The notes: generated by a model not told the origin, from the sequence alone. A stretch of 38,277 bases of DNA from Deltaproteobacteria bacterium (GCA_016202395.1 JACQOV010000070.1:1-38277), one strand, 5' to 3'. Positions 1 to 38,277 are shown, counted from the first letter of the stretch. Numbers and translations are program-made.

Positions 1-123
1 AGTTCAGAAATCGAGCGATCGAGCCGTAGAGGGGTCAAAAATCTTGCGAGTGAAGCGAGGAAAAACATTCCCGTGAACTTTTCCCACCGATCAGTCCAAA
101 ATTTCTTGCGTGCAAGACCCCCA

Positions 124-153
124 TTGTCATCCCACTCTCCGTTCGATTATAGT
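124..153 (+). promoter_or_regulatory. Putative sigma70 promoter of lutABC (TTGTCA-18-TATAGT)
   Basis: TTGTCA at 124-129 and TATAGT at 148-153; the ATG at 163 has no SD upstream. Confidence 0.4.
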
Positions 154-162
154 ACCGCCAAG

Positions 163-870
163 ATGAGGGTTTCGCTCTTTGTCACCTGCATTGTTGACCA
201 ACTTTACCCCGCTGTCGGGAAAGCCACTGTCGAATTATTGGAAAAACTCGATGTTAGAGTCGACTACAACCCTGAGCAAACGTGTTGCGGACAACCGGCG
301 TTCAATACCGGCTACACGGAGATTGCGGCCTCTATCGCAAAACGGAACCTTGAAATCCTTGCCGGCGCGGATTACGTGGTGGTCCCCTCCGGATCGTGCG
401 CCAGTCAATTTCGGATCTTTTACCCGGAGCTCTTCGGCCGCTCCGAAAAGGCGCAAAAACTCGCCGCAAAAACCTTTGAGCTGAGCGAATTCCTCGTGAA
501 AGTTCTAAAAGTGAAGGGCCTCCCTTCTCGATTCAATGGAGTGGTCGCCTATCATGACTCATGCCATGCCCTTCGAGAACTTGGGATTCGAGAAGAGCCC
601 CGAGAATTGCTGGGCATGGTAAAGGGTTTGAAGCTCATGGATCTCCCTTCGAACACCTGCTGTGGATTTGGGGGGACATTTTCAGTGAAATTCCCTGAGC
701 TTTCGTGCGCGATGGCCGACGATAAGATTGCGACCCTCGAATCGATGAAAGCCGACGTGGTGACCTCGACTGACATGGGATGTCTCATGCACCTGGAAGG
801 AAGACTCCGGGCCCAAGGGAGCCGAATCCAAGCCCTGCATCTCGCGCAAATTCTGGTGGGAATGAAATGA
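163..870 (+). CDS. lutA: L-lactate utilization protein A (CCG-domain Fe-S oxidoreductase, YkgE)
   Basis: MRVSLFVTCIVD start, two CCG motifs (QTCCGQPAFNTG, CCGFGGTFSVK), YHDSCH; first gene of a lutABC triad. Confidence 0.93.
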   Translation: MRVSLFVTCIVDQLYPAVGKATVELLEKLDVRVDYNPEQTCCGQPAFNTGYTEIAASIAKRNLEILAGADYVVVPSGSCASQFRIFYPELFGRSEKAQKLAAKTFELSEFLVKVLKVKGLPSRFNGVVAYHDSCHALRELGIREEPRELLGMVKGLKLMDLPSNTCCGFGGTFSVKFPELSCAMADDKIATLESMKADVVTSTDMGCLMHLEGRLRAQGSRIQALHLAQILVGMK

Positions 871-2258
871 TGTCTTTCCAAGAAAATTCTCAAAGAGCTT
901 TAAACAATCCCAATCTTCAAGCGGCTCATCAAAGAGCCACCGCTCATTATTTCAAGGCTCGTGAGCGATCCACTCAAGGGCTCGATCTGGAAACCTTGCG
1001 CGAGGACTGTCGCAAGATTCGCCAAGACTCACTCGATCACCTCGATCGCTATCTCCTCCAGTTTGAAGAAGCGTTCCAAAAAGGGGGAGGAATCGTTCTT
1101 TGGGCTCAAGACGCCGAGCAAGCCAGAGAACTCGTCCTTCAAATCTGCAGAGAACACGGGGTGCGAAAAGTCGTTAAAGGGAAATCGATGGTGACCGAGG
1201 AGATTGAACTCAACGCTTTCCTCGAAAAGAACGGGATTGGGGCGATGGAGACCGATCTGGGAGAGTACATCGTTCAATTGGCAGGGGAAAAGCCCTCGCA
1301 CCTCACCGCCCCCGCCATTCACAAAACGCGAGAGCAAATTGCAACCCTCTTTCACGAAAAATTGGGAGCTCCTCCAGGGCTGAATCCCGAACAACTGGTG
1401 GAAGTGGCTCGGGTAAGATTGCGCGATCAGTTTTTCAAAGCCGAGGCGGGGATTACAGGAGCCAACTTTCTGATCGCAGAGACGGGCGCCCTTATTTTGG
1501 TGGAGAATGAAGGAAACATCGGGATGAGCACCACCACACCTCCTATCCACATCGCGGTGGTGGGGATGGAAAAGGTGATCCCAAGAACACAAGATCTCGC
1601 TCTACTCCTTCGCGTCTTGGCCCGAAGCGCCACCGGTCAAAAGATGACAAGCTACGTTTCACTGATTCAACATGCGAGCGAGCACTGTGTGAAACGGTTC
1701 GTGATTCTGCTCGACAACGGCCGATCGCAGATGCTTGCGGATCCCAAGATGCAGGCCGCGCTGCGATGCATCCACTGTGGAGCCTGTTTGAACGTTTGCC
1801 CCATCTATCAAAGAGCGGGGGGACACAGCTACAACTCGATCTATCCCGGACCGATCGGAGCGATTTGGAGCCCGCTTCTCTTCGACACGCCCGAGGCGCA
1901 AGAGCTCCCCTTCGCTTCATCGCTTTGCGGAGCCTGCGCAGAGGTCTGCCCTGTGAAGATTCCGATGCCTCACCTGTTCTTGGAGCTTCGACGTCGATGG
2001 GCTCAGAAAAGGACCGGTTTGAATCTTCATCTTGAGAATGTTGAAAAAACTATTTTTTCAAGTTGGGCCTTCCTCGCTAAATCGCCGTTCCTATACCGAG
2101 CCGCATTAGAAACCGTGGCCACAGCCCAAAAATGGTTTCCTTGGAGCGGATCGATTTTGAAACGATTCCCAATTCTATCTCGATGGGCAGAGAAAAGAGG
2201 GATGCCCCAGTTCTCATCTCCATCGTTTACCGAGTGGTGGAAAAAACGTGAACTCTAA
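867..2258 (+). CDS. lutB: L-lactate utilization protein B (Fe-S protein, YkgF)
   Basis: KGKSMVTEEI, ETDLGEYIVQL, CIHCGACLNVCP and SLCGACAEVCPVKI motifs; ATGA overlap with the lutA stop. Confidence 0.93.
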   Translation: MMSFQENSQRALNNPNLQAAHQRATAHYFKARERSTQGLDLETLREDCRKIRQDSLDHLDRYLLQFEEAFQKGGGIVLWAQDAEQARELVLQICREHGVRKVVKGKSMVTEEIELNAFLEKNGIGAMETDLGEYIVQLAGEKPSHLTAPAIHKTREQIATLFHEKLGAPPGLNPEQLVEVARVRLRDQFFKAEAGITGANFLIAETGALILVENEGNIGMSTTTPPIHIAVVGMEKVIPRTQDLALLLRVLARSATGQKMTSYVSLIQHASEHCVKRFVILLDNGRSQMLADPKMQAALRCIHCGACLNVCPIYQRAGGHSYNSIYPGPIGAIWSPLLFDTPEAQELPFASSLCGACAEVCPVKIPMPHLFLELRRRWAQKRTGLNLHLENVEKTIFSSWAFLAKSPFLYRAALETVATAQKWFPWSGSILKRFPILSRWAEKRGMPQFSSPSFTEWWKKREL

Positions 2259-2901
2259 ACAGAAAATTTTGGAAAGAATTCGCAAGGGGATACTCCAAGA
2301 AAACCAACTGGAGCTTCCCACAAGGGCTTTTAAGGATCCGACGCGCGGATGGGATCTTGAGAAGCGGCTGCATCGCTTTCAAGATGAACTTTCACAGCTA
2401 CGCGGCGAGTCTTTTGTGGTGCGCTCTGCAGAAGAGCTTCGTCATCCCATGAAGGCGATCGTCCAACAAGCGCCACCCGGTCCGATCCTGCTGGCAGAAT
2501 CTGTGGGTATGGAATCGATCCATATTCGAGAATGGATTTGCGACCAAGATTCCGAGCATTTTGTCATCACCCGGAAAACAATCCAGAAAAAGGATGGGAT
2601 CAAGGCGGCGCTGGGTATCACGGAGGCTGATTGTGGAATCGCTGAAACGGGGACTTTAATTTTCAAGTCTAGCCCTTCCTCCCCTTTGGTTTTCTCGCTC
2701 TGGCCTCGAACCCATATCGCGATCCTATCCGCGAAACGACTCTACGGATCTTTGGAACAGGCTTTGACCGCAGATCCCCAAATCTCTCAGGGGCACACGG
2801 TGATGGTGACCGGCCCAAGCCGCACCGCCGATATTGAAAAAACGCTGGTGCTGGGGATGCATGCCCCCCAAAAACTTTACGTCTTTATCCTGCTGGATTA
2901 A
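2248..2901 (+). CDS. lutC: L-lactate utilization protein C (LUD domain, YkgG)
   Basis: IAETGTL and TGPSRTADIEKTLVLGMHAP motifs; GTG start. Confidence 0.9.
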   Translation: MNSKQKILERIRKGILQENQLELPTRAFKDPTRGWDLEKRLHRFQDELSQLRGESFVVRSAEELRHPMKAIVQQAPPGPILLAESVGMESIHIREWICDQDSEHFVITRKTIQKKDGIKAALGITEADCGIAETGTLIFKSSPSSPLVFSLWPRTHIAILSAKRLYGSLEQALTADPQISQGHTVMVTGPSRTADIEKTLVLGMHAPQKLYVFILLD

Positions 2902-2902
2902 A

Positions 2903-3154
2903 ATGGATGTCACCACCGAAATTGAGAAACTCCTTCAATCCATGATTGAGCAACAGGAGAGAAAGGTCCTAGAACTGGCGCGGCGGATCTATCCGCAAGC
3001 CACCTCCGACGACATCTGGAGCCCGCAGGATGCGCCCGCACTACTTAACAACCCCACTTTTAATTACGAACAAGGAATCCTCACTGGATTCGTTGGTATT
3101 CAATCGGCCTATCGAGTCCTTCTCAAAAAACAGACCCAAAAAGTCAATTCTTGA
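2903..3154 (+). CDS. Small hypothetical protein (83 aa)
   Basis: ATG begins 2 bases after the lutC stop; helical, natural-looking sequence (IEQQERKVLELAR...FNYEQGIL) that fills the gap before rplU. Confidence 0.7.
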   Translation: MDVTTEIEKLLQSMIEQQERKVLELARRIYPQATSDDIWSPQDAPALLNNPTFNYEQGILTGFVGIQSAYRVLLKKQTQKVNS

Positions 3155-3211
3155 CGAGAGAAAACCATTATGTTACATACAATTGTTCTACTGGAGGGAA
3201 CTGGAGGAAAG

Positions 3212-3523
3212 ATGTACGCTGTCGTAAAAACAGGTGGAAAGCAGTTCAAGGTTTCAGAAAACGATCTTGTTCAGGTTGAACAGATCCCCGGCAATTCTGG
3301 CGACAAGGTGGAGCTTGCAGAGGTGTTACTCCTGGGTGAGGGGGAAGACGCGCAAATTGGAACCCCTCTCGTACAGGGAGCCAAGGTTCTAGCAGAGATC
3401 GTTCGGCAAGAGCGCGGGGAGAAGTTGATCGTGTTTAAAAAAAGGCGACGGAAGAAGTATCGCCGACAAACAGGACATCGACAAAACTTAACCTTGTTAA
3501 AAATTCACTCAATACAAGCTTGA
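3212..3523 (+). CDS. rplU: 50S ribosomal protein L21
   Basis: MYAVVKTGGKQFKV...GHRQ; SD GGAGG upstream. Confidence 0.97.
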   Translation: MYAVVKTGGKQFKVSENDLVQVEQIPGNSGDKVELAEVLLLGEGEDAQIGTPLVQGAKVLAEIVRQERGEKLIVFKKRRRKKYRRQTGHRQNLTLLKIHSIQA

Positions 3524-3538
3524 TAAGCTTGAAGGAGG

Positions 3539-3664
3539 ACAAACGCAAGAAATAATCGTTAGACGAGGCATCTCGACCGAGACCGAGTGAGGCGTACTTG
3601 GTTAGTACGCCGCAACGAGTGTCGAGGGAGAGTAACGAAGTATAACGTTATTTATTGCGTTTGT
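3539..3664. repeat. 126-nt long palindromic (MITE/REP-like) structured element
   Basis: Terminal arms 3539-3561 and 3643-3664 pair over 21 bp (1 mismatch, 1 bulge); inner stems CTCGAC/GTCGAG (3572-77/3621-26) and GGCGTACT/AGTACGCC (3591-98/3604-11). Confidence 0.8.
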
Positions 3665-3671
3665 AATAAAT

Positions 3672-3935
3672 ATGGCTCATAAGAAAGGACAAGGATCCAC
3701 CCGCAACGGACGCGACTCCGCAGGTCAACGACGCGGGGTAAAAACTTTTGGTGGGGAAAGAATAACGGCCGGAACTATCATTATTCGTCAACGAGGGACA
3801 CAAATCACCCCGGGACTGAATGTGGGGATCGGTCGAGATTGGACGCTTTACGCCAAATGTGATGGGATTGTGCAATTCCAATCGTACGGGGATGGGCGCT
3901 CCCGTGTCCACATCCAACCTGTTCAAACGCAATAA
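3672..3935 (+). CDS. rpmA: 50S ribosomal protein L27
   Basis: [16 protein letters not shown]...RQRGT. Confidence 0.97.
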
Positions 3936-3967
3936 ATGTCATTCTGATCTTAGGGTGCGTTCGCACT

Positions 3968-4972
3968 ATGAAATTTATTGATGAAGCCACCATCTCAGTC
4001 CAAGCCGGCGACGGAGGGCGCGGTTGCGTCAGTTTCCGCCGCGAAGCCCGCGTCCCGATGGGAGGACCCGACGGAGGGGATGGCGGCGACGGTGGAAGTG
4101 TTCTTCTCATCGCAGACCCACAACTCACCACCTTAATCGATCTCCAATACCGGCATCGCTACCCCGCAGAGCATGGAGAGCATGGACGAGGAAAAGATCA
4201 GTTTGGTCGCAAAGGACAAGACACCTTGATTCATCTCCCCATGGGGACGATGGTCTATGATGCTACAAATCAGGAGATCCTCTGCGATCTCAAAGAAGCG
4301 GGCCAACGATTCATCGCCGCTCAAGGGGGACGAGGCGGACATGGAAACAAACGGTTCGCTACTTCCACCAACCAGGCTCCACGAACCGCTCAGCCTGGAG
4401 AGAAAGGGGAAGCGCGCGATCTAAAGCTCACCCTCAAGCTCCTTGCCAACGTGGGGCTCGTCGGATTCCCCAATGCAGGAAAGTCCACTTTAATTTCGAA
4501 GATCTCTCGAGCTCGACCCAAGATTGCGGACTACCCTTTTACCACTTTGATTCCTCATTTAGGCACGGTAAAATATCATGATCAGAGCTTTGTGGTGGCC
4601 GACATTCCGGGACTCATCGAAGGGGCTCACAAGGGAATTGGATTGGGGGACCGATTCCTAAAACACATTGAGAGGACAGCCCTCCTGGTGTTCCTCATCG
4701 ATCTCTCCCCTTCCGCGGAGGCAAGCCCTTCCGATCAGTGGAAGATCTTAAAGAAGGAGCTCCAATCGTACGATATCTCTTTGACAAAAAAACACTCCTG
4801 GGTTGTGGGGAATAAAATCGACCTCCCGGAAGCGACGGCGCCATGGAGGTCCATCCAGAAGAAACTCGGCAAACAACGGACACTTGCGATTTCGGCCCTA
4901 ACAGGCGAAAATGTAGATTCTTTGGTGGCGGCCCTCGCTAAAGAGATAAAAGAGATGAGGAAAGAGGCGTAA
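3968..4972 (+). CDS. obgE: GTPase ObgE/CgtA
   Basis: Gly-rich Obg fold, GFPNAGKST, DYPFTT, DIPG and NKID motifs; lies after rpmA. Confidence 0.97.
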   Translation: MKFIDEATISVQAGDGGRGCVSFRREARVPMGGPDGGDGGDGGSVLLIADPQLTTLIDLQYRHRYPAEHGEHGRGKDQFGRKGQDTLIHLPMGTMVYDATNQEILCDLKEAGQRFIAAQGGRGGHGNKRFATSTNQAPRTAQPGEKGEARDLKLTLKLLANVGLVGFPNAGKSTLISKISRARPKIADYPFTTLIPHLGTVKYHDQSFVVADIPGLIEGAHKGIGLGDRFLKHIERTALLVFLIDLSPSAEASPSDQWKILKKELQSYDISLTKKHSWVVGNKIDLPEATAPWRSIQKKLGKQRTLAISALTGENVDSLVAALAKEIKEMRKEA

Positions 4973-6091
4973 ATGCGAGATGTCGATAGAAAACAGATTG
5001 TGAACCGAGCTCGGCGAGTGATCGTCAAGGTGGGGAGCAGTGTGCTCATCGATTCCTCTCGAGGACTCCAAACCGGCAGTTTTAACAACCTTGCCAAACA
5101 GATTGGGGCGCTTCGAGATAAAGGCCGCCAAGTGATTTTGGTCTCCTCCGGCGCGATCGCCGCCGGGATCGCAAAAATGGGCTTAAGCCATCGTCCTCAT
5201 GATATTTCGCAAAAGCAGGCGCTGGCTGCCATCGGCCAAAGCCGCCTGATGCAACTCTACGAACATGCCTTTGAACGATACGGAACGAAGGTGGCCCAAG
5301 TTCTCCTTACCCATGACGATCTGGCCCATCGAAGGCGTTTTCTCAATGCCCGAGACACCCTTCACGCTTTGCTTTCGTATAAAGCGCTCCCCATCATCAA
5401 TGAAAATGACACCGTCGCCGTGCATGAGATCCAGTTCGGCGACAACGATCGCCTCGCCGCTTTAATCACGCACCTGCTGGAGGCCGATCTTTTGATCTTG
5501 CTCACCAACGTGGACGGCTTGCTGGGACCCGATTCGAGGCCAATCCCTTGTGTGGAACGGATCGATGATTCGATTAAAAAAGGGGCGCGCGATGACAAGA
5601 GTCCTTTCGGCCTGGGAGGAATGAAGGCCAAATTGGAGGCGGCGCAGATCGCCACATCATTTGGGGTTCCAACGATCATTGCTAACGGCTTCACACCTCA
5701 CATCTTGGAACGTCTCTTCGAGGGGGAATCTTTAGGGACTTTGTTCCTGCCACACTCAAAGAAGCTTCAGGCCCGCAAGCACTGGATTGCCCATACGCTG
5801 CGCTCCAAAGGAGGGGTCGTAGTTGACTCCGGAGCCGAAGCCGCGGTCCTGAATGGGAAGAAGAGCCTTCTCCCCTCGGGGATCGTTGCCATCCGTGGCC
5901 ATTTCGATCGAGGGGAGATGATCGACATCTTGAATGAAAAGGGGGAGACCCTTGCCAAAGGGCTTACAGGCTACGCTTCAGAAGAGCTTGAAAAGATCCA
6001 GGGGCTTAAAAGCTCGCAAATCGAGTCGGTTTTAGGGTATAAATATGGGGATGAAGCGATCCATCGAGACAATTTGGTGATTTCAGAATGA
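4973..6091 (+). CDS. proB: Glutamate 5-kinase with PUA domain
   Basis: [27 protein letters not shown] and GGMKAK motifs. Confidence 0.97.
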
Positions 6092-7350
6092 CAGATCGTA
6101 TTCAAAAACAGATCGAGGCGATGGCGAAGGCGGCCCGAAAGGCCTCTCAAATTTTAGGGAGCCTTTCGACCGCCAACAAAAACAAAGCCCTTTTGCGAAT
6201 GGCAGAGGCCCTTCGAGACAAGTCGGAGAGGGTTCTCCAAGAAAATGTGAAAGATGTGGGGGCCGCTAAGAAAAACGGACTCTCCAAAGCGATGGTCGAT
6301 CGCCTCACCCTCACTCCTCAACAGATTGAGGCGATGATCTCCAGTTTAAGAGAGGTGGCCACCCTCCCCGATCCTGTGGGAGAGATCACCCGCATGTGGA
6401 AACGCCCTAACGGTTTGATGGTGGGTCGTCAAAGGATTCCTCTGGGAGTGATCGCCATCATTTACGAATCACGCCCGAACGTCACGGTGGAAGCGGCGAG
6501 CCTCTGCCTCAAATCGGGGAACGCCGTTCTTCTGCGCGGGGGATCGGAAGCGATTCATTCAAATCGAATTCTGGGGAGCCTTTTTCAAGAATCTTGCGCA
6601 GCGGAAGGGGTTCCCAAAGAGGCCATCCAGGTTGTTTCCACAACCGATCGAGACGCAATTGATGCCCTGTTGAAACTCGAAGAAGAGATCGATCTGGTGA
6701 TCCCTCGTGGCGGCGAAGGACTCATTCGGAGCGTTGTTGAAAAATCGCGAATCCCTGTGATCAAGCATTACAAAGGGGTTTGCCATGTCTACGTCGAGGC
6801 AGAGGCCAATCTCGATATGGCCGAGAAAATCTGCTTTAACGCCAAGGTTCAACGCCCAGGGGTGTGCAACGCCATGGAGACGCTCCTTGTCGATAAAGCC
6901 ATTGCGAAAGAATTTTTGCCTCGGATGGCAAAGGCCTACGAAAAAGCGGGCGTGGAACTTCGAGGATGCCCTGAAACGGTAAAAATACTGCCTGGCATGA
7001 AGAAAGCCACAGATGAAGATTATTCTGCGGAGTATTTGGATCTTATTCTTGCCATTCGTGTGGTGAAAGGGTTGGATGAAGCGATCGATCACATCCGCAC
7101 GTATGGCTCGATGCACACTGAATCGATCGTGACCCAAAGCTATGAGAAGGCGCAGCGATTCTTAAGAGAGGTGAACTCCTCCACGGTTTTGGTAAACGCC
7201 TCCACGCGATTCAGCGACGGCTTTCAACTGGGGCTCGGGGCCGAGATCGGAATTAGCACGAGTAAAATCCATGCCTTTGGGCCGATGGGGCTTGAAGAGC
7301 TCACCACCCAAAAATTTATTGTGTACGGAAATGGCCAAATCAGAGAATAA
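6088..7350 (+). CDS. proA: Gamma-glutamyl phosphate reductase
   Basis: [28 protein letters not shown] and GPMGLEEL motifs. Confidence 0.97.
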
Positions 7351-7354
7351 ACGG

Positions 7355-7993
7355 ATGAAAATTGGTTTATTTGGTGGAACGTTTAATCCTCCTCATTTAG
7401 GTCATCTTCGATCGGTCGAAGAGGTGCGCGCCCAATTCCAATTGGACAAGATCGTCTTCATCCCCGCAGGGCATCCCCCTCACAAATCGGAGGAAAACGT
7501 TGTCTCCGCGGAAGACCGCTACGAGATGCTTCGGCTCACCCTTGAAGAGGACCCTCATTTCGAGATCTCGGATATCGAGATGGAAAGCTCCAAATCTTCT
7601 TACACCATGGACACCCTACGAAAAATTTTAAAGATTTACCCGCGAGATGAATTCTTCTTCATCGTTGGCCTTGAGACTTTTCAAGAGATCCCCACCTGGA
7701 AGGATTATAAAAAACTCTTCTCTCTCACTCACTTTATTGTGATGATTAAAGACCCCCTCCCCTCGCCGGAGTCGATCCTTCCGGTTGCGATTGCGGAGGA
7801 ATTCTGCTACTCTAAAGACGGCAAAGGAGGTTTTCGGCACCGATCCGAAAAGTGGGTTTACTTATCACACATCACCCGTCTGGACATCTCATCCACAAAG
7901 ATCAGGGAGTTGATTGGGCGAGGGGAGGCGGTTCGATACCTCGTCCCCAAAACGGTCGAACGCTACATTCGATTGAAGGGGTTGTACCGATAA
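7355..7993 (+). CDS. nadD: Nicotinate-nucleotide adenylyltransferase
   Basis: MKIGLFGGTFNPPHLGH and ISSTKIR motifs. Confidence 0.95.
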   Translation: MKIGLFGGTFNPPHLGHLRSVEEVRAQFQLDKIVFIPAGHPPHKSEENVVSAEDRYEMLRLTLEEDPHFEISDIEMESSKSSYTMDTLRKILKIYPRDEFFFIVGLETFQEIPTWKDYKKLFSLTHFIVMIKDPLPSPESILPVAIAEEFCYSKDGKGGFRHRSEKWVYLSHITRLDISSTKIRELIGRGEAVRYLVPKTVERYIRLKGLYR

Positions 7994-8322
7994 ACGCGCG
8001 ACAAAAGGCTCTTCTGTGCCGCAAAATTGCTGAAGATAGAAAAGGGATTAATCCCCTCATCCTTGATTTGCGCCGCTATGGAACCCTCACGGACTTTTTT
8101 GTTATTGTCAGTGGCGCCTCGGATCGGCAGGTTTCGGCTTTGGTTGAAGAGATGCAAAAAGCGCTGGGCCAAAAAGACCTTCACCCCCATGGGATTGAAG
8201 GAGTTCAGGCCGCCCGATGGATTCTCCTGGATTATGACGATGTGGTCGTTCATATCTTTCAAGAAGCGGATCGGGCCTTCTATGACCTCGAAGGGCTTTG
8301 GAGCAATGCTCCCCGGGTGTGA
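7990..8322 (+). CDS. rsfS: Ribosome silencing factor (Iojap); probable non-canonical ATA start
   Basis: DFFVIVSG and WILLDYDDVVVHIF..R.FYDLEGLW motifs; follows nadD; start codon inferred. Confidence 0.9.
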   Translation: MNARQKALLCRKIAEDRKGINPLILDLRRYGTLTDFFVIVSGASDRQVSALVEEMQKALGQKDLHPHGIEGVQAARWILLDYDDVVVHIFQEADRAFYDLEGLWSNAPRV

Positions 8323-8335
8323 AGGAAATTTTTAT

Positions 8336-9364
8336 ATGAAAAGCTTTATCATTCTAGTAACAGTCCTATTTTTGAGCTTGGGTTCGGCCCAAGCCGATAT
8401 TCTGTATTTTCATCCCGACCACCTGGGTTCGCTCGCTGTGATGACAGATTCCTTTGGCAATGTTCAACAAATCGAACACTACACCCCTTTTGGTGAAATT
8501 TTTAGCACTTTGCACTCTACACTTAACACTTCACACTTTCAATTTACAGGCCAAGAGAACGATCGTGAATCCGATCTTTATGACTACGGCGCTCGGTATT
8601 ATGATTCCATCTTGAGTCAATTCATAAGCCCCGACCCCGTGATTGAGAACCCAACTTATACCTACACCCATAACAATCCCATCCGATGGATCGACCCCGA
8701 CGGAAGACAATCTTCTGCCCCTCCCCTCTATAATTCAGATTTGGAGGCCTTTCAATCTTATATAACATCAAATCAACCACGGTCCTTCACATATCATCTC
8801 CGTGGCTCTGAAGAACGAAAAGAAAGGGTGTTTACCTTCCGCGATGTTGTGAGCCGTGGTCCATTCGACCCAAGTGGTATCCAATACGAAGCTAACATTG
8901 TAGAGCTGCCAGGAGAAAAAGAATCTTCGTTCCAAGAAGGCTACGTTCGACTCTTCTCTCCATACTACAATGTTATTAAAGCTTTCTCTCCTTACTTCCA
9001 ACAGGTGCAAGGTTTTGTTGATCAACACAAGGAACCGATTGAAGGAACCCCTTTATTTTTTCTGTCAGATCGGTTCAAGGGTTTCCTCGTGACCTCATCC
9101 GGAACCAAGTTCCCTATTACCCTATCCACAAGTTTACAACAGATGGGTCGATTGGAGGGCTATCCCTTAGATTCCCCCTTTGCTGAAGAGAACATTATAG
9201 AGGTGGCTTTCTACGAAGATGATAAAAAAATCGACTCATTGGACATGAGGAACCATTATATAACGCCTGGGGAATTCCATCGCTTCCTTGTGGGCAATTA
9301 CACGGACTTTGTAAATTCCTATATGCGCCAGCGTCCACTAAGAGAGATCCCTGCCCACAAATAA
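8336..9364 (+). CDS. Secreted mini-Rhs protein: signal peptide + Rhs-associated core + ~218-aa unknown C-terminal domain
   Basis: MKSFIILVTVLFLSLGSAQA signal; DHLGS, YTPFGE, FTGQEND, LYDYGARYYD, FISPDP and NNPIRWIDPDG motifs. Confidence 0.85.
   Translation: MKSFIILVTVLFLSLGSAQADILYFHPDHLGSLAVMTDSFGNVQQIEHYTPFGEIFSTLHSTLNTSHFQFTGQENDRESDLYDYGARYYDSILSQFISPDPVIENPTYTYTHNNPIRWIDPDGRQSSAPPLYNSDLEAFQSYITSNQPRSFTYHLRGSEERKERVFTFRDVVSRGPFDPSGIQYEANIVELPGEKESSFQEGYVRLFSPYYNVIKAFSPYFQQVQGFVDQHKEPIEGTPLFFLSDRFKGFLVTSSGTKFPITLSTSLQQMGRLEGYPLDSPFAEENIIEVAFYEDDKKIDSLDMRNHYITPGEFHRFLVGNYTDFVNSYMRQRPLREIPAHK
8503..8544 (+). repeat. Degenerate heptamer tandem repeat (NNNCACT x5 plus 1 degenerate unit) inside the Rhs core
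   Basis: tagcact ttgcact ctacact taacact tcacact ttcaatt. Confidence 0.65.
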
Positions 9365-9439
9365 AATCCCTTTCGGAAGCTCTTCACCTCCTCCAACCTT
9401 GTTCTGGTCAAAACGTAAAAGGTATGCTAATCTAATAGC

Positions 9440-9769
9440 ATGAAGGATTCCGTACGAAAAAAAGTGGTTCGAAAAATGGTAGAAGCCTTAAAAGATCACT
9501 ACCACCCTGACCGAGTTATCTTATTTGGTTCCGTGGCAACCGGTTCCCCTCGAACCGATAGCGATATTGATCTTCTCATTATTAAAAAAACAAAGAAATC
9601 TTTCTTCCAGCGCCTTGCAGAAGTCCGGCAAGTGGTATCGGAACAACGACGAGGTTATCCTTTTGATCCCATCGTGCTGACTCCTCTAGAGCTCCAAAAA
9701 CGTTTAGCTAAGGGAGATCAGTTCTTCAGAAATGTCCTTTTAGAAGGCCAAGTCCTCTATGAGCAATAG
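9440..9769 (+). CDS. Minimal nucleotidyltransferase (MNT) domain protein
   Basis: LFGSVATGSPRTDSDIDLL (GS-x10-DxD); 109 aa. Confidence 0.9.
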   Translation: MKDSVRKKVVRKMVEALKDHYHPDRVILFGSVATGSPRTDSDIDLLIIKKTKKSFFQRLAEVRQVVSEQRRGYPFDPIVLTPLELQKRLAKGDQFFRNVLLEGQVLYEQ

Positions 9770-10154
9770 TCAAGAGTTTTCCTACCCTCTGGATTGGTTG
9801 AAAAAAGCAAACGAAGACTTTCGAAGAGTGAGCCGAAGGCTCAAAGAAGGTGACGTGGAGGATGCTGCTTTTCACCTTCAGCAAGCCATCGAAAAAGCGC
9901 TGAAAGCAATTCTTTTATCCAGCAAATGGACTCTAAAAAAAATCCATGACTTGGAAGCTCTTTTAGAGGACCTAGTGAAATTTGAACCTTCATTCGAAAA
10001 GTTCCGATCACTCACTCAGAAAGTGACAGGTTATTATCTGGTGGAAAGATATCCTGGTTTTGAAGAAGGACCCGCTGCAGAAGAAGTGGAAACAGACTTC
10101 CAAGAAGCGAAGGCCCTCATGAAAGAAATCCGAAAGAAGGTAAAGAATCATTAA
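9759..10154 (+). CDS. HEPN domain protein (partner of the MNT)
   Basis: AAFHLQQAIEKALKA, IHDLEAL and ERYP motifs; overlaps the MNT gene. Confidence 0.88.
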   Translation: MSNSQEFSYPLDWLKKANEDFRRVSRRLKEGDVEDAAFHLQQAIEKALKAILLSSKWTLKKIHDLEALLEDLVKFEPSFEKFRSLTQKVTGYYLVERYPGFEEGPAAEEVETDFQEAKALMKEIRKKVKNH

Positions 10155-11671
10155 TGAAGCCTTTGGTGTTGATTGTGCTGGATGGATGGGGGATTCGGAG
10201 CGAGAAAAAAGGGAATGCGATCGCTCAAGCAAAACTCCCTTTCTGGAATGAGGCTCTTCGGAAATTTCCTCACACGGAGCTTAAAGCCTCGGAAGAGGCC
10301 GTGGGATTGCCCCCCGGCCAGATGGGCAATTCCGAGGTGGGGCATCTGAACTTAGGCGCGGGACGGATCGTTTATCAAGACCTCCTGCGGATTAACCGTG
10401 CCATCCAGGATAAAAGTTTCTTCAAAAATCCCGTATTCGTTCAAGCTTGTCAAACGACCGTTAAAAATAATTCGGCGTTGCATTTAATGGGGCTGGTATC
10501 CGATGGCGGGGTTCACAGCCATCAAGAGCATCTCTATGCCCTTCTTCGCCTTGCAAAAGAGCAGAAGGTAAAAAACGTTTTCATTCATGCCATCCTCGAT
10601 GGCCGAGACGTCCCTCCCAAAAGCGCGCTAGGCTATCTCCAAGCGCTCGAAAATCTCCTCCAAAAAGAGAAGACTGGCCAAAACGGCCAAAACGGAAAGA
10701 TCGCTACGGTGAGTGGCCGCTACTACACCATGGATCGAGATAAACGGTGGGAACGGACAGAGCTTGGGTTCCAAGCGATTGTGCACGGCCAGGGAACCCC
10801 TGCCTCCTCGGCGGTTGAAGCCATTGAGCAGGCCTATGCTCAGGGAGAGACCGATGAGTTCGTAAAACCTCGCGTGATTCACTCTCAGCCCGCCAGCGAA
10901 AAAGACACCTTTATTTTTTTCAATTTTCGCCCTGACCGAGCTCGTCAGATCACTCGAGCCATCACCGATTCCGGCAAACCGGCTTATTTTGGCTGCATGA
11001 CCCTCTATGACAAAACTTTCACACTTCCCATCGCTTTTCCTCCGGAATCTCTGAGGAATCTTTTTGGAGAACTTGTTTCTAAAAAAGGAATCCAACAACT
11101 CCGAACGGCGGAGACTGAAAAATATGCCCACGTCACCTATTTTTTTAATGGCCGTGAAGAAAAACCGTTTCCTGGCGAAGAGCGGATCTTAATTCCATCC
11201 ACTCAAGAAGTTCCCACCTACGATAAAAAACCGGAGATGAGCGCCGCACAAGTGACAGAAACCGTCCTCAAAGCCCTAGACCAAAAAAAATTCGGATTTA
11301 TTCTAGTCAACTTTGCCAACCCGGACATGGTGGGTCACACCGGAGTGATGGAAGCAGCGATCCGAGCCATCGAAACGGTAGACCACTGCTTAGCCAAAAT
11401 CGCGGACAAGATTTTGGCGCTGGATGGAACTCTTCTCATCACGGCCGATCATGGGAATGTCGAACAGATGACCAATGATGAAACCGGACAGCCTCACACC
11501 GCTCACACCACTTTTCCTGTTCCTCTCGTCCTCATTTCGAAAGATACAAAATCGATTCGGTTAAAACCAGGCATTCTCGCTGACGTTGCCCCTACCCTGC
11601 TCGCTCTCCTCGGCTGGCCCCAACCCTCGGACATGACCGGCCATCCCCTTTTAACTTATCCTTGCATTTAG
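10154..11671 (+). CDS. gpmI: 2,3-bisphosphoglycerate-independent phosphoglycerate mutase
   Basis: LDGWG, GQMGNSEVGH, DGGVHSH, AETEKYAHVT, NPDMVGHTG and ADHGN motifs. Confidence 0.97.
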   Translation: MKPLVLIVLDGWGIRSEKKGNAIAQAKLPFWNEALRKFPHTELKASEEAVGLPPGQMGNSEVGHLNLGAGRIVYQDLLRINRAIQDKSFFKNPVFVQACQTTVKNNSALHLMGLVSDGGVHSHQEHLYALLRLAKEQKVKNVFIHAILDGRDVPPKSALGYLQALENLLQKEKTGQNGQNGKIATVSGRYYTMDRDKRWERTELGFQAIVHGQGTPASSAVEAIEQAYAQGETDEFVKPRVIHSQPASEKDTFIFFNFRPDRARQITRAITDSGKPAYFGCMTLYDKTFTLPIAFPPESLRNLFGELVSKKGIQQLRTAETEKYAHVTYFFNGREEKPFPGEERILIPSTQEVPTYDKKPEMSAAQVTETVLKALDQKKFGFILVNFANPDMVGHTGVMEAAIRAIETVDHCLAKIADKILALDGTLLITADHGNVEQMTNDETGQPHTAHTTFPVPLVLISKDTKSIRLKPGILADVAPTLLALLGWPQPSDMTGHPLLTYPCI

Positions 11672-11678
11672 TCTAACT

Positions 11679-11700
11679 ATATGCAATAATGATTGCATAT
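11679..11700. promoter_or_regulatory. Palindrome overlapping the ATPase start (putative operator)
   Basis: ATATGCAAT-aatg-ATTGCATAT, perfect 9-bp arms. Confidence 0.5.
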
Positions 11701-12844
11701 GGTAGACAGGCCCTTTTGGAAAGAGAGGATACTAGAAAAGGTACGAAGACGCCCTGTGGTGTGGCTTTCCGGGGTGCGTCGGGTCGGGAAAACCGCATTG
11801 ACTCAGCAACTTCCAGCGAGATACTTTGATTGTGAACTCCCCTCCATTCGAAAAGAGGTTGAAGGGGAGGCATTCCTAAAAGAATGCGGAAAAGGACTTA
11901 TTGTTCTGGATGAGATTCACCGTCTTCAAAACCCAACGCAGATCTTAAAAATCGCTGCAGATCACTACCCTCAAGTGAAGATCGTTGCTACAGGCTCCTC
12001 CACTTTGGAGGCTTCTAAGAAATTTCGGGATACTCTTACGGGAAGGAAATACTCGGTCTGGTTAACTCCTATGAATTCGCTAGACGGGGTCTATTTTGGG
12101 ATCAGAGATATTCAAACACGGCTCCGGTTAGGAGGACTCCCCCCTTTTATTTTGTCGGGGGCTTTCGATGAACCAGCCTATCAAGAGTGGATCGATTCCT
12201 TTTGGGCTAAAGACATCCAGGAGCTCTTTCGAGTAGAGCGACGCTACTCCTTTATCAAATTTGTAGAGCTACTAATGCAGCAAAGCGGTGGAATCTTTGA
12301 AGCCACTCGATTTAGCGGACCTTGTGAAGTCAGCCATACGACCATTACTAATTATCTCTCCGTTCTGGAAGCCACTCACTTGGCGCATATTATCCGTCCC
12401 TACTCCACGCGTCGATCGGGGGAGATTATCGCCAGTCCTAAAGTTTATGGGTTTGATACCGGCTTCATAACCCTTTTTAAGGGTTGGGGAGAACTTAGAA
12501 ATGAAGATTACGGATTGTTATGGGAGCACTATGTATTAAATGAATTACACTCCCTCTTAGAACCACGAGAGATCCACTACTGGAGAGACAAAGCAGGGCA
12601 TGAAATGGATTGGGTCATCAAAATAAGAGGAAAGGATCCGATCGCTATCGAATGCAAATGGAAGGAGGAATCGTGGGGATGGTCTTCACTCTTGAGCTTT
12701 CGCCACCGTCACCCTCAAGGAGAAAATTATCTTATTTCGGCCGACAACAACCAAGCGAGAACCATCGAAAAGGAAGGGATACTCTTACATAAAATCAATA
12801 TCCAAGGACTGAGAGAAATTTTCCAAAAGAATGATGACGTTTGA
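11699..12844 (+). CDS. AAA_14 ATPase with DUF4143 / restriction-endonuclease-like C-terminus
   Basis: GVRRVGKT Walker A, LDEIH Walker B, TGSS, PKVYGFDTG, YWRDKAGHEMD..IAIECK. Confidence 0.88.
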   Translation: MVDRPFWKERILEKVRRRPVVWLSGVRRVGKTALTQQLPARYFDCELPSIRKEVEGEAFLKECGKGLIVLDEIHRLQNPTQILKIAADHYPQVKIVATGSSTLEASKKFRDTLTGRKYSVWLTPMNSLDGVYFGIRDIQTRLRLGGLPPFILSGAFDEPAYQEWIDSFWAKDIQELFRVERRYSFIKFVELLMQQSGGIFEATRFSGPCEVSHTTITNYLSVLEATHLAHIIRPYSTRRSGEIIASPKVYGFDTGFITLFKGWGELRNEDYGLLWEHYVLNELHSLLEPREIHYWRDKAGHEMDWVIKIRGKDPIAIECKWKEESWGWSSLLSFRHRHPQGENYLISADNNQARTIEKEGILLHKINIQGLREIFQKNDDV

Positions 12845-12869
12845 CCCTCCTTAAACTCCATGTTATGGT
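12841..12869 (+). promoter_or_regulatory. Putative sigma70 promoter (TTGACC-17-TATGGT with extended TG) for the TPR operon
   Basis: -10 ends 7 nt before the ATG at 12877. Confidence 0.5.
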
Positions 12870-12876
12870 TGTCGGA

Positions 12877-14631
12877 ATGAAAACAGCTCTAAAAACAGGG
12901 ACCTTAGTCCTAGCCCTCCTTCTGGCGTCCGGCTGCGCCACCCTTTCTAAAAAAGAACGAGGAGAAGAAAGTCCCAAGGAATCGAAGCCAGCTCCAACAA
13001 AATCTTCCTCAAAACTCTCCGGCGAGGCACAGGCTTACCACAACTATCTCCTGGGCTATCTCTACGATGCCGAGGGGGACACGGATACGGCGATCTTGAA
13101 GCTCCAACAAGCGAGCGAAGCGGATCCCGACTCGATCTGGCTTCACATCCAACTGGCTCGGCTCGAGATCGAACGTGAAAACCTCGATCCGGCGGTTGCG
13201 GAATGTCAGAAAGCCCTTCAAATCGACCCCACCGATTTGGAAACTCATATTCTGTTGGGAAACATCTACGCCTCTCAAGGGAAGATTGAGGAAGCGATGA
13301 CGATCTATGAGGAAGCGGTTCAACAACATCCTCACACCGTCGACCCCTACCTCTATCTTGCTATCTTGCACACCAATCAAGGAGAGTACGACAAAGCCGT
13401 TGAGATTTTGCAAAAACTCAATGTCATGGAACCCCACTCGGCGATTGGTTACTACCATCTCGGAAAAGTTTATCTTCAACAAAAGAAATACGACACGGCG
13501 ATTGAATTCTACCAAAAGGCCCTCGAGCGGGATCCGGGCTATCCGTTGGCCCTGCTGGAATTGGCCAGAACCTATGAACTGATGGAGAAGTGGACAGAGG
13601 CCATCGAACGGTATCAGAAATATCTCTCTTCCTATCCCGATAATCTTTTGGTCCGAGATCGACTCATTCAGATCTACATTCAGCAGAATAATCTAGACCC
13701 AGCGGCTGAAGAGTTGGAGGGCTTAAAAGCGCTCGATCCTGGCAACTTTGATCTCCGAATTAAATTGGGACTGATCTATCTCGAACAAAAGAAGTACGAG
13801 ATCGCCATTCAAGAGTTTCAACAGATCCTTGCGGTGTTCCCTGATCTTTATCGCGTCCGCTACTATTTGGGTTTGGCCTATGCTGAGCAAAAAGAATTGG
13901 ATAAAGCCGAGTCCGAATTTGCGAAGATCCCAAAAAGCGATCTCCTCTACGCCGATGGACAAACACAGCTGGCCATGGAACTCGAAAGGAAGGGGGATTT
14001 CCAGCAGGCTCTAGCCATTTTAGAGGGAGCGCTTCAGGAACAACCGGATCATGTGAACCTTATTGGCACTTATTCCAATGTCCAACGGCGATCCGGAAAT
14101 ATAGAAGGGGCCATTAAAACTCTGGAGGAGGCCATTCCGCGTTTTCCGGATGCAGCGAAGCTCCGTTACCAACTGGCCATCAGCCTCGATGAAGCCAATC
14201 GATTGGAGGAAGCGATCCAGATCATGCGGGAGATGCTAGAAAAAGATCCCAATGATGCGGATGCGCTAAATTTCATCGGGTACACCTATGCGGAACGAAA
14301 CATGAACCTTGACGAAGCGGAATCGATGGTTCAAAAAGCCTTGGAGATCCGCCCCAAAGACGGCTACATCGTCGATAGCCTCGCGTGGGTTTACTTTCGA
14401 AAAGGAGAGATCCAAAAAGCGCTCGAACAGATCGAAAAGGCCATCGAATTGACTCCGGATGATCCAACCGTTTTGGAGCATCTGGGAGATATCCAATTAA
14501 AACTCCGAAACAAAAAGAAGGCCTTAGAGGCTTACAAAAAGGCGCTCGAAACAGGCCCGAGTGTGAAGGAACGGGAAGAGATCGAGCAGAAGGTTCAAAA
14601 ACTCGAGCCGAAAAAGACAACCTCCCCGTGA
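12877..14631 (+). CDS. Tetratricopeptide-repeat lipoprotein
   Basis: Lipobox LASG-C; many TPRs; ALNFIGYTYAE..DSLAWVYF..EHLGD C-terminal repeats. Confidence 0.9.
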   Translation: MKTALKTGTLVLALLLASGCATLSKKERGEESPKESKPAPTKSSSKLSGEAQAYHNYLLGYLYDAEGDTDTAILKLQQASEADPDSIWLHIQLARLEIERENLDPAVAECQKALQIDPTDLETHILLGNIYASQGKIEEAMTIYEEAVQQHPHTVDPYLYLAILHTNQGEYDKAVEILQKLNVMEPHSAIGYYHLGKVYLQQKKYDTAIEFYQKALERDPGYPLALLELARTYELMEKWTEAIERYQKYLSSYPDNLLVRDRLIQIYIQQNNLDPAAEELEGLKALDPGNFDLRIKLGLIYLEQKKYEIAIQEFQQILAVFPDLYRVRYYLGLAYAEQKELDKAESEFAKIPKSDLLYADGQTQLAMELERKGDFQQALAILEGALQEQPDHVNLIGTYSNVQRRSGNIEGAIKTLEEAIPRFPDAAKLRYQLAISLDEANRLEEAIQIMREMLEKDPNDADALNFIGYTYAERNMNLDEAESMVQKALEIRPKDGYIVDSLAWVYFRKGEIQKALEQIEKAIELTPDDPTVLEHLGDIQLKLRNKKKALEAYKKALETGPSVKEREEIEQKVQKLEPKKTTSP

Positions 14632-15299
14632 GATTGCGACGTCGCTTCAAAACTTTCGCGGCAGTAATTTCCCTTGGGGTGATTTTACTCACGGGATGCC
14701 AGTCTCTCCAAACTCGTTTGGACCCCTCCCCCTCCCTACTTCTAGAAAAAGAGAAAATCCAAACTTTCCAAAGCCAACTCCAGATCCTTTTAAAGACGCC
14801 GGGAAGCCGCATCCCTCTTCAGGGGTGGCTCTACCTTAAAAAACCGGCCTCTTTTCGGATTGAACTCTTCGATCGCTTTGGAACATTGGTGTGGCTTCTT
14901 CGAACCAACGGAGAAGAATATTTTTACTACTCTTCTCAAGATAACACCACCGAGCGAGGCCGTTGGTCCGAGATAGAAGAGAGATCGGGAGCTCCTGTCC
15001 CCATATTCCCTCAAGAGCTCACTCGAATTCTGTTAACAGAACCTCTGCCTGAAGGCTCCGGCTACTTTTTCAAGCAACATCGAAAAAAACCAGAGGTCGT
15101 GGTAGAAAAGAGGGATGCTTCACGAAAACGGATATGGGTTGTCCATTTTCTCAACTTTGCTGAAGTCGAGGGGACGATTTTGGCGGACCAAATGGAGCTA
15201 GACTTTCCTTCCGAAAAATTGTCGCTCCAGATTTCTTACCGGAATTTTTCTCCGAATCCTTTGCTCAATGCGGATTTATTCGAGGAGAAAGATGGCTAA
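14628..15299 (+). CDS. LolA/LolB-fold-like lipoprotein (DUF4292-like)
   Basis: Lipobox LTG-C; KKPASFRIEL and NPLLNADLF segments; GTGA overlap with the TPR gene. Confidence 0.65.
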   Translation: MRLRRRFKTFAAVISLGVILLTGCQSLQTRLDPSPSLLLEKEKIQTFQSQLQILLKTPGSRIPLQGWLYLKKPASFRIELFDRFGTLVWLLRTNGEEYFYYSSQDNTTERGRWSEIEERSGAPVPIFPQELTRILLTEPLPEGSGYFFKQHRKKPEVVVEKRDASRKRIWVVHFLNFAEVEGTILADQMELDFPSEKLSLQISYRNFSPNPLLNADLFEEKDG

Positions 15300-16920
15300 A
15301 GCTCTACTTGTGATCCTGAGCGGTATCTTCGGCTGCGCGCAAGGAGAAAGTGTCCCACCTGTGGTGCACAGTCCTGCTCCGGCCTACGGGGATACGATCC
15401 TGACAGGCTCGATTGGGGATGCGAGCAATCTTCTTCCGATGCTCGCCTCTGACAGCGCCTCTTTCGACATTGCAAGCCTTGTCTATAACGGACTCGTGAA
15501 GTACGACAAAAATTTGGAGCTCACGGGAGATCTTGCCGAAAGATGGGAGGTTTCCTTGGATCAACTCACGATCCGCTTTTACCTGCGCAAAGGAGTGAAA
15601 TGGCACGATGGTGTGGAGTTTACGGCTGAAGATATTTTATTTGGCTACCAAAAACTGATCGATCCCCATACGCTAACCGCCTACTCCGAAGATTACAAAC
15701 AGGTAAAAGCGGCTCGGGTCATCGACCGTTACACCTTTGAAGTTACTTACAAAAGGCCTTTTGCCCCCGCTCTTGCCAGTTGGGGAATGTTACCTATAAT
15801 CCCCAAGCACCTGTTGGAAGGGAAAGAGATCAACCAATCGGAGCTTTCACGCCATCCCATTGGAACCGGGCCTTATCGTTTTAAGCGATGGGTCACCAAT
15901 GACCACATCTGGCTCACCTCGAGCCCCGATTATTTTGAAGGACGCCCTTACATCGATGGTTACATCTATCGAATTATCCCCGATCAAGCAACGATGTTTT
16001 TGGAGCTCCGGACCCAAGGGATTGATTGGATGGGGCTTACTCCCCTCCAATACCAACGACAAACCGACACCGCTTGGTTTAAAAAAGAGTTCAACAAATA
16101 CAGCTATATCGGCGCCGGTTACACCTATTTGGGCTACAATCTTCGAGACAAACGTTTTCAAGACAAACGGGTTCGGCAGGCCATTTCGTACGCCATCGAC
16201 AAAAATAAGGTGGTGCGCGGAGTCCTCCATGGCTTAGGCGTCGCAGCCACCGGCCCTTACAAACCGGACACCTGGGCCTACAACCCGAATGTAAAGCCGT
16301 ACCCTTACGATCCTGAAAAAGCGAAGCAACTTTTAGCCGAGGCCGGTTGGAAAGACACAGATCACGATGAGATTTTGGACAAAGAAGGCCAGCCGTTCGA
16401 ATTTGTTATCATGACGAATCAGGGGAACGCTCAACGGCAGCTCACATTGGAGATTATTCAGAGAGAACTTCGCAAATTAGGGATTTTGGTGAAGCCTCGA
16501 GTCGTCGAATGGTCAACATTCATCAACGAATTTATCGACAAACGAAATTTTGAGGCGATTATTTTGGGATGGAGTTTAAGCCCCGATCCCGATCAATTTG
16601 ACATCTGGCATTCCAGCAAAACGGGGCTTCGAGAGTTTAATTTTATTTCGTACAACAACCCTGAAGTTGATGAATTGCTAGAAAAAGGACGATCGGTCTT
16701 TGATCCCAAGGAGCGGAAAAAATATTACGATCGGCTGCAAGAGATTCTAGCCGAAGAACAACCGTACACCTTTTTGTACGTGCCGTATGCTCTCCCCGCT
16801 ATTCATCGCCGCTTTTACGGTGTGGAGCCAGCGCCCGCTGGAATCTCTCACAATTTTCATAAATGGTACGTCCCCGCCGAATTACAGCGCCGCACCCACC
16901 TCAATCAAATGGCTCCGTGA
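15292..16920 (+). CDS. oppA: Peptide ABC transporter substrate-binding lipoprotein (family 5)
   Basis: Lipobox IFG-C; GDLAERWEVS, FYLRKGVKWHDG, PIGTGPY and RVRQAISYAID motifs. Confidence 0.9.
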   Translation: MAKALLVILSGIFGCAQGESVPPVVHSPAPAYGDTILTGSIGDASNLLPMLASDSASFDIASLVYNGLVKYDKNLELTGDLAERWEVSLDQLTIRFYLRKGVKWHDGVEFTAEDILFGYQKLIDPHTLTAYSEDYKQVKAARVIDRYTFEVTYKRPFAPALASWGMLPIIPKHLLEGKEINQSELSRHPIGTGPYRFKRWVTNDHIWLTSSPDYFEGRPYIDGYIYRIIPDQATMFLELRTQGIDWMGLTPLQYQRQTDTAWFKKEFNKYSYIGAGYTYLGYNLRDKRFQDKRVRQAISYAIDKNKVVRGVLHGLGVAATGPYKPDTWAYNPNVKPYPYDPEKAKQLLAEAGWKDTDHDEILDKEGQPFEFVIMTNQGNAQRQLTLEIIQRELRKLGILVKPRVVEWSTFINEFIDKRNFEAIILGWSLSPDPDQFDIWHSSKTGLREFNFISYNNPEVDELLEKGRSVFDPKERKKYYDRLQEILAEEQPYTFLYVPYALPAIHRRFYGVEPAPAGISHNFHKWYVPAELQRRTHLNQMAP

Positions 16921-17054
16921 CTTGATAATACTTATAATGGTATATTCAGATAAAATGGCTCCATTACCTTAAAAAAGATCGGAATCGAGAACACCTTGGG
17001 GAAGTCGAATAAATTATTGTAAAGTACAGTTACCATTTGGAAATAAAATTTACT

Positions 17055-18032
17055 ATGGCAACCTACATCTTGAAACGGCTGATAGGGATGGGGCCGATGT
17101 TGATTGGGATCACGTTGATCTCTTTTGTGGTGATTCATCTCGCTCCGGGCGAACCGACCGACATGCAGACTCAACTCAACCCCAAAGCCTCCGCGGAGGC
17201 TTACCAAAGGCTGCGAGAACATTACGGATTAAACGACCCTATTCACATCCAATATTGGAATTGGCTTAAACGGATTGCTAAATTAGATCTTGGCAATTCG
17301 TTTCGCCAAGACGGACGCCCTGTCATCGACAAAATCAAAGAGGCTTTACCGATCACAATTCTTCTCAATGTTCTCTCGCTCTTCTTAATTCTTCTCGTCT
17401 CGATTCCGATTGGAGTTCTGGCCGCCACACGCCAGTACTCTCTGTTCGACAAGCTCACCACGGTGGTGGTCTATATTGGGTTTGCCGTCCCCACTTTCTG
17501 GCTTGCGCTTCTCATGATGATTCTGTTTGGGCTGGAACTCGGTTGGCTTCCCATCTCAGGGCTACACTCGTTTGGCTATGAACTTTTCTCCCCGGCTCAA
17601 AAATTTTCGGATCTCGCAAAGCATCTCGCCTTGCCAGTTTTTGTCGCCGCTTTTGGCGGGCTTGCGGGACTTTCACGCTATATGCGACTCAACCTTTTGG
17701 AGGTGATCCGACAAGACTATATTCTCACAGCGCGAGCCAAAGGGCTCTCTGAAAACAAAGTGATCTACAAACACGCTCTCCGAAACGCGCTTCTCCCGGT
17801 GATCACTATTTTAGGGCTCTCGATTCCAGGATTGATCGGCGGCGGAGTTATTTTTGAAAGTATCTTCTCCATCCCCGGGATGGGGCGACTTTTTTATGAA
17901 AGTGTGATGGCCAGGGATTACCCCGTGGTGATGGGGATTCTTGTCATTGGAGGAGTATTAACGCTTCTGGGAAATTTAATTGCGGATGCGAGTTATGCGT
18001 TGGCCGATCCGCGGATTCGACACGGAAAATGA
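17055..18032 (+). CDS. oppB: Peptide ABC transporter permease
   Basis: [25 protein letters not shown] and ADPRIR motifs. Confidence 0.9.
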
Positions 18033-18886
18033 CAAATATGACAGAAATCGGCGGTTTCAAAGCTTTCTGGCGGCGACTTCGAAAGAACCGGCTGGCGATG
18101 ACAGGATCGGGGATCGTCCTTCTTCTCGTCCTTGCCGCCCTACTCGCCCCCTGGATTGCCCCCTACGATCCTACGGAAATCGATATCGATCAGATCATGA
18201 TGCCTCCCACTCTCCAACATCCTTTGGGAACCGACATGCTGGGACGAGATGTTTTAAGTCGAATGATCTACGGCTCTCGAGTCTCCCTTCAAGTGAGTTT
18301 TATTGCAGTGGGAATTGCCCTGATGATTGGGGTGATCTTTGGCTCTTTGGCGGGATACTACGGTGGCAAAACTGACACCGTTGTGATGCGATTCGTCGAT
18401 CTCATGCTCTGCTTCCCCAGTTTCTTCTTAATCCTAAGCGTCATCGCTTTTCTGGAACCCTCCCTTCTCAACATTATGATCGTGATTGGACTCACGAGTT
18501 GGATGGGAATGGCGCGATTGGTTCGAGCCGAATTCCTCTCGCTCAAAGAGCGCGAGTTTGTGCTGGCTGCCAAAGCTCAAGGGATTCCGGACCGGCGGAT
18601 CATCGTGCGACATCTTTTGCCCAATGCAATTGCTCCTGCGGTAGTTTCTGCTATCCTAGGGATCGGAGCGGCGATTTTAACAGAGTCGGCCTTAAGTTTT
18701 CTGGGGCTGGGGGTTCAGCCTCCCATCCCAAGTTGGGGAAATATTTTAACGGCTGGAAAAGATAACATCGAGATCGCCTGGTGGCTCTCCCTGTTTCCAG
18801 GGCTTGCGATACTGATTACGATTTTAGGCTATAATCTTTTGGGCGAGGGGGCTCGTGACGCGCTGGACCCAAGGTTGAAGTTGTAA
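18029..18886 (+). CDS. oppC: Peptide ABC transporter permease
   Basis: [25 protein letters not shown] and DALDPR motifs. Confidence 0.9.
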
Positions 18887-18887
18887 A

Positions 18888-19853
18888 ATGTCGTTACTCC
18901 AAATTAAAAATCTTTCGGTTCAATTCGACACTCCTCAAGGGATTTTGAAGGCCGTTGATGATGTCAGTTTTGAGCTGGACAAAGGAGAGACGCTTGGACT
19001 GGTGGGAGAGTCGGGCTGTGGAAAGACCGTTACTTCTCTCTCGATTCTTCGTCTCATCCCCTCTCCCCCAGGTCGAATCACGCAAGGCTCCATCCTTTTT
19101 GACGGGAAAGATCTCCTGAAACTCCCCGAAAAAGAGATGCGCAAGATCCGTGGCAGTGAGATCGCCATGATCTTCCAAGAACCGATGACAGCGCTTAATC
19201 CCGTTTTTACGATCGGAAACCAGATTATGGAAACGATCCGGACCCATCGCAAAGTAACTCAGGCCCAGGCTCGAGATCAAGCGGAAGAACTTTTAAAAGT
19301 AGTGGGTATTCCCGAACCCAAGCGCCGATTGAAAAGTTATCCTCACGAACTCAGTGGTGGGATGCGACAACGGGCCATGATTGCGATCGCTCTGAGCTGC
19401 AATCCGAAAATCTTGATCGCCGATGAACCCACTACAGCTTTGGATGTGACGATCCAAGCTCAAATCTTGGAGCTCCTTCAAAAACTGCAAGAAGAATTTC
19501 ACATGTCCATCCTCCTGATTACGCATGATTTAGGGATCGTGGCAGAAAGGGTTCGGGATGTCGCCATTATGTATGCCGGAAAGATTGTGGAGCAAACCTC
19601 GACGAAACGACTTTTTGAAAATCCCCTTCATCCTTACACACGCGGGCTTCTCGGCTCAATTCCGCAATTCGATCCCGCTCGATCGCAGAAGAGACTCAAA
19701 AACATTCCCGGCGTGGTTCCGGATCTCCGAATGCCCCCGCCCGGATGCCTTTTCTCCGATCGTTGTTTCATGAAAGTTTCACATTGTGAGCAAGAGATTC
19801 CTCCGCTAGAAGAGAAAGAAGCGGGCCATGGGGTTCGATGTTTTGAGGTGTAA
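18888..19853 (+). CDS. oppD: Peptide ABC transporter ATP-binding protein
   Basis: [24 protein letters not shown] and Cys-rich C-terminus. Confidence 0.9.
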
Positions 19854-19855
19854 AA

Positions 19856-20635
19856 ATGCTCGATATCCGAAATCTCCGAAAGACATTTCTATTGCGATCC
19901 AACTTTTTTGAGAGGCCAAGCGAGCTTGTTGCCGTCAACAACGTCTCTCTCTCCCTTCAAAAGGGGGAGATTCTAGGGCTTGTGGGGGAGAGTGGCTCCG
20001 GCAAATCGACGCTAGCTCGTTTGATTTTGAGACTTCTAGAACCGGATGGGGGTGAAATCGATTACCAAGGCCAAGATATTTTGAAACTCAGTCAAAAAGC
20101 GTTTCGCCCTTTTCGGAAAGAGATCCAGATCGTCTTCCAAGACCCGTACGCCTCGCTGAACCCTCGCATGACGGTCGGTGAGATCGTTGGGGAAGGGCCC
20201 AAAGTGCACAAGATGGCTCGCGGAAAAGAGCTCAAAGATCGCGTGGCGGAACTTCTTCAGCAGGTGGGGCTTCGGCCTGAGGCCGCACAACGTTACCCTC
20301 ATGAATTCAGTGGAGGTCAACGACAGCGGATTGGCATTGCAAGAGCGCTGTCGGTAAATCCTAAAATCTTGATTGCCGATGAGCCGGTTTCTGCCTTGGA
20401 TGTTTCCATCCAAGCCCAAATCTTAAATCTTCTTTTGGACCTTCAAGAAAAATTAGATCTTACGATGCTTTTTATCGCCCATGATCTGCGGGTTGTTGAA
20501 TTCGTGTGTGACCGTGTGGCCGTGATGTATCGTGGCGAGATTGTTGAATTGGAAACCGCAGAACAGATCTATAAAAGTCCACAGCATCCCTATACTCAGA
20601 AACTTCTCTCCGCCATCCCCAAACTTCCAAAATGA
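19856..20635 (+). CDS. oppF: Peptide ABC transporter ATP-binding protein (short form)
   Basis: [25 protein letters not shown] and HPYTQKLL motifs. Confidence 0.9.
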
Positions 20636-20642
20636 TGGAAAT

Positions 20643-20670
20643 AAAAAAGGGGCGATGACTCGCCCCTTTT
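20643..20670. terminator. Bidirectional intrinsic terminator between oppF and groL
   Basis: AAAAGGGGCGA-tgac-TCGCCCCTTTT hairpin, with a T-run on both strands. Confidence 0.85.
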
Positions 20671-20702
20671 CGTTTGGTTCTTACTTCAAAGAACGCTTGA
20701 GC

Positions 20703-22340
<1,638 letters not shown>

Positions 22341-22354
22341 TTATTCCTCCTTCC

Positions 22355-22645
22355 TTATTTTTCAATGATTCCTAAGATCTCTTCTTCACGAAGGATGAGA
22401 TGATCCTCCCCTTCAATCTTCACATCCGCCCCTGCGTATTTTGCGAACAGGACCCGATCTCCAACCTTAACATCTAAGGGGAGAACCTTCCCATTCTCTT
22501 GAACCTTTCCTTTCCCTACAGCAACTACCTTCCCTTCCATGGGCTTCTCTTTGGCCGTGTCAGGGATGATAATGCCGCCTTTGGTTTTTTCTTCTTCTTC
22601 AAGCCGCTTGATAAGAATTCTATCTTGAAGTGGTCTAATTTTCAT
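22355..22645 (-). CDS. groS: Co-chaperonin GroES
   Basis: [28 protein letters not shown]. Confidence 0.98.
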
Positions 22646-22701
22646 GGCAAGCATATCTCCTTTCTATTTAGAATCAATAAGTTACACTAACTCTTCCATT
22701 A

Positions 22702-22728
22702 TTAGCACTCATCTAGGTCGAGTGCTAA
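22702..22728. promoter_or_regulatory. CIRCE element (HrcA operator)
   Basis: Perfect TTAGCACTC-N9-GAGTGCTAA upstream of groES. Confidence 0.97.
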
Positions 22729-22735
22729 CAAAACG

Positions 22736-22763
22736 AATATATCACCGTTTTTTAAAAAATCAA
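22736..22763 (-). promoter_or_regulatory. groESL sigma70 promoter (TTGATT-16-TATATT with extended TG)
   Basis: Read on the minus strand immediately upstream of the CIRCE. Confidence 0.55.
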
Positions 22764-22777
22764 GGGGTCAAAAGGAA

Positions 22778-22850
22778 TTTATTTTATCTTTTTGGCTTCG
22801 TCAGCGTGGAATTTGGCGTAGAGGGTTTGCCATTCGGCATTAGCGGGGCT
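22778..22850. repeat. 73-bp direct repeat, copy 1 (3' end of a DUF507 gene)
   Basis: Identical to 25892-25964. Confidence 0.95.
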
Positions 22851-22928
22851 CCAATGGGGACGGAAAGCGCGAATGCACTGGCGAACCGCTTGACTCATTC
22901 TGTGAATCTGTTCAGGACTTAATCGCAT
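22779..22928 (-). CDS. 49-aa chimeric DUF507 mini-gene (absent from the ORF track)
   Basis: Translates to MRLSPEQIHRMSQAVRQCIRAFRPHWSPANAEWQTLYAKFHADEAKKIK*; upstream TTGCGC-18-TAGAAT promoter-like motif. Confidence 0.65.
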   Translation of the reverse strand: MRLSPEQIHRMSQAVRQCIRAFRPHWSPANAEWQTLYAKFHADEAKKIK

Positions 22929-23055
22929 AACTTCATTCTACACAGTTCGGCCACGATGGCGCAAGGTTCGAACCCGTTTTTCAGCACGGTGTTGCATGCG
23001 GTTCAGAAATCGTCTATATTGGTTTTTTCAGTGCCCTTAGCAATGAGGAGACATT

Positions 23056-24267
23056 ATGAAGGGTAGAATTAGCTTGCTTGGAGTGAGTGGTTTGCTTTTA
23101 GCCGTTCTATTCTTTGCATTGGGTGGGTGCGGATCGAGTAGCACTGAGAATAGCACTGATAGTACAAGCGGCACCGCTCGTTTTTTCAATGGTCCCACAC
23201 CTGCCGGTGGTTCGGCCGGTGCTTTAAGTATAAACGATGCCACTCTGGTAGCCAGTGCCAGTGCGGCGACGACTCCCAGCGATGGAAACTGGCTCCTTTC
23301 ACCGGATCAGATGATCCTGACGCTCACCTCGATCGATTTAATACCGGATTCTGGCTCCAGTTCGGGTACTCTTTCCGATTCGACGTGCACCATCACGTAT
23401 GACAGAAGCCAGGTTGGTCTGGCAGAATTGGTGGATTGCCCCTTTACGGTAGACCCGGGAACTTACACATCGATCATTCTGTATTTCAATGCGACTTACC
23501 AAGTTTTGATCGATGACTCCACCAACGGATTTTATACCACATCGTCTGGCATAACGACGGGTACAGCGCCGTCCGAAGGGGCACAATATTTGACAGTGAC
23601 GACCACCAGCTCCGGAAGTACGTTTGGAAACACCAGTTATCTGGCCTCACCTTTAACGGTAGCGGAAGGAGACACGGTAACGGTGAGTATTGTCATCAGC
23701 GGTCTTCAATTCTTTCGTGTGAGTGTCAGTGGTGGCACTGTTGGCCTCGGCTCTTCTGGCTCAAGCGACCCATTCCGTCCCGACATGACGGCCTCCGTCA
23801 CCGCTCCTGCCAGCCTTGGTTTTTATGTTGCTCCCGAGATTGGTACGGCCCTTAGTTATAACAGCACTACTGCAGGAGTGACTGGAATCGCATCCGTCAG
23901 CACGTACTATTCGTCAGCGACCACCCCCACATTTCTTGTTCTTGGACTGAATGGCGAGCCCACGGGCTGTAGCCCTATCGGCGTTTCAGGCGCCATCAAC
24001 GGCCCTCCCAATGGTAATACCTTGGGCGGGTACTTGGGATTGGATTCGAATGGTGTTTTAGGCTGGGCCCTTCCCACCGATAATACGTGGACTACCTATG
24101 CAACAGAGTTCAGTATGCCCCAATTAACGACGCTCAATGAGACAACACAACTCAATTGCAAAGAAATATCGACGGATCCAGCTCCATCAGGAAATACCTT
24201 TGCGTCGGGTGCGCCAGACATAATCTCCCCCGATTACTCGATAGACATGATGCTTGTGGCTCAATAA
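23056..24267 (+). CDS. Ser/Thr/Gly-rich hypothetical lipoprotein
   Basis: SD GAGGAG, lipobox LGG-C followed by a Ser/Thr linker; 403 aa. Confidence 0.8.
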   Translation: MKGRISLLGVSGLLLAVLFFALGGCGSSSTENSTDSTSGTARFFNGPTPAGGSAGALSINDATLVASASAATTPSDGNWLLSPDQMILTLTSIDLIPDSGSSSGTLSDSTCTITYDRSQVGLAELVDCPFTVDPGTYTSIILYFNATYQVLIDDSTNGFYTTSSGITTGTAPSEGAQYLTVTTTSSGSTFGNTSYLASPLTVAEGDTVTVSIVISGLQFFRVSVSGGTVGLGSSGSSDPFRPDMTASVTAPASLGFYVAPEIGTALSYNSTTAGVTGIASVSTYYSSATTPTFLVLGLNGEPTGCSPIGVSGAINGPPNGNTLGGYLGLDSNGVLGWALPTDNTWTTYATEFSMPQLTTLNETTQLNCKEISTDPAPSGNTFASGAPDIISPDYSIDMMLVAQ

Positions 24268-24409
24268 AATTAGGCCTCCATCGCAAATTCCTTGCAGGCA
24301 GTTCGAAAATCGTCCGCTAGTTCATCCACCACGCCACGAATTCCTGGCCCGTGCGTTTTTGTGTGTGGGGGTTGGCGGTGTCTGTTTGAAAATACCCGAA
24401 CCAAACTCG

Positions 24410-25732
24410 TTAGGCTCGGCGAGTGGAAACAAGAAGCCATTCCCATAATGGCTGAAAATGTAGGGCCATCCCATCTTTTTCCATTTCGCGTTTTTCATCC
24501 CATGTCAGCACCGTCAGCTTAGGAACTTTTCCGCCAGAGACGGATACCCCCTTGGCGGACAATTCGTTGCTTGTTTCAACCAATGCTTTTATTTCTCGTT
24601 CCTCCGCATCCGGATTTTTGGCATCGTAACAGACTTGAATTAGTTCCACGACCTCTATTCCTTTTTTCACAATAAAATCGACTTCGCGGTCGTTGCGAGT
24701 CTTATAATAGAATAGCTCGAGATTGGGTTTAGCTCCGCGCTTAACAAGCTCGATGAAAACCAAATTTTCCATAAGCTTACCCCTGTTGGGCGAATGCTGA
24801 ATCGCTTTTGCGCTTATGAATCCATTATCAACAACATACACTTTCTTGGGAGATTTTATCCGCTGTGCCGACTTTACCGAATAACGGAGCAAAGAGAAAA
24901 CTAAATAAGCTTCCTCCAAATACTTCGTGTATTTTTCCGTAGTGGTGATGCTCTTGAAACCCAGTATGTCCTGCAATTTGCGCAGACTATATAGGCTGGC
25001 AAAGTTATTTATTAAATACGATCCCAAATTTCCTATCTGCGCCGAAAATTTAACCTTATGTCGTTTGACTACATCTTTAAAAAGCAGGGAGTCGTAGAGA
25101 ACTTCCAGATAGTCTTTGGGATCAATCTTATTTACCGCCACTTCCGGGAAACCGCCATTTAACAAGTATTCTTCCATGAACTTCAAGACCTCGCCGCGCC
25201 TTTGGGGCAAGGAACCGTATTCAGAATCTACAACAAAATTTTTTGCCCGCAGGAATTCGCTGAAATCAAACGGCAGTATTTCTATAGGCATGTGCCTGCC
25301 GGTGAGATGCGTGGCAAGTTCTTTGGAAAGCAGTCTGGCGTTGGAGCCGGTGATCACCAGGTTATAACCCTCACGGTGCAAACGATTGGCGAACAGCTCC
25401 CAGTTCGGCAAATTCTGAATTTCATCAAATAGAATAGTTTTTATGTTGCCGTAGGCTGCATGCAGCGTTTTCATCAGCTCATCCGTGGCTATGCCACCCA
25501 CACTCGCCAAAACTTCATCATCAAAATTGAAGTACATGAACGGCCGATCCTTCAAAAGCATCAGCGAGAAAACGGACTTACCGGCTCGCCTGGGTCCTAA
25601 AACTACTTTTATCAAATTCGAATCAAGCCATTTTTTGCCGAAATGGTCTTTCGTTCTTGCCACATATTGAAGTTGAAGCGACAGCAGATGTTCTTTTTCC
25701 ATTTTTTGCTTTAAAACTACGTCGTTAAGCAT
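24410..25732 (-). CDS. AAA_14 ATPase with DUF4143 domain
   Basis: GPRRAGKS, FDEIQN, ITGSNA, GGFPE, KKVYVVDNG and EVDF..LIQVC motifs. Confidence 0.9.
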   Translation of the reverse strand: MLNDVVLKQKMEKEHLLSLQLQYVARTKDHFGKKWLDSNLIKVVLGPRRAGKSVFSLMLLKDRPFMYFNFDDEVLASVGGIATDELMKTLHAAYGNIKTILFDEIQNLPNWELFANRLHREGYNLVITGSNARLLSKELATHLTGRHMPIEILPFDFSEFLRAKNFVVDSEYGSLPQRRGEVLKFMEEYLLNGGFPEVAVNKIDPKDYLEVLYDSLLFKDVVKRHKVKFSAQIGNLGSYLINNFASLYSLRKLQDILGFKSITTTEKYTKYLEEAYLVFSLLRYSVKSAQRIKSPKKVYVVDNGFISAKAIQHSPNRGKLMENLVFIELVKRGAKPNLELFYYKTRNDREVDFIVKKGIEVVELIQVCYDAKNPDAEEREIKALVETSNELSAKGVSVSGGKVPKLTVLTWDEKREMEKDGMALHFQPLWEWLLVSTRRA

Positions 25733-25742
25733 ATATTCTTTC

Positions 25743-25778
25743 TATAGTGGTCAAAAGAGACACATTCTGACCACTATA
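25743..25778. promoter_or_regulatory. Inverted repeat upstream of the ATPase (putative operator)
   Basis: TATAGTGGTCA-N14-TGACCACTATA, perfect 11-bp arms. Confidence 0.5.
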
Positions 25779-25891
25779 CTGAGTATACAGGTCAAAAGGG
25801 AAAAAGCAAGCAGACCAAAATAAAACGGTTAGCCATTTAGGAACAGGAGCGCATTACAGCATTCTATTCAACGGGGTGATTTTTGCATAGT

Positions 25892-25964
25892 TTTATTTTA
25901 TCTTTTTGGCTTCGTCAGCGTGGAATTTGGCGTAGAGGGTTTGCCATTCGGCATTAGCGGGGCT
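25892..25964. repeat. 73-bp direct repeat, copy 2
   Basis: Identical to 22778-22850; encodes the C-terminus of the DUF507 gene at 25893-26165. Confidence 0.95.
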
Positions 25965-26165
25965 TAAATGAGGACGAAAAGCACGGATCCGTTGATGTAC
26001 GGCTTGATCAACCTTTTCTTCCCGTTCCAATTGTTCTGAAAGGACATTTCTAATCTGTTGTAGCACTACCTTCTCACTGGCCAGCAGCTCCGCCTCTTTG
26101 GACTGAGTGATTGCGCGCACAATCTTTTGTGAAAGATGAACAACCCTCTCTGGACTCATCGACAT
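25893..26165 (-). CDS. DUF507 family protein (second of tandem pair)
   Basis: MSMSPERVVHLSQKIV..EEKVDQAV..EWQTLYAK; helical paralog of the upstream gene. Confidence 0.75.
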   Translation of the reverse strand: MSMSPERVVHLSQKIVRAITQSKEAELLASEKVVLQQIRNVLSEQLEREEKVDQAVHQRIRAFRPHLSPANAEWQTLYAKFHADEAKKIK

Positions 26166-26446
26166 CAGAGAACCATCCCCTTCTCTTCAGCCAACTTGGC
26201 TTTAATTTTGTGAAACATCTTTCCCCAATCGGCCCCCTCTTGATCCAGAAGCTGCGCATTCTTTTGGAGAAGGGCCTCTACCTCTTTTTCAAGCTCTGTC
26301 TCCGCCGTTTGATCGGCCTCAAGAACCTTTGCAACACGATCCACAAGTTTCTCTTCTGCAACAGAGGATCGAATCCCCTTCCCTTCCACTAAAGCATGAA
26401 TCACGGCTTTGCTAATCCTATGAATCTGTTCCCGGCTCAGATGCAT
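26165..26446 (-). CDS. DUF507 family protein (first of tandem pair)
   Basis: MHLSREQIHRIS..MFHKIKAKLAEEKGMVL. Confidence 0.78.
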   Translation of the reverse strand: MHLSREQIHRISKAVIHALVEGKGIRSSVAEEKLVDRVAKVLEADQTAETELEKEVEALLQKNAQLLDQEGADWGKMFHKIKAKLAEEKGMVL

Positions 26447-26476
26447 TTTAAAACCCACAAAATCACCCTCGTTAAT

Positions 26477-27066
26477 TTAAACAGTAACACCCTTTAAAAG
26501 GTCCCATCCTTTAGATAATACATATCTTAGCCAATATCCGGCTGTAAGAGAAGTGACAATTGCAATTAGCACAAGAACCGCAAAAAATGTTTCATTAATA
26601 ATACCAAGGTCAAATGCGACCGTGGCAAGGACAATGCCGGGTCCTCCTCTTGCATTCATGGTAAGACCCAGATTAAAACTTGAAAGCCAACTTTGATGTG
26701 CCAACTTGGCAGCGATCATTGTCCCAAGAGTCTTTACGGTCACCGCAAAAAGCAAGAAGATTAAAAAGAAAGATAGATCAAAATGATGAACCAAATCAAG
26801 TTTCAGACCGACCACCGCAAAATATATGGGAATAAAGAAGCCCAAACCGATTTCCTTTACATGTGTCTTCACACTCGCAATTTTTTCATTGGCAGTTGTG
26901 CCGACTACAATTCCGGCTAGAAATGCGCCGAAAATAATGTTTACATTTAAAAAGCTCGCAACCACAGCGAACAAAAAACACACAAACAACACATATCCAG
27001 TGGCAGAAGATTTTATCAGGAGATTGAGGCGCGATTTATTTACCCATTCAAAAAGCCTTGGCAATA
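26477..27066 (-). pseudogene. Cation:proton antiporter (CPA2/KefB-like), C-terminal fragment lacking its 5' half
   Basis: IFGAFLAG, FFIPIYFAVVGLKLD and MNARGGPGIV motifs; frame begins at the IS630 end. Confidence 0.85.
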
Positions 27067-27080
27067 CTAATACAAACGCG

Positions 27081-27616
27081 CTAAGTGATGTGACATAACC
27101 GTCTAATCTTTTGTGGAGACCATGAATGCGTCGTTGTCCGAACAGTTGTCCAAATAATATCCAGGCTTTCAAACCAGCGATTAGTGGTTGCCTCGTAGCG
27201 AACACGTCGCCAGATCCGCTCCTGGCAGTTCAGCCCCGGTTGATAGGGGGGCAGATAATTCAAGTAAAGCCTTCGATGGGTCTTCAAGAATTGGAGAACA
27301 GGCTCTCCCCGATGCCAACGGGCCCTGTCCACATACAAAAATATCCGATAACCTCGGAGCTTTTTGTAAAGAGATTTCAAGACTTCCAGGAATCCTTCCC
27401 GATTGCCTTCGGCTGTCCGGATAAAGCCATACCGACCCAAAAGCGGCGCTACCCATCCCGATACGTTGAGCCGCTTGGCGTGTTGGCTGGTCGTGGGGAT
27501 TCTCAAGCGAACCCCTTTCTTGGCCCAACCTCTGCCAAGCCTGGAATGAAGCGTGAAACCCGTCTCGTCTTGAAAGACAACAGTTTCACGAGGCCCCAGA
27601 TTTTGGAGTTTTTTTT
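27081..27616 (-). CDS. IS630 transposase OrfB (DDE domain), reached by a frameshift
   Basis: VVFQDETGF, YVDRARWH and LPPYQPGLNCQERIW motifs. Confidence 0.85.
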
Positions 27617-28119
27617 AAAACTCTCTGGAATTGGCGTGCCTGAGAGCTTTTGGCTTGGAGGTAAACATGGCCGGCCCGTTTCAGTTGGTAACCCAACTGG
27701 TGCATCCACATCTGGGCCTGACGGACTTTCAAAGAGATTCCGAAGCGCCGTTTTAAGTGAACCGCAAGCGTCGGTCCGTCCCACTGGATTCGCGGAAGGC
27801 CGAACTTGTTCGGAGATTGTTCCAGGTGCTCGGTTAGCTCCCAACGGACCTTTTCGGTCAAACGAGCCGGTCGTCCAGGACGAAGTTTAGGTTCCAGAGC
27901 TTTCAGGCCAGTTTCGTTGACGCCATGAATCCATCGGTTTAAGCTCATCCGATGTAACCCTAAAACCTCCGTTATCCATACAGGCCTTTGGCCCTCCAGG
28001 AAAAGCAGTAAGGCCGCAATCTTTATCCCGGTCCAAGCCCCCGGAATATGTTCCGCAAATGCTGCCAAGCGTTCCCGGGTGGCGTCGGGGTGCGACAACT
28101 CTAAGGTGGTGTGTCTCAT
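27586..28119 (-). CDS. IS630 transposase OrfA (HTH domains)
   Basis: RPGRPARL and WDGPTLAVHLKRRFGI motifs; A8 run at 27609-27616. Confidence 0.88.
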   Translation of the reverse strand: MRHTTLELSHPDATRERLAAFAEHIPGAWTGIKIAALLLFLEGQRPVWITEVLGLHRMSLNRWIHGVNETGLKALEPKLRPGRPARLTEKVRWELTEHLEQSPNKFGLPRIQWDGPTLAVHLKRRFGISLKVRQAQMWMHQLGYQLKRAGHVYLQAKSSQARQFQRVLKKTPKSGAS

Positions 28120-28142
28120 GAATACAAGGTATCATAACAGTA

Positions 28143-30266
28143 TCAATATGTCACTTCATTTAATGCGTTTGTATTAGTATAATCATCCCAAACTATTATT
28201 TGATCATAAACATCAGGGGAACTGTAAGACTGAGAAGAACGGGGCTGGCGAGCGATTTGAACCTCATCACCACCCGTGCTCAAATCATAAAGATAAACCG
28301 CGTCAAAACCGTCCCTTTTATCAACCCAAACGACATAGTTTCCATAGACGGCAGGGGGCTCTTGATCAAAATCGTCTGTTGTAATAGCGATGGAGCTTTC
28401 AGGATTTACTATGAGCGCGAAGCTATAATCCAACCACTCGGTATTATTAATAAGCACGTCGAGTTCTAATTCCACTTGATGAATATAGGGTGCGGAAGGG
28501 GAGATCTCTAAAATAATAGGTTCATCGGCAACAAAAACGTCTGGCTCTGTTTTAGTAAATGCAATGGGTTGCGTATTATTAACGCTTACATCGCGCCCGC
28601 TAGATGACACGGCTGTAGACAATCGATTAATGTATTCGATGCCCCGGGTATCGGCCAATAATATCAACGACAGTTCTATTATTTCGCCTCCTTCGGGAAT
28701 ATAATCTCCATCTCCAAAGTGCGTATCATCTATCGTATAAGAATGCGTAAATAATACTTGCGGCTTGATAAATTGTCTAAAATTGGAAACAGTGCTCACT
28801 GTGTTGTTTAACGTCTTCCAGTTCTCAGAGGGGCCTTGTGTCCCTTCCCAATCGTTCTCATCGACCCCCATATGATCGTAAAAGGTGAGACCGGAATCAA
28901 AGGTTACATGAGGATTGGACCATAAAGGTATTCGCTCACACAAGTCGTCACTAGAACAACCGGTATCCTTGGTAGTCTTAGCCATGATCGTTCTCCACTC
29001 AAAATCGGGGGTAACATAGCCATAACTATAAGGGAAAGGACCTTGTTCTGGTAAACCTGGCAGTTTCGCATGAGGAACCTCCTTCATATTTTGCTGATTT
29101 TGAGTGGGAACCTTTGATGCTATGTTTCCATGAAGATCATGCTTGATCTTCGAAGCCGCATCCGGATCTGCGTACCAGTCATGTCGAGCCCCCATATTAT
29201 GCCCCATTTCATGGGCAAAACTATAATTCCCCGTAGCACAATCTATAGTGACTACATTAAAAGCATAGGCCTCGAACTCACTCGAGACCTCCTCCATCAG
29301 ATAGGCCTGGCCACAAACTCCATCTCCAAGGTTGCTAACCCAAAGACTTACGATATCGGCACCATATTCATTCCGAACGGTATGGATTTCATCTAAAAAA
29401 CCGTCCGATGGATCCGCTAATCTTTCACGATCTGTTCCAGAACTCCCACTTTCTATGTAATCCACCTTCCCGGCATAAATGAGCCGAACTCGTTGTTGGA
29501 TTTGGCTGTCTTCATAGGATTGGTTCGTTTCATTAACAGTGAGTTCTATCTCGGACTCGATATCCCTCCATGCCGCATCAGCGGCATCTTGGGTATAGAA
29601 AACCACCACATCGATGATTGGTTCTTCTGCTTCTAAGATATAATTTGAAGGGCCAGCCGCCGAACTCCTAGCCCTCTTAAATTCCCCAGAGCTGATTTGG
29701 CAATTCTCATCGTCTGGATAAGCCTTCTGATTGATCTCTTTCACAACATGAAAGATATTATCTCCAATTTTATTTAAATTCTCATCACTCTTGACAGATC
29801 GAATCTGGAATAATTTTCCTCCCCGATTGATATTCGCTGTGATGCTCCTTTTTTCTTTGTTGATAACAAAGATGCCGTAGTTATACTGAGTTCCCTCAGC
29901 CCGCCCAATCCAGACACAATGAGTTGCAGAATCACATCTTTCTTGTTTCTTTATTAACTGTAGAGAAACGTCATCAAAAAGCCGCACCTCCATTAAATCA
30001 GGGCCTTTTAACTCTTTTCCTGGTTCCAGATTGAACAGATCCATTTTGGGGGTTACGAATCTAAAACGTTTCACTGCTGGGTCTTCACTTAATTTCTTTG
30101 CAAAAGGCTCAACGAGATTAGTAGGAACTTCGATGTTGTCGAACAATGGCCCTCTCTTCGAATTTTCTTGCAAAAGAAGACCAAAAGACAAAGCAACAGC
30201 GATGCAGGCTACAAACAAGACGGGCCTAATAAATTGGGGTTTCGCTTTCGATTTTGTTTTCACCAC
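28143..30266 (-). CDS. Membrane-anchored reprolysin-like (metzincin) zinc metalloprotease with beta-propeller repeats; C-terminally truncated by IS630 at ~28178
   Basis: HEMGHNMGARH zinc motif, RTIMA Met-turn, ADIVSL, PAVYGNYVVWVD and PDVYDQIIVWDD repeats; last residues are IS-derived. Confidence 0.85.
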   Translation of the reverse strand: MVKTKSKAKPQFIRPVLFVACIAVALSFGLLLQENSKRGPLFDNIEVPTNLVEPFAKKLSEDPAVKRFRFVTPKMDLFNLEPGKELKGPDLMEVRLFDDVSLQLIKKQERCDSATHCVWIGRAEGTQYNYGIFVINKEKRSITANINRGGKLFQIRSVKSDENLNKIGDNIFHVVKEINQKAYPDDENCQISSGEFKRARSSAAGPSNYILEAEEPIIDVVVFYTQDAADAAWRDIESEIELTVNETNQSYEDSQIQQRVRLIYAGKVDYIESGSSGTDRERLADPSDGFLDEIHTVRNEYGADIVSLWVSNLGDGVCGQAYLMEEVSSEFEAYAFNVVTIDCATGNYSFAHEMGHNMGARHDWYADPDAASKIKHDLHGNIASKVPTQNQQNMKEVPHAKLPGLPEQGPFPYSYGYVTPDFEWRTIMAKTTKDTGCSSDDLCERIPLWSNPHVTFDSGLTFYDHMGVDENDWEGTQGPSENWKTLNNTVSTVSNFRQFIKPQVLFTHSYTIDDTHFGDGDYIPEGGEIIELSLILLADTRGIEYINRLSTAVSSSGRDVSVNNTQPIAFTKTEPDVFVADEPIILEISPSAPYIHQVELELDVLINNTEWLDYSFALIVNPESSIAITTDDFDQEPPAVYGNYVVWVDKRDGFDAVYLYDLSTGGDEVQIARQPRSSQSYSSPDVYDQIIVWDDYTNTNALNEVTY

Positions 30267-30272
30267 GAATTC

Positions 30273-32639
30273 CTATTTGTTTCCCAGCAGAAGGGAAAAA
30301 TCATTGGATTCCCCATTGAGTGACAAGATATCTAAGGCTCCATCATGATTCACATCTCCTAAAATAATTCTCATTGGCTCTTTCCCAACATCGTAACGGA
30401 CAGGATCTTTAAATTCTCCTTCCCCTAATCCCAATAACACCGAAACGTCATTAGAACCCGCGTTGGTAGTTAGGATATCGAGCAAGCCGTCTCCGTTGAC
30501 ATCTCCTATGGCAACGTCGTCGGGATCATCCCCCACCTTAAACTCACGAGCCTGTCCAAAATCTCCATTAAAAAGAATGGAGACGCTATCGTCGGCCGGC
30601 TGGGTCATCACAATGTCCAAAAAATTGCCTCCATCCCCATCGAAGTCCCCAACTTCAATGGTCTCCAAAGGTTTTTCAGAGGAAACAATCATCGGAGAAT
30701 TGAAAAGATCGGTTGGGCTTCCAGTCCCCAATAAAATCGAAATATTGATGGAACCGCTATTCCCAGTTAAGATATCTAAAAAACTATCCTTGTTTACATC
30801 AACGAGTAAAATGGAAACCGGATTGACTCCCCCTTCTCCAATCGAGAAAAGAGAGGGAGATTCGAAGGTGAGATCTCCATTCCCTAAAAATACACTGACA
30901 TTATCGGAACGAAGATTTGTTGTGACGACATCTAAATTCCCATCTTTATCGATGTCCCCCAATGCTAGGCGATGATTATAATCCCCGCCGGTGGGATAAG
31001 AGTTTTTCATCTGAAAATTCCCTTTTCCATCTCCCTGGAAAAGGATAATCTCATCCGCGCCTAGATCGGAGGTGACCGCATCTAAATGGTGATCACTATT
31101 AAAATCTCCTAGAGCTACAAAAACGAGATCCAACTCATCAGTGATATACCGACCTGCTGCATTGAATTTGCTATTTACAGAATCCCAAAGGAATACTTCC
31201 ATCCCATCCCGAGAATATGAAGTAATGGCTACCACGTCCAAATCACCATCGTGATCTAAATCCCCTGTGGCAATGGACTCCGCATCTTCTCCAATAGAGT
31301 AGCGAGGACCTGCAATCGGCTGATTCTTACCCGAATTCTGATCATAGATTAAAGGGGTTATTTTATCTGCGGTGCTGTTAACTACCCCAAGATCAATATT
31401 TCCATTACTTTCAGTGCGCGAATCCAGATCCCCCGCAGCTACGGAAGTAATTCCTGCGCCTAGATCATAAATGGAAATAGGGGTGTGCCAAATGATGGAA
31501 CCCAGACTACCCAGGAGACGGGTTAAAGAGGAACTAAAGGAAACGTATCCGCCTGTAAACGCATCGAGAGCCCCATCTTTATCCTGATCAGCTAGAATGA
31601 TGAAATCAGCATATCCAGAAACAGACTGATCATAAACGCGCTGAAATGTCCCTGTGTTATTTCCACGAAGATTCGTTAAAGTTCTAGATCCTGAATTAGC
31701 CGTAACAATATCCAAATCCCCATCTTGTTCTAAATCCCCTAAGGCTACCGACGCAGGGCCATTATCAACGCCAAAGCGAGCCCCTCCAGGAAAAATTCCA
31801 TCCCCTTCATTTAAAAAGACGGAAATATCATTAGAAATTTTATTCGCAGTAACGATATCCAGAGAACCGTCATCGTTGAGATCCCCCAAAGCAATGGAAA
31901 CAGGAGTATCTCCAGTAATGTACGAAACCGCGGAATCAAACACTCCGGAACGGCTTATGAGAACAGAAACGGTATCGGAACTAGAGTCGGCGGTCACAAC
32001 ATCTACAAAGTCGTCTTCATTCAAATCCCCCAAAGCTATCGATAAAGGGGTTCCACCCACATTATAAGAACCTGAATTCGTAAAGCCTCCAAAGCTATCC
32101 CCCAGAAGTAGCGTGATATCATTAGAACCTTTGTTGGTAGTAACGATGTCTAGATTCCCATCTCGATTCATATCCTCTGTAGCCACTGCACTCGGCTCAC
32201 TTCCGGTAGCAAAAGTGGTTTGGGCTTCGAATCTTCCATCTCCGTTTCCCAACAAAATCGAAACATCATTAGAACCTTGATTAATCACTGCTGCATCAAG
32301 ATTCCCGTCTTTATTAAAATCATCAAAAATTGCCATCTTAGGAATAGAACCGGTCTCATAAGAACCTTTTGGAAAAGTTCCATTTCCAATTCCATTCAAG
32401 TCATCGCAGAAATCCCCTTTTCCATCAAAATCACGATCGATCTGACCCGCATTGGAGATAGTAGGGCAATTGTCCTTTGAATCTAAAAGGCCATCCCGAT
32501 CGGTATCCTTGAGGAAACGAACATCGTCGGGAACAACTTTATCTAACCAACTACGGAGATTTAAATCTTCCTTAAGAGTAATCCCAAAAGATAAAAGAAT
32601 AGCGATACTGGCGATAACAAATACAATCTGTCTCTTCAT
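30273..32639 (-). CDS. FG-GAP/VCBS repeat protein with a thrombospondin type-3 Ca-binding repeat
   Basis: DTDRDGLLDSKDNCP..DFDGKGDFCD, then many GD(L/F/V)NxDGxLDIVTxN..VSVLLG repeats; N-terminal hydrophobic segment. Confidence 0.9.
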   Translation of the reverse strand: MKRQIVFVIASIAILLSFGITLKEDLNLRSWLDKVVPDDVRFLKDTDRDGLLDSKDNCPTISNAGQIDRDFDGKGDFCDDLNGIGNGTFPKGSYETGSIPKMAIFDDFNKDGNLDAAVINQGSNDVSILLGNGDGRFEAQTTFATGSEPSAVATEDMNRDGNLDIVTTNKGSNDITLLLGDSFGGFTNSGSYNVGGTPLSIALGDLNEDDFVDVVTADSSSDTVSVLISRSGVFDSAVSYITGDTPVSIALGDLNDDGSLDIVTANKISNDISVFLNEGDGIFPGGARFGVDNGPASVALGDLEQDGDLDIVTANSGSRTLTNLRGNNTGTFQRVYDQSVSGYADFIILADQDKDGALDAFTGGYVSFSSSLTRLLGSLGSIIWHTPISIYDLGAGITSVAAGDLDSRTESNGNIDLGVVNSTADKITPLIYDQNSGKNQPIAGPRYSIGEDAESIATGDLDHDGDLDVVAITSYSRDGMEVFLWDSVNSKFNAAGRYITDELDLVFVALGDFNSDHHLDAVTSDLGADEIILFQGDGKGNFQMKNSYPTGGDYNHRLALGDIDKDGNLDVVTTNLRSDNVSVFLGNGDLTFESPSLFSIGEGGVNPVSILLVDVNKDSFLDILTGNSGSINISILLGTGSPTDLFNSPMIVSSEKPLETIEVGDFDGDGGNFLDIVMTQPADDSVSILFNGDFGQAREFKVGDDPDDVAIGDVNGDGLLDILTTNAGSNDVSVLLGLGEGEFKDPVRYDVGKEPMRIILGDVNHDGALDILSLNGESNDFSLLLGNK

Positions 32640-32678
32640 AATGCGCCTCCTCTGTGGCTCACGTTCTTTATTGCCTAC

Positions 32679-32840
32679 TTACCGGGTGGCCATGATAACA
32701 CCAAAAGAGATGATGACCAAAGCGACGGAGAGGCCGATCAAGGCCCCCACAACGATCTGTTCAGTTGTAAATCGTTTAAGAAGGTCCTTTAGCCCCTTTG
32801 CCTTCCGCATAGAATTTGCTTTTTTCATCCTTTTCTTCAT
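32679..32840 (-). CDS. 53-aa basic single-pass membrane protein
   Basis: SD GGAGG; MKKRMKKANSMRKAKG followed by a hydrophobic helix; first ORF after the sigma54 promoter. Confidence 0.7.
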   Translation of the reverse strand: MKKRMKKANSMRKAKGLKDLLKRFTTEQIVVGALIGLSVALVIISFGVIMATR

Positions 32841-32878
32841 GTTTCCTCCTGTCCGTTTCGTTTCTAGCCCCTTTGTTA

Positions 32879-32894
32879 TGCAAATTCCATGCCA
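32879..32894 (-). promoter_or_regulatory. Sigma54 (-24/-12) promoter
   Basis: Minus strand TGGCATGGAATTTGCA (GG-N10-GC). Confidence 0.8.
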
Positions 32895-32908
32895 AAAAGG
32901 ATAAATCA

Positions 32909-32921
32909 TAACTCATTGATA
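32909..32921 (-). promoter_or_regulatory. IHF binding site
   Basis: Minus strand TATCAA-TGAG-TTA matches WATCAANNNNTTR, 14 nt upstream of the -24/-12 motif. Confidence 0.65.
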
Positions 32922-32955
32922 TTATTAGATGATTTAAAACACATCGATTTGGACT

Positions 32956-32984
32956 TTGAAGAAAGTGAGTCAATAGGATACAAT
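32956..32984 (+). promoter_or_regulatory. hemL sigma70 promoter (TTGAAG-17-TACAAT)
   Basis: Near-consensus boxes ending 10 nt before the ATG. Confidence 0.6.
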
Positions 32985-32994
32985 TTAGCCAGAA

Positions 32995-34275
32995 ATGATG
33001 AAAAATTGTTATAGCGAGGCCTGCGAGTATTTGGTGGGGGGGGTCAATAGCCCCGTGAGGGCATTCCGCGCGATGGGACGAGAGCCTATCTTTGTCGCAC
33101 GGGCCAAAGGCCCTTACGTCTGGGACACCGAAAGCCGAAGATACATCGATCTTATCGGCTCGTGGGGCCCGATGATTCTGGGGCATGCTCATCCTAAAAT
33201 CACTCAAGCCCTCCGGAAGGCAGCCGAAAAAGGGACAAGTTACGGTCTGCCCACTTGGAAAGAGGTAGAACTCGCCCAAGAAATTCGGAGGCGTTTTCCA
33301 TCGATGGAGCGGATCCGGATGACCTCTTCGGGAACCGAGGCCACGATGAGCGCCATCCGTCTGGCACGAGGTTTTACAAAACGGGAGCGCATCATCAAAT
33401 TTGAAGGCTCTTATCACGGCCACGTCGATTCTCTCTTAGTGCGGGCAGGATCGGGGGCCGCCACCTTAGGGACGCCCGATAGCGCTGGCGTTCCCCCAAG
33501 TTTCGTTGCGACCACACTTTCACTCCCTTACAACAACGCTGAAGCTTTCAAAAAGGTCATGAACGAACAAGGGGAAACGATTGCAGTAGTCATTGTGGAA
33601 CCTGTAGCCGGGAATATGGGGGTGATCCCTCCTTTCCTTGAGTTTCTAAAAATTTTACGAACGGAAACAGAACGTCATAAAACCCTTTTAATCTTTGACG
33701 AAGTCATGACCGGCTTTCGTGTGGCCTGGGGTGGAGCCCAAGAGTTGTTTGGGATTCAACCGGATCTCACCTGTTTGGGAAAAATTGTGGGGGGCGGTCT
33801 TCCTGTTGGAGCTTTTGGCGGGAGAAAAGAGATTATGGAACTCCTGGCTCCGCTGGGCCCCGTTTATCAAGCGGGAACACTCTCAGGAAACCCTCTGGCA
33901 GTGGCAGCTGGGCTTGCCACACTTCAGGAATTGCGCCGACCCACCTACAAAATTCTCGAAAAAAGAGGGGCTTTTCTACAAAAAGGGATTGAGAAAAAGG
34001 CTCAAGAGGCGGGAATTCCGGTGATTTGCCAAAGGGTCGGCTCGATGCTCACCGTTTTCTTTAGCGAGAAACCGATCCACAATTACGAAGAGGTTCAACA
34101 AACGGAGACCCAACGCTTTGCCCGTTTCTTTAACGCCCTTCTCGATCGCGGGGTTTTAATCCCTCCTTCGGCGTTTGAGGCCTGGTTTCTGTCGCTAGCG
34201 CATACAGAATCGATTTTAAAAAACGTGGTTGAAGCGATTGGAGAAAGTTTCCAAGAGATCACTCAAAACCTTTAA
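32995..34275 (+). CDS. hemL: Glutamate-1-semialdehyde 2,1-aminomutase
   Basis: [37 protein letters not shown] and [10 protein letters not shown] motifs. Confidence 0.97.
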
Positions 34276-34672
34276 TCGATTTTCGCAGCGTTTTCTTTTC
34301 GGCCTGAAATCGCTTGTCGGCCAAGAGTTTTTCTTTGGCCCGCTTGGAGCGCCTCCGTTTCTGGCGTCGAATCTTGGCAATCCTTTGCTGCTCCGCACTC
34401 CAAGCTCCAAGGATCTTCTCCTCAATTTTATCGAGGAGTAACCGTCGGGCTAAGAATCGATTTAACGCCTGGGAGCGTTCCTGTTGGCATTTCACCTGAA
34501 TCCCGGTGGGACGATGGAGCAAAACGACACAGCTGGAGGTTTTATTGACCTTTTGTCCCCCCGCCCCTGAAGATCGAACGAAACTCTCCTCCACATCCTC
34601 TTCTCGAACCCCCAAACGCTCCATCTTTTCGGCTAATAGCTTGGCCTTTGCCGGAGAAACAGGAAAATCCAT
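34259..34672 (-). CDS. Codon-independent peptidyl-tRNA hydrolase / release-factor-like protein (ArfB/C12orf65-type)
   Basis: [12 protein letters not shown] (GGQ), ERSQALNR and a highly basic C-terminal tail. Confidence 0.85.
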
Positions 34673-34733
34673 TACTCAATTTTACAGGATTTGATCCCCA
34701 AATGCGAGCGCTTATTGACTTCGTGCGTCAAAA

Positions 34734-35015
34734 ATGGTACTTGAGACAGCGGTGAAACCAAAAGAGCCCCCGAAAAAGCCTCGAGAATGGCTTGAGTGGG
34801 GAATTTATTTTACACTGGGAACAGAGGTGGCTCTTTGTGTGATCGTGGGGCTTTTTCTGGGATACGGTTTAGATCGATGGTTAGGAACATCCCCGCTTTT
34901 CATTATGGTTCTGGCCCTCGGGGGGCTGAGCGCAGGAATTTACAATCTAGTCCGAAATCTTAAACGCTATGACGGATCTCAAAACTCAGGCAAATCCGAA
35001 ACTCACTCGCATTGA
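34734..35015 (+). CDS. atpZ: AtpZ/AtpI-family protein (start may be the GTG at 34752)
   Basis: GLFLGYGLDRWLGTSP motif; first gene of the F0 cluster. Confidence 0.8.
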   Translation: MVLETAVKPKEPPKKPREWLEWGIYFTLGTEVALCVIVGLFLGYGLDRWLGTSPLFIMVLALGGLSAGIYNLVRNLKRYDGSQNSGKSETHSH

Positions 35016-35364
35016 GCGATGGGGTTTTCTTTGGCTACTCGTTCTTTGCGCGGGGAGCCTGGTGTGGAGATCCACGCCCCTCCTCTTGGGCATCCTCTTG
35101 GGAGGGTTTTTGATCCTCATCAACTTTCATTTTCTTCAATCGATCCTTCGAAAATTGTTCAATCAGGAGCAACCTTCTTCCGCAAAATGGATCTTCTTGC
35201 TCCTGGGGAAATTTCTGGGTTTGATTGGAATCCTGGTTTGGCTGATCGCTTCGTTAAAAGTGGATGTAATCGGTTTAGGCATCGGAATCACCACACTGTT
35301 TTTAGCCCTTTTCTCGGAATCGATCCAAAGTCTTTTGAAGAAAGGATCTCCGCATGGAGCATAG
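34969..35364 (+). CDS. atpI: ATP synthase protein I
   Basis: Four hydrophobic helices; lies between atpZ and atpB. Confidence 0.75.
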   Translation: MTDLKTQANPKLTRIERWGFLWLLVLCAGSLVWRSTPLLLGILLGGFLILINFHFLQSILRKLFNQEQPSSAKWIFLLLGKFLGLIGILVWLIASLKVDVIGLGIGITTLFLALFSESIQSLLKKGSPHGA

Positions 35365-36046
35365 CGCAACCTTTTTCTCTTTGATCCCGATTTTAAAAAA
35401 CATTCCTGTCCAGATCGTAGCCGGAGGGTTGGTAACCGTATTGCTCTTTTTAGTGGCCACAAAGATCTTCCGAGAACTCCAAAATCCTGAAAATTATGTG
35501 ATTCCCCACGCTCAACTGGGGATTGTCGGTTTTTTTGAATTAATCGTCGAGGGCGCTTTGGGAGTGCTGGAAGGGATTTTAGGCAAAGAGGCCAAATATT
35601 ATCTCCCCTTGGTGGGAACAGTCTTTATTCTAATCCTTTTCTCGAATCTTATCGGCTTAATCCCTGGATTCTATTCTCCCACAACCAATCTAAACACCAC
35701 GATTGCATGGGCCTCTATTATCTTTATTCTCTACAATTATTATGGTTTTCGCGCTCATGGGGTTGCCTACCTCAAACACTTCGCGGGCCCTGTTCTGTGG
35801 CTAGCCCCTCTCATGCTCGTGATTGAAATCATTAGTCATCTCGTTCGCCCAGTATCGCTCTCCCTTCGACTTTTTCTCAACATGACCGGAGACCATTTCG
35901 TCCTAGGAATTTTCTCAAACCTCACACACCTTGTGATCCCAGCCATTTTTATGGCGCTTGGGGTTTTTGTTTCGCTCATTCAAGCTTTCGTTTTCGCCAT
36001 GTTATCAACAATCTATATTGCATTATCAACGGCCCATGAACACTAA
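35354..36046 (+). CDS. atpB: F0 ATP synthase subunit a
   Basis: SNLIGLIPG, RPVSLSLRLF.NM and IQAFVF motifs. Confidence 0.96.
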   Translation: MEHSATFFSLIPILKNIPVQIVAGGLVTVLLFLVATKIFRELQNPENYVIPHAQLGIVGFFELIVEGALGVLEGILGKEAKYYLPLVGTVFILILFSNLIGLIPGFYSPTTNLNTTIAWASIIFILYNYYGFRAHGVAYLKHFAGPVLWLAPLMLVIEIISHLVRPVSLSLRLFLNMTGDHFVLGIFSNLTHLVIPAIFMALGVFVSLIQAFVFAMLSTIYIALSTAHEH

Positions 36047-36070
36047 TCCAAAGAAGGAGGAGAAAATAAA

Positions 36071-36445
36071 ATGATAAGGAAGTGGTTTTTAAGATTGGCG
36101 GCATTAGGAACGCTCGCTAGCTCGCTGGCTCCAGGAATGGCTCTTGCGGTCGAAGGAGAGGAACCGGCAACAGACGCTGCAATGGCAAGCGCTGCCACAG
36201 CAGAAACGTCATCCTCCGTATCAAGTTTAGGGATTGCATTGGCAGGAGGAATTGGAATTGGGATCGCGGCTTTTGGAGGCGCTTTAGGTCAGGGAAGAAC
36301 AATGGCGGCCGCCCTGGAAGGGATTGCGCGCAACCCCGAGGCGTCTGGAAAAATCCAAACCCCTATGATCATCGGTCTGGCGCTCATCGAATCGCTGGTC
36401 ATTTATGCCTTGCTGATTGCCCTGATGCTCGTAGGCAAGATATAG
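36071..36445 (+). CDS. atpE: F0 ATP synthase subunit c with N-terminal signal-like extension
   Basis: [14 protein letters not shown] and LIESLVIY motifs; SD AGGAGG. Confidence 0.95.
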
Positions 36446-36454
36446 CTGTTCTTT

Positions 36455-37186
36455 TCACAGTGGCTGCAGGAGTTTACAGAGCCTATCCGGACGGTCTGTC
36501 ATGATCCCATCGACGCCGTCCGAGATGAGCTTTTTCATCTCTTCTACAGCATTGGCCACGTATGGATAAACTTTCCATCGAGCTTTATGAGCTTGCTCCA
36601 CCCGTTGAGAGGTAACCGATGTCCACTCGGGATGGATTGAGATCGGGCCAATCGCCTTTGCAAACTGGAAAGCCTGTTCCCAATAATTCCCGGTTAATAA
36701 AATTGCCAAAGGGATTTTCTTCTCTTGCTTGCGAAATTCTAGAAGAAGAGGCCACTGGAAGGAAGAGAGAATGCATCGCGCCTGCGGATAAGTTTGAAGA
36801 ACCTTTAGCGCCGAGGCAATCAAGAGAGAAGGATCGGAGTGGTTCGCTTTGAGCTCCAAGTTCAAAGCAACGCGACCCCCGAAGCGCTCTAAAACCTGTT
36901 GAAGTGTGGGGATCCGCTCTTGAGAAAACCGAGGATCAAACCAACTCCCCACATCGAACCGTTGAAGATCCTCAAGGGAAGCGCTTTCAATAGAAATATC
37001 TTTTCCCGCAGTGCGGAGTAAGTTGCTGTCATGACAAATAACAACCTTTCCATCGCGCGTGACATGCAAATCCATCTCAATCATGTCAGCCCCCTGCTGA
37101 ATTGCCAATTCAAAAGCAGCCATCGTGTTCTCCGGAGCGTGCGCGGAGGCCCCACGATGAGCGATATTGAGAATCTTCTTCTTCAT
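36455..37186 (-). CDS. glpQ: Glycerophosphodiester phosphodiesterase
   Basis: IAHRGAS..PENT, IEMDLH, HD, NLELK and GVDGIMTD motifs; ATGA overlap with the ftsY stop. Confidence 0.9.
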   Translation of the reverse strand: MKKKILNIAHRGASAHAPENTMAAFELAIQQGADMIEMDLHVTRDGKVVICHDSNLLRTAGKDISIESASLEDLQRFDVGSWFDPRFSQERIPTLQQVLERFGGRVALNLELKANHSDPSLLIASALKVLQTYPQARCILSSFQWPLLLEFRKQEKKIPLAILLTGNYWEQAFQFAKAIGPISIHPEWTSVTSQRVEQAHKARWKVYPYVANAVEEMKKLISDGVDGIMTDRPDRLCKLLQPL

Positions 37187-38133
37187 GATAGGAATAAAGA
37201 CCTCACAAATTCCTCTGATGAAAATGGGATTAACGCTTCTAGAGTTTCTCCAATTCCAACGAAATAAACAGGGATCTGAAAAGACTGCGCCACGGCAATC
37301 AGGCTTCCCCCTTTTGCGGAGCCATCGAGTTTTGTAATCACCAGGCCTGAAACTGAGAGGGCCTTTTGAAACTGTCGAACCTGCTCTACCGTATTGATGC
37401 CCAGTGTCCCATCTAAAACCAACCACGTCTCATGAGGGGCTTGAGGCAACGCCTTGGCGCTGACCCTTTGAATTTTCTTGAGCTGATCCATCAATGGCGC
37501 TTCGGTATGAAGCCTCCCCGCGGAATCGATCAAAACCACATCCATTCCCTTCGCCTTTGCCGATTCAATGGCCTGAAAAGCGATCGAGGCAGGATCCGCC
37601 CCCTCCTGCCCCATAACGCAGGGAATCTGTAATCGATCCGCCCAGGTTTTGAGTTGGCCCGTAGCCCCTGCGCGAAAGGTGTCGGCCGCCGCCAGCAACA
37701 CACTTCTCCCCTCTTTTTGAAACCCGTGAGCGACTTTAGCGATCGTCGTCGTCTTCCCAACCCCATTGACTCCAACAAACAAGATGACAAAAGGCTTTTC
37801 TCGAACCGAAACAGCCCGCTCTAACTTTTTGAGATCCGATCGAATTGCTTCCCGAAGTTTCTCTAAGAGAGGACCCCGATGATTCTGCTCCTGAAGACGC
37901 GATAGAAGTTGTTCTGTCACCTGAGGCCCCACATCGACCGCTAACAATGCTTCCCTTACCGATTCTAAGGTTGTTCCTTTGCCTTTAGATACCACCCCCT
38001 TGAAAATTTCGCGCGTTTTACTTAAGGCAAGAGAGACCGAGACCTTCTCAGAAGACTTTCGTTTCCTCCGAAGAAGGAGAAACGCTCCGACCCCAACGGC
38101 AACAATTAGGATAGCTCCAACCGCAATCAACAT
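37183..38133 (-). CDS. ftsY: SRP receptor FtsY with N-terminal transmembrane helix
   Basis: GVNGVGKTTT, DTFRAGA, DSAGR, TKLDGSAKGG and GIGE motifs. Confidence 0.95.
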   Translation of the reverse strand: MLIAVGAILIVAVGVGAFLLLRRKRKSSEKVSVSLALSKTREIFKGVVSKGKGTTLESVREALLAVDVGPQVTEQLLSRLQEQNHRGPLLEKLREAIRSDLKKLERAVSVREKPFVILFVGVNGVGKTTTIAKVAHGFQKEGRSVLLAAADTFRAGATGQLKTWADRLQIPCVMGQEGADPASIAFQAIESAKAKGMDVVLIDSAGRLHTEAPLMDQLKKIQRVSAKALPQAPHETWLVLDGTLGINTVEQVRQFQKALSVSGLVITKLDGSAKGGSLIAVAQSFQIPVYFVGIGETLEALIPFSSEEFVRSLFLS

Positions 38134-38157
38134 CGCGTGTGGAGTTTACCATTTCAA

Positions 38158-38277
38158 TCATAGAAGACAAGCACCTGTACTGGACGGGTACATCGGTAAC
38201 ACTTTATGATGTTGGTAATGGAAGGCGATGGGGGTTTGATATCCCAGGGCCTGATGGGGTCGATGGAAGTTATATTC
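38158..38277 (-). CDS. Integrase-core transposase, C-terminal 39 aa (gene continues beyond the window)
   Basis: EYNFHRPHQALGYQTP matches the YNxxRPHxxLxxxTP signature. Confidence 0.85.
   Translation of the reverse strand, partial: EYNFHRPHQALGYQTPIAFHYQHHKVLPMYPSSTGACLL
38176..38277 (-). mobile_element. End of an IS481-like insertion sequence
   Basis: Putative terminus TGT at 38176 (+ strand), with the transposase reading through it. Confidence 0.65.

Follow-up and report, generated by a model that had tools for sequence, protein, structure and literature searches.

A MITE-like palindromic repeat between the Shine-Dalgarno sequence and the start codon of rpmA in a deltaproteobacterium, and a possible split ribosome-binding site

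In a deltaproteobacterial genome, a 126-nt palindromic repeat stands between a strong Shine-Dalgarno (SD) sequence and the start codon of rpmA, the gene for ribosomal protein L27. We regard it as close to certain that this is a non-autonomous, MITE-like element related to an IS630-family insertion sequence (IS) and that it inserted into the 5-7-nt spacer between the rpmA SD and its ATG. As to how the gene is translated now, we tentatively favour a split ribosome-binding site (RBS), in which the folded element would set the old SD and the AUG at the feet of its helix and the 30S subunit would use both. The anatomy is solid and is unusual for a ribosomal-protein gene; the functional part we infer from the modelled structure. 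Positions are those of the window, the whole stretch of 38,277 nt that was analysed (JACQOV010000070.1:1-38277, assembly GCA_016202395.1).

The rplU-rpmA junction and its predicted fold

The spacer between rplU and rpmA is 148 nt long, and within it the SD, the element, the short AATAAAT segment and the rpmA ATG follow one another in just the order and at just the positions given in a preliminary description of this sequence (Table 1). Downstream of obg lie proB and proA, which were assigned by position and by reading of their translations, not by a Pfam scan. The linear distance from G3538 to A3672 is outside the SD working range of the genome, and GAAGGAGG reaches no downstream start codon except across the hairpin. 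A search for SD-like motifs (GGAG, GAGG, AGGA, GGGA, AGGG, GGGG, AAGG) was negative at -20 to -4 of the rpmA ATG, bearing out the earlier statement that no SD lies near it.

Table 1. Features of the rplU-rpmA-obg region and the related insertion sequence, in window coordinates
Feature	Position	Strand	Basis or remark
rplU (ribosomal protein L21)	3212..3523	+	Pfam Ribosomal_L21p, E 2.1e-38; stop TGA 3521-3523
Small 7-bp hairpin around the rplU stop codon	3515..3531	+	MFE structures
Shine-Dalgarno GAAGGAGG, presumed original rpmA SD	3531..3538	+	sequence; 133 nt from ATG
126-nt MITE-like palindromic repeat (family A copy), one long imperfect hairpin	3539..3664	.	fold and repeat search
Spacer AATAAAT, hairpin foot to ATG	3665..3671	+	sequence
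rpmA (ribosomal protein L27)	3672..3935	+	Pfam Ribosomal_L27, E 4.9e-34, match from residue 2
obg GTPase, next gene of the operon	3968..4972	+	Pfam GTP1_OBG, E 2.4e-61
IS630-family insertion sequence	27065..28182	-	HTH and DDE_3 ORFs, inverted ends

The start of rpmA is fixed by the Pfam match, which begins at residue 2, together with the stops that the rpmA frame contains upstream of the ATG (at 3588, 3603 and 3633) and the absence of any ATG, GTG or TTG past the last of them. The same stops and missing start codon exclude an N-terminal extension of L27 or read-through from inside the element. The N-terminus is canonical (MAHKKG), the gene is intact, and a single match to L27 was obtained in the assembly, which is 89% complete. 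The element itself contains no ORF of at least 40 aa on the plus strand.

The stretch 3525-3680 folds at -57.4 kcal/mol, against -34.4 +/- 3.5 kcal/mol for shuffled sequences (z -6.54; none of 200 shuffles as good), and the 126-nt hairpin alone at about -52 kcal/mol. This fold recovers the 21-bp basal stem with nested inner stems that had been reported earlier; the basal stem consists of 10 bp, a 1x1 mismatch, 6 bp, a 1-nt bulge and 5 bp. In four folded contexts of 200 to 724 nt the basal pairs have probabilities of 0.85-1.0, with 0.85-0.87 for the closing pair 3539-3664 and 0.998-1.0 for the next pairs, which in this prediction leaves 7 nt to the AUG. The AUG region (3665-3674) has a probability of being unpaired of 0.81-0.89 in all four contexts, and the SD a mean of 0.42, the GAG of the SD being covered by weak outer pairs (3508-3510/3535-3537) of a small hairpin. 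The minus strand folds almost equally well (-49.6 kcal/mol, z -6.74). A scan of positions 3100-4000 with Rfam 15 gave three matches at E<=10, all far below their gathering scores and none overlapping 3531-3674. An intrinsic terminator at the element was rejected, as a terminator-like site is absent there.

That the organism uses SD sequences follows from the distribution of GGAG and GAGG, which peak at -14 to -9 before ORF starts (73-122 per position, compared with about 12-21 at -25 to -18), and from an SD frequency over background: 569 of 1567 longest-ORF starts carry one (36%; 59% when starts up to codon 40 are all considered), the background being 14%. With the hairpin folded out, GGAG of rpmA lies at -12 and GAGG at -11. 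The 7-nt SD-ATG spacing which the preliminary description had obtained by removing the element is thus restored, and it falls on the genome's own SD peak. No 16S gene from which the anti-SD could be read was found in the assembly.

The junctions are also present in separately built contigs. In three further runs of one study, the left junction is bridged by contigs X2 3192-3612 and X4 3407-3589 and the right one by X3 3600-4100, with no difference across all the bridging contigs; the assembly is therefore right at rpmA and the filled allele is present. In the contigs of four runs we saw no contig that joins the sequence across the element and no empty allele of the same species, the uncovered parts being uninformative in this respect.

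Empty junctions were found in distant relatives. A search with the pattern of the element ends located the family at 9 loci of 7 other metagenome-assembled genomes (MAGs) of Deltaproteobacteria or Thermodesulfobacteriota, several of them apparently from groundwater. L27 was found in six of these seven, and in all six the rplU-rpmA junction, 10-76 nt long, is free of any insert and carries an SD-like run 2-5 nt upstream of the rpmA ATG, so the search for empty sites proposed in the preliminary description had a positive outcome. Since these MAGs are distant (their L27 proteins are 57-72% identical), their junctions represent the ancestral layout, not a recent empty allele. A near-identical empty site was not found in a metagenome scan with L21, in which identity reached 58% at most. 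When the whole element was compared by BLAST with five of the element-bearing MAGs, copies were obtained in one only (G032); the other four have the ends and the architecture in common, with a diverged core.

The repeat family and an IS630-family relative

The genome searched comprises 1.9 Mb in 108 contigs (G000). A search with the family profile (nhmmer) gave 44 hits, among them 21 full-length copies, one interrupted copy and two partial copies at contig ends. Since copies with these ends recur at other places in the genome, the hairpin at rpmA is not a chance palindrome. The outermost pair of the family, which we call family A, is A...T in 12 copies and G...C in 9, and is mismatched in none of the 21; because this pair covaries without mismatch, the boundaries of the rpmA copy were set at 3539 and 3664. 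The rpmA copy has the lowest score against the family profile and shows three private double changes from G-C to A-U.

About 15 of the 44 hits are restricted to the central 77-90 nt. They belong with a second repeat family whose core is approximately 90% identical to that of family A and whose termini are unrelated, found at C71:3448-3536, C80:6339-6430, C93:34642-34731, C63:8336-8424, C104:7477-7574 and some ten more loci of this genome. Two kinds of ends thus enclose one conserved core, and the core of the rpmA copy is nearer to the second family than to most copies of family A. The interrupted family A copy lies at C95:42560-42749 and has about 60 nt inserted into its 3' half. Many copies in contigs C71, C69, C76 and C78, and at L078, L082, L083, L085 and L086 in the element-bearing MAGs, have some 20 extra bases in common; this A/T-rich stretch ends in ...CAT[CT]... 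and occurs on the left side only. The full element may accordingly be asymmetric and longer than the hairpin.

The window itself contains a likely source of transposase for the repeat, an IS with perfect inverted ends of 15 nt and two minus-strand ORFs. One ORF (27586-28119) matches HTH_32, HTH_29 and HTH_33, and the other (27081-27506) matches DDE_3 from profile position 31 onwards; HTH plus DDE_3 is the make-up of IS630-family transposases, and the IS was assigned to that family on this ground. The two-ORF layout reflects either a frameshifted transposase or a programmed two-ORF one. Further copies or ends of the IS occur at the contig ends of C55, C31 and C9. The right arm of the element is identical to the right end of the IS at 20 of 24 positions; the left arm matches the reverse complement of that same right end at 13 of 15 positions, and the left end of the IS over only 8 of 8. 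The AATA at 3665-3668, to which the right-arm alignment extends, is similar to ATTA, the outermost bases of the IS end, and could be derived from the element or contain the target TA.

We call the repeat MITE-like and IS630-related because it is small and without transposase, is present in many copies, has ends matching those of the IS, and is present or absent at orthologous sites. These are four of five features by which a MITE is recognized. The fifth concerns the target: IS630 insertions are expected to duplicate a TA, and here TA occurs at +3/+4 past the right end in 10 of 21 copies and directly to the left in only 2 of 21, while the rpmA copy has no flanking direct repeat. The preliminary description had spoken of a MITE/REP-like element. 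Its MITE half is well founded, given the 21 full-length copies that the copy-number search returned, the match to the IS ends and the empty orthologous junctions. Its REP half is not: REP/BIME sequences are short (about 20-40 nt), G+C-rich imperfect palindromes, and this identity was rejected for an element of 126 nt with A/T-rich, IS-like ends.

Pairing is maintained across the family. In the 21 copies, 98.0% of 903 cells are standard pairs, and 21 of 43 pairs show changes on both sides, against a mean of 10.4 in shuffles (none of 500 reaches 21) and 0-4 in slid controls. The covariation analysis suggested in the preliminary description therefore yielded a strong signal of pairing but none specific to RNA: in the mRNA sense there are 12 G.U and 8 A.C combinations, which is no excess of G.U, and the pairing is strictly Watson-Crick and symmetric between strands. 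For this reason the covariation was dropped as a proof of RNA function and is not counted as evidence for a split RBS. Upkeep of the quasipalindrome at the DNA level, or selection for transposition, explains it as well as an RNA role does; template switching is described as correcting quasipalindromes in DNA (PMC7202029). The sequences of the asymmetric internal loops are conserved even across genomes, while the helices covary. With respect to transcription, 9 of the 21 copies lie in the same sense and 10 in the opposite one, 2 being unassigned.

In 10 of 21 copies, by crude ORFs, the end of the upstream ORF is at most 3 nt away or overlaps the element, which then lies between cistrons; in many other copies a stop codon is 0-3 nt from the element end. 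At C24:11971-12094 and C19:8470-8590 the upstream ORF enters the element for 12-13 nt and stops at a TAA inside it. From a reading of the flanks, at least 8 copies are followed by a normal SD and ATG, and in two or three the next start has no SD on either side. Among the copies, a strong SD before the element with none after it was seen at rpmA only. Three copies (C81:5831-5952, C76:13272-13388 and C96:29169-29290) adjoin what looks by eye like tRNA-gene sequence.

Readings of initiation at rpmA

In the split-RBS reading that we tentatively favour, the 126-nt insert in the rplU-rpmA-obg transcript would zip into a very stable hairpin. With 3539 paired to 3664, a single helix would have GAAGGAGG at one foot and AAUAAAU-AUG at the other. 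The 30S subunit would keep hold of the old SD and meet the AUG at a distance of about 7 nt and the width of a helix. Ribosomes that end at the rplU stop, 8 nt upstream of the SD, would probably open the small hairpin that half covers it, and this opening would couple the synthesis of L27 to that of L21. From this model we infer that initiation at rpmA continues to use the upstream SD and is coupled to rplU translation, and it is plausible that the element is tolerated because it folds out.

Several observations speak for such a use of the SD. The genome employs SD sequences, and the folded-out motif falls on its peak; the basal helix is predicted with high probability and leaves the AUG region mostly unpaired; and the site belongs to the sole L27 gene found, which is intact and whose filled allele recurs unchanged in contigs of the three further runs. 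When a strict filter for an SD-hairpin-AUG arrangement was applied, rpmA passed it and no ORF of at least 80 aa did in a crude set of 1806 ORFs, from which rpmA is absent (an antisense ORF was chosen there) and for which it was scored separately. A looser genome scan for such sites gave 345 hits, mostly wrong starts and weak folds, and was discarded. Hairpins that bridge an SD and an AUG in phage T4 (PMC3014915), and ribosome binding around a hairpin in thrS of Escherichia coli (PMC3936740), provide precedents, which are compared with rpmA below.

A parallel that arose outside this repeat family points in the same direction. We surveyed 62 loci that carry both rplU and rpmA, 26 of them from unrelated genomes, 6 from the element-bearing MAGs and 30 from metagenome contigs. 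Most have a proximal SD at rpmA. At two of them, L061:1798-1907 and L063:1798-1909, which belong to an unrelated metagenomic lineage, an SD is followed by a hairpin and then by the rpmA ATG. There the rplU stop codon overlaps or abuts AGGAGG or GAGGAGG, and one or two bases after the SD begins a hairpin of about 90 nt with a perfect stem of 24-27 bp, unrelated to the rpmA repeat; a 9-nt spacer leads from it to the ATG, with no proximal SD. The two loci are 87% identical over 546 nt, and their stems differ by one compensatory pair. This layout has thus survived divergence at the level of species, which speaks for the arrangement being workable.

On the other side, the hairpin exceeds the T4 examples in length by a factor of about 8, and the SD is partly paired in the predicted ensemble. 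The survival of an 8-nt SD is weak evidence of its use, and the relatives with empty sites are distant. Moreover, roughly 41-64% of genes here are without an SD by a crude count, and the basal duplex of 21 bp in a genome with an RNase III gene makes cleavage between SD and AUG plausible. These last two points lead to the alternatives that follow.

The alternative that we hold unlikely, though far from negligible, takes the old SD for a relic. Initiation at rpmA would then be SD-independent, by S1-type or standby binding to the open A/U-rich UAAUAAAUAUG past the hairpin, possibly slower and at a rate that the cell tolerates. The open AUG region and the many SD-less ORFs of this genome agree with it, and so does the family copy at C17:3291-3414, between which and the ychF ATG there are only 8 nt and which has an SD-like motif on neither side; the gene behind C19:8470 is likewise SD-less. 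The ychF copy counts against the split RBS as well, as it indicates that SD-less initiation just behind this hairpin is evidently possible. Against the relic stand the proximal rpmA SD in all six element-bearing relatives that could be compared and in most of the 62 loci, the full GAAGGAGG placed exactly at the foot of the helix, and the retention at L061 and L063 of a strong SD at the 5' hairpin foot across 13% divergence.

A stronger form of the split RBS is conceivable, in which the folded element would be an obligatory architectural part of the rpmA initiation site, a selected design that arose independently at L061/L063; we think this rather doubtful. Were it so, bacteria would have here their counterpart of shunting over a stable stem, and the output of L27 and Obg would depend on an intact hairpin and hence on RNase III, temperature and helicases.

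It is also improbable, in our estimate, that RNase III cuts the basal duplex and that L27 synthesis relies on a processed mRNA whose short leader has no SD. Such cleavage would part the rplU mRNA from the rpmA-obg mRNA, and might coexist with either the split RBS or SD-independent initiation. The duplex, with its single mismatch and single bulge, would be a suitable substrate, a gene with an RNase III domain is present (G000:C13:3131-3514, 129.6 bits), and the frequent placement of copies between cistrons, within 3 nt of an upstream ORF end or overlapping it, fits as well; Correia elements are described as binding RNase III and being cleaved or protected by it (PMC2649163, PMC10969869). However, cleavage would strip a ribosomal-protein gene of its SD, the copies have no orientation bias with respect to transcription, and the G.U and A.C counts give no sign of selection on the RNA strand.

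Transcription starting inside the element is a further alternative, and a highly improbable one. A hybrid promoter would combine a -35 TTGAAG in the flank (3529-3534) with a -10 AATAAT in the left arm (3551-3556), and neither the SD nor the 5' half of the basal stem would be part of the resulting rpmA-obg transcript. The site is the one sigma-70-like match on the plus strand (9 of 12 positions, 3529-3556), and Correia elements are described as able to create promoters at their ends (PMC2649163). The match is weak, though: shuffles give 0.8 +/- 0.9 such matches and the region three, of which two are on the minus strand, and the sigma-70-like consensus used may not be the organism's own. It is also at odds with the usual state of these genes, since rplU and rpmA are normally co-transcribed. 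The SD-independent, RNase III and hybrid-promoter alternatives are not mutually exclusive.

That the repeat was misplaced in assembly, or that rpmA is a dying, unexpressed gene, is hardly credible: repeats often break or misjoin assemblies of this kind (108 contigs, 89% complete), but here both junctions recur without a difference in contigs built separately from three other runs, and the gene is intact, canonical at its N-terminus and the only L27 gene found. For RNA-level excision, a 'stealth' mobile RNA and a regulatory switch, all of which the preliminary description had offered, there is no evidence.

Comparison with known systems, and further repeats

The phage T4 genes 25 and 38, cited as a precedent in the preliminary description, are a real one, with hairpins far smaller than that at rpmA. 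In gene 38 a hairpin shortens the SD-AUG distance from 22 to 5 nt and in gene 25 from 27 to 11 nt, and the role of the split RBS was shown by mutation, reporters and DMS probing, as described in PMC3014915. As in T4, SD and AUG of rpmA are too far apart in the linear sequence and a hairpin intervenes, here with a predicted change from 133 nt to 7 nt plus the helix end. Unlike the short T4 hairpins, which are not mobile repeats, this predicted one has 126 nt, originates from a transposable repeat and lies in a cellular ribosomal-protein operon. In E. coli thrS the ribosome binds single-stranded segments that flank a stable hairpin and does not unfold it (Sacerdot et al., 1998; PMC3936740). That hairpin, unlike the one at rpmA, precedes the SD: it separates a standby or enhancer segment from the SD and AUG, and it is a regulatory operator, not a repeat.

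Among mobile elements, the Correia elements of Neisseria (CREE/NEMIS) are the closest in build: they are described as MITE-like, about 100-150 bp long, with inverted ends and a conserved core, and as lying inside operons, where they are co-transcribed, fold into hairpins and affect neighbouring genes (PMC2649163, PMC10969869). The rpmA element is likewise MITE-like, with inverted ends around a conserved core and a predicted hairpin within an operon, its ends are predicted to pair in a duplex of about two turns (21 bp), and its host encodes RNase III. The likeness that we can point to is one of architecture. IHF binding and promoter activity are further traits of the Correia elements; as to the latter, the rpmA copy offers only one weak promoter-like match (3529-3556). 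No Correia insertion is known to separate an SD from its start codon.

IS630-derived bacterial MITEs, such as Nezha of cyanobacteria, are short, palindromic, non-autonomous and multi-copy, with ends matching an IS630 element of the same genome. Compared with these, the present family is peculiar in that both of its arms resemble the right end of the IS and in that a second family has the same core with other termini.

Rickettsia palindromic elements are described as being tolerated in unusual places, including in frame inside genes (PMC10969869). A similar case is the copy at C17:16000-16123, just after an SD and ATG and in frame at the 5' end of a 217-aa ORF (124 nt plus 2 makes 126); it may be a 42-residue N-terminal insertion of the Rickettsia kind, or the real start may lie further downstream. 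The rpmA copy, in contrast, is untranslated, as the stops in the rpmA frame attest.

In the literature outside subscription journals we found no MITE described as separating an SD from the start codon, and in a 2024 review of the functions of prokaryotic MITEs the strings 'Shine' and 'ribosom' occur 0 times. MITEs in operons and split RBSs are each known; their combination at rpmA appears to be new. If the upstream SD works, no other natural insert known to be tolerated between these two signals would come near this one in length. The limit of what the 30S platform can accommodate would have to be drawn anew, and this in a ribosomal-protein gene. The rpmA site offers a natural test case for models of initiation on structured mRNAs, and it shows one way for a MITE to enter an essential signal while the gene survives. 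For the prediction of start sites and RBSs the site is also a warning, as rpmA would here be scored as SD-less. The case of L061 and L063 suggests that sites of this type can be found by systematic search.

Two other sets of repeats were observed in the window. Positions 30400-32300 contain periodic direct repeats with spacings of 147, 291 and 297 nt and 60-75% identity, which probably belong to a repeat-domain protein. A 116-nt direct repeat occurs at 22778-22893 and 25892-26007, the two copies being 89% identical and 3.1 kb apart.
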